NCBI GenBank assembly: GCA_965205655.1
Contig: CBDBIJ010000022.1
Location: 1-64,000 of the forward strand
DNA: 64,000 bases
Source: Candidatus Latescibacterota bacterium
GTDB lineage: Bacteria > Latescibacterota > UBA2968 > UBA8231
Direction of reading: 5' to 3'
Shown here: positions 1 through 64,000 of the stretch, piece by piece
Position numbering within the stretch: the first letter of the stretch is position 1
How the letters are laid out: each line of letters starts with the position of its first letter
Program-made: the position numbers and the translations under genes
The notes under the pieces: model-generated
The model's database searches: none
The model's input: only the letters and a program-made list of their open reading frames with translations
Told to the model about the DNA's origin: nothing

Positions 1-161
1 TCGGGCAACTCATCGCCGGCCAGCATGCGGAAAAAAGTCGTCTTACCGGCGCCGTTGGGCCCGATCAGCCCGATGCGTGCCCCCTCGCCGACGCCGAAGC
101 TGGCATTCCTGAACAAGACCTGCTCGCCGAAGATCTTCGACAAGCGCTCAATCGAAAGCAT
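1..161 (-). CDS. ABC-F family ATPase, N-terminal part (runs off the window edge)
   Basis: Manual translation from ATG at 161: MLSIERLSKIFGEQVLFRNASFGVGEGARIGLIGPNGAGKTTFFRMLAG, with Walker A GPNGAGKTT. Not in the ORF track. Confidence 0.8.
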   Translation of the reverse strand, partial: MLSIERLSKIFGEQVLFRNASFGVGEGARIGLIGPNGAGKTTFFRMLAGDELP

Positions 162-248
162 GTTGATTCTGCAACTTCCCGGTTTTCCCCCGGCTCCGGA
201 TTCCTATATAGTTAACCCGCGCCCTACACAACAGAAAGGAAGGCAATA

Positions 249-530
249 ATGCCAACAGCGTCAGCACGGCATATTTTGGTGCCGACGAAAGAAGGATGTA
301 ACGATCTGAAGGACCAGATCGCAGCCGGAGCGGATTTCTCCGCCGTCGCGGCCGAGCACTCTGAGTGCCCATCCGGCAAGGATGGCGGTGACCTCGGCGA
401 GTTCGAGCCCGGCCAGATGGTCCCGGAATTCGACGCGGTCGTCTTCAGCGCCGAAGTCGGTACGGTGCAGGGCCCGGTGAAGACGCAGTTCGGCTACCAT
501 CTGCTGGAGGTGACGTCGCGCACGGAGTAG
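249..530 (+). CDS. ppiC: Parvulin-type peptidyl-prolyl cis-trans isomerase
   Basis: 93 aa; ARHILV, SECPSGKDGGDLG, MVPEFD, GPVKTQFGYHLL motifs. Confidence 0.95.
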   Translation: MPTASARHILVPTKEGCNDLKDQIAAGADFSAVAAEHSECPSGKDGGDLGEFEPGQMVPEFDAVVFSAEVGTVQGPVKTQFGYHLLEVTSRTE

Positions 531-585
531 GTCCGGCCTCCGCGCGGATCAATGATCTTCGTAGCTCCTTTGCGTCAGGTCCTCA

Positions 586-2106
586 TCATCTCAGATCGTG
601 AATCGGGCCGTCTCCGTAACACAGGTGGTCGCAGGTCCACCGCACCGCGTAGAGATGCGCGTCGAACAGCTCGAACTCCAGGCGCACCTGTTTGCCGATT
701 AGGTCGCGCGCGCTCTTGCTCTTCCAGCGAACAGGGGCGTGCAGCTCATCTCCCTGTAGCGCCAAACAGTCGTCGAAGGTGAAGCCTTCCAGTGGCTTGA
801 AGTTGGTGTCGCAGGCCTGTACTCTGACCCGGCCGTAGGGTGCCAGGTAGTTGATGTTCAGGTTTCCCTCCGTCGGCAACATCCCTTTGAGTGAGACGCG
901 GCCCAGTCCGTTGCTGCGCAAGTAGGCGAACCCGTCCTTGCGCATGGTGGCGTGTCGCCAGCTATACTGCATCCTCTTGGGGAGGACATCGGTTCCGTCG
1001 CTATTGTCACGACCCTTCGAGTTCATCTCCGCCTGCGACAGAAACCCTCTTACGGCATGGCTGTTCGTGTTCCTCTTGACTACCCAGCGCAACTGCTGGT
1101 CGTCGTCGTAGCCGATGATGCTGGAGTCCGTCCAGAACCCCTGGTGCGCGTCCGGATCGTCGCGACCCAGAATCGGCTGGCGATCGGTGCGGTTCCAGTA
1201 AAGGCCGTTGTAGCTGTAGGCCAGCTCGCTCCAGCCTTCGCCTAGCCACTTGCCCGCGCCCCCCCACACGTCGCTCCAGGGTCCGCGCTCACTCAGGGAC
1301 GCGCGGTAGACGTTCAGTGAGCCGATGAAGTATCCCTCGAAATCGTCGGCCGTACCGGACCCGTTCGTCACCCCGTACGGCCACACCCGCAGGCCGTAGA
1401 ACTGGAGGGCCGGGCAAGTCCAGGCCGTCGGGGTGCATCGCCGTGTACACGTCGGTCCAGTTCTTCAAATCCGGTGACGAGGTGATGGCGATGCGCCGGT
1501 CCGGACAGTAGGGCCGGCAGACCATGTGCCATTGTTTCGTGACCGGACTGTAGAAGGGGGTGCGCGTACCGTCGTTGCCCCCGACCCGCGTGTAGTATGC
1601 GTAGTCGGGATTGTGGAAGGTGTCCCAGCGAATACCGTCTGGTGACCAGCCGATGATGCAGTCGTGCCAGGGTCTGTCCTCCTGGCCTTCATACTCGACG
1701 CTTGCGAAGCCGGCTTTGTAGCGGCGTTGCGGATCCTCGTCGAACGGGTCCCAGCGAATCTGCTTGGCAGTCTCGGCAAACACGCAGTTGTCGAAGTCCT
1801 TGACCGGGCGGTGATCGTCCGGGAGCTTGGCCCGTCGCCACTCGATGCCGTCGTCGCTCTCGGCCAGACAGAACTGCGAGCGCGGGTTCTTGCCCGGTTC
1901 AATTATTTCGTCCGGACTCAGGCGCCTGGTGTAGAACATGCGCCACTTTGTCGGCCACTGGTCGCCCGGCAGCTCGATCGTGGACTCGGAGCCGAACTCA
2001 CCAGTGATGACCGGTCCTTCCTCCTTCGGCCGGCCGTAGCGGCGTTCGATGTCCTGGCAGTCGTCGATCATCCCAGTCGTCGAGGAAGAGAAAATAGGCT
2101 CATCAT
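586..2106 (-). CDS. Glycosidase-like five-bladed beta-propeller protein with C-terminal beta-sandwich (frameshifted)
   Basis: ORFs 1289-2071 and 586-1386 join. ESDDGIEW, SPDGIRW and SPDLKNW Asp-box-like repeats; RKDGFAY...LNINY...GRVRVQ tail. RBS GAAGGAG and ATG at 2106. Frameshifts near 2075 and 1400. Confidence 0.7.
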
Positions 2107-2300
2107 GGAGTGGCTCCTTCGTGCTTTGTTGTGGTCTAGCGGCGCCGTCGATGGCTCGGCTCGGGGTATCGGCCTGACTGATAGCACCGTATTATAAGTC
2201 CTCGCACGGATCTTTGAGAACCTGCCGGAAGATCGACTACAATCATTTCATCGCTCCTGCGTAGCCCAGCTCGATTTCACGACCTGATTTAGGAGATCCA

Positions 2301-3757
2301 ATGGACGCCCAACCGTCTCATGTATTCGGAACTGAAAAGCAGATCCTCTTTGACGATGCGCTGGTGGAGGACAAGCGCGGTTTTACCCTTGCGATGAACC
2401 CCGCCATTCGCACCGAGGCGCCCGCCCTCACACCCGACAAACCGTGGGAGGTCAAGGGGCTCAGCATGCCGAGCATCGTCTCGGACGACGGCGACGGGCA
2501 CAAAATGTGGTACTACAGTCCCGACCCGGACGGAAACGGCCACGTGCTCTGCCACGCCACCTCGACCGATGGCCTTGTCTGGGAGAAACCGGATCTGGGC
2601 GTCGAGGAGTTCAAAGGAAGCAAGGATAACAAACATCGTCTCGCGGGGAATCCACGGTGACGTGTTCGCAGATCCGCACGACGCGCCCGAGCGGCGTTAC
2701 AAGCTGATCGGCGGCGACGGATCGAGGTGGGGCGTCACTAGCGTCAACTGCGGCGGTGCCCGCTTCCGCTACTTCACCGGAAAGCTCGAGACGTGGGAGT
2801 ACGGGCGCCGTGGCCGGTGCCCACTCACCGGACGGCATTCACTGGACCCGCGCTATGACAAACCGATCATGCCGTGGTACACAGACACACAGAATGTCGC
2901 CTTCTGGGACGACCGGCTCGATCGCTATGTCGCCTACGTCCGTTGGAACGAGCACCTTCACATCGACGAGGAAGGAAGGCAGGCAGATGGGCTCCTTCGA
3001 CTACCGGGCCATCGCGCGTTCCGAGAGCACCGACTTCACCAGATTTCCCGAGCCGGTCAAGGTGCACGAGCCGGATTTCAGCCTGATCGAGGACGACGAT
3101 ATGTCCGGCGGCGGCCTCTACAACACCGGCGCTATCAAGTATCCCTTTGCCGCTGATGCCTATCTCATCTTTCCATCGGCCTACCACCACACCAGTGACA
3201 CCCTGGACATCCAGCTGGCGACGAGTCGCGACGGTATCCACTTCGAGCGCTGGCTCGACCCCTTTGTCCGACTGGGGGCGACTGGCGACTTCGACTCACG
3301 CGGGCTGTACATGGCCGCCGGCCTCATCCCGGCAGGCGATGAGCTGTTTCTCTACTATGACGGCGTCTCGTCGAGGCACGACCTCGACCACGATCACCGC
3401 CAACCAGCCCGCATCGGCCGGCTGCACGTCCGTCTCGACGGCTTCGTGTCACAGGACGCCGATGCGGAGGAGTCGTCTCTGACGACAGTTCCGTTCGTTC
3501 TCGACGGCGATCAGTTGCACGTCAACATGGACGCCAGCTCGCGTGGCTGGCTCAAGGTGGAGATCCTCGACGCCAGTGGACACACCCTCTGGGGATACAG
3601 CAAGGCCGAAGCGGACCGTCTCATGTTCAACGATGTCGCCGCGGCGGCGAGCTGGAACGGCAATAGCGATCTTTCATCGTTGCGCGGCAGAAACGTGCGG
3701 CTTCGCTTTCTCGGTCAGTCGGCAAAGCTCTACGCTTTCCAGTTCGTCAACTCGTAG
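2301..3757 (+). CDS. Glycosidase-like beta-propeller protein, paralog 2 (frameshifted)
   Basis: ORFs 2301-2660, 2569-3156 and 2756-3757 tile one protein: STDGLVWEKP, SPDGIHW, DTQNVAFWD, SRDGIHF, RLDGFVS, AKLYAFQF. Shifts near 2632, 2805, 2855 and 2975. Confidence 0.75.
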
Positions 3758-3781
3758 CGTTACCTGGCGGGGAGCCTCTGA

Positions 3782-4795
3782 ATGCTGAATCTCGGATTCG
3801 TCGGTGCTGGAGGGATTGCCCGCCACCACGCTATCAGGCTGAAGTAAATCAGATCCGCTCGCATTATCGCCGTCGCCGATATCGACGAAGGGGCGGCGCG
3901 TTCCTTTGCCGCAGACAACCGAAGGGACCGCGATATCGCCGTCTGTGTCGACCACCGCCAACTCGTCAAGAGGGATGACGTGGATGCTGTCTATGTCTGC
4001 ACCCGCACCTACCAGCACGCCACGCCCGTCATCGCCGCGGCCCGCGCCGGCAAGCATGTCTTCTGCGAAAAGCCGATGGCCCTCAAGCTCGGGGACGCCA
4101 AGCGCATGGCCGAGGCCTGCAAAAAAGCCGGCGTGGCTCTCACCATCGGGTTCGTCCGGCGTTTTGACAGGGAGTGGGGTGCCATGAAGAAGGTTGTCGA
4201 CTCGGGCACTCTCGGTCATCCCCTTATCTGGCGTTTTTCCAGCGCCACCTTCCAGGCCCGTGTCTGGTACCGCGACGTCGACAAAGGAGGCGGGCCGCTT
4301 ATAGATGCCGCCGTGCACAACTATGATTTTGCTCTGCAGATGTTCGGTCCTGTGAATTCGGTTCAGGCTTCCAGCAATCAACTTGCCCCAGACTCGGTCG
4401 GGGCCGACGGCGGCAGCGCCATCCTGACATTCGATTCCGGCCATCAACATACGCTGATCTGGACCTGGGGAGCGGCACGGGACGTTCCGTTCACGGGTCT
4501 CAACGACATTGTCGGTCCCGCGGGCTGGGTGCGATTTGGCGACCGCGCAGTTGAGAAGCCGGCGTCTTTCGATCCTGCGAAACATGGAGCTCTCACAGTC
4601 ACCAGAGGAGATGGCTCCGAGCGCTTCGTCACCTACCCCAGGCCAGACATGTTTGCGGACCAGGCAACCCACGTCATCAAGTGCTTCGCGCGCAATCAGC
4701 AACCTCTGGTTACGGGCAGCGACGGCATTGCCGCCTTGAAGGTTGCCCTGGCCGTGCTGAAGTCGGGGAGAACGCGACGGACAGTCAAGCCGTGA
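3782..4795 (+). CDS. Gfo/Idh/MocA oxidoreductase with an internal in-frame TAA (3845-3847)
   Basis: ATG 3782 MLNLGFVGAGGIA (Rossmann motif) is in frame with ORF 3980-4795, which has AGKHVFCEKP and GGGPLIDAAVH. Confidence 0.85.
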
Positions 4796-4820
4796 TCTCT
4801 TCTAAAGCGACGGAGCTCTC

Positions 4821-6203
4821 TTACTCGATCCAGAAGGAGTAGAGACTCGCCTGATGCAGGAAGAACTTCAACCGCACCGGCTTCTCGAAGACGAGATCAT
4901 GCTCTTTTAAGAAGGAAACCTTGTGGCGTGTGTCATCTCCCGTAACAGGCGGCGGTTCCGTGCCTGGGACCCCGAACCCGGGAATGACTCTGCGCGACTC
5001 GCCGTCGAGAATAGAGACGTAGATCTCCCCCCAATTGGCGTTGACGTTGACGTAGATATCCTCGCCCCTCAAATCGAACGGTTTGGTAACGATGACTCCG
5101 CACAAATCGCCTTCTGCGGAGACAAACCCGTCCGGTCGCAGCTTGGCCAGCGATAGGGCCCCCGAGTCGACGAAGTGCTCGGGATTCACTGCGAGCCGGT
5201 GTAACTCCTTCGTCTTTCCGAATTTCCTAAAGTCCTCAAGGCTCGATCCCCATCTCAGGCCGTTGTAATAACACCAGATCTCGCCGTCGTCGCGCACCAC
5301 AGGCTGCCCTGCCATCAACAGCTGACCGGTATCATAGGTTTCACCGTCGTACGGCTCGACGCCGATGAATACCTCGCGATCGCCGACCCGCTCCCAGTTG
5401 TAGAGGTCGCGGGAAACGCTCAGCTCGATCTGATTGATGCGAGTGAAATTGGTCGGCGGTGCCGGCAAGGCCCCGAAGGGATTGAAGATCACAGGGAAAC
5501 CGACGTAGAGCCCCTGGTAGGGCATGACCGCCATGTTGTAGACCTCGGCGATGTAGTCCTCTTCGTCGACGACGGCAGGTGTCAGGAAAGCGGGATCATC
5601 GATGAGGCGGCGAACCCGCTGGCGGCAGTTTTCGCGGTCGATCTCGTCTGCGTGGAAGATGAGCTTCGGTTCGCTGAAGGTCTCGAAATCCGCACTCGTC
5701 GACAGCCACACCGAACGCCCCCACTCCGTTCCCAGCTTCACCATCGCCAGAAACTGTCCGGTGTACGGGTCGTAGGTGAACTGTGACTCGTCCGAGCTGG
5801 GTATGGGCGGTGTGTCGATCTTCGTCCAGCTGAAGCCGTCAGGCGATACCGCGGGCTGTTTGTCCCCGCCGCCGAGCAGTGCCTTGTAGCGGCGACCCGG
5901 ATCCGCGTCCGCCTCGTCGCGCACGATGTGACACAGGCTGTCGGCCGGACTGCAGGCGATATCGTTTTCCCAGTGTTCCCCATCTTCCGAAGTGGCGTAG
6001 CGTCCGGAGTACCACCACTCCCAGAGCCCCTTCTCGGAGTTCCACTGCGGACAGTTGCGGCTCTCGACTCCACCCGCTATGAGGGGTCCGCATTTCTTCG
6101 GCTGATGCAGCTTCCTGGAGATTCGCTCCTCGAGATCGACGGCGCCGCGGTCGATGAAGAGCTGGTGATGTTTCTTCGGATCGATCTTGTCCATACTGCT
6201 CAT
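4821..6203 (-). CDS. Glycosidase-like beta-propeller protein, paralog 3 (intact)
   Basis: 460 aa; HQLFID start, SEDGEHW, SPDGFSW, SRDLYNW, LRPDGFVS, ASLYSFW end. Same architecture as the two upstream paralogs. Confidence 0.75.
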   Translation of the reverse strand: MSSMDKIDPKKHHQLFIDRGAVDLEERISRKLHQPKKCGPLIAGGVESRNCPQWNSEKGLWEWWYSGRYATSEDGEHWENDIACSPADSLCHIVRDEADADPGRRYKALLGGGDKQPAVSPDGFSWTKIDTPPIPSSDESQFTYDPYTGQFLAMVKLGTEWGRSVWLSTSADFETFSEPKLIFHADEIDRENCRQRVRRLIDDPAFLTPAVVDEEDYIAEVYNMAVMPYQGLYVGFPVIFNPFGALPAPPTNFTRINQIELSVSRDLYNWERVGDREVFIGVEPYDGETYDTGQLLMAGQPVVRDDGEIWCYYNGLRWGSSLEDFRKFGKTKELHRLAVNPEHFVDSGALSLAKLRPDGFVSAEGDLCGVIVTKPFDLRGEDIYVNVNANWGEIYVSILDGESRRVIPGFGVPGTEPPPVTGDDTRHKVSFLKEHDLVFEKPVRLKFFLHQASLYSFWIE

Positions 6204-8731
6204 TCGCGCGAACCGGCGAACTCCTCGTAAAAGCTGTCGAAGGCAGGAGCCGTGCCGCAGACGTAGAGGGCGTCCTCTTCGGCGAGCACGAATGACGGCG
6301 GGATGTCCATGATGACTTCACCGGCGCGCTCGACGGCGATGACCGAGCAGCCCGTGCGTTCGCGAACTCTGGATTCCAACGGATGGTGGCCGGCCAGCCG
6401 GCCGGCGTCGAGCTTGGCGAGCTTGATGCGCGCCTGATGCGAGACCATCTCACCAAGGACGTGATGGGCGAGAAGCTGCCCGGCGACCTGACTTACCGAT
6501 AGAGCGAAGTCGGCGCCGGCCTGCTGAATGCGTCCTACATTCTCTGCCAGGGCAGCGCAGGCGATGATAGGCACGTCCGGAGCGTGGTTGCGGACGACGA
6601 TTGCTGCGAGGAGGGTGGCGCTGTCGTTTTCGGCCGCGAGAATGACGACGCGAGCCGTGGACACGGAGGCGCGCTCCAGCACGCGCGTATCGAGAACGTC
6701 GATGACGCACACCTGTTCATCTGCGTCGGTGAGCATCTCGACCAGCTTGCTACCTACATCTCCGAAGCCCGCCACCACGATCGCTCCTTGCTGTGTGATC
6801 GGCCTGGCGACGTCGCTGAGACGCTTGATGCTGTCGGGGCTGCCGGCGGCTACCAGAATCATCCCCGGCCGCAGAACCTGATCGGCTGCTGGCGGCGAGT
6901 GGAGCGCCTCGTCCACCCACTGACCGACGATGTGGGCCCCGGTGTCGGCGCGGATGCCCGATTCCAAAAGGGTCTTGTTGGCCAATGGGCTCTCGTCGTG
7001 GACGCGAACCTCGGCCACCTCGAGCAAATGCCCGAGCGGCTCCACACCCGTCACGCTTGGCCCTATTCTGGAACTGGCGCGCACGGCGACAGCGGCCGCC
7101 AGCACATGATTGGGAGTGAACGCCGCTGTCGCTCCGGCGAGCTGCATCGGCGCTCGGTGATTGGGGTTGTCGATCAGTGCGACGATTGGACCTTCGAATC
7201 CAAGCTCGCGGGCACTTGCCGCGAGCAAGGCGTTGTGCTCGTCCTCGCCGTTGGCCACCAGGGCTCGCGCCTTTGTCAGCGGCCGCAGGTCGAGATGCCC
7301 TTCTGCGATTGAGGTGTGCGCGACCCGTCGGCGTCGCGCATGCAACCGCCGCGCTGTGGTCTCGTCCTCTTCGATCACAACGCTGCTCAGGCCACGGCTG
7401 TCGAGCTCCTCCAACAGCGAGTCTACTTCGGGACCGTATCCGTAGATCACAACCGAACCTTCCAGGTCGGGCAACGAATGCGGGAGTGGCCCCTCATAGC
7501 GCTCCTCTACGAGTGGCGAGCTGAACTTGTCGATCTGCACGACACCGCTGGTTGCATCCGTCTGCCGGACCGCCTTTCCCTTGAGCATCACGGCGCACCC
7601 CTTCAACGCCAGCGGTGTGAACAGGTTCAGGAGGAAGGCGGTGAAAATCAGCGCCGTGAAAATTCCCTGGTCGATGGCTCCCTGGGCCAGAGCCAGCGAG
7701 GCCAGAATGAACGCCATCTCGGCTCGTCCGCACATGCCGACGCCGACAGTCAGCGCTTCGCGGCGCGGCATCCCCATGCGCAGAGCCATGGCGCCGGCAC
7801 TGAGGATCTGGCCGACGATCACGATAACCGTCAGTAAGACGATGAAGGCCACGCCGGCGGCACTGATGTCGAACGTGATGGAAAAACCCAGCGAAATGAA
7901 AAAAATGGGGCCTAGAAACGAATACCCGATTCCGTAGGCGCGATCGTTGACAATCCGCACCAGATTCGGGTGCGCCACCTTGTCCTCGAAGAACAGGCCC
8001 GCCATATAGGCGCCGAGAATCATGTGGAGGCCGATGGCTTCGGCAAACAGGCCTGCGCCGATCGCAGTGAACAGTACAAAGGTGAACCCTTTCCCTCCCT
8101 CGGAGCGGAACGGCAGGGTGAGCCGGGGATAGATGAATCGCCCCAGTGCCACCGAGACGGCGAAAAAGCCCACGACCTTGCCCAGAGTGATCAGGATGCC
8201 CATGGGTTCGAACGTGCCACCTGACAGAACGCCGATGACGAGGCCGAAGAAAACGAGCGTCAGTAGGTCATCGATCACGCAGCTGGCGATGACGACCCGT
8301 GCCAAGCGCGTGTTGCCGAGCCCCAGATCCTTGAGGCTCTTGAGCGTTATCACCACGGCGGTGGCCGTCATCGTCAGCCCGACGAAGGTGGCGCCGACCG
8401 GGTCCATGCCGAAGAGCGTGGCGACTCCGAAGCTGACCGTGAACGGCACGATGGCCCCGACCACGGCGACTCCCAGCGAGCGCTTTAGCGCGTCGTAGAA
8501 TTCGAGCGGCTGCGTCTCCAGGCCGGCGTGGAACATCAGAAAGAATATGCCGATCTCGGCCAGCAGCTTGATGGCCTCACCCGGCTCGATCAGGCCCAGC
8601 ACGGCCGGACCGAGCAACACTCCAACGATCAGCTCACCCATCACCGTCGGCAGGCCGAGCGGGCGCAGCGTCACGGCCACCAGCCAGATGCTGGCGAGCA
8701 GAATCAGCAGATCGAAACCGACTTCGTGCAC
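6200..8731 (-). CDS. Cation:proton antiporter (CPA2/Kef-like) with tandem TrkA-N/TrkA-C (RCK) domains
   Basis: Hydrophobic N-terminal half with GELIVGVLLGP and VIDD; then VVIYGYG and VVAGFGDVG Rossmann motifs and TrkA-C segments. Likely start is GTG at 8731. Confidence 0.9.
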   Translation of the reverse strand: MHEVGFDLLILLASIWLVAVTLRPLGLPTVMGELIVGVLLGPAVLGLIEPGEAIKLLAEIGIFFLMFHAGLETQPLEFYDALKRSLGVAVVGAIVPFTVSFGVATLFGMDPVGATFVGLTMTATAVVITLKSLKDLGLGNTRLARVVIASCVIDDLLTLVFFGLVIGVLSGGTFEPMGILITLGKVVGFFAVSVALGRFIYPRLTLPFRSEGGKGFTFVLFTAIGAGLFAEAIGLHMILGAYMAGLFFEDKVAHPNLVRIVNDRAYGIGYSFLGPIFFISLGFSITFDISAAGVAFIVLLTVIVIVGQILSAGAMALRMGMPRREALTVGVGMCGRAEMAFILASLALAQGAIDQGIFTALIFTAFLLNLFTPLALKGCAVMLKGKAVRQTDATSGVVQIDKFSSPLVEERYEGPLPHSLPDLEGSVVIYGYGPEVDSLLEELDSRGLSSVVIEEDETTARRLHARRRRVAHTSIAEGHLDLRPLTKARALVANGEDEHNALLAASARELGFEGPIVALIDNPNHRAPMQLAGATAAFTPNHVLAAAVAVRASSRIGPSVTGVEPLGHLLEVAEVRVHDESPLANKTLLESGIRADTGAHIVGQWVDEALHSPPAADQVLRPGMILVAAGSPDSIKRLSDVARPITQQGAIVVAGFGDVGSKLVEMLTDADEQVCVIDVLDTRVLERASVSTARVVILAAENDSATLLAAIVVRNHAPDVPIIACAALAENVGRIQQAGADFALSVSQVAGQLLAHHVLGEMVSHQARIKLAKLDAGRLAGHHPLESRVRERTGCSVIAVERAGEVIMDIPPSFVLAEEDALYVCGTAPAFDSFYEEFAGSRE

Positions 8732-8735
8732 GACG

Positions 8736-9095
8736 CTACTTCCACTTTTCCAGAATGAATTCGCAGCCGAAACCGTAGGTCCGCGTCTCGTCGACGAGGA
8801 GGGCCATCTCCGGAAACTTGATGATCCGCCAGCCGTCCGCCATGGCATCGGCCACCGATCCGTAAGGCCAGTCCTCCTCACTCGATGGATCTTGAAAACT
8901 GCCGTTCTCGAATCGGCTCATGCCGATCACCTCGCTCGTGAGCGACGATCCCTTCGCCTGCAGATAAAGAATGCTCTGTCGCTTTGACGATTTGTCGGCC
9001 AGCTCGCCGATCCTCCGCAGACTCTCCTCGGTCAGCGAGCCCCGCCTGAACTCCTCGATGCAGGACTCGATCTGCTGCTCAACCGTCGTCGCCAT
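8736..9095 (-). CDS. Small hypothetical protein translationally coupled to the PhyH gene
   Basis: ATG at 9095 overlaps the PhyH stop (TGATG); 119 aa ending PYGSVADAMADGWRIIKFP...EFILEKWK. Confidence 0.7.
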   Translation of the reverse strand: MATTVEQQIESCIEEFRRGSLTEESLRRIGELADKSSKRQSILYLQAKGSSLTSEVIGMSRFENGSFQDPSSEEDWPYGSVADAMADGWRIIKFPEMALLVDETRTYGFGCEFILEKWK

Positions 9096-9699
9096 CAGCG
9101 CCTTGCTCGCGTTCCGGGCGCTGCCGCGTCGCAATGGGAACAGCTTTGGTCAGAATCGTAGTAGTAGACAGGCAAGTTGTTGCTCCAGGCGCGGCACTTC
9201 TCGTGCTCGCCGCACAGCCAGTAGAACATCTCCGCAGAATCATCCATGGCGCGATGGGCGTCGCGATGGTCGACGTTGAAGTCGGTGCGGTGGGAGGCAT
9301 GGGCGAGCTCGAGCTTCGGATCCGTGATCCAGTCCCGCGTTGGAGTGGCCGTGCGCATGTACCAGTACTTGAGTAGGTTGCGCCGCCTTTTCGCCGTCGA
9401 CGCGGCGCGCCGATGCCAGACCGAGTACATCGTCACAAAGATTGACCCCGCTGGCGCCGCAGTCGAGACAGTCCCCTTGAAACTGCGGTAGTGATCCATG
9501 TGTGGAAACCTGCTGAACAGGAAGTGTGAGCCTGGCAGTATTTCCGTCGGCCCCAGCTCTTTCGGCGTGTCCTGGGGATAGTAGAACACCTGCAGCGAGT
9601 CGAGCTCCGGACCGTAGTGGGAGGAGCCGTCACGGTGCCACTGTTGTGCCTCCGTCGGCTCTTCTGTCAGATGATTGTGGAGGTACGCGAGTTCAACCA

Positions 9700-9733
9700 G
9701 TCAACGCAACACCTTCGTCAAGGCAACACCTTC
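9700..9733. repeat. Tandem 17-bp duplication of the inner part of the IS30 inverted repeat
   Basis: GTCAACGCAACACCTTC followed directly by GTCAAGGCAACACCTTC. Confidence 0.85.
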
Positions 9734-10880
9734 ACTGAATCGTTCTGCGGGTGAAACGAACCCCAACGTCTTCCGCGGGCGCTGGTTCAGTTGAAGAGCG
9801 ACTCTGTTCAGGTCGGCTTGGGAGAATGGCGACAGATCGGTCTTCCTCGGGAAGTACTGTCGAAGAAGGCGATTCGTGTTCTCATTTGTGCCTCGTTGCC
9901 AGGGACTCTGAGGATCACAGAAATACACCTCGACGTCAGTTGCGATCGAGAACTCCTTGCGCCGAGCTAGCTCCATTCCTCGATCCCAGGCAAGGGACAA
10001 CCGCACCGCGGAGGGGAGTCGTTTCACCTGGCTGATCAGCGCTTTGACAACGGTCTCGGTGTCTTTGCCATTGAGCTTCACGAGCATCGTGAACCGAGAC
10101 TGCCGCTCCACTCAACGTGGCGATGTGCGTGTTGTTCGACCCCGAGATCAAGTCTCCCTCCCAGTGGCCGGGAACGGCGCGGTCCTCGATCTCGGCAGGC
10201 CGCTCGCTGATGGATACGGCGTCGACGATCCGGCCTCTCGGCTGATCGCGTGTGCTTGCCTTCTTGGATCGCCGCATCATCCTTCGCGTCCGCCGATGCG
10301 CAATGAGGTCCTTGCTGAGTGCCCCGCGTGCCTGGATGAAGAGAGTTCGATAGATCGTTTCGTGGGATATCTGCATATTTCCTAAAAGCGCATACTCCCG
10401 CTTCAGCCATCCCGATATCTGCTCAGGTGACCACTTCAGGCGTAGCTTGCCCGCCACGACTCGCCGCAAACGAAGATTGGATGCGAGTCGGCAGCATTTC
10501 GGCCGGCGAGCGCGCGTCCAGGCTGCTTGGTCAGCGACGTTTGCTCGGTACTTCTGCCGCCCGCCATTGCGGGCAATCTCTCGGCTAACCGTCGAGGGTG
10601 CACGTTCAACAGCGGCCGCAATTATTCGTATCGATTTTCCCGCAGCGATACCTCGAGAGATCTCTTCACGCTCTTCCCAGCCAAGAGCCCATCGAGAGCG
10701 TCGACGCGGCATTGGTACGATACCCCCATTGGCGGCGATGACACCATGAATCGACGCCGGATGCTTCCCGAGCGCCCGACCAATATCGCTATGCGACTGG
10801 CCGCTCTTCCATCGACGCCATACCTCCGACTTCTGTGACGCGGACAATCCTGGTCGTCCCATCTGAGCCATGTGCAACAT
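9701..10880 (-). CDS. IS30-family DDE transposase (one frameshift near 10112)
   Basis: Helix-turn-helix STVSREI, WSPEQI, SHETIY, GHWEGD, WDRGME, SPWQRGTNEN, LNQRPRKTLG. Confidence 0.93.
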
Positions 10881-11239
10881 CTCCTATGATTAGATTAGTG
10901 GGGAGAATGTTGCATTGACCGATTGAATATACCGGAGGGCATCGTCAGTCTGAAGTTGCTGCCCAGCAGCGAGCGCACCGCTCCAGCTGCCTGCGGATTG
11001 AGGATCACATTGTCGACGAACCAGTCCTCCTCGAGAAGCTTCTCAGTCTGGCTATCGTGCAACAGAAACTCACAGGTCCTCCTGTTGACCTCGTCCGGCA
11101 CGGCCGTCTCGAATACGAGATATCCCTCTCGGCAAAACTTCATTACCTCGGCATCGGTGAGCGTCGGCTCGCATTCGTGCGTTATCATTCCCTCTCTCCG
11201 TCCGCATCGAGCGTCTCTCCCTGGCAAGTATAGAGCCGG

Positions 11240-11861
11240 TCAGTCGTTACCTCCAGATCTCAGCCCCGCACTCCTTCGAACATCACGCCCTCGATCGGAA
11301 CTTTGCTCAGTACGGAAAGAAAGCGCAGGTGATGTCGGCAAAGCTCTGAATCTCCATATCCGAGCCGAGTACGTAGAGGCCATACGTACGCTGCGGCTGA
11401 ACCGGCAGGAGATAGGCCTCTCGAGAGTGAATAGCCCCGGGCGACCTGAGAGTATGAGATGTGCACGGGCATCACTGCCAGCAACCAGGCGGCGATGAGG
11501 CCAGCAGAAGAGCTGTGGAGTAGATTTCGACCGAGGACGAAGACGAGTGGCACGGCAGGATACCGGCGGCAAACGCGGATAACCTCGCGGTCCAACTCTC
11601 TGTACCCAGGAGGCGTACCGAAAAACGAACTAAGAGGCTGTGCAGGATGTGATTGTTCGGTGCGGCGTCCGAGGTGACGATGCGTTCATAGGGCTGTGCA
11701 GCGATCGCCTCCAGCGTGTAGGCCTCGTCGTGTCCGAGGCTGCTTTCCAGCGTCTGGAGGCGCAGCGCGCAGGCGGCGATCACCGCGGCGAGAAGGAGGA
11801 TCGCACGCGTATGCGCGGAAGAGATCCATCTAGCAGACAGCGTGGCTATGGCGCCGGTCAT
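11240..11861 (-). pseudogene. Truncated, frameshifted GT-C (PMT/GT39-like) membrane glycosyltransferase
   Basis: Transmembrane segment then LRL...SLGHDEAYT (DE motif), NNHILHSLL, ARL, LLAVMPVHISYSQVARGYSL, spread over three frames. Only about 200 codons remain. Confidence 0.7.
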
Positions 11862-11895
11862 GCCCCAATATAGGGCGGATTCTGCACGGGCTGGT

Positions 11896-12592
11896 TTACA
11901 AATCAACCTCCTGCTGCCCTACGACCAGTGCCACTTTGTTGTTACCGGCGGCCGAGCGTACCGACTGGAGAAACGCGTTAGGCTGCGTGCCACTCTTGAG
12001 CATGACGATGAAGACGAGCTCCTGGAGCACCCCGCCGGACACCGATTCCATGGCCACCAACCGGCTCTCTGTTAGATGCTCACGAAAGACCGGCTCCAGC
12101 GTTTCTTCTTGGTCACCTCCCACCGGCATGCGCACTCGCAGGATCCGCTCCGTCACCTGCTTGTCGAACACGTCCAGCCTGTGCATGATGGTGATGACGA
12201 CAGCGAAAACGGCCGTCGCGAAGGCAGCCAGCATGTAGAACCTGGTGCCGCACGCCATGCCGATGGCCATCGCCAGAAACATGAAGCCGATGTCCCGTGT
12301 CTCCTTGACGGCGTTGCGGAATCGAATCACCGACAGGGCACCGACCAGTGAGAAGGCGCGCGCTATGTTTCGAGCCGATGATGAGCATGATGAGCCCGGT
12401 GACCATGCTCATGATGACGAGTGTCTGCGCGAACGACTGGGCGTAGGAGGTGCCGCGATGGGTGGCGCGCTAGACGAGACCGATCACCATCGATGTCGCG
12501 AAGCTCAGAAACAGGACGATGGCGACGTCCGCAAACGTAAAAACGCTGGTAACATCTTTGAAGCGCTCCATTTCTTTGATCAGCTCATCCAT
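11896..12592 (-). CDS. DUF4956-family membrane protein (in-frame TAG at 12470-12472, frameshift near 12368)
   Basis: MDELIKEM...IGLV*RATHRGTSYAQSFAQTLV...IIGSNIARAFSLVGALSVIRFRNAVKETRDIGFMFLAMAIGMACG; ACT-like C-terminus. Confidence 0.85.
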
Positions 12593-13352
12593 TCCCTACC
12601 CCCTCATCGAAGGCGCCGGCCTCGACCTCGCAGACCGGCGACAGAAGTTCCAGCTTTCTCAGGAGCTGGGCGCCAGCGCAGTACTTGCTGTACCGTCGCA
12701 GCTCGCATCGGTGTCGCGCCAGCATGTTCGCCAGCCACAGCGGTACCGCGTTGTTCGCCTTTACTTCCATGATCATCAGCGACGGCGCGGCGACGACGTG
12801 TCGCTCACTTGTCGACGACAGGCCCGAGGTCGCCGGGGCCGTCCACAACGAGTGGTCGAAAGTGACGCGGAGCCCGGGCTCGTACCGCCCACCCACGAAG
12901 GCGTTTCGCCTGTAGCCGACCACACAAGTCGGCTGCAATGCTAGAGCCCGGGCGAGAAAGGTCACTTCGTCTGCGACCACCGCGTCAGCCTCATCCTGGC
13001 CGCTGTATTCGAGTTGTCCGCTGCACAGCGTATAGGCCTCCGCCAGAGGCAGGCTCATCCGCCGCTTTTGAGTCGTGCGGTTGATGCGCTGTTTGATCTC
13101 CACGAATACGGCGGCATCCTCATCGTCGCCGTAGCGCCGGATACGGAGTTTGCGCCGAAACTTGATCCCCTCCCGTTTCGCCCGCATGAACGCAAGATCG
13201 GCCGTATCGTAGTAAAGGCTCGTGACGTTGTAGGAGCCATCCAGAGACGCATTGTGGTCCGGCAGCATCTGGGTATCGAGATCCTGCTTCAGCGCTTCAA
13301 CCTGGGCTGAGGTTACGACGTACTTCAGCTCGAACCGGTTGAAGCGCTTCAC
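12585..13352 (-). CDS. VTC domain (polyphosphate polymerase / triphosphate tunnel metalloenzyme) protein
   Basis: RFELKY, SLYYDT, KLRIRRY, EIKQR, YRRNAF, RVTFD, MEVK and YSKY motifs all intact. Confidence 0.9.
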   Translation of the reverse strand: MKRFNRFELKYVVTSAQVEALKQDLDTQMLPDHNASLDGSYNVTSLYYDTADLAFMRAKREGIKFRRKLRIRRYGDDEDAAVFVEIKQRINRTTQKRRMSLPLAEAYTLCSGQLEYSGQDEADAVVADEVTFLARALALQPTCVVGYRRNAFVGGRYEPGLRVTFDHSLWTAPATSGLSSTSERHVVAAPSLMIMEVKANNAVPLWLANMLARHRCELRRYSKYCAGAQLLRKLELLSPVCEVEAGAFDEGVGNG

Positions 13353-13903
13353 GGCGATCTCTCCAGCTTGACCGTCATCGGCTGGGCGGCGTCACCCGAG
13401 CGGTGATTTCCTCCCTTGAGACGCACCTCGACGAGCTGGGGAAATGGGCCGTCGCCCGGCAGCTGCCATATGAATGGCTCATCCCCCGAGGTGGTGCCGC
13501 GCCGCTCGCTGCCGCCCACACTCGCCCGGATCGTCAACCCCTCGCCGATCGGGCTCACGATGACGAGACTGTTCGCCCCCGCCGGCGCTCGTCGCAGCGC
13601 GTAGGCGTACCCGGAGTCGACGATGCCACCCGTGTTGGCAGAGATAAGGCCGCTCGGGGCGCCTTTCAGCATGTTGTCGGCCAGACCCGGATTGCGCTCC
13701 AGCGTCTGCCGCAGCAGTCCCACCTCGTCCCGTGAAAGAGCTCCGCGGCTTCCGAGCATGAGCTCGAGCTGCATTTGCCAGACCCGCTCGAGCGGCGGCG
13801 TCCGCAGACCCCAGCCGAAGAAAACGACACTCGCGAGGGCGGCCACTATAAGCCATACAAATCCCCCACCCGGTTTCGCTCGATAGCGCGCGGTTGGGGT
13901 CAC
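13349..13903 (-). CDS. Hypothetical protein with an N-terminal membrane anchor
   Basis: GTG at 13903 overlaps the upstream stop (GTGA) and its own TGA overlaps the VTC start. One hydrophobic helix, FVWLIVAALASVVFFGWG. Confidence 0.7.
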   Translation of the reverse strand: MTPTARYRAKPGGGFVWLIVAALASVVFFGWGLRTPPLERVWQMQLELMLGSRGALSRDEVGLLRQTLERNPGLADNMLKGAPSGLISANTGGIVDSGYAYALRRAPAGANSLVIVSPIGEGLTIRASVGGSERRGTTSGDEPFIWQLPGDGPFPQLVEVRLKGGNHRSGDAAQPMTVKLERSP

Positions 13904-16747
13904 ACTCCACCTCCGCCCGAGCGAGTCGACTGGTGATCGAAGCCTGACCAACCGAGAAGCTGCTGCGCCAGCTGCCCCGGAAACCCCTCCGTCGGGAGGA
14001 TCTTCCTGATCAGTTCGACATCGATCGGATTCCCACGCGCTTCCTCCATCGTCGTTTCACATTCGACGACGTACATATCGCTGGCGCCGATCCTGCTCGC
14101 GCCCTGGTAGTGGACGTCCCGCCGCTTCGTTGTCCATCGCCGTCTTCGTCCGGTAGATGAGGCTCCGCGCCACGCGGACCCGCGAGGCGTTCTTGGCCAG
14201 CACTCCCACACCGCTGTGACTGATAAACAGACTGTGTGCGGTCAGGTCGCTCTCCTCACCGGCAGACACGGCGTTGTTCGTGCACTCCGCGAGGGTGCTG
14301 TCCGAGATCCGGATCGTCGAACCCATGAGATCGACGCAATCGTCACCGGCGCCGGCGATGCGGATCCCCCGCAATTCTGCACTGGAAAATTCGAGATCGA
14401 TGCCGTCTGTTGGCGCTCCTGCAATGTCGATCTCACTCAGACTGGCACCCTCCAGATACGTCGTGTGCAGCACGTCGCCAGCATCGGTAATGCGACTGAA
14501 GCTCACAGCCTCGATCGTAATGTCACGCGTGTCGTAGATGTTCATGAAGCTCGGATACGTTACGCCCGTGTGCCCGACGACCCGCGTCCCGCCGTCGATG
14601 CGAACGTGCTTCAGAATCGAGCCGGCAGTGGCGGGTCCGTGGATGGCGATGCCCCCGAATGGCTGCGCTGGCTGCGAGCGCCCGATCTCTATCGGCTGCC
14701 GTGCGGTTCCGACAGCCGTCAGTGGGCCTCGGAAAATGAGACTCGCTTCGGGCCCCAGCTCGATCCGCGTTCCGGCGACGATCCTGACGTGCTGGTGTGG
14801 CGCGAATGTCTGCGTCGTCGGCAACTGAACGAGCGCCGGACCGAGCTCGACGATCTCCGGCTGCGGCTCTGGCTCGAACGACCATGGATGGGGTGCCCGT
14901 TGCCCCGCCGCGAATACCGGTACGGCGTCGGCCGCCGGCAGCGTCTGGGGCAACTCGGGTTCGACAGCTGACTGCGCCACCGGAACCAGGCGCGTCGAGC
15001 TGCCTGTCACCTGGTTGTCGAGGACGAGTGCCACGCCGACGGGCGCGCAGGGTGTTTTCAGATGGTAGCTGTATGTCCGCGGCTCTGCCACGACCCGCGC
15101 GGTTCCCCGCTTCGGGATCGGATCGGCTCTGCGCACCAGGGCCATGCCGGCATACAGGTCCTCGAATGCGGCCACCGGGCTGCCGCCGCCCACAGGGGCC
15201 GCCGCCACAGCGTGGTCCGCCTCGTCGAGGCGACCATCGCGATTGACGTCTGCGAACCAGGCGTGCTCGCCCTCGCACGGAGCGCTCACCTGCACTTCCC
15301 GCAGCCGATGGGCCCCCTCCCCATTCACTTCGACGTCGACCCGCGCCAGGGTTGGTGAAATGACGTACATGGTCGCCGACGCGCTCGGCATCTCCAGACA
15401 GTCGAGGAGAAAGCGAACCCGGCGGCTGTGGCCCTGTATCTCCGCCCGCGAGGCGAGAACCCACTTGGCCGTCGACATCGGCCGTACCATGAAACGGTGA
15501 AAGCGACTGACCCGGGGCAACAGTTTGTAGGCGTCCCAGTGTGCATCCGCGATCAGGTGCGGACGCATCTGTTCGAACAGTTCGTCCGCCCGCCTCCGCA
15601 CGTGCGGCACTGAAGCTTCTCCCAGAAGCAGCTCAAAGACGATCCTGTTGCGCCGTGCCAGGTAACCGGGAGTCATCTTGAGCCGTATTAGCAGGGGATT
15701 GTCGACGAGGTTGACGTGCGGCTCGTGGCGAAAACCGCGAAAACTCCAAGCCAGGGGCTCGAACTTTCCGCGGTACGGGTCGTAGTACAACTTGTGGTTG
15801 GTAAAGTAATCGTGTTCGTTGCCGCCGAAGACGACGTCGAGAGCGTCGAAGGTGGCGTACCGATCGAGATCGATCGTTTCCTCGGCGAACGACGCGAACC
15901 CGGCGAAACTCCCCTTTTGAACCGCGTCGAGCAGGCGATCGAGGGGCTCGAACTCTTCGTCGTGATCGGCGGCGCGGGACTCGACCTGCTGCCAGCCAGC
16001 GCGTGAGAAGAACAGTCCCCCCACACCGAGCCGGGGATCGATCTCGTCGGAGGAACCCGAGTACACGTTGCCGGGAATCCGGCGCCCGCGGCGCAGCACC
16101 CTCTCGGTGGGTTGTGCGGCGTAGCGGTACACGCCCATGTCGTTGTTGTTGAGGCGAACCCAGGCGGGATGGTATTCCGGCGCCAGCAGACCGAGCTCGC
16201 GGGCCAGATCGAAGATGAGCTGATCCTCCATGCCGAATGGCGTTGGATCGTTCAGCAGGTTGAAGATCCGCGTCCCGTCGATCAGATCGCCGCGCCCGAG
16301 ACGCAGCTTCATCGATTTCTGCTTGCCGAGCCAGTGCCACGGCTTGGTGCCGCGATAGCGCACTTTCATCTCGTTTATCGCCCCGTCCTTCTGGACGTGG
16401 CCTTTCACGTAGCCCCGCTTGCCGGAGTCCTTGCGCGGCTGATTCAGCCCGTCCAGGCTCTCCCGGGTCAGAGACAGCGAGAAGGTCGGCATGTCCTCAC
16501 TAACCGGCCGATCCTTGAGCGTTGTCCGTCGCAGGTCCCGAGTCAGCTCATCGTGCAGGGCGATCTGGAAAAGCTCCAAACTCCAGGGGGCTTCCACACC
16601 GCTGGCCCGGCTGTAGCGGTCGATCTGCGCGAAGGCGGACCACGAGTACCACACCACGGTCAGCAGCAGCGGCAGACTCATCAGCACACCCGTAGGTATG
16701 CTGATTTTGTAGAGCCGGAAACCGAATCGGTGCGTCGAGTAGATCAC
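13900..16747 (-). CDS. CotH kinase family protein with C-terminal parallel beta-helix domain (frameshift near 14120)
   Basis: N-terminal transmembrane segment; KVRYRG...KSMKLRL, ARELGLLAP, VRLNNNDMGVY, NHKLYYDP...FEPLAW; C-terminal DGIDLEFS/DDCVDLMGS/AVSAGEES beta-helix repeats. Confidence 0.85.
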
Positions 16748-16772
16748 GATGAGCCTTTACGGGCCGCTTCCC

Positions 16773-17936
16773 TCAGAAGCGGACCTGCGTCCACAGGTAG
16801 AGCCGATCGTCCGCAACATTATCGATCACGTCGCCTTCCTCCCACCGGAACTCGTAGTTGAGGAGCACGCGAAAGTCGTCGTTCGGCTCGCCGTAGTAGG
16901 CGCCCACAGTCCAACGAGTGAATTCATCGAGGAACGCCTCGTAGCGCAGCAAGGGACCCATCGGTCGCGCCATCTTGCCGATCACCGTCAGATAGTAGGC
17001 GTAGATCGTCTCCTCGTCGCCAAGCTCCTTCTGTGGTCCGATGGCGAACTCGCCGTTCACGTCGAATCTCGACCGCTCCAGCAGAAAGTCGGTGCCGGCC
17101 CGCTTGAACTTGATGAAGTGGCCGGTGACCGCGTCGGTCGAATCGGTCGCCGCGATGATCTCGTCTGGGTCCAGCCCTTCGAACTGGTCCCCGACAGCAC
17201 CGAAGATTCCCCACTGCCAGCCTCGGTCAGCTCCTCTTGCGTTGCGCAAGGCAGCTCGGCCGAAAAAGTTCTTCTTCTTGTTGTTGTCCCGCTGAACGTT
17301 CATGCCGGCGCCGTTGACGACGGTGGCATCGTAGCTGAATCGCGTGCCCCCTCCCAATGCCCGTCTTCCCATCAGAGTGACGCCGATATCCCGCAGGTTT
17401 AAACCGCGCGCCATGGCGCGCCATGCCATATTGTCCGACATCTCGGTCCGGTTGACGGTATAGAGCCAGCTCGACGAACGCCGATTCTCGAAGCCGAACG
17501 TCGTTTTGTGCTGGCCGACTCGCAGCCTGTTGGTGTCGCTAATCTTGAGATCGAAGTAGGCGTCGCGCAGCAGGCCGCCGACGTCGGGCGCCCGCGGGTC
17601 GATGTCCATCTCGTAGTTGAGGTACTTGTTGATCACCCCTTCGACTGACAGGCGCGCCCGCTGAACTCTGGAGCGACCTTCGTTGACCTCGCCGTCGCCG
17701 TTGCTGTCGATCGGCTGGTTGAGCACCTGGACCTGGATGTAGCCATAGACGTTCGGGCCGGTCGCCACATCCGGGTCGGCCTTCAGAACCGAATCCGATA
17801 TCGCCTCAGTGCCAGTATGGCCCCAGAGAAGGAGCGCGACAGGCAGCCATGCGGCAAGACCTCTTGCGGCAGGTCTACCGGTGCAAGATCCGCGCTCCAC
17901 AGCTGACTCTTTCGTTCTCCTGTTCGTCAGTCGCAT
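16773..17936 (-). CDS. Outer-membrane porin, phosphate-selective porin (OprO/OprP)-like
   Basis: VYGYIQ, VQRARL, LRDAYFD, LRVGQHKTTFGFE, RDIGV, DNNKKK; terminal ...WTQVRF beta-barrel signature. Confidence 0.8.
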   Translation of the reverse strand: MRLTNRRTKESAVERGSCTGRPAARGLAAWLPVALLLWGHTGTEAISDSVLKADPDVATGPNVYGYIQVQVLNQPIDSNGDGEVNEGRSRVQRARLSVEGVINKYLNYEMDIDPRAPDVGGLLRDAYFDLKISDTNRLRVGQHKTTFGFENRRSSSWLYTVNRTEMSDNMAWRAMARGLNLRDIGVTLMGRRALGGGTRFSYDATVVNGAGMNVQRDNNKKKNFFGRAALRNARGADRGWQWGIFGAVGDQFEGLDPDEIIAATDSTDAVTGHFIKFKRAGTDFLLERSRFDVNGEFAIGPQKELGDEETIYAYYLTVIGKMARPMGPLLRYEAFLDEFTRWTVGAYYGEPNDDFRVLLNYEFRWEEGDVIDNVADDRLYLWTQVRF

Positions 17937-18144
17937 GCCTCTCTTCCCTCCGTGTGATCCGTGGGTACTCGCGCCTTGCGGTATGGCGTCGGCGTGGATG
18001 GTCATGTGACGGTTGAGCAACGATTGTGCCCATCGGGCTGCCGGCCTCGTCCGTGGCCACAAAGCTTCCTCACACGGCCTGCAAGGCGAGATGTAGCCGT
18101 TTCTGGCCGGAACGGTCGTTATCTTGAGAAAAATGGAGGGAAGT

Positions 18145-18183
18145 CAGCGCTGGATTTTCAGCAGCGCTGGAGATTCAGCAGCG
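18145..18183. repeat. 2.3 tandem copies of a 17-bp unit, each full copy containing the palindrome CAGCGCTG
   Basis: CAGCGCTGGATTTTCAG CAGCGCTGGAGATTCAG CAGCG; adjacent TTGACA on the minus strand at 18192-18187. Confidence 0.7.
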
Positions 18184-18217
18184 GTCTGTCAACGATGAGG
18201 GAGCTGGATGGAGCGGA

Positions 18218-18379
18218 CTATTTCGCCTCCGCGCTACCGCCTCCTATACCAGTCGCCTTGCCGACGACTACGATGATGTACCGCAAGGTGATGAGAGCGG
18301 CGAGGATGCCGAGCACCTTGAGCCCGATGAAGCAGCCAACGAGAAAACCGCCGAGCATATGCAGCTGATAGGTCTTCAT
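18218..18379 (-). CDS. Small 53-aa hydrophobic protein (not in the ORF track)
   Basis: Strong RBS GGAGGTGA; MKTYQLHMLGGFLVGCFIGLKVLGILAALITLRYIIVVVGKATGIGGGSAEAK, ending at TAG. Confidence 0.7.
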   Translation of the reverse strand: MKTYQLHMLGGFLVGCFIGLKVLGILAALITLRYIIVVVGKATGIGGGSAEAK

Positions 18380-18498
18380 GCCTCACCTCCACAAGTGAAG
18401 TTGGACCTGAAGAATAGCCAATTGGGTCCACCTGCGCACCCGAGGAATCTTTCTCCTATGTTCCAATCTCTTGAACGAGTAGCCAACGGAGGATTCCC

Positions 18499-18876
18499 AT
18501 GCCCCGCCAACCAACGGCGTCACCTGACCAATTCATTCAGGGCGCACCCGTACTTCACGTGAAGGATACGGAAGGAACGGCCCAGTACTATCGGGACGTG
18601 CTCGGTTTCACCTGGGACTACGGTGACGATGTCTACTGTGTTGTCTGGCGAGACAACTCGGCCATTCACTTCTCGAAAGGAGAAGGCGCCTCGGGCGTGC
18701 ATCTCTTTCAGTGGGTGAAGGATGCCGACGCGATATACAAGGAAGTCACCGACAAGGGAGCGAAGGTTTCGACCGAGTTGGGGGACAGACCGTACGGTAT
18801 ACGGGACTTCGAAGTCACCGACCCCAACGGCGTGGTGTCCCGGTCCGATACCATGATGTGGTCATCGTCCCAGTAG
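18499..18876 (+). CDS. VOC/glyoxalase/bleomycin-resistance family protein with the C-terminal strand replaced
   Basis: APVLHVKD, YYRDVLGF, DRPYGIRDFEVTDPNG. The sequence after DPNGVV is antisense of the neighbouring gene. Confidence 0.8.
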   Translation: MPRQPTASPDQFIQGAPVLHVKDTEGTAQYYRDVLGFTWDYGDDVYCVVWRDNSAIHFSKGEGASGVHLFQWVKDADAIYKEVTDKGAKVSTELGDRPYGIRDFEVTDPNGVVSRSDTMMWSSSQ

Positions 18877-19259
18877 ATGGCGTCCAGCGGGGCCTCGAGG
18901 TCGGTGTAGGACCACAGGACCTCTCCGGAATCGCGGTGCAGAATCATCACCCGATGCTCACCGCGATACTCGGTGATCAGCACGTGTTCGCTGTAGGGGC
19001 CCGAGGGCAGGAAGTGGGCGGAGTGTGCTGCAGTGAGCAGCTTGCCGGTGCCCTCGACACCTCGCTCGCCGTAGAGAACCCTCATCTCGCCGGTAGAGCG
19101 GTTGATGATCAGAATGTCGTTGCCGTACTGCTCGGCGACGACGATCTCGTCGGGATTGAACGGATTCTCATTGGCACTGTGTGGACCGGAGAGCTCACCC
19201 TCTCCGATGCCGACATTGCCGGTTCCGTAGGACCAAATGACGTGTTGATCGAATCCCAT
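18836..19259 (-). pseudogene. N-terminal fragment of a beta-propeller-like (NHL/PQQ-type) protein
   Basis: MGFDQHVIWSYG...LSGPHSA...EIVVAEQYG...VLITEYR...GEVLWSY...HIMVSDRD, then runs into the antisense of the VOC gene. Confidence 0.6.
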
Positions 19260-19282
19260 TCGGTTTCCTACACGGGGCGGAT

Positions 19283-21358
19283 CTAGTCGCGGCTCGATCG
19301 AGGGCCGACATCTGACACATCGATCGGCTCGAAACCCAGCGCCCAGGCCGGAGAGTCGCTTTCGAGAGTGAAGTCGAACTTCGAGAGATCCCGGCACTTC
19401 GGATCGGCGATCAACGAGTGCAGATCGTAGCCCAGCGCCTGCCAGCCGGCCATGTCGTAGTCTGCCTGTGGCAGGCCATGGGGTGCGCTGCCACAGAGCA
19501 GCGGCGTCCCGGACACATCCCAGAACAGGTTCAGGTCAGTCTCGATGACCTTGTCCTCCACCTTCCACCTTCGTCCCCCAGTGTAGAACGGTACCCCATC
19601 AGTTAATAAAATATTGCGTTGGAAGGTGAACGCATTGTGGCTCTCACCCCGTGACAGTCTGGCCTGCGCTTCGCGGCCGAAGGCGAAGATGTTGTTGCGA
19701 ATGATGTTCTCCCTGCCGTAGTGCTGAACGAAGGCCTGGCTGCTGCAGTTGTATCTGATGTTGTTTTCGACGATCACGTGCGACGTCCCCTCGTCCAGGA
19801 AGATGCCCCAGCCGCCGTAGACGGCCTTCTCCACGTCGTGGATGACATTTCCCCTGACCACCGTCCCCGGCTGCACCCCCAGGATGTAGATACCTCCCAT
19901 ATCGCTGAGCAGACTGTGGCCGATGTCGTGGATCAGGTTCTTCTCGATGAGGTTGTCCTTGGCGATGTGGACGCCGTAGCCCCAGCTCCAGCCGCAGTTG
20001 ATGCCGCTGTAAAAGAAATCGTGGATGTGGTTGTGGGCGATCACCGTGCCAAAACAGTCCATGCAGTGCACACCTAGAGCGGCGTGGAACACGTGACCGC
20101 CGTCGCCGATGTGGTTGTCGGTGATGCGATTGGCGCCCGTGCGTCGAGGTACCGGCACGTCTGAATTTGGATAGCCCCGTGACTCGGCCTTGATGCCGCC
20201 GGCCCCCAGATCGAGGATCGTGTTGCCGACGATGTGGTTGCCGCAGCTTCCGGCCGTCAGCTCGACGCCGTACCAGCCTATGTGCTGTATGGAACAACCC
20301 TCGACGCTGCAGTAGCGAGCTCCCGAAAGGGAGACTGCCCCGGGGACATGGCATGCTCCCTGGGGGGCGCTGCCGTAATCCAGCTCGGGGCGGTAGTGGG
20401 GGACCCAGCGTTCGCCGCCGCCCTTGGGGAGTGTGCATTCCGTGTGCTCGAATCCCAGGCCGACGAAGTGCAGGTGCTCGACGTACTTCTCACTGTCAGG
20501 ATCCCCTTCGAGCCGGAGCAGCTGCTCGATGGCGGGCGCGAATGCCTCGACGTCTTCCAGCTTTTCGCCGGGCAGTGGGATGTAGGTCAGCTCGCCGCTT
20601 GACCGGTCGAGGTACCACTCGCCCGGCTCACTCAGAGCTTCCCCGACGTTTTCCACGTAGTACCGCGGCGCTGTCCCGTCCGAGGCGTCGCCCGGATCGA
20701 GCGGAAAGATGCAGTAGCGCGACGACTCCACCAGACCGGTGCCCGGATCGAAGTTGGAGATCGGCAGGCGTTCCTCGACCCATCGGTGCATGGCCACGAC
20801 ATCGACGTCGGTGATGTTGTCCCAGGGTTGGACATCCCCTTCGCGGCAGATGAAGTTGCCTTCGCCACCCCAGTAGTCGGGGGCGAAACTGTGTGTCGGG
20901 GGCACGCCTTTGATCGTGTAGAGCCCCTCTTTGGGCAGCCGCGGCCGGCGGCAGCGGTGGCCGTTGACGAACAGCTGACGGAAATACCAGCGGCCCGCCT
21001 CCACATCCGGCACCGAGGTAACCCACACGGCTCTGCCGTCACGGCTCTCCTCGCGCCAACCACCGATGGCCTCGCCGCCGTCCAGAATGGGGCGCTCCCC
21101 GGGATAGGCGCGGTAGGTCGTGGGCCAGGAATCGGCGGGCGTGAAGGTTATCGTCTTTTTGACTGGATAGCGGCCGCCGCGCAGCAACACCGTCACTTCG
21201 CCTTTGAGGTCGCCCGTCTCCTTGCGTTCGCGCAGGATCTCCTGTGCCGCGGCGATGGTAGCCAGGGGACCATCGGTGCCGTCGGCGCTTGGCTTTGCGA
21301 GACATCCCGACCAGCTGTCGTCGCCGTCAGGCGATATGTAGAGGTCCGCAGTCTCCAA
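19283..21358 (-). CDS. Right-handed parallel beta-helix protein (GH141-like)
   Basis: YISPDGDDSWSG, GPLATI, LRGGRY, PGEWYLD, IAHNHIHD, DMGGIY, WGIFLDEG, IIRNNIFA. Confidence 0.85.
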   Translation of the reverse strand: METADLYISPDGDDSWSGCLAKPSADGTDGPLATIAAAQEILRERKETGDLKGEVTVLLRGGRYPVKKTITFTPADSWPTTYRAYPGERPILDGGEAIGGWREESRDGRAVWVTSVPDVEAGRWYFRQLFVNGHRCRRPRLPKEGLYTIKGVPPTHSFAPDYWGGEGNFICREGDVQPWDNITDVDVVAMHRWVEERLPISNFDPGTGLVESSRYCIFPLDPGDASDGTAPRYYVENVGEALSEPGEWYLDRSSGELTYIPLPGEKLEDVEAFAPAIEQLLRLEGDPDSEKYVEHLHFVGLGFEHTECTLPKGGGERWVPHYRPELDYGSAPQGACHVPGAVSLSGARYCSVEGCSIQHIGWYGVELTAGSCGNHIVGNTILDLGAGGIKAESRGYPNSDVPVPRRTGANRITDNHIGDGGHVFHAALGVHCMDCFGTVIAHNHIHDFFYSGINCGWSWGYGVHIAKDNLIEKNLIHDIGHSLLSDMGGIYILGVQPGTVVRGNVIHDVEKAVYGGWGIFLDEGTSHVIVENNIRYNCSSQAFVQHYGRENIIRNNIFAFGREAQARLSRGESHNAFTFQRNILLTDGVPFYTGGRRWKVEDKVIETDLNLFWDVSGTPLLCGSAPHGLPQADYDMAGWQALGYDLHSLIADPKCRDLSKFDFTLESDSPAWALGFEPIDVSDVGPRSSRD

Positions 21359-21376
21359 ATTCGAATCTCAAGCCCG

Positions 21377-22120
21377 TCAACTACCTGCCCTGAAAATTGC
21401 CAGCAACGGAACGCCGCGGCCGTCGGTTCCAGTGGACGCTTCCACGTAGGAGAACGCGAAGGCGCGACGGGCCTGTGACGTCGTGTTCATGCCCGAACGA
21501 TGCGCCACCTTGTTGTGCAGCAGGATGCCCTCTCCAGGTTCGGCTATGAGGTGTATGATCTCCTCCGGGACCTCATCATCCTCCGGCCACATGTCTCCAT
21601 CTGAAAATTGGCTGCCCTTCGCCAGCTGCATGCAGCCGTTGGCCTCCGTTGCCTCATCGAGGGCAGTCCAGATGTTGACCATTTCGTGCCCTTTGTGATC
21701 GCCATCTCGATGCCAGGGCAGGTGGGTGCCCCGATTTGCGGGCTTGTTGAACAGCATGGCGCGGTAGGTCGACACATCGTCGCCGATCATATGGCGGGTG
21801 ATGGAGCGGAATATGGCATGCCGCAGGAAACTCATGAACAGCGGATCCAGATGCATGTCGTCAATCCTGCGGTATGCCAGCGTCGACGTTTCATGACCGA
21901 CCGATTTACGCTGGCGGTCATCGTAGCGGCCGGACTCGCTGTCGAGCTCGAAGCGCATGCCCTCGTAGCGGACCTTGCCGAGCATGATGTCGTCGGCTCG
22001 CTGCCGCAGCTCCTGCACATCATCGTCGGACAGCAGTTTCCCCAACCTCAGGTAACCCTGCCCACAGAGGTGGTCAAACTCCTTCTGTTCGAATTGCGGA
22101 AGCGACTCAGTTGTTGTCAT
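21377..22120 (-). CDS. Phytanoyl-CoA dioxygenase (PhyH) family protein
   Basis: QGYL, FNKP, PWHRD, WTALDEATEANGCMQ, HRSGMN. Confidence 0.9.
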   Translation of the reverse strand: MTTTESLPQFEQKEFDHLCGQGYLRLGKLLSDDDVQELRQRADDIMLGKVRYEGMRFELDSESGRYDDRQRKSVGHETSTLAYRRIDDMHLDPLFMSFLRHAIFRSITRHMIGDDVSTYRAMLFNKPANRGTHLPWHRDGDHKGHEMVNIWTALDEATEANGCMQLAKGSQFSDGDMWPEDDEVPEEIIHLIAEPGEGILLHNKVAHRSGMNTTSQARRAFAFSYVEASTGTDGRGVPLLAIFRAGS

Positions 22121-22337
22121 CAATCCTTTATCCTTGCATCTCGAACGCCATGATTGCCATAGATCGTTCAACGACCGGAGGTGTATCGTAACGAAAATGC
22201 CAGGCCCCGTCTACGGGACATATTCAAGGCGGCCTTGTTTGGCAGCTTCTGTGCTCTAACTTCTCAGCGGCTCGTGATGGAGCTGTCGCGTCCCGGTTCA
22301 CGGTATCCTGCCACCAACTCAACAGAGAGGTAACATC

Positions 22338-23762
22338 TTGGTAGACGAAGAGCTGGCTTTCGCCTCGGCGACCGATCTATTGGAGCTGGTCTCGACAAAG
22401 CAGGTTTCCCCTGTCGAGCTGGCGGAGCTGTACTTCGGTCGCATCGAGCGATTCAACCCGCAGCTGAATGCCTTTCTGTCGCTGAACCGAGACGAGGCGA
22501 TGACTACAGCCAGATCCGCAGAGCAGGCAGCTCTGCGGGGCGATGACCTGGGGCCGCTCCACGGACTGCCCATGTCGATAAAGGAAACGCAGATGGCGGC
22601 TGGGCTTAGCGCCACGTCGGGCTCGGTGGTGTTTGAGGATCGGGTCGCTGAGAGAGATTCCGCTGTGGTGGAGAGGCTGCGTGGTGCGGGAGCCATCATC
22701 CTGGGCAAGACGAATCTGTCGGAGTTCGGCTTCGTCGGTACCTGTGAGAACAGCCTCGGCGAGCCTGGCCGCAATCCCTGGAATACTGAGTGCACACCGG
22801 GAGGATCCAGTGCCGGTGCGGCCGCGGGGCTGGCCGCGGGTCTCTGTCCCCTGGCCTCCGGCAGCGATGGCGGAGGGTCCATTCGTATCCCCGCCCACTT
22901 CTGCGGCGTATACGGCATCAAGCCCACGCAGGGTCGAGTATCCGGCTACTCTGGAGAAGATGGACCGCGGATGCCGAACATGTTCGGGCAGAACGGACCA
23001 CTCAGCCGCACCGTGGGCGACGCGGCTCTGCTGCTCCAGATTCTCGCCGGCCACGATCCCAGAGACCCGACGACGCTGCGGGAGCCGCCACCCAACCTGG
23101 TCGGGGCGCTCGATCGGGAGATCGCAGGTCTGCGCATCGCCTGGAGCCCGGACTTCGGGTTTGCAGCGGTTGACCCCGAAGTGTTGGAGGTGACCTCCAA
23201 TGCCGCACGGGTTTTCGAGGAGCTGGGTTGTGAGGTGGAGGAATCAGACCTTGTGATGGATGAGCCCTACGACACCTTCGGTCCTATCATCACGGCTGAT
23301 GCCTACACCAGTCTCGGGGCACACCTGGAGTCCCATGGAGACCAGCTGACCGCCTACGCCAGGTTCCATCTCGAAAAAGGAGCGCAGGCTACCACTGCCG
23401 ATTACGCCAGGGCCCTCGGTCAGGTCGATCTCTTGAAAGCCCGCATGACCGATCTGTTTGAGCAATTCGACCTCCTCCTTTCCCCGACCGCATGTTTCCC
23501 CGCTTTTCCGTATGGTGAATTCCCCGGCGAGATGTCGGGCAGATCATCCTATCCCGACCAGTACTGGAACGGAGCCTTCACCTTTCCGATCAACGTGATC
23601 GGACATGCTGCCGCCAGCATACCGGCGGGTTTCTCTCCCGATGGTTTGCCCATCGGCCTTCAGATCGCCGGTAGAAAAGGTGACGAGGAGACGGTCGTAG
23701 CGGCGTCGGCCGCCTTCGAGCGCGCCAGGCCCTGGGCTGCGCGCAGACCTCCTGTGTCCTGA
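22338..23762 (+). CDS. Amidase-signature family enzyme
   Basis: GPLHGLPMSIKE, GKTN, PGGSSAG, GSDGGGSIRIPA (Ser-cisSer-Lys triad). Confidence 0.95.
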   Translation: MVDEELAFASATDLLELVSTKQVSPVELAELYFGRIERFNPQLNAFLSLNRDEAMTTARSAEQAALRGDDLGPLHGLPMSIKETQMAAGLSATSGSVVFEDRVAERDSAVVERLRGAGAIILGKTNLSEFGFVGTCENSLGEPGRNPWNTECTPGGSSAGAAAGLAAGLCPLASGSDGGGSIRIPAHFCGVYGIKPTQGRVSGYSGEDGPRMPNMFGQNGPLSRTVGDAALLLQILAGHDPRDPTTLREPPPNLVGALDREIAGLRIAWSPDFGFAAVDPEVLEVTSNAARVFEELGCEVEESDLVMDEPYDTFGPIITADAYTSLGAHLESHGDQLTAYARFHLEKGAQATTADYARALGQVDLLKARMTDLFEQFDLLLSPTACFPAFPYGEFPGEMSGRSSYPDQYWNGAFTFPINVIGHAAASIPAGFSPDGLPIGLQIAGRKGDEETVVAASAAFERARPWAARRPPVS

Positions 23763-23787
23763 CCCGCGCGCTTGACGACCATCCACC

Positions 23788-24910
23788 TCACCTCGAGCTC
23801 CGCGCCGCCTCGATCGCCCACGACGAGATCCGCTCACCCTCAACGACTGCGAACTCCCGCGCCAGATTCGCCACTGTGCACGAGTGATTCGGAATGATCC
23901 GGACCTTCGAACCCACGTCCAGATCAAAGTCGGTTCGCACGACCTTGCCGTGCTCTTCCGACAATCCCTCCACCGAAAGATGGTGCTCAGGGCTCAGGTA
24001 GCGATCTTCGGGATAGGCCACTCCAAAGCCCCGCGTGCCGACCATCCCGTGCACTCCCGCATCCGATGTCAGCGTCTTGGAGCCGGCGTCGGTGATGAAG
24101 TAGTCCGCGTTCTTGCTGATCACCGTCGCCATGACCGTGAGAGCCACATCCTGCTCTGAGACCACCCCCACGCCAATCGGAAGCAGATCGAGGAAGACGT
24201 AGTTCCCCGGCCTGATCTCCGTTATTCCCTCGAAGCTCGTGGCCGCCAGCACCGTCGGTGTCGAGCCCACCGACACCTCCGGCACCGCGATCCCTGCTTC
24301 CGCGAGTGTGTCGGCGCACCCCAATCATGGTCCGGCGCTCGGCCTCAGCGACCTCGCCCGCCTCATCGCGCGATCCGGCGGCATACGCTTGCCCCGCATG
24401 TGAGAGTATTCCCCGGAATTCGAGTTTGTCGGACTGTCCGACCTTCTGAGCGAGCTCGACCGCCTGCGGGCTGTCGGGGTCGACGCCGCAGCGCCGCAGA
24501 CCAACGTCGACCTTGACGAACACGCCCAACGCCGCGTTTGCTCTGGAAACCGCCTCCGAGGCGATCTCCACGCCCGGTTCGGAATCCGCGACGACTCGCA
24601 GATCCACTCCTGGCTGCGAGTGCGCAAACAAGCGGTCGAATTTACCCGCGGACAGAATCGGCCGCGAAATGGTGATCGATTCGAAACCATTGTCGAGGAA
24701 GACGAGCGCTTCATCGACCGTCGCCACCGTCAGACCACATGCTCCGAGCGCAATCTGGCGCCTTCCGATTTCGACTGATTTGTGGGTCTTTGCGTGAGGA
24801 CGCAGTGTCACGCCATTGTCATCAGCACGACGCTGCATCGATTGCAGGTTCAACTCCAACTTTGCTAGATCGATCAATACCGCCGGCGTCTCAATAGTTG
24901 ATGCAGTCAT
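23788..24910 (-). CDS. D-threonine aldolase / D-serine dehydratase-like PLP enzyme (frameshift near 24320)
   Basis: TPAVLIDL, RPHAKTHKS, RCGV, GSTPT, EIRPGNYVFLD, DAGSK, LSEEHG, PNHSC. The shift is in a G run. Confidence 0.9.
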
Positions 24911-25359
24911 TTTCTTCCGCTGGTTTCAGGTTGGGAGCTACAGCTCATCGACGCTATTTATCGACGGCTACTTGCATGTGCACGGCGCAAAACCTTTCTC
25001 CTTGGGACCGTACTCTATCTTGATCTTCCTGTGTAGTATCGCCTCCTGAGACCTGGGCACTCCCTTGCTGGTTGTTCCCGATGCACTGATGGTCATGTCA
25101 GTCCTTTTGGGAATCCACCACTTCTTCGTCGTCATGCGTGCGTACTGAGTCTCGCCTGCGGCGATCATTCGATACTGCCGCATATCCGCTTTCCATAGCA
25201 ATTTGAGAAACCCCGACAGAGCTTTGCCTCGGAGCCCATTGATCTCGTCGCAGATGATGCGGTCGTCGTATTCGAGCAATCGATAGGAAATGACCCGTTG
25301 ATTGATCACTTCCAGCTTCGGGTCGGAGAGGGTGTCCTCGTAAGAGAAGCTCTCATCTA

Positions 25360-26537
25360 GTGTATTGTCGTACAAATAACTTGTACTAATACATGTTGTG
25401 TGGTTAAGTTTCATCCAGACCTATTCCACAAACAAGGAACGGAGGAAACTCATGCCACGCGGACGCTTTCTTCCACCTCTCGAAATGACGGGGCAAACTC
25501 GGCAGCAATTGGAATCAATGGCCAAATCTCGATCCCTGCCGCACGGTTTGGTGCGACGCGCCGAGATCGTGTTGCTGGCCGCCGAGGGATGGCCCAACAA
25601 GGCCATCGGCGAAGCTGTGGGGCTGTCACAAGTGACCGTCGGCAAGTGGCGTCGTCGCTTCGTGGAAAACGGCCTCAACGGGTTGTACGACGAGCTGCGA
25701 CCCGGTGCGCCCCGATCGATCTCGGACGAACAAGTGGCCGAGGTGGTATACAAGACACTGAAGACCAAGCCGGAGGACAAAACCCAGTGGACGGTGCGCT
25801 CCATGGGCGAGGAGACCGGCCTGACCAAGGACGCGGTCCATCGCATCTGGCGCACATTCGGCTTACAGCCGCACCGGACCCAGAATTTCAAGCTGTCCAC
25901 TGATCCTTTCTTCGTGGATAAGGTGCGCGATGTTGTGGGCTTGTATCTCAACCCGCCCGACCATGCCGTCGTCCTGTGCGTTGACGAGAAGAGCCAAGTG
26001 CAGGCTCTGGAGCGCAGTCAGCCGTTGCTGCCGCTGGGCCTGGGCTACGCGGAGGGCGTCACCCACGACTACAAGCGACACGGCACCACAACGCTGTTTG
26101 CCGCTCTGGATGTGGCCACCGGTGAAGTCCTGACTCAGTGCAAGCCTCGTCATCGCCATCAGGAGTTTTTGCAGTTCCTACGCCATATCGACGCGAACGT
26201 GCCTGCGGATCTGGACGTTCACTTGATCGTCGACAACTACGGCACCCACAAGTACGCCAGCGTCAAGAAGTGGTTGGCCAGCCGGCCCCGATTCCACCTC
26301 CACTTTACTCCGACCTACGCCTCGTGGCTCAACCAGGTCGAGATCTGGTTCAACATCATCACGCGGCGAGCCATCCGGCGTGGCTCATTCCGCAAGGTCA
26401 AAGAGCTCATTCAGAGGATCGAGCGCTACACCGACAAATGGAACGCCAACGCCCATCCCTTTGGGTGGACGGCCACGGCCGACTCGATCCTTGCCAAGGT
26501 CAAACGACTATGTCAATGTATTTCTGCGACAGCACAC
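25360..26537 (+). mobile_element. IS630-family insertion sequence
   Basis: Ends CTAGTGTATTGTCGTACAAATA and reverse-complement CTAGTGTGCTGTCGCAGAAATA; TA duplication within a CTAG target (25358-59, 26538-39). Confidence 0.93.
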
Positions 26538-26540
26538 TAG
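25452..26540 (+). CDS. IS630-family transposase (intact)
   Basis: [38 protein letters not shown]. Confidence 0.95.
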
Positions 26541-27004
26541 CTCGGGCGGCCAGCACATGCTGACGTTGGCGGCCAGTTTCGGCACGCCACCGTGTTTAAC
26601 TTTCTTGATGATGTGCGGACCGTACTCAACAAATATATCCTGCCGATATCGATGCGCGAGCTCGATATACTCGGGAATCGCCCTGTCCTGGCAATTGACT
26701 AGCTTGAAGACTTCATACCAATCCTTGTGGGAGATCGATAAACGGACCGGCTCAGCCGACTCCTCCCGATGCTCGATCCCGCCGGCCTTCAGTAGGTTAA
26801 TGATGACATCGGCGTGGTATCGAATGCCGTTCGTAGTCGCCGTTGGATCGTAGGCCGAACTCGCGGCCTTTTCCATCGCTGTGACGAGGCTGTTCCCGCT
26901 GACCGTGTGAAAGGAGGTCTCAGTGTGATGATCGGCGAACGCCGACGAGACGCCGTAGATCCCCGGCATCAGAAGCGGCATCAGGATGATACTGCTGCCT
27001 GCGA

Positions 27005-28022
27005 CTAGATTCGGAACCACTTGCTCGCCTTCTCTGCGACTGCTTCTACTGTTCCGAACAGGTTGGCGATCAGGATCACGAGGTACTTCAGATTGGCGCC
27101 GAGGCCGTACGGCCATGTGCGCATCCTGTGGAGCTGCTCTCGGATATTGGTCTGGAAGTCGTAGTCCTCACGTAACTCCTTGCGCTTATCGGGATCGATC
27201 TTATCGTCCTCCAGTCGGGTACGGAGTTTGCCCAGCGATCCTTGCAACTCTATGTCCTGCTCCATCTTGTATTGCCTCAGGCTCTTGTTGATCGGAATAG
27301 CCGGTAACGAACAAGGCGATCAGCGACATCAGATACGGAAAGGCGATCCAGACGCACTTGAGCAGAATAACCCACCACTCTTCCGGTCGCGTCCATTCCA
27401 TCTTCAGGATGTAGAAGGAGATCATCACTCCCACGATGAGCGTCACTGAACTGAAGACCACGAGCGCCTCACCGAGGAACAGCGTTCCGCCACAGCGATC
27501 AGGGGAGGTGAAATCGAAGCGATTCATCTTTCGCGAAAACGCACTAATCGCCACCGAGACCCCGAGGATTCCCCACGCTGCCATCCCGCACACGAACCCG
27601 GCCAGGAAATACCCGCTGAGAAGCGTCAGCACGGCCGGAGTCTCGCTGTAGGGGAGGCCGAATGCAAATCCGAACCCGCAGTTGAGGACCCCGAAAAACA
27701 CCCCGGCCAGACGGAAGTTCAGGTCCGAAAGGATTCGCTGGAGCGGTGACATATACACGGCGTTGCTCTCAGGTGAGAGCCACCTGTCCATCTCGGGGAT
27801 TATCGACTGCAGCACATGTGTTGCCTAGTAGAGAGTGAGCATCGCTGTGGCGATCAGGAGACTGAGAAACCAGCTCCAGTCATCGAATGCCTTTTCCCCT
27901 ACGCTGCGATAATGCGCAGCCAGAAAGGCGAGACCGAGGACGGCGGAAACCAGGGTCTTTGTGAGACTGCTGCTCAGATACGGAAGTGAAAGTTTTACGA
28001 AGAACGGTTCAAAGGGCTTCAT
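27005..28022 (-). CDS. Polytopic membrane hypothetical protein (in-frame TAG 27825-27827, frameshift near 27300)
   Basis: ORFs 27825-28022, 27201-27815 and 27005-27265 tile one protein with several transmembrane helices, PDRCGGT and a C-terminal MRTWPY. Confidence 0.65.
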
Positions 28023-28043
28023 GTCTGCTCTCCCGGTTTCCGT

Positions 28044-29922
28044 TTACTCTTCGCGAACGGCTCGCATCAGGCTCACCATCCATACCAACGGCGCCAAAGC
28101 CACCAGCGCCATGGCCCAGCGCAGACCGACGAAATCGGCTGCCGATCCGAAAGCGACGGGACCTACAATCGCGCCGAGCAGTCCGATGCTGTTCAACATG
28201 CCAAACATGGCGCTCCCCGCATTCGGAAAGCGATCTCCGGCGTGAGCGTTCACCGAGGGATAGATGCCCGATACGGCGAACCCGAGCACGGATAGCCACA
28301 GCACGACGAAGATCGGATTGTCCTGCCACGCCGCCATCGGCGAGCTGATCGTGCACGCGAGCCCGGTGACGATGAAGACGGTCCTCAGCCCAAACCGGCG
28401 CACCGCCAGCGGCATCGACAACCGGCTCACTGCCATTACTGCCGCGAACGCCGTGAGCCCCACCGCACCCTGCGACCGGCTGCTGCCGATTTCCACCTCC
28501 AGGTAGTACGGCAGCCAGCTGGCTGCGGTGACCTCCGTGATGGAGCAGAAGAACAAGCTCACTGCGAGGAGCTGAAAATCCCGGTTGCGAGCCACTCTCC
28601 AGAAGGACAGTCGCTCGCCTGCGTCTTCTGACCTTGCCGCCCTCGGTCCGGGCAGAAACCTCAGCATCGCAGCCGGACTGTACAGCAACACCATGCCGGC
28701 AAACATTGCGAAGAGAGTCCGCCATCCGATACCCAGCTCCAAAACGCCAAGTGTGAACAGCACGAAGGCGACCATGCTGATATACCAGCTCGAATGGTAC
28801 AGGTTGACGATTCTGACACGATTCTCCGTGTAGAGGCTGCACATCAGCGCCGTCATCGGCTGGCGTCATCATCCCGCGACCCAGGCCCGTTACCGCTCCG
28901 CCCACCAGGGCGTCCAGCTGATCGGACGCCATGGCGACAGCCGCTAGCCCTGCCGCTTGCAACAGCGAGCTGAGCAGTACTTGGAGCCGATAGCCCAGTC
29001 GATCTCCCCACTAATCTAATCATAGGAGATGTTGCACATGGCTCAAATGGGACGACCAGGATTGTCCGCGTCACAGAAGTCGGAGGTATGGCGTCGATGG
29101 AAGAGCGGCCAGTCGCATAGCGATATTGGTCGGGCGCTCGGGAAGCATCCGGCGTCGATTCATGGTGTCATCACCGCCAATGGGGGCATCGTACCAATGC
29201 CGCGTCGACGCTCTCGATGGGCTCTTGGCTGGGAAGAGCGTGAAGAGATCTCTCGAGGTATCGCTGCGGGAAAATCGATACGAATAATTGCGGCCGCTGT
29301 TGAGCGTGCACCCTCGACGGTTAGCCGAGAGATTGCCCGCAATGGCGGGCGGCAAAGGTACCGAGCAAACGTCGCCGACCAAGCAGCCTGGACGCGCGCC
29401 AGCCGGCCGAAATGCTGCCGACTCGCATCCAATCTTCGTTTGCGGCGAGTCGTGGCGGACAAGCTACGCCTGAAGTGGTCACCTGAGCAGATATCGGGAT
29501 GGCTGAAGCGGGAGTATGCGCTTTTAGGAAATATGCAGATATCCCACGAAACGATCTATCGAACTCTCTTCATCCAGGCACGCGGGGCACTCAACAAGGA
29601 CCTCATTGCGCATCTGCGGACGCGAAGGATGATGCGGCGATCCAAGAAGGCAAGCACACGCGATCAGCCGAGAGGCCGGATCGTCGACGCCGTATCCATC
29701 CACCAACCATCCGGAAGCAAGGCTCGTCAGTGCCGAGCTCCAGACCGGGGAGCTGAGGAAAAGCCCCTTCATCAGCTCTGTCCTCATGCCCAGATCGGTA
29801 GCGATGACATTGAGGCATGACGCTGCCCCCAATATCGTCGTGCTGGCCGCTGCCATGGAGTAGCATGCGATCGCCAGGACGATCCGCCGCGACCGATCCG
29901 AGGTGAGCGACGTTTGTGGCAC
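28044..29922 (-). pseudogene. MFS transporter interrupted by an IS30 fragment
   Basis: MFS motif A is split: ...SGWLVD before and DRLGYR after the insert. C-half in ORF 28044-28856 has GSAADFVGLR. Additional shift near 28860. Confidence 0.85.
29003..29700 (+). mobile_element. Internal fragment of the same IS30 (5' part of the transposase, no inverted repeats)
   Basis: Near-identical to the reverse complement of 10209-10906. Begins just inside the position of the left inverted repeat and stops at VDAVSI, before the DDE domain. Confidence 0.9.
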
Positions 29923-30007
29923 TACCCTTGTCTCCTTTCGCGAGAGGGCAGATAATACCCCTCGTCGCCAGCACCCACAACCATATTCCCGTGACCGAGC
30001 TGAGTCT

Positions 30008-31249
30008 ATGAACGGCAACACAGTCGAGGTGCCTATCGACGCATGGGGAGAGGACGGCACGCGCGACCTCACCTTTCCGAGCGACTGGACCATCATCCGT
30101 TGCATCATGAGGGGCCACGACACGCCCGGAATGAGCGATGAGGAGGTTCGCAAGGCCCTTTCGGCGCCCCTCGGCACGCCTCGGTTGTCTGAGGTGGCGA
30201 ACGGTCGGGAGCGTGTCGTCATCCTCTTCGATGACCTCACGCGTCCCGCACCCGTCTCTCGGGTCGCGCCGCTCGTCCTCGAAGAGCTGCAGCACGGCGG
30301 GATTCGCGACGACCAGATCCGTTTCGTCGCCGCCCTCGGTTCCCATCACGCGATGACGCGAGCAGACTTCGCAAAGAAACTCGGCGACGATATCGTCGAG
30401 AGATACCCGGTTTACAACCACAACGTCTACGACAACCTGGTCCCTGTAGGCGAGACGAGCTTCGGTACTCGAGTGCTCATCAACCGCGAAGTGGCGTCGT
30501 GCGATCTGAAGGTCGGCATCGGCGGGGTCATCTCATACCATGGCAAGGGTGTCTACAACGGCGGCGGCAAAATCATCCTGCCGGGCGTCTCCGGTGTTGA
30601 AACGATTCACGATTTTCACATTGCCGCCCACGAGCGTGCGCGGGAGCGGCCGCCAGATCCCGGCGCCGAGGGAATACCACAATACCGAGTCAACATCGAA
30701 GAGGCGGCCCGCCTGGCCGGCCTCGACATGAAAGTCGACCTCGTGCTCGGCAACCGCAGACAGGTGGTGGGTGTCTTCGCAGGCGATTTCGTTCAGACCC
30801 ACCGGCGCGCATCGGCTCTGGCAAAGGAGATCTATTCCACCACTGTGGCGCCACCCTCGGATGTCGTCGTACTGAATTCGTACCCACAGGAAGACCAGCC
30901 GACGAAAGCCCTGTGGCTTGCGGTGCAGTCAGTCAAACCAGGTGGTGACCTCGTGATCCTCTCTCACAGCGCCAACGGACTCTCCCACCCCCACTACATG
31001 TTCGGCCGCTTCGGCACCGAATTCGGTGGACGCGGCTGGACCCCCCGTCGGCACTTCCAGGCCGGCGAGGCAGGACGTGTGATCTTCTGCTCACCCTATC
31101 TCACCAAGTTCGACCGGGACTCCTTTCACGGGGACAATGTCTTCTTCGTTAAGACCTGGGGTGAGGTCCGGGCAATGCTGGAGAGAGAGCGAACGACCCC
31201 TGCCTCCGTGGCCGTCTACCCATATGCCAGCATTCAGATGGTGGCGTAG
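30008..31249 (+). CDS. Lactate racemase (LarA)-like nickel-pincer-dependent racemase/epimerase
   Basis: DDLTRP, ALGSH, YNHN, INREV, SYH...GGGKIILPGVSG...FH, VKPGG. Confidence 0.85.
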   Translation: MNGNTVEVPIDAWGEDGTRDLTFPSDWTIIRCIMRGHDTPGMSDEEVRKALSAPLGTPRLSEVANGRERVVILFDDLTRPAPVSRVAPLVLEELQHGGIRDDQIRFVAALGSHHAMTRADFAKKLGDDIVERYPVYNHNVYDNLVPVGETSFGTRVLINREVASCDLKVGIGGVISYHGKGVYNGGGKIILPGVSGVETIHDFHIAAHERARERPPDPGAEGIPQYRVNIEEAARLAGLDMKVDLVLGNRRQVVGVFAGDFVQTHRRASALAKEIYSTTVAPPSDVVVLNSYPQEDQPTKALWLAVQSVKPGGDLVILSHSANGLSHPHYMFGRFGTEFGGRGWTPRRHFQAGEAGRVIFCSPYLTKFDRDSFHGDNVFFVKTWGEVRAMLERERTTPASVAVYPYASIQMVA

Positions 31250-31263
31250 CGGGATTACAGACT

Positions 31264-32358
31264 ATGGCTGACAGAGCGAGAATCGCCGTCATCGGCGCTG
31301 GTTCGTGGTCGGCATTCGCTCACATCCCCACGCTCAAATCCCATCCCGACGTCGACCTCGTCGCCCTCGCCGATATAAACCCGGAGGCGCTGGCAAAGGC
31401 CGCCGAGCACGGGGGGGTGGAGCGCGTCTACACGAACTACAACGAGTTGCTGGACGCGGAGAGCCTCGATGGCGTCGTCGTGGCGGTCTGGCATGCCGCG
31501 CACCACGACACGGCCCGCGCCTGCCTCGAGCGCGGTCTCCACATGCTGCTGGAGAAACCGATGGTACTACAGGCCAGCCACGCCCGCGAGCTGTGCGAGC
31601 TCGCCGACTCCAGGGGATTGGAAATAGTCATGAGCTACCCCTGGCAATTCCTGCCCCAGTCACGGCGGGTCCGCGAGCTGCTATCCTCGGGCAGGCTCGG
31701 CGAGATCGACTACATCGTCGACACCTTCGCCTCCGGCTGCTATCCCCTTTACTGCGGCAGCACCGACAAAGAAGAGCACGACCCCGAGTACGCCGACGGC
31801 AGTCCCGGGCTCGACCACGTGTATGACGATCCTGAGCTCTCCGGCGGTGGTCAAGGACACCTGCAGATGACCCACTCGGCCGCCCTCATGCTCTACCTCA
31901 CCGGTCTCCGCGCCGCCTCCGTGCAGGCGCAGATGAATACGCTCGATACGAGAGTGGACGTCGTCGACTCATGCATCGTCCGCCTCGACAACGGCGCCCT
32001 CGCCACGGTGGGCAGCACCGGCACCTGCACAGTTGGAGAGGGTAGACTCGACCTGCAGATCTATTGCAGGAAGGGATGGATCGAGCTGGAGTACATCGGG
32101 CTGACAGGAACCGTGCACTTCGAGGACGGTAGCGAGGAGGACCTCTCACCTGGAAAGGACGCAGAGGTCGGCTACGGCGAGTTCACAGCCTACCCCGCTC
32201 ACCTGCCCTGCGAGAATCTCGTCGACATCATACTCGAACGCGGACCGAACCTGTCGCCCGGCGTCTATGGCTGGCGCAGCGTCGAGCTGCTCGATGCCGC
32301 CTACCAGTCGGCAGCTCAGGATGGCCGCGTCGTTACCGTCGACTCGCTCTACGCCTGA
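31264..32358 (+). CDS. Gfo/Idh/MocA oxidoreductase
   Basis: IAVIGAG, HMLLEKP, GGGQGHLQMTH. Confidence 0.9.
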   Translation: MADRARIAVIGAGSWSAFAHIPTLKSHPDVDLVALADINPEALAKAAEHGGVERVYTNYNELLDAESLDGVVVAVWHAAHHDTARACLERGLHMLLEKPMVLQASHARELCELADSRGLEIVMSYPWQFLPQSRRVRELLSSGRLGEIDYIVDTFASGCYPLYCGSTDKEEHDPEYADGSPGLDHVYDDPELSGGGQGHLQMTHSAALMLYLTGLRAASVQAQMNTLDTRVDVVDSCIVRLDNGALATVGSTGTCTVGEGRLDLQIYCRKGWIELEYIGLTGTVHFEDGSEEDLSPGKDAEVGYGEFTAYPAHLPCENLVDIILERGPNLSPGVYGWRSVELLDAAYQSAAQDGRVVTVDSLYA

Positions 32359-33021
32359 TCAGCGCTTGCGCGCCAGGGTGAGTCCGTCGCCGATCGACAA
32401 CAGGGACATATCAACCCGCTCGTCGTCTCTGATGGCGGCGTTCAGCTCTCGGATCGCCACCGTGTCTTCATCGTCTTCCTCGGGCTTCGCCGGACGCCCC
32501 GCCCACAGCACGTTGTCGATCATGATGAGACCTCCAGCTCGAACCAGCTCCAGACACCGTTCGTAGTAGGTCCTGTAGTTGACCTTGTCGGCGTCGATGA
32601 AAGCCATGTCGTAGCCGCCCGCTTCGCCGGCCGTCAGCATCTTCTCCAAGGTCTCCGCCGCCGGACCCAGGCGCAGCTCGATTCTGTCCGCCACCCCCGC
32701 CTTCTTCCAATAGCGCCGCGCCACTTTGGCGTAGTCTTCGCTCACATCGCAGGCGATCAGAATGCCGTCGTCGGGCAGCGCTTGCGCCATGACCGTGCTG
32801 CTGTATCCGGTGAATGTTCCCACCTCGATGATCCGTCGCGCCTCCGTCAACCGTACGAGCAGTGCCATGAACTGCCCCTGATCGGGCGAGATCTGCATCA
32901 CGCCGCTCGGCATCTCCGCCGTCTCCTGCCGCAGCTGCTTCAGCAGCGGTGTGTCGCGTAGCGAGGTGTCGAGGATGTAATCGAAGAGTTTCTCGTCGAT
33001 ATAGTCGTTTCTGCTGCTCAT
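32359..33021 (-). CDS. SAM-dependent O-methyltransferase (caffeoyl-CoA/catechol OMT type)
   Basis: MQISPDQG, IEVGTFTGYS, FIDADK, IDNVLWAG, IGDGLTL. Confidence 0.95.
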   Translation of the reverse strand: MSSRNDYIDEKLFDYILDTSLRDTPLLKQLRQETAEMPSGVMQISPDQGQFMALLVRLTEARRIIEVGTFTGYSSTVMAQALPDDGILIACDVSEDYAKVARRYWKKAGVADRIELRLGPAAETLEKMLTAGEAGGYDMAFIDADKVNYRTYYERCLELVRAGGLIMIDNVLWAGRPAKPEEDDEDTVAIRELNAAIRDDERVDMSLLSIGDGLTLARKR

Positions 33022-33034
33022 CTGCCGCGCTCCA

Positions 33035-34264
33035 TCACTCGCCGATAATCAGCTGCAGCGATTTCAGTTTCCGCAGCGCCAGCAGCTCATCCCACTCTAG
33101 GTCCTGCTCGGCCAATCGCATGTTCGGTATCCGTCGCAGGATTGAGTTGATGGCGAGTTGCGTCTCGATCCTGGCGAGCGGTCCGCCGATGCAGAAGTGA
33201 ATGCCGTGACCGAACGCGACGTGCTTGTTTTCTCGCCTTTTGATATCCAGCTGATCCGGCTCGGGGAACTGCTCCGGGTCGCGGTTCGCTGCTCCGATGA
33301 AGAGAGCTACGTACTGCCCCCTCTCGATCCGCTGTCCGCGCAACTCGAGGTCGACGTTCGCGACCCGCGCCTGTCGCATCACTGAGTTATCGTATCTGAG
33401 AAACTCCTCGACCGCGCCCTCGATGAGGCTCGAATCGGACCGCAGCAGCTCGAGCTGGTCCGGAAATCGAAGCAGTGCCAGCACGGCGTTGCCGATCAGG
33501 CCTTCGGTTGTCTCGAACCCGGCGAAGAACAGTTGCACAACCATCGAGATGAGCTCATCGCCGCTGAGCCTGTCACCCTCATGCTCCGCCTCGACGAGTG
33601 CCGTCATCAGGTCATCCTGCGGTTCGCTTCGGCGTCGGGCAGCGAGGTCCAGGAGGTACTCCTTGGCCGCCAGCACGCTCTGCTGTGCGTGTTCCGTCTT
33701 CTCGGGAGTGACGGCGCCGGACGAGAGAAATCCAGCGATGTCGTCGGACCATTCGTGCACGTGGCCGCGGTCCTCGCGCGGGATCCCGAGCATCTCGCAG
33801 ATGACGATGGCCGGGACGTGAAAAGCGAACTCGGCGACGAGATCTATCCGATCACGCCCCTCGAAGGTATCCAGCAGCTCATCGACGATGAGCTGAATCT
33901 TCGGTCGCAGATCGATCAGCGTGCGCGCCGTGAAGGCCTTGCCAATCAGGTTGCGGAGCCTGGTGTGATCCGGCGGATCGGTAAAAACCATCATGCTGGT
34001 CATGTGGTTGAGCAGCGGACGGTACCGCCCCTGGGACCCCGGCGGGAGCCGGTCCAGGATGGAGGCAATCCGGTCTCCGCAGTTCAGCCTCGGATCGGTG
34101 AGGCCCTGGAGGACGTCGTCGTAGCGCGTGACGAGCCAGGCCTGCAGGCGCTCGCACCAGTAGACGGGCGCTTCGGCCCGCAGCTGACGAAAGAGGGGAT
34201 ACGGATCGGCGAAGTACTCCGGCGTCAGGAAAACCTCATCGAAGGAGCCAGGCGCGGAATCCAT
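33035..34264 (-). CDS. Cytochrome P450
   Basis: DPPDHTRLR, AGFETT (I-helix), EEFLR, ANRDP, FGHGIHFCIG. Start ATG at 34264 is coupled to the upstream stop. Confidence 0.96.
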   Translation of the reverse strand: MDSAPGSFDEVFLTPEYFADPYPLFRQLRAEAPVYWCERLQAWLVTRYDDVLQGLTDPRLNCGDRIASILDRLPPGSQGRYRPLLNHMTSMMVFTDPPDHTRLRNLIGKAFTARTLIDLRPKIQLIVDELLDTFEGRDRIDLVAEFAFHVPAIVICEMLGIPREDRGHVHEWSDDIAGFLSSGAVTPEKTEHAQQSVLAAKEYLLDLAARRRSEPQDDLMTALVEAEHEGDRLSGDELISMVVQLFFAGFETTEGLIGNAVLALLRFPDQLELLRSDSSLIEGAVEEFLRYDNSVMRQARVANVDLELRGQRIERGQYVALFIGAANRDPEQFPEPDQLDIKRRENKHVAFGHGIHFCIGGPLARIETQLAINSILRRIPNMRLAEQDLEWDELLALRKLKSLQLIIGE

Positions 34265-35295
34265 CAATCCGTCCGTCGCAGTAGCTCGCCATCCGTCGGC
34301 CGCGCGTACGGCAGCTGCAGATCCGCCACCGTCAGAAAACCGGGCCGCGCCTCCACCACCCTCGGGATGCAGTTGGCGATCATGGCTGCCGTTCCCAGCT
34401 GGGGCTGACACCCCGGGTTGATCACGAGATTGATGGAGTTGAGGCCCTCGATGGAAATCGAGTCCTCCGCCGTGTAGCCGGCCTGTCCGCCGTAGGCGGT
34501 GAACTCCGCCGCGATCCAGGGATCGCCTGCCACGAAGCCCGTCACTCGCTGCACCAACCCGCCCGTCTTTCCGGGTTCCACCTTCAGGTGCTCGTTCACC
34601 GAGCCGTCTTCGGCGACCATCGACTCGAACGACTCCGTAATCCGCTCGAGGCTCCTCCCTAAACATTTCGCTACGAGCGCAAATCCCTGCCTGAACCCGA
34701 TGTGTCCGGTGATTGCACCGGCGCTCACCCGCTCTTCGAACTCCGCCGGCGAGAACCCCAATCCCATCCGTCGTTGAATGGTGGCGCTGAATCGGGAAAT
34801 GTCGACGACCCGTCGTATCCGAATACTGCGCACGTCCCAGGCGATGGCAGACACAGTCAGTACCAGCGTATCGAAGATGAAGCCGGGGTTGAGTCCCACC
34901 CCGAGCAGGGTTACGCCGCGCTGCCTGGCCAGCTCATCCAGCTCGTTGGCGAGCCCCTCGTCGATCGACCACGGATAGAAAGCCTCTTCGGCCGTGGTGA
35001 TGACGTCGAGTCCGCGCTCGGCGCCGGCGCGCACGTCGTCCGCCACCTCTCTCAGGAACGACGTCGTCGCCACCAGCAGCAGATCGGCCGGTTTCGCCAG
35101 TGCTTCCTCCCGGCTGGCGACGACCTGAACGCCCAGCGGCTCGACTCCGGCGAGCACACCCACATCCTGTCCTACGAGATTGGGGTTGCGCGAGCACGCC
35201 GCCACCACCTCGTAGCCGGGCCGCGCGCTCAATAAGCGCGTGACGTTGCGGCCCACGCCGCCGACCCCCGATAGAATGACTCCGATCTCCGACAT
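34264..35295 (-). CDS. NAD(P)-dependent dehydrogenase, 2,4-diaminopentanoate dehydrogenase / DapB-like
   Basis: GVGGVG, DVITTAEE, GVGLNPGF, ANCIPRVVEARPG. Confidence 0.8.
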   Translation of the reverse strand: MSEIGVILSGVGGVGRNVTRLLSARPGYEVVAACSRNPNLVGQDVGVLAGVEPLGVQVVASREEALAKPADLLLVATTSFLREVADDVRAGAERGLDVITTAEEAFYPWSIDEGLANELDELARQRGVTLLGVGLNPGFIFDTLVLTVSAIAWDVRSIRIRRVVDISRFSATIQRRMGLGFSPAEFEERVSAGAITGHIGFRQGFALVAKCLGRSLERITESFESMVAEDGSVNEHLKVEPGKTGGLVQRVTGFVAGDPWIAAEFTAYGGQAGYTAEDSISIEGLNSINLVINPGCQPQLGTAAMIANCIPRVVEARPGFLTVADLQLPYARPTDGELLRRTD

Positions 35296-35308
35296 CGCGA
35301 TGACGCGC

Positions 35309-36751
35309 CTACAGATCCAGGTCGCCCAGAAGCTCGCCGAACTGGGCGACGATGAGGTCGACGCACTCTTTTACAGGCGGTGCGGATATGTTGTACGACT
35401 TCAGCGACGCGTCGATGGCCATACCCCCCTGCCTGACCGTCTCCGCCGAAGGCCAGTAGGCGAAAACGCCGTTGCAGTAGCCGCCGAAAATCGTGTGAGC
35501 GGCCTTCGACCGTTGCTTGACTCCCAGTCCGATCTCCACGAACGGCTCGCCCGGCATGGTGACGAGAGCGATGTCGTCTATCCGAAAACCAACGATGTCG
35601 AAGGTGAGGTCTTCCTGGGTGATGCCCGACTCGATCTTGTCGACCACGCCCTGAGCCCAGCGTTCCACCAGACGGGCGGGATAAGTCTTTGTAGGTGATT
35701 CCCCCGCGCTCTCCAGCTTCCGCACGTTTTCGCTCGCCGCGGCCAGTGCCGCTTCCGCCTCCTCCGGCGAAGGCAGCTCTTGAAGCGGCACCGTCGCCTG
35801 ACGGCTCGCTGACTTGAGGATCCGATGGGTCGGTCCTTCGCTGAACTCCTTGTGATAAAAGGCGACGTTCGACAGCGAGGCGCCCTCCTCCCGCACCACC
35901 TCGTGGGGGTGGGTTTCAATATCGAAAAACGCCTGCACTGCCGCTCCACCGATGATGCCACCCGTCCGCTCCTTCTCGCCCCAGTCATCCTGGAGGAAGG
36001 ACAGCGTCGCCTGGTTGCCGGCTGCCCCGGTGAGGAAGAGACAGGCCGCCCCCGTGACCTGCTCGACGAGGCACCGCACCACACCGGGGTAGTCCTGGCT
36101 GAGGTAGTAGGTGTGATACCCCATCACCACCGGATGCGCCGCGTAGCTCACCAGCGTGGCGATCGGGTTGCCGTCGATATCGTCCACCCGCAGCACGTCG
36201 ACGCTGTGGTCGGTCGTGCCTTCCGGATTGCGCCCTACGAGCACCCGCCCGTCGGCAACCTTCTCCTCGCGGTTGATGGCCACGGCCGCTTGCCCGCTGC
36301 CGGCGCCGACGCGGGCGGGCTCTCTGTTGTCGTCGGCAAAGGCGGCCATACCTGCCAGCTGACCCTTCAGGTTCTCGATGTAGGAGTCGAGCACCGCCCG
36401 CTCGGTCGGGTCGCCGCCAACGTCGTGAACACCACCCAGCGTGCCTCGGGTCGTGCTGGGACCGTTGTGCGTGTGGGTGCAGCCGACGGCCACGCAGCTG
36501 GCGGAGGTTCCGACTCGGCCGGCGATCGCCTCTCGTATTTCCTGTGCGAGCGGCAGGTCGAAGCCGATCAGATCGCAATCGACGATGACGATTTTGGTGT
36601 TGTCGTCGGCCAGTAACAATGTCGTGGCCAGCAGTGACGACTCGACCGCCGTCGAGCCCTCCGTGCGCCTCATGGCGCCCTGCATCCGGAAACCCACCGG
36701 CGGCGTGATGTCCACCCGCGCGACTCCGGCGGTCAGAGTATTCTCGCTCAT
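35309..36751 (-). CDS. Neutral/alkaline ceramidase-like amidohydrolase
   Basis: AGVARVDITPP, CTHTHNGP, INR, YAAHP, DYPG, GAAGN, PGEPF, GYCNG. Confidence 0.8.
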   Translation of the reverse strand: MSENTLTAGVARVDITPPVGFRMQGAMRRTEGSTAVESSLLATTLLLADDNTKIVIVDCDLIGFDLPLAQEIREAIAGRVGTSASCVAVGCTHTHNGPSTTRGTLGGVHDVGGDPTERAVLDSYIENLKGQLAGMAAFADDNREPARVGAGSGQAAVAINREEKVADGRVLVGRNPEGTTDHSVDVLRVDDIDGNPIATLVSYAAHPVVMGYHTYYLSQDYPGVVRCLVEQVTGAACLFLTGAAGNQATLSFLQDDWGEKERTGGIIGGAAVQAFFDIETHPHEVVREEGASLSNVAFYHKEFSEGPTHRILKSASRQATVPLQELPSPEEAEAALAAASENVRKLESAGESPTKTYPARLVERWAQGVVDKIESGITQEDLTFDIVGFRIDDIALVTMPGEPFVEIGLGVKQRSKAAHTIFGGYCNGVFAYWPSAETVRQGGMAIDASLKSYNISAPPVKECVDLIVAQFGELLGDLDL

Positions 36752-36918
36752 TCTCTCTCTCTTCTCGTACGGGGTGTATTCGCTGCTGTGTGCCGTTGCC
36801 GTGCGCCTAACCTTTGCTCCCGGACTTCACCGTGTCAATGAGGGACAGCTTGACGTGTCTGGGCCATCAACTACGCTTTCGCCTCCGAATCAATCGGCCC
36901 ATCACTGGAGATTATCCG

Positions 36919-37947
36919 ATGAATCAACAGGAAAGATCAGAGCGTCTTCGCATCGAGCTCATTCACGCTCGTCACCTGGAAAAGAACAAGCTCGGAGACC
37001 CTGCCGACCGCAACCTCACCATCTTTCTGCCGCGCTCCTATCACAAGTCGAAGACCCGGCGCTACCCGGCGGCCTACCTCCTGCACGGCTTCGGCAGTTC
37101 TGCCTGGAACTGGGCAGCCGACTTCAACATTTCGACCGGGCCCAAGTGGCAATCCTTCACGCATTCGGCCGACGCCCTCATGGCGGGACGAAAATGCAAA
37201 GAGATGATCCTCGTCATGCCGGACGGCTGGAATCGGCTTGGGTGCAGTCAATGGGTCGATTCGGGTGTCAACGGCAACTACGCCAAATACGTCGCTGAGG
37301 ACGTGGTGAACTACGTCGACGCCAACTACCGAACGGTGGCCGAGCGATCGCATCGCATGGTTGGGGGTGTGTCGAGCGGAGGCATAGGCGCCTTTCACGT
37401 CGCTGGCGAAAATCCCGACGTCTTCGGCGCCGTGGCGATCAGAAGCGCCGATTGTTACTTCGAGGTGACGCACGTGCCGTGGTTGGCGCGTCTCGTGAAC
37501 GCCTCGTGGCCGAAGGGCTTTCGAGGTCCCCTGCCCGGCGATTTCGACACTTGGTACTGCTACGGACTCGCCGCAGCCTACTCACCGAACCCCCGCAAGC
37601 CGCCCTTCTACTGCGACCTGCCCATCAGCTTCCCCACAGGAGAGCTCATCGATGAAGTCTGGCAAAAGTGGCTCCACTTCGACCCCATCATCGCCTACGA
37701 GCGCTACGTGCCTGCGTTCAGGAGCATGAGTGTGTTTACCGACTGTGGATCGAAGGATGAGTACGATTTTCACCTCGGGCACAGGATTCTCCACGAGCGA
37801 CTCAAAAAAGCGCGCGTCAAGCACGTTTATGAAGAGTTCGACGGCAAGCACGGCAACCGCAACAACGAGCGGACGCTGCGAACACTGGAATGGTTCAGCT
37901 CTTTGCTGCCCGCAGGCGCCAGGCGACGAGTGACGCGGCGACGATGA
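36919..37947 (+). CDS. Alpha/beta-hydrolase esterase (Fes-like)
   Basis: RYPAAYLLHG, GVSSGG nucleophile elbow, DCGSKDE, EFDGKH. Confidence 0.85.
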   Translation: MNQQERSERLRIELIHARHLEKNKLGDPADRNLTIFLPRSYHKSKTRRYPAAYLLHGFGSSAWNWAADFNISTGPKWQSFTHSADALMAGRKCKEMILVMPDGWNRLGCSQWVDSGVNGNYAKYVAEDVVNYVDANYRTVAERSHRMVGGVSSGGIGAFHVAGENPDVFGAVAIRSADCYFEVTHVPWLARLVNASWPKGFRGPLPGDFDTWYCYGLAAAYSPNPRKPPFYCDLPISFPTGELIDEVWQKWLHFDPIIAYERYVPAFRSMSVFTDCGSKDEYDFHLGHRILHERLKKARVKHVYEEFDGKHGNRNNERTLRTLEWFSSLLPAGARRRVTRRR

Positions 37948-38036
37948 GCCGCACTAACATGGCTCGCCCGGGCGCGACTGGTCCTTTCGATTCGATGCCC
38001 CCTCAGGCGCTATCGTCGACAGTGAAATCGTGGCAA

Positions 38037-39098
38037 CTACATCCAGCCGTGCTCTCTCGTCGTCACCATGCCCGATGATTGCGTTGCCCAGCTTGCCCCC
38101 CCTTCCAGCATCACCTCCCGACCGATGATGGCCGACTGCTCGGCGGCGAATACGATCTCCATGATGTGCCGGCCGTACTCTCCGTGCGTGGGCGGCTCGA
38201 TATCCTGCTGAATCGCCTCGGCGAACGTCCTCCACTCGTGGTGCAGATCATGCGGAGGCTCGTCGAACGGCACATCCTCCCACCGCTCTCCCTTTCCGAC
38301 CCGGACGTACTTCTCGAAGTGCTCGCTGAACTTGAGAGACCCGTTGGCGCAGATCACGTGGTTCTCGTAGGTCGGCCCGCCGTCCTGGTACCCCACTGTC
38401 ACGGCGACGCCTGAGAGCCCATTCTTGTAGCGGATGAACGCTGTGGCCGAGTCGTCGCTCGCCTGGTAGTGCGCCCGCGTGCCGATGGCCGCCGAGACTG
38501 ACACGGCCTGTGAGGCCATCATCCACGTGAGCCGGTCCACGACGTGAACGCCGTTCGTCATCCACATCCCCCCGCCGTGAAAGCGGCTGCGGTACTGAGG
38601 CGGGCGGGCGGAGAATCCCCAGTTCTTGCACATACACGCCACCGCCGTGATGATGGGCCCCAGCTCGCCCGAGTCGAGAATCTCTTTCGCCTTCATGCTC
38701 GTGGCGTAGAAGTGCTGCGTGTACCCCAGCATCAGCTTAACCCCGTTCGCCGCCGCTGCCGCCACCATGTCGTCGCACTGCTCCAGGTTGATCGCCATCG
38801 GTTTCTCCACCAGCACGTGCTTGCCGGCGTTGCACGCGTCCACGGTGAGCCGGTGATGCAGGTGATGGCCCAGAGTCACAGCCACCGCGTCGATCTCGTC
38901 ATCCCGAAGCAGCTCCTCGTGGGAGCCGTAGGACCTCGGCACTCCATACTCATCCATGAACTCCCGCCGTTTTTCCGGCAGCAGGTCAGCCACAGCGACG
39001 AGCTCGACTTGCTCTACCGTCGCGATCGCTTCACAGTGGACGTTGGCCATTCCCCCCAGCCCGATGATTCCAACTCGCACCTTCTCCACTCGGCGCAC
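38037..39098 (-). CDS. Gfo/Idh/MocA oxidoreductase
   Basis: VGIIGLGG, AGKHVLVEKP, GGGMWMTNGVH. Confidence 0.9.
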   Translation of the reverse strand: MRRVEKVRVGIIGLGGMANVHCEAIATVEQVELVAVADLLPEKRREFMDEYGVPRSYGSHEELLRDDEIDAVAVTLGHHLHHRLTVDACNAGKHVLVEKPMAINLEQCDDMVAAAAANGVKLMLGYTQHFYATSMKAKEILDSGELGPIITAVACMCKNWGFSARPPQYRSRFHGGGMWMTNGVHVVDRLTWMMASQAVSVSAAIGTRAHYQASDDSATAFIRYKNGLSGVAVTVGYQDGGPTYENHVICANGSLKFSEHFEKYVRVGKGERWEDVPFDEPPHDLHHEWRTFAEAIQQDIEPPTHGEYGRHIMEIVFAAEQSAIIGREVMLEGGASWATQSSGMVTTREHGWM

Positions 39099-39112
39099 CC
39101 TCCTCTATTATT

Positions 39113-39532
39113 TTGAGATCAATCTTCTATATTCCCCCGCAATCGACGCCGGGCCAAGCGGAGAAAATAATAGACAAAGCGACCCTGTTGCGCGCCAACG
39201 AAACCGAGAGTATATCCGATGAATGGGGATCCCTCACCTGGTACGCCGGACGCAAGCTCGGTAATTCCACCGACATGACCATCGGAAAGGCATTCATAAA
39301 ACCGGGCTGCGAGAATCCCCTGCACTCGCACCCGAACTGCTCCGAGGTGCTCGTCGTGCTGCAGGGCAGGATAGCGCATGTCATCGAGGACGGCAAAGAG
39401 GTGGAAATGGACGTGGGTGACACCATCAACTTGCCCCGAGCTCTGCCTCACAAGGCCCGCAACATCGGCGACGAGGACGCCGTCCTCTTCATCGCCTTCT
39501 CCTCAGCCGACAGGCAGATGAAGCTGGAGTGA
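39113..39532 (+). CDS. Cupin domain protein (true start uncertain, probably near 39165)
   Basis: PLHSHPNCSEVLVVLQG...PHKARN metal-binding cupin motifs. Confidence 0.85.
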   Translation: MRSIFYIPPQSTPGQAEKIIDKATLLRANETESISDEWGSLTWYAGRKLGNSTDMTIGKAFIKPGCENPLHSHPNCSEVLVVLQGRIAHVIEDGKEVEMDVGDTINLPRALPHKARNIGDEDAVLFIAFSSADRQMKLE

Positions 39533-39853
39533 TCACCCGATCTTGTCGCCGATACCATCTGCCAGCGCCCCCTTCCTCACCCCCACCACCGACACATCCT
39601 CTCGCCCCGCCTTTTGCGTCACCTGGCTCAGAGGCGAAACACGGTAAACCCGCGTCCCGAAGCGGCCCAGCCGCGCCAGCTCCCGCTGCGTGCCCGCTGC
39701 CAGGCTCGAATCGACGAACACGAATGCCAGCTCCTTCGTACGGCGCACGGCCGACAGCCCCAGCACTGTGTCTCCCGACTGGCAGCCGATGCCCACCAGA
39801 GACGCCAGCGATGCGGCTACTGCCGCGTCGAGCTCTTCAACTTCCGCTTCCAT
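39533..39853 (-). CDS. L7Ae/L30e-like RNA-binding protein
   Basis: Last 106 codons of shadow ORF 39533-40843, from ATG 39853: SLVGIGCQSGDTVLGLSAV...FVFVDSSLAAGT...LSQVTQKAGREDVSVVGVRKGALADGI, resembling the YlxQ/L7Ae pattern. Confidence 0.6.
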   Translation of the reverse strand: MEAEVEELDAAVAASLASLVGIGCQSGDTVLGLSAVRRTKELAFVFVDSSLAAGTQRELARLGRFGTRVYRVSPLSQVTQKAGREDVSVVGVRKGALADGIGDKIG

Positions 39854-39907
39854 TTGCGCCTGCCTATAATAGTCCCCCCCACCGAACGAGACGAGTGAGG
39901 CCTGATC

Positions 39908-41596
<1,689 letters not shown>

Positions 41597-41611
41597 GCTC
41601 CCGCGGAAGTG

Positions 41612-41989
41612 TCACGAGTCGAGAATGGCGTACGCTTCGATCTCTACGCGCAGGTGGGGTTCCAGCAGCGCCGCGACGGCCACCAGCGTCGACGCCGGCA
41701 GGATCTGCCCGAACACCTCGCCGTGGGCGCGGGCCACGAGGTCTTTGTCTTTGGTGTCGGTGATGTAGACGACGGTGCGCACCACGTCGTCGAAGCTCGC
41801 TCCCGCCTCGGCCAGCGCCGTGCCGATGATCTCCAGCGCCCCCTTCGCCTGCTCGTAGGCATCACCCGTGTCGTGCGGCGGTCGGGCGCAGGTACCGGCG
41901 ACATGGACCTGCTCGCCCACACGCACCGCCCGGCAGTAACCAAAGGTGTCCTCGAAGGGCGCCCCCGACGATATGTTCGTCCGCGTCAC
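41612..41989 (-). CDS. RidA/YjgF family protein
   Basis: ISSGAPFE, GYCRAVRVG, DVVRT, PASTLV, VEIEA. Confidence 0.9.
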   Translation of the reverse strand: MTRTNISSGAPFEDTFGYCRAVRVGEQVHVAGTCARPPHDTGDAYEQAKGALEIIGTALAEAGASFDDVVRTVVYITDTKDKDLVARAHGEVFGQILPASTLVAVAALLEPHLRVEIEAYAILDS

Positions 41990-43128
41990 GGCAGCGCTCC
42001 CGCCTTGGCGACGTCGAGAACTTCGTAGACGCGAATCTCCTCCTTCAGGCCTCGCACTTGTGTATCACCGAGATCCCGCACTTCGAACTCACCCTGCTTT
42101 GCCAGCCTTCGATATGTCTGTTCGGTCATGATGATGCCGGCCTCTAGCCTCTTGCTCAGCCCCTCGCAGCGCGCCGCCACATTGACGGTGTTTCCGAAGG
42201 CGCAGGCGTCCATCCGCTCCGGTGTTCCGGCGATGCCGATCGCCACCGGGCCGGTGTTCAACCCAATCCCGATGCTGATCGGATCGTAGCCCGCGCGCTG
42301 GCGCCCGAGATTGTACTCCTTCATGATCTGTTTCTGCAGCGAAACAGCGGCGCGCACGGCGTTGTCCGTGCCCTGCTTCGGCTCGAACAGCCCCATGATT
42401 TCGTCCCCCACGTACTGGTAAACGAAGCCGCCGTTTTCGCGGATTGCCGGCTCGACGACGGCGAAAAAAGAGTTCAGGAAGTTGTAACACTCCGCCGGGG
42501 TGATCGACTCCGAAAACTCGGTGAAGTTCCGAATGTCGGCAGACAGGACGGTGTAGTCTTCTTCTCTGGCAAGCGCCCTGGCGATTTCGATCCGGTCACC
42601 GTCGAGACCCTCCGTAAAGATCTGCGGCACGAATTTTCGGAACAGCTCCATCTGGTGCTGCAGCTGCTCCGTCCTCTCTGCGATCCGTCTCTCCAGCTCC
42701 TTCTCGGACTGCCGCTGCCTTCGCAGGTTCGTGCAGGCCGCCGAGTGGTAACGCAAGCGCGCCAGTAGCTCGACCTTCGCCGCACCCTTCACCAGATAGT
42801 CGCTGGCACCGCGCTCGAAGGCTTCGGCCTTCAGCTCCGGCTCTTCCCTACCGGTGAGCACGATCACCGGTACATCCCGCAGCGTATCGTCCTGCTTGTA
42901 GGCCTCCATCAGATCCCACCCGTCGATGTCCGGCATCCGCAGATCTTGCAGGATGACGGTCGGCGAATGCTCTCCGGCTACCTCCAGCGCCTTGTTGGCG
43001 TCGAGACAGAAGCGGTAGGAGATATCCTCCTCGTTGGCGATCATCCGCGCCAGGAGCTTGCCGACGTCCTCTTGATCGTCGACCAGCAGAACGCGAACGC
43101 TCTGCGCCGTATGGTTGCCGTCAGTCAC
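41986..43128 (-). CDS. Response regulator: WspR-like receiver, coiled coil and class III nucleotide cyclase
   Basis: VLLVDD, PTVILQDLRMP, DYLVK; SADIRNFT, VGDEIM, GIGLNTG, GNTVNVAARCE. Confidence 0.92.
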   Translation of the reverse strand: MTDGNHTAQSVRVLLVDDQEDVGKLLARMIANEEDISYRFCLDANKALEVAGEHSPTVILQDLRMPDIDGWDLMEAYKQDDTLRDVPVIVLTGREEPELKAEAFERGASDYLVKGAAKVELLARLRYHSAACTNLRRQRQSEKELERRIAERTEQLQHQMELFRKFVPQIFTEGLDGDRIEIARALAREEDYTVLSADIRNFTEFSESITPAECYNFLNSFFAVVEPAIRENGGFVYQYVGDEIMGLFEPKQGTDNAVRAAVSLQKQIMKEYNLGRQRAGYDPISIGIGLNTGPVAIGIAGTPERMDACAFGNTVNVAARCEGLSKRLEAGIIMTEQTYRRLAKQGEFEVRDLGDTQVRGLKEEIRVYEVLDVAKAGALP

Positions 43129-43173
43129 CGATCCTCATCATCTCCGAGCTTGCGGCGCCCCGCTACGGCGCCA

Positions 43174-43941
43174 CTAAAGAATATTTACCGAGAACGCACC
43201 GTCCACCGGTATCGCCGTTCCGGTCACGAAATTCGACGCCGCGCTCGCCAGAAAGATGGCGATGCCGCGAAAGTCGTCGGGGGTTCCCCAGCGGTCTGCG
43301 GGGGTGCGGGCGAGCACTTTCTCATTGAGCCCTTCGAGCTGTTGCCGCGCCGTCTTCGTCAGCGGCGTGTCGATGAAGCCGGGCAGAAAACAGTTCACCT
43401 GGATGTTGTCCTTGGCCCAGGCGATGGCGAACGATTTCGTAATCTGCACCATCGCCGCCTTCGAGGCGGAGTAGGGCGCTCCCCACGAGGCGCCGAAGAT
43501 GGAAAGCATCGAGCCGTTGTTCAGGATCTTCCCGCCTCCCGCCTCCTTCATCGCCGGATAGCACGCCGTGCTGCAGCGGAAGGCGCTGTCCAGGTTCGTG
43601 TCCAGCACCAGACGCCACTCGTCGTAGGTCAGGTCCTGCGGCTCCTTGCGGATGTTCGTGCCGGCGTTGTTCACCAGAATGTCGATGCGACCGCCCTCAT
43701 TCTTTACCGTCTGCGCCATCTTGTTGACCGAGTCCATGTCCGTCACGTCGCACTTCACGGCGAACGCTTTCCCGCCCGCGCTCTCTATCTCCTGCGCCGC
43801 GGTTTTGGATTTTTCTTCGTTGCGCGCTGCCAGCGCCACCGTGGCCCCCGCATCGGCCAGACCCTTGGCCATACCCAGCCCGATACCGCTGTTGCCGCCC
43901 GTGACGATGGCGACCTTTCCACTCAAGTCGAACAGATCCAT
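43174..43941 (-). CDS. Short-chain dehydrogenase/reductase (KduD/gluconate 5-dehydrogenase-like)
   Basis: TGGNSGIG, NNAG, YSASK. Confidence 0.93.
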   Translation of the reverse strand: MDLFDLSGKVAIVTGGNSGIGLGMAKGLADAGATVALAARNEEKSKTAAQEIESAGGKAFAVKCDVTDMDSVNKMAQTVKNEGGRIDILVNNAGTNIRKEPQDLTYDEWRLVLDTNLDSAFRCSTACYPAMKEAGGGKILNNGSMLSIFGASWGAPYSASKAAMVQITKSFAIAWAKDNIQVNCFLPGFIDTPLTKTARQQLEGLNEKVLARTPADRWGTPDDFRGIAIFLASAASNFVTGTAIPVDGAFSVNIL

Positions 43942-43969
43942 CGAATCCCCCTCTCAATTCGTGTGCGCC

Positions 43970-44923
43970 TCAGTTCACCACATTCTGCGGCTTGCCGTCG
44001 ATCCACGCTTTCACGTTCTCGACGAGCGTATCGAGCAATCGCGATCGCGCCGAGCGGGTGGCCCAGGCGATGTGAGGTGTGACGAAGCAGTTCTTGGCGC
44101 TGATCAGCGGGTTGTCCATCGCCGGCGGCTCCACCGTGAGCACGTCGAGACCGGCGCCGGCCAGCTTGCCCGCGTTGAGGGCATCCGCCAAGGCCTGATC
44201 GTCCACGAGGGGACCGCGGCTCGTATTGACGAGAAAGGCCGTCGGCTTCATCAGAGCGAGACGCTCGGCGTTGGCGAGCTTGTCGGTCTCCGGTGTCAGC
44301 GGACAGTGGAGGCTGATAACGTCACTGCGCTTGAAGATCTCCTCTACGGTGACGAACTCCGCGTCGGGAAAGTCGGCCGGCTTGAGATACTCGTCGTGCG
44401 CCAGCACCTGCATCCCCAGGGCGCGGGCGATGTCGCCGGTGCGCTGGCCGATGCGGCCGTAGCCGACGATCCCCATCGTCAGGCCGTTCAGCTCGACCAG
44501 CGGAAAGTCCCAGTAACAGAAGTCGCGATTGTTCGTCCAGCGAGCCTCCTTCACGGTTTCGGCGTGATAGGCGACCCGCTGCGTCAGATTCAGCACGTGG
44601 GCGAACACCATCTGCGCCACCGAGGGCGTGCCGTAGGTGGGAATGTTCGTCACCACGATACTCTTCTCCGACGCCGCCTCCAGATCGATGATGTTGTATC
44701 CCGTGGCCTGCACCCCGATGTATTTCAGATCCGGCACCTGCTCGATGACCTCCTTCGAGATCACCGCCTTGTTCGGCATGATGATATCGGCCCCTTGTGC
44801 GCGAGGCACGACCTCTTCGGGCGTCGAGTATTCGTGTACGGTCGTGTCACCGAGAGCCTCCAGGCCCTCCCAGCTGAGATCTCCCGGATTCAGCGTGTAT
44901 CCGTCGGGTACGACGATCTTCAT
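43970..44923 (-). CDS. D-2-hydroxyacid dehydrogenase (glycerate dehydrogenase/HprA-like)
   Basis: LNPGDLSW, GYGRIG, HCPLT, NTSRG, DVLTVEPP, TPHIAWA. Confidence 0.93.
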   Translation of the reverse strand: MKIVVPDGYTLNPGDLSWEGLEALGDTTVHEYSTPEEVVPRAQGADIIMPNKAVISKEVIEQVPDLKYIGVQATGYNIIDLEAASEKSIVVTNIPTYGTPSVAQMVFAHVLNLTQRVAYHAETVKEARWTNNRDFCYWDFPLVELNGLTMGIVGYGRIGQRTGDIARALGMQVLAHDEYLKPADFPDAEFVTVEEIFKRSDVISLHCPLTPETDKLANAERLALMKPTAFLVNTSRGPLVDDQALADALNAGKLAGAGLDVLTVEPPAMDNPLISAKNCFVTPHIAWATRSARSRLLDTLVENVKAWIDGKPQNVVN

Positions 44924-45138
44924 TTCCGCTCTCCTTTTCTCTTCATCATTTCACTGACTTGTGCCGGCTGCAGAATCTGGTCCTTGGGACTCGATTCTGC
45001 AAAAGAGCCTATAGTCTCACCCGACCCCGCGTCAAGGAGTTCGCGTAACGCCATGAGGTTGACCTGTCTCAGGCAAATGATATGATGTCGTGGATGGAGA
45101 GGAGATTCCGGCCGGATACCGATTGATTCGAGAAGGCG

Positions 45139-45402
45139 ATGAGAGAGAGTCGGCGTTCTGACAGCCTGGCGCCCGAGGCCAGAGCCGCGATCGAGAAGGA
45201 GGAGGTCAAGAGATGGCCTCTCATCCCGCGCTGGTTCAAAGCGTTGCTCGTCGCCAGTGCGGTGTTCGGCGTGTCGTACGGATCGACCGGGGATGCTCTG
45301 GTGTCAGCCGCCTTCTCAGCAGGAGCGGCCGTCGTCTTCGTGGTGGGAGCCAGCTGTTATTCCGCGTATAGACGCTATCTGCAACAGCGACTGCCACGGT
45401 AG
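45139..45402 (+). CDS. Small membrane hypothetical protein
   Basis: 87 aa with two hydrophobic segments; upstream TTGACC-N16-TATGAT. Confidence 0.5.
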   Translation: MRESRRSDSLAPEARAAIEKEEVKRWPLIPRWFKALLVASAVFGVSYGSTGDALVSAAFSAGAAVVFVVGASCYSAYRRYLQQRLPR

Positions 45403-45520
45403 GTCGAAACACCGAAGACAGAGCCAGTATCATCGCGGGATTCCTCGCGACCCGCGTCCGGCACAGGAGTGGCATTCCATTATATATAGGTGGATCAGAC
45501 GGGATGCCTCGAGAGAGGGC

Positions 45521-46140
45521 ATGGCAAAGATTGACATAATCTGGACAGAGTCCCGAGCGACCCCACTTGCTGCCGTGCGCGACTTTGCCCTGGAGACCTA
45601 TACCACCTCCAAACCGCTCAACTACGACGAGGACAATGTTGCGACCCGCTATCTGGATGAGGAAGGCTGGACCGTGCACCGCAAGCGGGCCTGGACCACG
45701 CTGATGAGCGGGGCGCACTATGACATGATCGACTTTTCCATCCTGCCACACCTCGAGACGGGCACACCGGCCTCACAGAAGTGCATTCGCACCTGGATGA
45801 GCCATCTGTCTACGTTCATCCATTCGGTCGACCTTGCCCGGGCTCGGCCGCGCCCAAGCTGGCTGAAAAAGCAGCCTGAAAAACCGTCGCGTCGGTTCTG
45901 GCAGTGGAGGGGCAGGATTACTGCATCTATCTGGCCGACGGACGCGAGCGAGAAGAAAGAGATTGCGGCCAGCCGATCGAGGGAGCTCTATGTTTTGCCC
46001 TGCCGGACGGGAATTTCAAGGTTTCTGCTTACTTGCCGAGCACAGGCGCCGATTCTCCGGCTTTGCGCCTACCCGGGGGAGAGACAGAGCTGGATGTACC
46101 CGTATTCACCCATGATATTCTGATCCGGGATTCGACGTGT
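45521..46140 (+). pseudogene. C-terminal fragment of a probable carbohydrate-active TIM-barrel/beta-sandwich protein
   Basis: KPLNYDED...HRKRAWTTLMSGAHYDMIDFS...QDYCIYL...LPDGNFKV. Begins abruptly after a short N-terminus; shift near 45880. Confidence 0.45.
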
Positions 46141-46159
46141 TTGAATTGGGAGGTTGTTG

Positions 46160-47041
46160 ATGAACCGAGGACTCAACCCCGAACAGATTCAACAATTCCA
46201 CCAGGATGGCTTCCTGATTGTTCGTGATTTGCTCCAACGCGAAGCACTTCAGCCCTTGATCGATGAGCTCGAACAGAAAGTCGATGACTCGAGCAATGAA
46301 GCCGTGAGGCGGGGGTTCCTCGACGCGACGAGCCTGTTTCCCGACGCGCCTTTTGCCACCCGGCTGGCGCTGGTGGCGGACGCCTGCTCCGACCGCAGCT
46401 GGTTGTGGCACCAGGTTCAGGGCAAACAGCACAAAACTGCCGGCATGTTCACACTCAGAACCTGGCCGGCTCTACTGGATGCAGCGGAATCGTTGATTGG
46501 TCCTGAGATTCTTGCGCACCCTCAAACAGTCCTCCGCGCGAAACTGCCGGACCACGAGGACACGGTCGTGCCCTGGCACCAGGACCTCGCCTACCTGACA
46601 CCCGAGGAAGCGGGGGAGACGTTGATCGTGAACTTCTGGATCCCTCTCGTCGATGCCACTGCCGAAAACGGCTGCATGCAGGTGATGCGTGGATCGCATA
46701 GACCCGGTCTGTTGCCGCACGACCATCGGGTACCCCTTTATCACGGAGTTGCCGAGTCCGACCTGCCTGAAGGTGAAATCGTGACCTGCGAGGTGGACGT
46801 GGGCGATGCGTTGATGCTCATGGAGCGGATGTTACATCGCTCGAATCCCAACGCCTCCAACACCGTCAGGTGGAGTGTCGACACACGTTACAGTCGCATT
46901 GGGCTCCCTACAGGCCGCTCGAGCAAGCCCGGCTTTGTGGCTCGCAGCCACGAAGATCCTGAGAGTGTCGCGGGCTCACACCACGACTGGATCAAGCTCT
47001 ATACCGACGCAGGCCTCGATTGGACTGAGATGCCGCGATGA
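46160..47041 (+). CDS. Phytanoyl-CoA dioxygenase (PhyH) family protein
   Basis: FHQDGF, VPWHQD, WIPLVDATAENGCMQVMRGSH, HRSNPN, RWSVDTRY. Confidence 0.92.
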   Translation: MNRGLNPEQIQQFHQDGFLIVRDLLQREALQPLIDELEQKVDDSSNEAVRRGFLDATSLFPDAPFATRLALVADACSDRSWLWHQVQGKQHKTAGMFTLRTWPALLDAAESLIGPEILAHPQTVLRAKLPDHEDTVVPWHQDLAYLTPEEAGETLIVNFWIPLVDATAENGCMQVMRGSHRPGLLPHDHRVPLYHGVAESDLPEGEIVTCEVDVGDALMLMERMLHRSNPNASNTVRWSVDTRYSRIGLPTGRSSKPGFVARSHEDPESVAGSHHDWIKLYTDAGLDWTEMPR

Positions 47042-47083
47042 TTCGCTTCTCCGACCAGGCGGTCTGAAGGAGGCAACCGAAAA

Positions 47084-47665
47084 ATGTCCAGGCTCGACCC
47101 ATTCCATTTACCACTCACCGCTACGTTGCTCGTCGGTATGATGAGCTGTGCCTCGGTCCCACCTCAGGTCGCAAAGACACATCAGAAAGAGCAAGAGATC
47201 ATCGAATCGCTCCGTGCGGCCCATCTCGCAATGGTAGACGCCTATATCGACAAGAAACTCGAGGATTTCGAGAGATTCTTTTTCAACGAATACGGCCCGG
47301 TGTACTTCGAGAACTGGACGGCCGCGTTTGAACAGGTCAACGGGCGCCCGTACGACTCAGGCAGGGACCTCCCGCAGCTCTACAGCGACCTCGTGGCGGA
47401 GTATCAGGCCGAATCGGCGCTCATCGATCAAATGCGCGTTCAGTTGCGGGAGGCGATAGCGACGGAATATCGAAATGCGTTGGATGCTCACCAGGCAGTT
47501 GGTGGCTGGCTGGACGCCATGGAAAAACTCAACTCAGCTCAACGGCAATCCATCGACACTCTCCTGGGATCCATCCAGCCGGGGCTGTCATTGGATCTCA
47601 TTGACGACGCCGTTGTCAACGCCAAACAGAGTCTGCAGGAGAGACTGGAAACCCTGACGAATTGA
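47084..47665 (+). CDS. Helical putative lipoprotein
   Basis: Hydrophobic leader ending MMSC (lipobox-like); RBS AAGGAGG. Confidence 0.65.
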   Translation: MSRLDPFHLPLTATLLVGMMSCASVPPQVAKTHQKEQEIIESLRAAHLAMVDAYIDKKLEDFERFFFNEYGPVYFENWTAAFEQVNGRPYDSGRDLPQLYSDLVAEYQAESALIDQMRVQLREAIATEYRNALDAHQAVGGWLDAMEKLNSAQRQSIDTLLGSIQPGLSLDLIDDAVVNAKQSLQERLETLTN

Positions 47666-47675
47666 GGAGAGAGCC

Positions 47676-47945
47676 GTGCCCAGACGAAGCGCAATTGGCA
47701 AGATCGCCAGCAAGAAGACGAAGTCCGCCTTTGCAGAGGAACTTTCAAGCCACACGGCCTTTACAGCGAAGGAGACTGCGGAGCTGTTCCCGAACAAATC
47801 CGATCGCGACGAGCTGGTCGCTCTCATCGAGATTGTCAACTCTGACAAGAACGACAAAGAAAAGCAGGCCGAGTTGGTTGCGAGAATTGGCGAAGTTGGT
47901 GGAGCGGTTCTCAAACTCAGCAAGAAAGTCACTACGGGACTGTAG
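47676..47945 (+). CDS. Small charged hypothetical protein
   Basis: RBS GAGGAG, GTG start, 89 aa. Confidence 0.6.
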   Translation: MPRRSAIGKIASKKTKSAFAEELSSHTAFTAKETAELFPNKSDRDELVALIEIVNSDKNDKEKQAELVARIGEVGGAVLKLSKKVTTGL

Positions 47946-47986
47946 CTCGAGAGCGCCCACACCGCCATCACCCCGAGGAGTACCGG

Positions 47987-48352
47987 ATGGACATGACCGT
48001 TGTCAATCTCGCGCATAAGTTCAGCCTGTTTTCCGACCACTGGACTCCGAAGATCGTCGGCGAACTCAACGGGCAACACGTCAAAGTGGCGAAACTGAAG
48101 GGCGAATTCGTTTGGCACCACCACGAAAATGAGGATGAGTTGTTTCTCGTAATGAATGGCAGCCTCCTCATGCGACTCCGTGACCGTGAGGTTACCATAA
48201 ACGAAGGAGAGTTCTTCATAGTGCCGCGGGGCGTTGAGCATCTCCCTGTCGCGGAGGAGGAAGTTCATGTCGTCCTCCTCGAACCGGCCTCCATCGTGAA
48301 CACCGGCAACGTCCACAACCAGCTCACCGTGGAGAATCTCGACCGCGTTTAG
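47987..48352 (+). CDS. Cupin domain protein
   Basis: WTPKIV, KGEFVWHHHENEDELF, VPRGVEHLP. Confidence 0.92.
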   Translation: MDMTVVNLAHKFSLFSDHWTPKIVGELNGQHVKVAKLKGEFVWHHHENEDELFLVMNGSLLMRLRDREVTINEGEFFIVPRGVEHLPVAEEEVHVVLLEPASIVNTGNVHNQLTVENLDRV

Positions 48353-48368
48353 GTCCTACGAAATCCTT

Positions 48369-48827
48369 ATGCCCGCAAGAATTCAGAATCCTGAAGTTGC
48401 TGCAGTCTTCAAATCCTACCCGAGTCGTATGCGGAAGAAGCTGATGTTTCTTCGACAGTTGATTCTCGAAGCGGCGGCGGCAACAGAAAGTGTTGGAGAG
48501 TTGGAAGAAACTCTGAAGTGGGGGGAACCAAGCTATCTTACATCAAAATCGAAAAGTGGAAGCACCGTCAGAATTGCCTGGAAAGAAGCTCAGGAGGAAC
48601 AGTACGCAATCTACTTCAAATGTACCACGGATCTGGTTGCTACCTTCAGAGAGAGATATCCAAGTGAGTTTCGGTATGGCGGAAATCGAAGCATTCTTTT
48701 CGATAAAGACGATGAAGTTTCTGTAGAGGAATTGAGAAGCTGTATTTCATTGGCTTTGACCTATCATTTGAACAAGAAACTGCGGCAAGAGGATAGGTGG
48801 AACATGGTGGGAACATCACTTGAATAA
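48369..48827 (+). CDS. DUF1801 (YdhG-like) domain protein
   Basis: LEETLKWGEPSY, GSTVRI, GNRSI, ALTYH; visibly more AT-rich than its neighbours. Confidence 0.85.
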   Translation: MPARIQNPEVAAVFKSYPSRMRKKLMFLRQLILEAAAATESVGELEETLKWGEPSYLTSKSKSGSTVRIAWKEAQEEQYAIYFKCTTDLVATFRERYPSEFRYGGNRSILFDKDDEVSVEELRSCISLALTYHLNKKLRQEDRWNMVGTSLE

Positions 48828-48863
48828 AGCACGCGCCGAACCGATTCCATCAGGAGAAACACC

Positions 48864-49238
48864 ATGCTCGCTCCCATGAATCGCGTTATCATCTTTGCTG
48901 GCGACGTCGAGAAACGCGCGACCTTTTTTCGCGATCTCTTTGATCTGGCCCCGATCGAAAGCACACACTCGCCGCAGGAATGGCTCGAGCTCGATGCTGG
49001 AGCTTGTCGATTGGCATTTCACAAAGCGTATGGGCCGGATGGGCCTGTCGATGGCCCGACGGGCGGCTCGTCCAACCCACATAAGATTGTCTTTCATGCC
49101 GAGGATGTGCCGGCCATGCGGGAAGAGCTCTGTCGCCGTGGGGCTCCGATGCAGGACGTCGAGGTATTCGGAGATCTCGTGCTCTGCGACGGCCAGGACC
49201 CCGAGGGCCATCGATTTCAGATATCGAATGGAGGGTAG
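48864..49238 (+). CDS. VOC/glyoxalase family protein
   Basis: FFRDLF, KIVFHAEDV, DPEGHRFQI. Confidence 0.85.
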   Translation: MLAPMNRVIIFAGDVEKRATFFRDLFDLAPIESTHSPQEWLELDAGACRLAFHKAYGPDGPVDGPTGGSSNPHKIVFHAEDVPAMREELCRRGAPMQDVEVFGDLVLCDGQDPEGHRFQISNGG

Positions 49239-49370
49239 CGCAGCGGGACTCGACGACAGATTTTCACGGCCTCTGCAAAACAAGCGAGACCTCCTCGTGA
49301 CCGCGCTTTTGCACCCATGCCAGCGGGCCTCCGTGGTCTCGAATTCTATCGGATGTATCAACAGGTTGGC

Positions 49371-50501
49371 TCACATCGGATATTGACCGACCTGCTCGAA
49401 GAGCGTCTCGAAGCGGCCGACGTTATCCCAGTTGATCTCGACTCCCAACCCGGACCGGTCGGGCACGACGGTCTTGCCGCCCTCGATATCGAGCAGGCCG
49501 TCGACGAGTACGTCGTCGACGCTCAGCTCGTGCATCACCTGGTTGCCGTCGGTGACGTTCGGGATCGCCGCCAGGACCTGCAGCGCCGCCAGCGTCGAAA
49601 TGCCCGTCTCGCCCAAACAGCCGTGGCGGTTGATGTTGAGATTGCCGGCCGCGGCAACGGCGGCCGCCTTCTTTAGCGGCAGCAATCCACCCGTTTCGTG
49701 AAACCCGATGACGACAACGTCGCAGGCGTCGCGACGGACCGCTTCCAGTACGTCGGCCTCCGTGAACAATGCCTGATCGAGAGCGATCGGTACGGACACC
49801 TGGCGGCGCAGATCGGCCGAACCAGCAATGTCGAAGGCCGGTAAGGGCTGCTCGACCCAATCCAGATTGAACGGCTCCAGTTTGCGGATCATGGTGATGG
49901 CCGTGTGGCGATCCCAGGCCTCGTTGGGGTCGACGCGTAGACGGGGGCCGTCGCCCACAGCCTCACGCACCGCCTGCACCGCCGCCAAATCGAATTCCGC
50001 TCCCTGGCCAATCTTCATGTAGAGGACATCGAAACCGCGCTTCACGTAGCTGCGGGCGTCAGCGGCCAGCGTCTGCGGATCGCCTCCCTGCAGGAAACCG
50101 AACCAGTGAACGGTCTCGTGAATCTTGCCGCCGAGCAGGTTGTAGACTGGCTGCCCGAGCGCCTTGCCGCAGATGTCCCACAAGGCCATTTCGATGCCGG
50201 CAAATGACTGATTGGCGAATCGGCGCTGGTTGCTCCAGGCACCGCTGTGATACAGTCGCGCCAGCAGGTATTCGACGCGAAACGGATCCTCCCGGAGCAG
50301 AAGGTGTTCGACCGAGCGGATTGTCGCCTCGGCTGCCACCGCCGAACGCGCGCCCAAAGCGTCGCCGTAGCCGACGACCCCGTCGTCGGTGTGCAGCTCT
50401 ACCAGGACGGAGTTGAAGCCCTCGGGGGCGCCGATCGCCCAGTGATAGCGGCCGCGCAAGGGCACCGCGAGAGTGTGAGTACGGATCTCGGAAATTTTCA
50501 T
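49371..50501 (-). CDS. Mandelate racemase / muconate lactonizing enzyme (enolase superfamily) protein
   Basis: TDDGVVGYG, IEMALWDICGKALGQPVYNLLGG, RVDPN, WVEQP, GLGVEI. Confidence 0.92.
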   Translation of the reverse strand: MKISEIRTHTLAVPLRGRYHWAIGAPEGFNSVLVELHTDDGVVGYGDALGARSAVAAEATIRSVEHLLLREDPFRVEYLLARLYHSGAWSNQRRFANQSFAGIEMALWDICGKALGQPVYNLLGGKIHETVHWFGFLQGGDPQTLAADARSYVKRGFDVLYMKIGQGAEFDLAAVQAVREAVGDGPRLRVDPNEAWDRHTAITMIRKLEPFNLDWVEQPLPAFDIAGSADLRRQVSVPIALDQALFTEADVLEAVRRDACDVVVIGFHETGGLLPLKKAAAVAAAGNLNINRHGCLGETGISTLAALQVLAAIPNVTDGNQVMHELSVDDVLVDGLLDIEGGKTVVPDRSGLGVEINWDNVGRFETLFEQVGQYPM

Positions 50502-50660
50502 ATCGGCCTCGAGGATGCTCGGGCACAAGAGGATGCACAATCAGATCCTGCCACGCCACTGCAGGCAATCAGCTTCGGTTACCAGATGCTTGACGTCTCG
50601 TTTCGGCGCGGCGACGCGCGAAGCCACTCCGCACCAGCCGCCCATGCCTATCTTAGCCAC

Positions 50661-51713
50661 ATGCCCGCCTCCGAGCTCACACCCACCCAATACCGAGCTC
50701 TCCGCGAGCAGATTCAGGGCATCATTTCCGAGGGAGGGATCCACACCCGCCAGGCCGGCGAGTGGGAGAAAGTGGAGACCTACTGGCACATCGGCGACGC
50801 CTTAATTTCCCACATCGACGGCCAGCCCCGCGCCGAGTACGGCCGGCAAATAGTCGTTAACCTAAGTAAAGACATACAGTTACCGAAGTCTCTCTTGTGG
50901 CACATCCTGCGCTTCAGGCGCGTCTTAACAATTCTCTCCACGTGGAGAGAATTGAGCTGGTCCCACATCAGAGAGATCATCTACCGGCCCAGCCGCGAGG
51001 AACGTCGGTTTTATCTGAGCGCCGCCAATCGGGATCGCTGGAACGTGGCTCAGTTGCAGAAAGCCATCCGCGACGACCTCTACGGTGGCACCGTCACTCG
51101 ACCCTTCGCCGTCCAACCCGAGCAGGACGCTCCCGCCGGCCGCCCCCTTCGCGCCCGCTTCGGTGAATTCCATGTCTATAAGATTGTACCCAGCGGCAAC
51201 CCCGCATCTCACGAACTGTATCTCGACCTCGGTTTCCACATGACTGAGCACATCGATCCCATCGGACTCAAAGACCCGGCTCCCGATCTCCTCGTCACCT
51301 CGAAGAAACGTCGCGACGGCGCCTACGCTTTCAATCCGTGCCCGCCCCAAACCCACCGCCATACTTACATCGGCTGGCCTCACCGCATCATCGACGGCGA
51401 TACCCTCATCGGTGTCGCCGACTGCGGCCTCGGCCACCACACCTGGCCCCTCCGCTGGCGCCTGCGCGGCATCGACACCCCCGAACTCGGCACCTTCGCC
51501 GGCCGCAACGCGAAAGACTTCGTCGTCGACGTCCTGTCGCAGGTCTCATTCGTCGTCATCTCGACCTTTAAGACAGACAACTACGGGAGATTTCTCGTTG
51601 ATCTGAAGTACCTGCCGGGCGAGAGTGACCCAGTTGTCGTGCGCGATAATGGTACCTACCTGAATCGGCAGCTGCTTATCCAACGCCTTGCGACTCGATG
51701 GCAGCCCGAGTAA
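50661..51713 (+). CDS. DUF1016 (YhcG) N-terminal domain fused to a thermonuclease (SNase) domain
   Basis: YWHIG, RAEYG, LSKD, LSWSH, RRFY, then IIDGDT, RLRGIDTPE, DNYGRFL, LNRQL. Confidence 0.85.
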   Translation: MPASELTPTQYRALREQIQGIISEGGIHTRQAGEWEKVETYWHIGDALISHIDGQPRAEYGRQIVVNLSKDIQLPKSLLWHILRFRRVLTILSTWRELSWSHIREIIYRPSREERRFYLSAANRDRWNVAQLQKAIRDDLYGGTVTRPFAVQPEQDAPAGRPLRARFGEFHVYKIVPSGNPASHELYLDLGFHMTEHIDPIGLKDPAPDLLVTSKKRRDGAYAFNPCPPQTHRHTYIGWPHRIIDGDTLIGVADCGLGHHTWPLRWRLRGIDTPELGTFAGRNAKDFVVDVLSQVSFVVISTFKTDNYGRFLVDLKYLPGESDPVVVRDNGTYLNRQLLIQRLATRWQPE

Positions 51714-51730
51714 GGACCGGCCCTCTACTC

Positions 51731-51779
51731 TACTTCAAAGATCCGGATGGGCCTCCTCTGGGAGGTGGCACACAATCCG
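51731..51779 (+). pseudogene. Remnant of a VOC/glyoxalase C-terminus
   Basis: YFKDPDG, one-base shift, LLWEVAHNP. Confidence 0.6.
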
Positions 51780-51866
51780 ATTTTTGGGTGGGCCCCGCTC
51801 ATTGAACTGCGACCAGGACAGCGCCACGGGGAGCATGGCCCGGCTGCGCTGCCAGAGTGCGAATCT

Positions 51867-51959
51867 GCCTCGACACCGCTCTAACCTTTGATATACACTA
51901 TTGAGATCACTCCTGATTCCACTGCTCGTCTAATTGGATACGCTTACGAACTTCGCCTA
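51867..51959 (+). repeat. Imperfect direct repeat, copy 1 (promoter-like region plus the first codons of the GGCT gene)
   Basis: GCCTCGACACCGCTCTAACCTTTGATATACACTAT...GAGATCACTCCTGATTCCA...TTGGATACGCTTACGAACTTCGCCTA; matches 58801-58903. Confidence 0.9.
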
Positions 51960-52070
51960 GGCGGTGGTTCAATCGTGAAGGCCATATTCTCATTTCCGGA
52001 TGGTCGTCGTTTTCACTTTAACGACCCGAATGGCAATGAGTACGCAGTCTCGTCCGATATAGATGTATGA
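51960..52070 (+). pseudogene. Second VOC/glyoxalase C-terminal remnant
   Basis: GGSIVKAIFSFPDGRRFHFNDPNGNEYAVSSD. Confidence 0.7.
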
Positions 52071-52106
52071 TGACCGCCGAAGGAGATGTATTGCAGGTCC
52101 GCCGGA

Positions 52107-52733
52107 CTAGCGGTCGTCCGTCGGTGAGGTCTGTGCGGTCCCTTGCTCCGGGAGCCCAACCAGAACCATTGCGGAGTCTACCATCTCGTCCGCATCGACG
52201 GTATCGCGCAGCACTTTGGAGGTGCCGAGCAGGCCGGCGCTGAGAACGAAGAGCGACTTCGCGAGTTGGTCTGCAGTGAGGTCGCTGCGGATCTGACCGG
52301 TTCGTTGGCCTTGCTCGATGGTCTCGATCAGCAGACTGGACGCGCGGGCGTGATGGCGCCTGAGCAGGGCGGAGACCTTTGCGTCGTGGGCACCGAGCTC
52401 GACGACGGCGTTCATCGCCATGCAGCCCCGCTGAACCGGCTGATCGCAGCACAACGCCGCGGCGCCTTGCAGCCAGGCGCGCAGACCATCGACCGGGGAT
52501 GTTGCCTCGGACAGAATGCCGTGCATCCTCTGATAGGCGCGGTCGAGGTAGCGAGTCAGCGATTTCATGAACAGATCGTGCTTGTCCTCGAAAGCTTTGT
52601 AGATGCTGCCCTTGTGCAGCCCGGTGGCCTCCATGAGGTCGGTCATGGAGGTCGACTCGTAGCCCTTCGTCCAGAACGTGCCCATAGCGGCGTCCAGGGC
52701 TTCATCCATGTCGAATTCGCGTGGTCTTGCCAT
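52107..52733 (-). CDS. TetR/AcrR family regulator (ComR/NemR-like)
   Basis: MARPREFD...FWTKGYESTS...GSIYKAFEDK; RGCMAMN. Confidence 0.93.
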   Translation of the reverse strand: MARPREFDMDEALDAAMGTFWTKGYESTSMTDLMEATGLHKGSIYKAFEDKHDLFMKSLTRYLDRAYQRMHGILSEATSPVDGLRAWLQGAAALCCDQPVQRGCMAMNAVVELGAHDAKVSALLRRHHARASSLLIETIEQGQRTGQIRSDLTADQLAKSLFVLSAGLLGTSKVLRDTVDADEMVDSAMVLVGLPEQGTAQTSPTDDR

Positions 52734-53021
52734 GAGAACTCCTCTTACAATGTACTCATTCGGGCGCTCAAAAGAACTGGACGTACTCCACCTGCAGATA
52801 GTCATCACGCCTCACCGCAGACAGCGGATCGCCCGCGTCGACGTTGCTGAAGAAGCGCGCTTCGAGGCGGACCTCGCCGGAGCTCCGCCAGCGGCGGTTC
52901 GCCTCCAAAGAAGCAAAGCGCGACCCATTGTCGAGGTCGATCGCAGTGAATGCGAGCACATCCGTGTCCTGCGCATCGTTGAAGGTGAGGCGTCCGCCCA
53001 CAGCGATGTCGTTGTCGGAAG

Positions 53022-54449
53022 CGCTTTGTCCCGATCTTAGTTGAAACAGCACAGGCTCCAATCGTTACGTTTTGATACGAGAAGCCCGTTGGAAGAAGTC
53101 TCGCATCGGTAACAAAAGGAGCCTGCAATGAGCAAGCTGGTAGCACGGAAGAAGGGCGTCAAACGAACGGTGAGCATCGGCAAGGTAGCACCCGAGACTG
53201 CAGAGCAAGTAGAGGACCTGGATGGCCGGATCGAGGCGATCCAATGGCTGATTCCCTTGGGGCTGCAGGCGGTCGCGGAGGAGCTGCAAAGAGCGGTCGT
53301 TGAGTTGGCTGGGTCGCGGTATCAGCGCAAGGGGTCGGATCAGCCGTTACGCCGCTGGGGGTCTCAGCTCGGGTCGGTGTACCTGGCCGACCAGAAACTA
53401 CCCGTCGATGTGCCGCGGGTGCGCAACGTGGCCAACCATACCGAGGTCCCGCTGGATGTTTACCAGGCACTGCAGACGCCTCGACAGATGGACGAAGGTC
53501 TGCTGTTGCGGATGCTGAAGGGCATCGCCACGCGCAACTACGAGGCCTGCGCTGAGGCCGTACCCGAGGCCTTTGGTCTGTCATCCTCATCGGTGTCCTG
53601 TCGTTACGTGAAAGGCACGGCTCGAAAGCTGGCTGAATTCCAGGAGCGATCCCTGGAAGGATATGATCTGGTGGCGCTATTCCTCGACGGCAAGAGCTTC
53701 GCGGACGAGGAGATCATCATCGCCCTGGGCGTCACCCTCGACGGACAGAAGATTCCTCTTGGCTTCGTGCAGGCGGCCACGGAAAACGAGCGCGTCTGCC
53801 GTCGCTTCCTGTCCGATCTGGTCGAACGCGGTATGCAGTACGAAGCCGGACTGTTGGTCGTCATCGACGGCGCCAAGGGGCTTTACAAGGCGGTGATGTC
53901 GGTGCTCAAAGGACATGCCTGCGTGCAGCGCTGCCAGTATCACAAGCGCCAGAACGTCGTGTCGTATCTGTCCAAAAGCGAGCAGTCCGGTATGGGTCGC
54001 AAGATGGAGGCGGCCTACGGCAAACCGAGATACGAGGCGGCCAAGGCGGCACTGGACGCGCTCAAACCGGGCTTGAAGTTGATGAATCAGTCCGCCCTAC
54101 ACAGCCTCGAGGAAGGCATGGAAGAGACCCTCACACTCCATCGGTTGGGACTGACGCCGATGCTCAAGGATTCCTTCCGCACCACCAACTGCATCGAGAA
54201 CGTCAACAGTCTCCTGGAGCAGCTCACACACAACGTGCGACGCTGGACCAACTCATCACAGCGTCACCGTTGGGTAGCCACGGCACTGCTCGACATCGAA
54301 CCACGTCTGCGCAGGGTCAAGGGCTATCGCCATCTGCCGATGCTCCGGCAAGCCATACAAGCCGAACTCGGCATCAAACAGCTCGCGGTGATGGGCTGAC
54401 ACACTCACCCGAGCCTGTGATTTGTTTCAACTGAAACTGGGCCTTGACC
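53022..54449 (+). mobile_element. IS256-family insertion sequence
   Basis: Imperfect inverted repeats sharing AGTTGAAACA...CACAGGCTC; flanking direct repeat GTCGGAAG(CG) at 53014 and 54450. Confidence 0.92.
53128..54399 (+). CDS. IS256/Mutator-family transposase (intact)
   Basis: VPRVR, LFLDG, VIDGAKG, QRCQYHK, RTTNCIE. Confidence 0.93.
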   Translation: MSKLVARKKGVKRTVSIGKVAPETAEQVEDLDGRIEAIQWLIPLGLQAVAEELQRAVVELAGSRYQRKGSDQPLRRWGSQLGSVYLADQKLPVDVPRVRNVANHTEVPLDVYQALQTPRQMDEGLLLRMLKGIATRNYEACAEAVPEAFGLSSSSVSCRYVKGTARKLAEFQERSLEGYDLVALFLDGKSFADEEIIIALGVTLDGQKIPLGFVQAATENERVCRRFLSDLVERGMQYEAGLLVVIDGAKGLYKAVMSVLKGHACVQRCQYHKRQNVVSYLSKSEQSGMGRKMEAAYGKPRYEAAKAALDALKPGLKLMNQSALHSLEEGMEETLTLHRLGLTPMLKDSFRTTNCIENVNSLLEQLTHNVRRWTNSSQRHRWVATALLDIEPRLRRVKGYRHLPMLRQAIQAELGIKQLAVMG

Positions 54450-55412
54450 GTCGGAAGCGGGTGTCATCGGGGCGTCGCGGTCGTCGTACTGAACCTCGGC
54501 GACGATACCCAGATCTGCGGCCGTGGAAAGAATGCCGACGAGGGTGTACTCGGCGCCGGCGACAGCAGCGCTGGAGCGTCCGTCGATGCCATCGCGATGC
54601 ACAGCTTCCAGCTTGGCGAGCCAGTCGCCGCGGGTCAGCTGCAGATCCAGACTCGTCTGGTGTAGCAGATCGTAGTGCGGGATCAGCCTCGGTTCCGCGG
54701 CACCGTCGTTGGCTGCCAGGCGCGGTTCCCGCGACGTGCCGTAGAAGTGACCGATGCCGATGTCGTAGTCGCCGATGATATGACTCCAGCGCGCGGCTGC
54801 GTCCGGGTGCCAGCGCTCGAGGTCGGACCCGTACCGGGAGCCGGCGATGGGAACTGGAGGACGCAGACGACCGTCGCGGCCTGCGAACGTGCGTTCGCGA
54901 AACCCTGACATGACGAAGAGATCGAGTGTGCCCCAATCGCGCAGCAGAGTCAGCTGCAGCATGGGCTGGCCGAGCTTGTCCTCCGTATCGGAGTTTTCCA
55001 CGAGGTCGGTCTGGTTCACGACATCGACGAGATGGACGGATTCGGCAACCCCCCAGAAAACCTTGCGCACGCCGACATAGAGATCGGCGCTGTCGAAGGA
55101 GCGGCGCCAGTAGAGCTCGCGCAGGTCGACGTGGGTGCGGTCCTCGTCCTCTAGGTCCCAGCGCCCAAAGGGGACGACGACAAACGTTCGGCCCCGTCAG
55201 CCCAATCGTGGTAAAACTCGGGCTCGACAGCGACGGAAAGTCCGGCGTCCTGCTGGGGCACGTCGAGGGCGTCGTTGGGAAAGAGCCGGCTTTCGAAGGC
55301 GACCTCTCCAAAGAGTTCGGCCGCAGGCGCCGCTCGACTGGCGATGATCACGACGACGAAGACGAGTGCTACGAAAGATGTGCGCACCGACATGTCACCC
55401 TGCCCTCGCCCG

Positions 55413-56283
55413 TCAACGCGCGCGGGCCAGGCTGTTGCGGTTGAAGTCCTTGTCGTCAAAGCCATTGGCGAAAACGAACTCCTCCCAGTTGAGATCCGTC
55501 TCCTTGCCGGTCTTGTGATTCACCATCATCCAGCGGCTGGCACGCCAGTACTGATCCAGGTACTGGTTGTAGTCGGCGACGGTGAGCGTCTTCATCAGCG
55601 ACCCGCGCCGATCGTAGAACTCGACCTTCCAAACGCGGTATTCATTGGTATCGAGCCAGGCCACCTGGCGGGAGTATCCGGACTTCGGGTCCACCGGGTC
55701 GCGCTCGACGACAAAGTGGTTGCGGTCTTCGAAGGCCTCTTCGCCGATGTAGCGGTAGGTGTACTTCTCTACCTCCTGCGAAGAGATATCCTCGTAGGCG
55801 AACTCGCTGCCCATGAAGGGGCCGGACTTGTTGTTGGAGGCGATGCGCTTCACCCGCTTGAGCGCCGGCAGATAGAGCCACTGGTCGTCGGACCCTGTCT
55901 TGTGGGTGAAGGAGAGAAAGGCCGTGCCCTTCACGTCGCCGGGATTCTCGAAAATAAATGAGGGACCTGTCGCCGTCGTCGGCCTGCTCGAGGGTGCGCA
56001 CCCGCATGCGGCGTTCGGAGGTCTCCCCGTGCTTGTTGCGCAGGATCATGGTAATGCTCGCCTTGAGGTCGCCGAAGCCGGTGTCGCGACGATCGGCTTC
56101 CACAGCGATCTCGAGACCGCGGGCAGCGGCCTCTTCCGCCCCTTCCTGAGCGGTGAGCGCGACAGGATCGAGTGCGGCAGTCACGATCAAGGCGAGGCCG
56201 GAAGCGCGCAGGACTCCCGCCGAAGCGAGGAGTGCGGGAATTCGAGCGCAATTCATGCGAACTAGGTCATACAGGTTCATCAT
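55413..56283 (-). CDS. Outer-membrane lipoprotein-sorting (LolA-like) protein (frameshift near 55955)
   Basis: DTGFGD, KGTAFLSF, DDQWLYLPALKRVKRI, FMGSEFAYED. RBS AAGGAG. Confidence 0.88.
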
Positions 56284-56302
56284 GCTCTCCTTGGTTTTTT
56301 GA

Positions 56303-58666
56303 TTAACTGGCCGGGGCGACATCGGGCGCTCCGGCGAGTGGTGACGCTTCCCTTCCGGTTGACTTCTTGCTATCGAGTTTGATGAGCAGCGCCGGCAGCA
56401 GCAGAAAGTCGGCGACAAGCGCCATGCCTATGGCGATGGCAGTGAGCAGAGCCATGAGGGAGTTCAGGGCGAAGTCGGACCTCGCGAGCACACTGAAGCC
56501 GGCAATGAGGATCAGGGAGGTGACGACGATCGCCTAACCCACATTGTGAAATGCGTAGCGTACGGCATCGGGCGCGTCCAGGTTCTGCTCTCTGCGGGCG
56601 CGCTTGTACTTCGTGAGGAAGTGGATCGTGTCGTCGACGACGATTCCGAGAGTCATGCCGCTCACCATGGATACGGCCATGTTGACTTCGCCTACGAATA
56701 GACCCCAGGCACCGAAGGCGAGGCCGGCGGGTAGCAGATTCGGCACCAGCGAAATGCCCCCGAGCTTGGAGCTCTTGAGCACACCTACGAGGATTGCCGA
56801 GATCAACACGACAGCGAGGAAGGTGCCCACGAGCATCGAGCGGATGTTGCGATCTGAAATGTAGGCGAACATGATCGCCGGACCGATGCCGGCAGTGGCA
56901 AGCTTCGGCGTGTTGTCGCGCAGCCAGCCTTCGCCGCGCTGGGCGATCTCGCGCAGGCGGCGGGAGTCGAGGTTGTCGAGGGTGGCGACGATCTGGGTGC
57001 TCGACTTGTCGATGTTGAGCTGGTTGTTGAGGTCGAGTCCGTAGGGTAGGGAGAGCTCGTAAAGCAGCAGGTACTGGGCGGCGAGCTCGCGATCCTCCGG
57101 CAGCCGGTAGTAGTCGTTGTCGTCAGCGTGGAGATTTCTGTTCAGGCGCTTGAAGGTATCGGTGATGGTGTTGACGTGGCGAACCTCCGGCTGGGCCCGC
57201 AGCCAGTCGACGAAGCCGCCGACCTGCGCTAGGAAGGCGGGATCGCTGACCCCGTTGCTGGAACCGGAATCCAGGGAGAATTGCAACTGATAGGATCCGG
57301 TGAGACGATCTGTGGTGACGGTCACGTCGGAGCGAAAAGTCGTGGTCTCGTCGAAGTAGGCGACGAAATCGTCGTTGAGATCGTTGGACGGGATAAAGGC
57401 GAGCAGCAGGATGGCAAACGCCGAAAAGCCGACGAGGATGGGGCGGTTGCGCTGCACCACCCAGTCTCCGAGTCGGTCCATGGCCTTGCCGATCAGGGTC
57501 TGACCTTGCCGCGACTTCACCGGGAAAATGGCAATGAAGGCGGGCAGGAAGCCGACGGAATAGAAGAAGGCGACGATCATACCTACTGCGGTGATATTGC
57601 CGAGGTCACCGAATGGCGGCGAGTCGGAGAAGTTCAGCGACAGAAAGCCGATAGCCGTGGTCACACTGGTGAGGAACACCGGCGACATGTTGAGGCGCAG
57701 ACTTTCGACCAGGGCATCGCGACGGCCTACGCCTCTGCGCATGGCGCTGAGCAAACTCACGAGAATGTGGATGGAGTCGGCCACGGCGATGGTCATGATG
57801 ATCGTGGGCGCTGCCGAGGACGGCGGTGTCAGCTCGATGCCTACCCAGCCGGCCAGCCCCATGGCGGTCATCAAGGAAAGAAGGATAACGAGCACCGTGC
57901 CGATGGTGGCGGTGATCGAGCGCAACAGGAGAAAGGCGACGATGACGATGATGAGGTACATAGCCGGCACCATCGTCTCCATGTCCTTCAAGCTCATCTC
58001 CTGAAAGGCGTTGTTGAGCATGACCATACCGGTGAGGTGGACGTCCACGCCGTAGTCCGCCTCGAGTCGGGCGGCGAGCTCGCGGGCGGCGGCCACGGCC
58101 TGGGGCGTCTCGTCCATCGTCTTTTGCGGCATCTGAAAAGTGACGTTGACGCCGGTCGTGTGCCCCTCGTGGGCGACGAGAAAGTCACGCAGAGCCGGCT
58201 CCTTCGTGGCGATCTCGGCGACTTCGCCGAGCCTTTCCGGGGTGAAATCGAGACCCCCTTCCACAAGATCGGCGACGATAAGGTCGTCCTCGGTGGCGGT
58301 GGTGTGCTGGTGGTTGGTGATGGAGTCGACGCGCAGGACGTAGGGCAGCTGCCAGGCTTCGATCGTAAAAAACTCGACGGCGTCGAGGACCTGGGGAGTG
58401 AAGACGGCATCATCCCGGGGAGCGATGGCGAAGAGGATGTTGTCGATCTTCGTGTAGGTGCGTTGGAGCTTCTCGAAGGCGAGCAACTCGGGGTTGTCAT
58501 CGGAGAAGAAGACGCGGTAGTCGTTGTTGAAGGCGAGACGGGCTCCGCCGGAGCCGGCGATGGCGGCGAAGGCGAGGGATCCGACCAGGACGAGCCAGCG
58601 CCAGCGGATGACCCATTCGGCGAAGGCGCCGGCGGAGCCGTTGCCGTTTTTGGGGGAGGTGGACAT
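56303..58666 (-). CDS. MMPL/RND-superfamily transporter (in-frame TAG at 56534-56536)
   Basis: RVDSITN, AVADSIH, TSVTTAIGF, PNLLP, LGIVVDDTIH. Frame continues past the TAG into AIVVTSLILIAGF...DFLLLPALL. Confidence 0.92.
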
Positions 58667-58693
58667 GAGGCGATTCTCCTTTTCTTGCGGTGG

Positions 58694-58713
58694 ATTAGGA
58701 ACCGATCGGTCAA
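58694..58713. promoter_or_regulatory. Putative TetR operator, copy A
   Basis: ATTAGGAACCGATCGGTCAA with palindromic core ACCGATCGGT; identical copy 74 bp away. Confidence 0.8.
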
Positions 58714-58758
58714 CTAATGGGCAAAACGATACCCGGCCTTTTTAGCCGGGTGTCGATG

Positions 58759-58787
58759 AATATAGGAATTAGGAACCGATCGGTCAA
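58759..58787 (-). promoter_or_regulatory. Sigma70-type promoter of the MMPL operon, overlapped by operator copy B (58768-58787)
   Basis: Minus strand TTGACC-gatcggttcctaattcc(17 nt)-TATATT. Confidence 0.8.
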
Positions 58788-58800
58788 GAACCGCGCCTCC

Positions 58801-58903
58801 GCCTCGACACCACTCTAATCCTTGATATACACTATCGATACACTCTACCGAGATCACCCCTGATTCCAGGGCCCGAGTTGGATACGTTCACGAACTTCGC
58901 CTA
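58801..58903 (+). repeat. Imperfect direct repeat, copy 2 (upstream region and start of the GGCT gene)
   Basis: Matches 51867-51959; carries an extra approximately 13-nt local duplication (CGATACACTCTAC). Confidence 0.9.
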
Positions 58904-59831
58904 CGGCTCCAACATGTCGGCAGCGCGATTGCGGCAGCGCGCGCCGTCCGCACGTTTTCGCGACATCGGTCGGCTCGAGGGTCACACGCTTCGTTGGCAC
59001 AAGCGCGGCCGCGACGGCTCCGGGAAATGCGATGCGGAAGCCACCGGGATGGATTTAGACGTAGTCTGGGGAGTCCTGTTCGAGATCGACCGCTCTGAGA
59101 AGCCTCGGCTCGACGAGGCCGAAGGGCTCCATCATGGTTATGACGAGAAGGAAGTTGAGATCGCTACCGTCCAGGGGACGGTCAAGGCCCTGATGTATTG
59201 CGCCACCGACATTGCGCCTGCGCTCAGTCCTTATCACTGGTACAAGGCTTTCGTCGTTGCCGGCGCCAGACAGCACGGCCTACCCGAACCCTATGTCCGC
59301 GACCTCGAGCAGGTGGAGTCTGTCGGCGACCCTGACGCGAACCGTGCAGCCATCAATTCCGAAATCGATCGCGGTGAGCCCTGCACGAACCGCATTGAGT
59401 TGGATGATCCGTTTGATCTGAATCGCTTCACGAGCGCCCAGCACGGTGTCTATGACCGTGCGCTCGCAGAATTGAGAGACGGCCGCAAGCGGACGCACTG
59501 GATGTGGTTCATCTTCCCGCAACTCGATGGATTGGGACACAGCACAACGGCGAAGCATTACTCCATAAAGAGTATCGAGGAAGCTACACAGTATCTGAAT
59601 CATCCGGTCCTTGGACGAAGGCTGCTGGAATGTACCCAGGCAGTTTGTACTATTGTGGGACGATCAGTCTCAGAGATCTTCGGCTACCCGGATGACCTCA
59701 AGTTCAAGTCTTCGATGACACTGTTCTCATGTTTTGCGGATCCAGACTCAATGTTTGACCAGGCCCTCGATAAGTACTTTCATGGAAAGCAGGATGACGT
59801 GACACTCCAGCTACTGGAAAAGAGGAGATGA
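58878..59831 (+). CDS. Gamma-glutamylcyclotransferase-like domain fused to a DUF1810 domain
   Basis: FAYGSNM, VWGVLFEI, LDEAEG; then DPFDLNRF, ELRDGRKRTHWMWFIFPQ, YLNHPVLG, KFKSSMTLF. Confidence 0.85.
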   Translation: MDTFTNFAYGSNMSAARLRQRAPSARFRDIGRLEGHTLRWHKRGRDGSGKCDAEATGMDLDVVWGVLFEIDRSEKPRLDEAEGLHHGYDEKEVEIATVQGTVKALMYCATDIAPALSPYHWYKAFVVAGARQHGLPEPYVRDLEQVESVGDPDANRAAINSEIDRGEPCTNRIELDDPFDLNRFTSAQHGVYDRALAELRDGRKRTHWMWFIFPQLDGLGHSTTAKHYSIKSIEEATQYLNHPVLGRRLLECTQAVCTIVGRSVSEIFGYPDDLKFKSSMTLFSCFADPDSMFDQALDKYFHGKQDDVTLQLLEKRR

Positions 59832-59835
59832 TCCG

Positions 59836-60240
59836 ATGAATGCCACCGCTCGAGCAACAACGAAGGTTCAGCAGACCGTTCCCCTCCTGTTCGTCTCCGA
59901 GATCTCCGAGTCACACGAATTCTATTGCGACGGCCTCGGCTTCGACATGGCGGGAAAGTGGGAGCCCGACGGACAACTCGCCTGGTGCCGGCTCCAGCAC
60001 GGCGGCGCGGCCCTGATGCTGCAGCAGGCCCGCGAGGAAGACCCGCCCGCGGACACGCGAGGCAAAGGGGTGACTTTCTACTTCATCTGCGACGACGCTG
60101 ACGCATTGTATGAGGAAATCACCGGACGCGGTATCAAGGCATCCGAGCCGGCCGACGCCTTCTATGGAATGAGACAAACCTTCATCACCGATCCGGACGG
60201 CTACGAGCTGTGTTTCGAGAGCCCGACGAACGGTGGATAG
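59836..60240 (+). CDS. VOC/glyoxalase family protein
   Basis: FYCDGLGF, AFYGMRQ, DPDGYELCF. Confidence 0.9.
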   Translation: MNATARATTKVQQTVPLLFVSEISESHEFYCDGLGFDMAGKWEPDGQLAWCRLQHGGAALMLQQAREEDPPADTRGKGVTFYFICDDADALYEEITGRGIKASEPADAFYGMRQTFITDPDGYELCFESPTNGG

Positions 60241-60286
60241 CGATTCCCTGGGCTTCTAAACCGCTGCAGCAATCTGAGAGGCCAAA

Positions 60287-60688
60287 ATGAAGCAGGCAAC
60301 CGATGCAACCACCGCCATCACATCCATATCCCCCTTCTTTATCGTCAGCGATTTTTCGTCGGCGACGGCTTTCTACCGCGACATGCTTGGCTTTGAAATC
60401 CGGCTTCAGACCCCCGATGACGAACCCTTCTTCGCGATTCTTGGGCGCGATGGCGTTTCCCTGATGGTGAAAGAGATCGCTCCCGACGTACCTCCGCAGC
60501 CGAATCCAACGCGACACGAATGGGCTCGATGGGACGCCTTCGTTCACACACCCGATCCCGACGCACTGTTTGACGAGTTCGAGAAGCGCGGTCTGACTTT
60601 TCATCAACCTTTGGGGGATACCGACGATGGACTGCGCGGTTTTGAGGTACAGGATGTGGATGGGTACGTACTCTTCTTCGGTCGGTAG
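60287..60688 (+). CDS. VOC/glyoxalase family protein
   Basis: ISPFFIV, FYRDMLGF, GLRGFEVQDVDGYVLFFG. Confidence 0.9.
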   Translation: MKQATDATTAITSISPFFIVSDFSSATAFYRDMLGFEIRLQTPDDEPFFAILGRDGVSLMVKEIAPDVPPQPNPTRHEWARWDAFVHTPDPDALFDEFEKRGLTFHQPLGDTDDGLRGFEVQDVDGYVLFFGR

Positions 60689-60692
60689 CGAA

Positions 60693-61088
60693 TCAACGAC
60701 CCCAGGCGCTGCCGACCGCCACCGACTCGCCGCGCTGGTTCTCGCACCATACTTCCAGCTTCAGCCCGCCTTCCTCTTCAGCGACGACTTTCCCTCTGGC
60801 GCGTAGCTCGTCGTCGGGCGCGACGATGGCGATGAACGCCAGCTCCATCCGCCCGCCCTCCGTCCATGCATCGCCGAAGCTGTCCAGCATCATCTCGGTG
60901 AGGTATCCCATGTACATCGTCGCCGACGCGATCGGGACAGGCAAGCCGCAGCTGCGGGCCGTCTCCTCGTCGGTGTGGATGTTCTTGTTCGGCCAGCCGG
61001 AGAAAGCCCGCATGCGTTCGAGCGTCACCGCTTTGGGACGTCCTTCTATCTCATCTCCGACCGCGAATCGACCATTGTCCTCGCTCAA
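60693..61088 (-). CDS. MaoC-like hot-dog fold dehydratase
   Basis: NIHTDEETARSCGLPVPIA, EVWCENQRGE. Confidence 0.8.
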   Translation of the reverse strand: MSEDNGRFAVGDEIEGRPKAVTLERMRAFSGWPNKNIHTDEETARSCGLPVPIASATMYMGYLTEMMLDSFGDAWTEGGRMELAFIAIVAPDDELRARGKVVAEEEGGLKLEVWCENQRGESVAVGSAWGR

Positions 61089-61101
61089 CGGGAACCTCCT
61101 T

Positions 61102-61551
61102 TTAACCAGACGTCTCGTCTGAGCCCTGCCCCTGCACCCACGTGGAGGTCATTCGGCGAATCAGCACCTCCGCGCCTCCATCCTCGAGGACTCGGCACTC
61201 GAACACGGTATACGGCCGGTCGCGCTTGGTGTAGCGTTCAAGCACCTTCCACAGCACACGAAAAGTCGTCCCGGCCCGCCCCGGTCTCAAGAAGGTCACC
61301 TCGTCCTTGGCGTGCACGTGGCCCATCCCCTGCGGCAGTACGTGAGAAGAGCTGCGCGTGGGGTTGCTCTGATTCAGCAGGATGCTCGGGTGAACCCATG
61401 GATCACCGTTCGTCGACCCTTCGGTGTAGCGCGCGCTCGTGTCCTGGACAGCCTCCAGATACTTGCGGTTCATCTCTTCGCTGACATGGATCTCGTAGGG
61501 CGCGATCTCATCCTCGGGGCCGAACTGGTCGATGGTTTTGGTTTGTGCCAT
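61102..61551 (-). CDS. Hot-dog fold (MaoC N-terminal-like) protein
   Basis: YLEAVQD, VHAKDEVTFLRP, YTKRDRPY. Confidence 0.7.
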   Translation of the reverse strand: MAQTKTIDQFGPEDEIAPYEIHVSEEMNRKYLEAVQDTSARYTEGSTNGDPWVHPSILLNQSNPTRSSSHVLPQGMGHVHAKDEVTFLRPGRAGTTFRVLWKVLERYTKRDRPYTVFECRVLEDGGAEVLIRRMTSTWVQGQGSDETSG

Positions 61552-61552
61552 G

Positions 61553-62305
61553 CTACTTTGCCTTCCACACAGGTTTGCGTCTCTCCTTGAACGCCCGCAG
61601 ACCTTCCTGCGCATCCTCCGTTTTCTCCACGTCTTCGAGGATCTGGCCGGCTAGTTTATAAGCTTCGTCCGCAGGCAGGGAGAGCGTTCGTACCGTCGCC
61701 TCCTTCATAGCCCTGACGGCGAGCGGCGCATTCTCCAGAATCCTGTCGGCCATGGCCTTCGCTTCGGTCATCAGCTGATCGTGGGGTACGACGCGGTTGA
61801 CCAGACCCAGCTCCAAGGCCTCCTCCGCATCGATGAACTCACCGGTTAGAAGAATCTCGAGCGCTTTGTTCAGCGGCACCCGCCTGGCCAGCATCGTCGG
61901 ACCGCTGATCGAAGAGAGGCCTCGCTTGACCTGGGGCCAGCCGAAGCGGCCCTCCTCTTGCGAGACAATGCAGATATCCGACGACAGGGCCAGGGCCGTG
62001 CCCTGCGCCAGGCAAACCCCGTTCACCGCACTGATCAGCGGCTTAAAGGTTTCAGTCTGCAACGTATAGAGTTCGTGGAATGACGGCTTGGCGCCGGCGA
62101 ACGGCTCGTTCAGATCGTGGCCGGCGCAAAACGCTTTGCCCCGCCCGGTGATCAAAGCCGCCCACACATCGTCGTTCTGTTGAATGTCGGTGAAGACGTC
62201 CCACAGCTCAGTGCGCATCTTCGCGTTCACGGCATTCATCATCTCGGGCCGATTCAACGTGATGGAGGCCAGATTGTTCTCGATGCGATATTCGATCGTT
62301 TCCAT
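61553..62305 (-). CDS. Enoyl-CoA hydratase/isomerase (crotonase) family protein
   Basis: ITLNRPE, AFCAGHDL, KPLISAVNG, GLVNRVV, EGLRAFKERRKP. Confidence 0.92.
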   Translation of the reverse strand: METIEYRIENNLASITLNRPEMMNAVNAKMRTELWDVFTDIQQNDDVWAALITGRGKAFCAGHDLNEPFAGAKPSFHELYTLQTETFKPLISAVNGVCLAQGTALALSSDICIVSQEEGRFGWPQVKRGLSSISGPTMLARRVPLNKALEILLTGEFIDAEEALELGLVNRVVPHDQLMTEAKAMADRILENAPLAVRAMKEATVRTLSLPADEAYKLAGQILEDVEKTEDAQEGLRAFKERRKPVWKAK

Positions 62306-62320
62306 GTCACCTCGCTTACT

Positions 62321-63646
62321 TTACACGGCTTCCGGCCGCCGATCGACGAAGTGCTGAAACTTGTAGCGCCCGTCGTCTCCCACCAGCTGATCCCTTCCCG
62401 TGAACTCGATGCGCGGCGTGATCTCGATGGTCCGGCTCACGCGACTGAGAACGAGCGGCTCGATCGACTCCCTGGCTTCGGGGGCACACGCCACGCGCAC
62501 CACCAGGATGTCCATGGAGAAAGGATCGGCCGGATCCGCCTTGGTCACGATGGACTGGTATTCCTCGACACCCTCGATGTCGCACAGCACCTCGTCGAGG
62601 TTTTCGGGATTAACCAGCAACCCCTTGACCTTGACCATTCGACCATGACGTCGCGGCGGACTGACGAACCGCGGGCCGGTCTTGCCGCAATCGGGACAGG
62701 GATCGACCATCAGCCGTGAAAGATCGCCCGTGGCATAGCGCAGCAGCACGGTCCCGCGCCGGTTGAGATGGCTGATGACGACGAGCCCTTCTTCGCCGTG
62801 CGGCACAGGCTCATGATTTTTCGGATCCACGATCTCCAGATGGAAGAATTCGGGGTAGGGCAAATGAAAGGCTCCCCCTTCCCTGCACTGGTAGGTCGGC
62901 CCCTGCATCTCCGTAAAGCCATAGCCGTTCTGCACTGCCACATCGGTCGCCCCAATCGCCTCGAGGCGCGCTTTGAGGTCTTCGCGAAACGGCTGCGGGC
63001 AGGGCTCGCCCATGGCAAAAACCAGGCGCACGGCGGAAAGATCAGCGCCGATCTCCTGGGCGCATATCACCAGCCTGCGCACGAAGGTGGCGATCCCCCA
63101 CAACACGGTAGTCCCATGGGCCTCGACAAAACGCACGGCCTCCTCGGTGTGGCGTCCCTCGAGCATGGGCTCGTAGCCGCGACCGGGCATGACCGTCACC
63201 ATCCGCGCTCCTGCACCCTGCGCCCCGTACTGGGCACTCAGAAATCCCTGGTGCTGAATCGCCGTGAGGGGAAACAGGTTGGCCACCACGTCGCTCTCGC
63301 CGATCCCGGTCAACTCGGCAAAGCGTTTCATCTGGGCCATGCGGGCGTAGTGGTCGTGGCTCGTGTCGTAGAACGGGGTCGGATGGTCTGTCGATCCGGT
63401 CGTGTAGATGACGTTCCACAGCGAGCGTTCCTGGATCGAGAGGTCGTCGAGATCATCGAGGGCCAGGCGGAACTGCTCGGGGTGCGCCATCCACACCGCC
63501 TTCTCGGTCACGGGAAGGCGAGCCAGGTCCTCGGGCGTATCCAGATCCTTGCGCTGCAGACCCAGTTCCCCGAACACCTTCTGATAGTGGGGATGCGCCC
63601 GAAAGCAAAGATCGATTGTTTTCCGAAAGCCGGTGAGCCGCTCCAC
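62321..63646 (-). CDS. Phenylacetate-CoA ligase (PaaK)-like adenylate-forming enzyme
   Basis: LARLPVTEK, YTTGST, GYGFTE, LLRYATGD, VKVKG. Confidence 0.85.
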   Translation of the reverse strand: MERLTGFRKTIDLCFRAHPHYQKVFGELGLQRKDLDTPEDLARLPVTEKAVWMAHPEQFRLALDDLDDLSIQERSLWNVIYTTGSTDHPTPFYDTSHDHYARMAQMKRFAELTGIGESDVVANLFPLTAIQHQGFLSAQYGAQGAGARMVTVMPGRGYEPMLEGRHTEEAVRFVEAHGTTVLWGIATFVRRLVICAQEIGADLSAVRLVFAMGEPCPQPFREDLKARLEAIGATDVAVQNGYGFTEMQGPTYQCREGGAFHLPYPEFFHLEIVDPKNHEPVPHGEEGLVVISHLNRRGTVLLRYATGDLSRLMVDPCPDCGKTGPRFVSPPRRHGRMVKVKGLLVNPENLDEVLCDIEGVEEYQSIVTKADPADPFSMDILVVRVACAPEARESIEPLVLSRVSRTIEITPRIEFTGRDQLVGDDGRYKFQHFVDRRPEAV

Positions 63647-64000
63647 GCTGGACGTTCGCTCCCTTCATCGCCGACATCGCCACCGACGATATCACGATCA
63701 GTCTTTAAAGGCGGCGTTAGCTTCTGTCAAGATGGATCGATTGCACAATCTCGAGAGAGTTGTGAAGGCGCGGGGTCGTCTCAGAAGGTCACCCGCACCA
63801 GCTCGACGGGAGGCACCTGGCCCCCCGGGGCCCCGTGTCGGACAAGCACCCCGAGGGTCAGCAGCGTGGTTGGCGTGGGCAGCGAAACGTTCACCGTATT
63901 CGGCGACTGCTCCGCTCTGGACGTCGCGCGCTCCCCCCAGCCCCTCGTCGCCCGCTGCGTGAATCAGACACCCATCGCCGATCCGACCATCGCCGATACC

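Follow-up and report, generated by a model that had tools for sequence, protein, structure and literature searches.

The window analysed here, a 64,000-nucleotide stretch of DNA, holds five co-oriented genes on the minus strand that form a conserved operon. An intact porin of the OprO/OprP family (387 aa, positions 16773..17936, Pfam Porin_O_P E 2e-14) is followed by a membrane-anchored CotH-fold protein composed of a beta-sandwich and a right-handed beta-helix (13900..16747, Pfam CotH 9e-13, Beta_helix 4.5e-4), a single-pass membrane protein of 184 aa from an unnamed family (13349..13903, without a Pfam family), an intact stand-alone VTC (triphosphate tunnel) domain of 255 aa (12585..13352, Pfam VTC 7e-45) and a broken, MgtC-like DUF4956 membrane protein that combines five helices with an ACT domain (11896..12592), assigned by Pfam and from intact orthologues. 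All three gene overlaps described in an earlier sequence-only reading were confirmed (GTGA at 13900-13903 and at 13349-13352, 8 nt at 12585-12592), the first of them being present only in the second CotH frame, past a break near the C-terminus caused by one extra base at 14132. The DUF4956 gene, correctly recognised in that reading as to family, is interrupted by an in-frame TAG at 12470-12472 and shifted in frame by one extra base at 12368. In relatives, the orthologues of both broken genes are intact, those of DUF4956 being 231 aa long and 82-87% identical to the pieces found here. With a frameshift in CotH and a stop plus a frameshift in DUF4956, a functional system in this genome is not supported; this copy of the operon is probably decaying rather than misassembled and makes a poor test object, for which the intact orthologues are available instead.

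A sixth member had also been counted, a GT-C (PMT_2-like) gene at 11260..11861 on the minus strand. The remnant is real: contig C127 carries a PMT_2 paralogue to which it is 44% identical over about 145 codons (between about 11861 and about 11425, interrupted by a shift at 11555), but it is truncated, and it was absent at three orthologous loci and in all 80 metagenome loci of the window CotH's family, so it was rejected as an operon member and is regarded as a local neighbour. A Pfam Tse2 match (E 0.057) and a weak NCBIfam signal-peptidase match far under its cut-off were likewise rejected, the NCBIfam search giving nothing useful, and two of 17 housekeeping motif matches were spurious and were dropped.

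Before the porin stand a sigma-54 type promoter core with GG-N10-GC spacing (18017..18030, minus strand), as judged by the sigma-54 consensus, and tandem imperfect palindromes (18148..18180, minus strand), which are likely the binding sites of a sigma-54 activator. Both elements are conserved before the porin in the related genomes G021, G008 and G013. The core pattern has 27 matches in the genome and one in the window, and the tandem palindrome pattern, built from these four loci, has a single match in the 4.0 Mb genome. At locus L114 the sigma-54 core also precedes CotH, and a single palindrome site precedes the sigma-54 box in L114 and L117, two loci outside the pattern building. Relatives carry a separate kinase/sigma-54 activator pair upstream of the operon.

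The proposal that these genes co-occur widely was borne out. The block of CotH, small protein, VTC and DUF4956 was present in 30 of 31 metagenome loci that were long enough, and DUF4956 in 79 of 80 VTC loci from GTDB, so that VTC and DUF4956 co-occur far above chance, although the locus counts are mutually dependent, as kin share gene orders. One narrow GTDB scan returned 299 VTC relatives, almost all next to DUF4956, whereas reviews regard VTC polymerases as eukaryotic. By indirect matching, now superseded by the real loci, 26 of 56 DUF4956 contigs of at least 5 kb were also in the CotH match list. The third partner of the pair is nearly always extracytoplasmic, since in 57 of 66 CotH ORFs of at least 400 aa the domain is preceded by a hydrophobic segment and 36 of 46 full-flank VTC loci encode a CotH or Cthe_2159-type protein. 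HlyD was found in 24 of the 80 GTDB VTC loci, often together with CotH proteins that have outer-surface sorting tails, but HlyD/TolC occurred in none of 80 loci from the CotH/beta-helix family anchored in the inner membrane, in which the OprO/P porin was present in 8 of 15 full-flank loci (Pfam calls only, because the local porin profile included two unrelated barrels). Porin-type and HlyD/TolC-type operons did not overlap among the loci examined, a pattern that fits delivery of a product to wherever CotH sits. In G013 the porin, VTC and DUF4956 are retained without CotH, and one contig likewise skips CotH, so the CotH scaffold is dispensable.

The VTC domain had been described as having intact motifs, and all nine Vtc4 catalytic residues are indeed kept: K10, R70, R72, K87, Y147, R149, E196, S222 and K223 correspond to Vtc4 K200, R264, R266, K281, Y359, R361, E426, S457 and K458 and are near-invariant across 79 VTC sequences. 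The family profile matches yeast Vtc4 (3g3q) with E 6e-24, and only this profile reaches Vtc4, as phmmer with the window VTC alone gave no Vtc4 match. When residues were mapped by motif, without superposition, onto the glutamates of AtTTM3, two of the three second-metal glutamates of TTM hydrolases were basic (R6 and K198), as in Vtc4, so that most of the hydrolase acidic patch is missing; K96 and R98 are basic as well. Glu8, however, is invariant and acidic where Vtc4 has Thr, a hydrolase-like feature. Neither a hydrophobic helix nor an SPX domain was found in this 255-aa protein. Genome G000 already carries PPK1, and the VTC protein is thus not needed for bulk cytoplasmic polyphosphate. No report of polyphosphate synthesis by any bacterial VTC protein was found in our literature search.

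The DUF4956 protein has an invariant R-F-R where helix 3 reaches the cytoplasm, at the membrane edge, but its helices are poor in basic residues (0.0-0.55 K/R per helix), whereas the yeast VTC channel is lined by Lys/Arg. The family profile had a best E of 0.38 against PDB sequences, with no Vtc1-type chain at E<=5, and in two fold searches with a structure model of the G013 orthologue no VTC chain was among the best 50 matches listed in either, ACT-domain matches filling the lists, which therefore say little about the helix bundle. A predicted complex of three DUF4956 copies with VTC, using the G013 pair, scored 0.01 and was given no weight either way. The protein resembles MgtC/SapB in joining a helix bundle to an ACT domain (Pfam MgtC E about 0.0015, under the MgtC cut-off), and the ACT domain resembles the C-terminus of M. 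tuberculosis MgtC (2lqj; Z 8.4, rmsd 3.0, 85 aligned residues), at a level shared with other ACT domains; it differs from MgtC/SapB in the invariant R-F-R and in a near-obligate VTC neighbour.

This likeness allows for signalling instead of transport, in which an MgtC-like DUF4956 would regulate the handling of phosphate and ATP from the membrane, VTC would make or turn over a short cytoplasmic phosphate signal, and a CotH pseudokinase with the small protein would sense the periplasm. MgtC acts on ATP synthase and PhoR (summarised in PMC12345266), deletions of DUF4956 and CotH in S. intermedius had opposite effects on Pel while each cut aggregation by more than half (PMC12345266), and adenylate-cyclase genes flank three orthologous loci. 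Signalling nevertheless leaves unexplained the HlyD/TolC duct in other members and the porin here; it also has to accommodate a VTC with the polymerase-type Lys223 and basic exit residues, and the kinase/sigma-54 activator pair already upstream in relatives. We consider signalling rather unlikely.

The CotH-fold protein had been called a CotH kinase, of which the fold stands and the catalytic residues do not. In the model of an intact 951-aa orthologue from G008 (pLDDT 93.9), the fold matches that of the Bacillus CotH kinase (5jd9/5jda) over 338 residues (Z 24.7 to 5jd9 at an rmsd of 2.5 A; Foldseek E 2e-15 and TM 0.81 to 5jda), with a gapless register through the catalytic segment, but the window protein has a membrane anchor and 500 extra residues, His312 at the D228 position and Ser335 (codon 15743-15745) at the WD position equivalent to B. 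subtilis D251, which was located by its 23-residue spacing from D228, matched in 5jd9. The beta-helix of the same model was nearest to AlgG (4nk6, Z 28.6), placing it closest to enzymes acting on the polyanionic alginate. Within the protein's family of 115 members, the WD position holds S, N, G, A, D or T and the aspartate is missing from 107, being kept in 8; the D228 position is Asp in none. The aspartate is kept in 24 of 25 sister-clade members and in 53 of 57 other CotH proteins, two of the four exceptions among the latter belonging to the window CotH's own family. These clades come from a quickly built tree with long outgroup branches. Asp313, one residue past the D228 position, is kept in 114 of the 115 and in the sister clade, Asn317 in 104 and Arg337 in 106, and many arginines are near-invariant. 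The protein is thus likely pseudokinase-like, its fold kept and its metal-binding aspartate lost in this clade. As to location, the suggestion of an extracytoplasmic domain agrees with the topology check: the N-terminus is basic (2.6 K/R, 0.2 D/E) and precedes one 22-residue uncharged helix and then the domain, which by the charge rule would sit in the periplasm on an N-in anchor.

CotH might still be an active periplasmic kinase, using exported polyphosphate or ATP to phosphorylate a beta-helix-bound glycan or protein, with the changed site an adaptation to a new donor. The intact fold and the retained Asp313, Asn317 and Arg337 would allow this, leaving an HxD-type loop in place and an arginine that could replace the metal; some loci, mostly from the sister clade and Bacillota, have glycosyltransferase, MBOAT, PMT_2 and sulfotransferase genes beside them, and deletion of CotH lowered Pel in S. 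intermedius (PMC12345266). Yet the D251-equivalent position varies freely, as released sites do, D251 is required for activity in B. subtilis CotH, where D251A is inactive, the GT-C neighbour is not conserved, and G013 has no CotH while one contig skips it. An active kinase as the consumer, as first proposed, is therefore unlikely. A more specific version, in which this clade traded the aspartate for arginines and would transfer phosphoryl groups from exported polyphosphate to an acidic envelope polysaccharide, free of ATP and under its own sigma-54 switch, we rate as distinctly improbable.

The OprO/P-like assignment of the porin was upheld, with 54.1 bits against a Porin_O_P cut-off of 20.9. 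Its family profile matches Pseudomonas OprO (4rjx) and OprP (2o4v) at E 3e-4 to 7e-4, but the alignment covers the N-terminal third only. The 184-aa protein, with 214 representatives at E<=0.001, has an N-in helix and is specific to the window CotH's clade; over its C-terminal part it matches designed proteins with an immunoglobulin fold (E 9e-8), and an Atlas search gave a best score of 0.85 and no named family. The genes that follow CotH in the sister clade were not found to align with one another as one family.

The porin also raises the question of direction. In a scavenging scheme it would admit polyphosphate or pyrophosphate, CotH and its beta-helix would catch it, DUF4956 would import it and VTC, running in reverse, would yield ATP or phosphate. 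Besides the recurrent Porin_O_P gene, genes for PAP2, PhoX, purple acid phosphatase, a phytase-like protein, pyrophosphatase and an ABC-permease stand near some loci, and the microbial uptake route of outside polyphosphate is stated to be unknown (PMC13318637). Periplasmic phosphatases would, however, free phosphate without such a machine, the same VTC-DUF4956 core pairs elsewhere with HlyD/TolC export parts, and the hydrolase acidic patch is mostly missing from VTC, making this scheme quite improbable.

The reading that we prefer, to which we give a probability of roughly 40%, is that VTC and DUF4956 synthesise polyphosphate and deliver it into the periplasm, there to be bound by a pseudokinase/beta-helix scaffold. 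VTC would polymerise polyphosphate from cytoplasmic ATP, a DUF4956 oligomer would pass the chain through the inner membrane, the anchored CotH-fold protein would bind it in the periplasm and keep it close against an acidic envelope polymer that lies on the protein's beta-helix, and phosphate species would cross the outer membrane through the porin; polyphosphate as the product, DUF4956 as the channel, the outward direction and the binding role are what we infer. The nine catalytic residues of VTC, its basic R6 and K198 and the PPK1 already present favour this reading, as do the DUF4956 linkage, its R-F-R, the extracytoplasmic third partner, the near-invariant arginines and the alginate-enzyme-like beta-helix. 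As CotH lost its key catalytic aspartate, polyphosphate held in the periplasm is likelier than ordinary protein phosphorylation. Against the preferred reading stand the literature search on bacterial VTC, the few basic residues of an MgtC-like DUF4956, the hydrolase-like Glu8, the S. intermedius phenotypes, which a simple pipeline does not predict (PMC12345266), and the OprO/P porins and neighbouring phosphatases, which suggest uptake no less than export.

If VTC-DUF4956 makes and translocates polyphosphate, it would be a third bacterial synthesis route, one that supplies the envelope, and would reveal the source of phosphoryl groups for exported CotH proteins, a point left open even for spores (10.1101/469122). 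The two CotH clades offer a natural experiment, the same core occurring here with a porin in place of HlyD/TolC and a CotH without the aspartate that the sister clade keeps, so that comparing them could directly separate kinase fuel from polyphosphate deposit.

Compared with the yeast VTC complex (Vtc4/Vtc3/Vtc1; PDB 3g3q, 7ytj, 8i6v), the operon shares the tunnel domain with all nine catalytic residues and a close genetic association with a small membrane protein of several helices. The bacterial polymerase differs in lacking SPX, in being unfused to membrane helices and in its extra invariant Glu8, Arg66 and Lys68, and its partner, a five-helix protein with an ACT domain, resembles MgtC and has no detected homology to Vtc1. 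The VTC-DUF4956-CotH triad itself has already been published beside pel operons, without polyphosphate testing (10.1101/768473, PMC12345266): the accessory genes SIR_1594/1593/1592 of S. intermedius, where deletion of VTC was not highlighted as having an effect (PMC12345266), hold the same three families in one operon, as does C. perfringens NELoc-2 (PMC2879425) with CotH, polyphosphate polymerase and DUF4956. No pel genes were seen among the neighbours scanned, in a scan that did not target Pel families directly, and the triad, which the S. intermedius authors did not find outside pel loci, is widespread here. Unlike pel-type systems, the window operon lies in a two-membraned host and adds a porin and an unnamed membrane protein, and its CotH is fused to a beta-helix and lacks the WD aspartate; the new part is this degenerate-kinase CotH clade.

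The window's copy of the operon is broken. Re-reading of the sequence bore out the positions of the sequence-only reading, with six co-oriented minus-strand genes (porin, 17936-16773; CotH, 16747-13900; a small protein of 184 aa, 13903-13349; VTC, 13352-12585; DUF4956, 12592-11896; GT-C remnant, 11861-11260) joined by two GTGA overlaps and an 8-nt overlap. That reading had missed the breaks, however: three-frame translation revealed a shift of the CotH frame near its C-terminus, and an in-frame TAG (12470-12472) plus a frameshift (12368) in DUF4956. A Pfam search of the window proteins detected Porin_O_P, CotH with a weak Beta_helix, VTC and DUF4956, and no family for the 184-aa protein. Each operon gene is single-copy in the window's own genome (G000; assembly of 4.0 Mb, 84% complete), GT-C having a paralogue, and this genome also encodes PPK1.

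Both decay and assembly error could produce such lesions. All breaks were present, without gaps and at a depth of 4-6, in the X1 contigs, from a run that may represent the source sample. Two other studies supplied runs with near-identical contigs, which do not have the extra base at 14132 (X2 and X3) or that at 12368 (X2, X3 and X4) and carry one additional base at 11555. In G000, 15 real housekeeping matches (about 38 kb) were inspected, of which only that of the translation initiation factor IF-2 was frameshifted, by one extra base (L111:1720, contig C98). This base was missing from a near-identical X2 contig, the X1 contigs having no coverage there, so the G000 assembly contains some consensus errors. 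Lesions were much denser in the operon (three in 6 kb) than in the housekeeping genes (one in 38 kb). In G000, the search did not find the two regulator genes, the barrel gene or the PAP2 gene that lie beside the operon in relatives, the best regulator match reaching 46% compared to 72% between relatives, and the gene next to the operon is split by an IS30-like element. Recent decay of the window's copy seems the better reading, at roughly three chances in five.

The IS30-like element (9688-10932, minus strand, inside 9095-11227) encodes a split transposase with HTH_38 and rve matches; the two halves of the interrupted gene, neither with a Pfam match, presumably belong to a phytanoyl-CoA-dioxygenase-type protein (HxD motif). 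On the same strand, a D-serine-dehydratase-like gene is spread over two frames (23788-24910), and a Na+/H+ exchanger domain is fused to two TrkA_N/TrkA_C pairs (6200-8881).

Under decay or misassembly alike, the operon's design has to be worked out from its orthologues. VTC was matched in 18 of 61 related genomes and CotH in 26, the latter being present in 17/18 VTC-bearing genomes vs. 9/43 of the others. Two relatives, G008 and G021, share the order porin-CotH-small protein-VTC-DUF4956. Behind this block they have PAP2 where the window has GT-C, and genes for a histidine kinase, a sigma-54 activator and a barrel lie ahead of it; although both genomes carry frameshifts of their own here, every gene is intact in one or the other. 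In a third relative, G013, the regulators accompany porin, PAP2, VTC and DUF4956, and the search of related genomes found no CotH there; in one X2 contig the porin is joined directly to VTC. A sigma-54 core (18017-18030) and tandem palindromes (18148-18180) are conserved in the window and these three relatives. Just 3' of the core, GTCAC-like repeats with an 11-base period, which we take to be reminiscent of Pho boxes, occur in G021 (L021:13590-13650, minus) and G008 (L023:4870-4910, plus), with one good copy only in the window. Between regulators and porin, relatives encode a 380-aa barrel-like protein and a 220-aa protein (L021:13855-15755, L022:2518-4322), neither with a family in Pfam or NCBIfam.

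The VTC family profile matched Vtc4 (E = 6e-24), whose nine triphosphate/Mn2+-coordinating residues are all kept and near-invariant in the family. Among these nine is the equivalent of Vtc4 K458, missing in the inactive Vtc2/3 (10.1101/2023.01.27.525886). TTM hydrolases require an acidic patch absent from Vtc4 (PMC4641920); the corresponding comparison shows positions R6 and K198 to be basic and E8 to be an invariant glutamate. Thus, the predicted site resembles that of a polymerase except in one respect, which is hydrolase-like.

The model of the G013 DUF4956 orthologue (pLDDT 81) shows five helices and an ACT domain, a build which model, Pfam and fold search found to be like that of MgtC; charge bias would put the R-F-R motif and the ACT domain on the cytoplasmic side. 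Unlike the yeast VTC pore (PMC9911596), its helices contain few basic residues. A channel role would therefore be a functional analogy, not homology.

An intact CotH orthologue was modelled with high confidence (pLDDT 93.9) as anchor, CotH domain, beta-sandwich and beta-helix. The anchor, with near-invariant Pro, Trp and Tyr, is predicted to be N-in, so the bulk of the protein is likely periplasmic, as the sequence-only reading required. The kinase step proposed there is weakened. B. subtilis CotH is inactive as D228Q and as D251A (10.1101/469122). The 23-residue spacing of these aspartates equals that of two aspartates in 5jd9, which align to His312 and Ser335 of the window CotH, the alignment with B. 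cereus CotH being gapless across the catalytic segment. Aspartate at the second position was found in 8/115 family members vs. 53/57 other CotH domains; in a quick tree it was kept in 24/25 rows of a sister clade, 9/47 window-like rows and 1/18 of the window's subclade. Asp313 and Arg337 are conserved in the family. Kinases lacking this aspartate are mostly inactive and occasionally metal-independent, and the residue pattern is that of a putative pseudokinase or rewired enzyme. The sister clade (L163-L192), in which the loop reads H-H-D-x-x-H-N-H and WD is intact, is a natural active-site control for the window-like clade; its loci often adjoin MBOAT, glycosyltransferase or phosphatase genes.

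A GTDB scan yielded 299 VTC relatives, and the best 80 were scored with local profiles. DUF4956 was present in 79 of these 80 loci, the sole miss ending at a contig edge, with CotH in 46, HlyD in 24 (one 4 kb off), TolC in 2 and porin in 2. Among the 46 of them with full flanks, CotH was present in 29, and the number rises to 36 when members of a Cthe_2159-type cluster, named from its single scanned representative, are counted with it. The CotH/beta-helix family comprised 134 proteins of about 950 aa; 80 of its 96 metagenome loci, many of them short, were divided by tree, or by motif for rows outside it, which gave 54 window-like loci and 26 of the sister clade. The small protein occurred together with VTC and DUF4956 in 30/31 window-like loci with downstream room. 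Of eight well-flanked sister loci, seven carried the VTC and DUF4956 genes, and the small protein was in none. Porin_O_P was found upstream, downstream or within the block in 8/15 window-like loci with 2 kb on each side (two of the 15 being near duplicates). No HlyD, TolC or GT-C homologue appeared in the 80 loci, many short. Among 86 neighbour proteins chosen by eye from 173 listed, Pfam identified phosphatases, a pyrophosphatase, lipoproteins with PPDK_N or DUF3108-like domains and, twice, canonical CotH; the glycan genes among them came mostly from sister-clade loci. Apparent lipoproteins with the ATP-binding PPDK_N domain adjoin four window-like operons (L032:1472-3493, L126:1675-3744, L134:5702-7759, L156:5822-7921); they seem to be another exported ATP-type fold, which bears on the phosphoryl-donor question. 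Among the related family-level genomes, loci L026-L030 have a DUF4956-HlyD-TolC-VTC form, with canonical CotH proteins carrying lamin-tail and sorting domains; two operon architectures coexist in one family.

HlyD accompanies surface-sorted CotH, and a porin without duct accompanies the inner-membrane-anchored form; no other indirect argument speaks as strongly for delivery to the outside as this link between the duct and its partner's location. Counting most against it are the S. intermedius genetics and the MgtC-like membrane protein. The central polyphosphate idea can be tested and, if correct, would be important. Our full-text search, poor in subscription journals, found no bacterial VTC assay, VTC-DUF4956 transport model or CotH pseudokinase, and bacterial VTC is not mentioned in the available text of two reviews (PMC10657179, PMC12526157). 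The texts available place the VTC-DUF4956-CotH triad next to pel operons of Gram-positive bacteria (10.1101/768473) and list it in C. perfringens NELoc-2 (PMC2879425). Its genes were deleted in S. intermedius (10.1101/2024.04.20.589940; PMC12345266), where the main texts state that it was not found outside pel loci, their supplementary neighbourhood tables possibly bearing on distribution, and the preprint expected polyphosphate to remain cytoplasmic. The module is already known but uncharacterised, and the window's operon is a new variant form of it.
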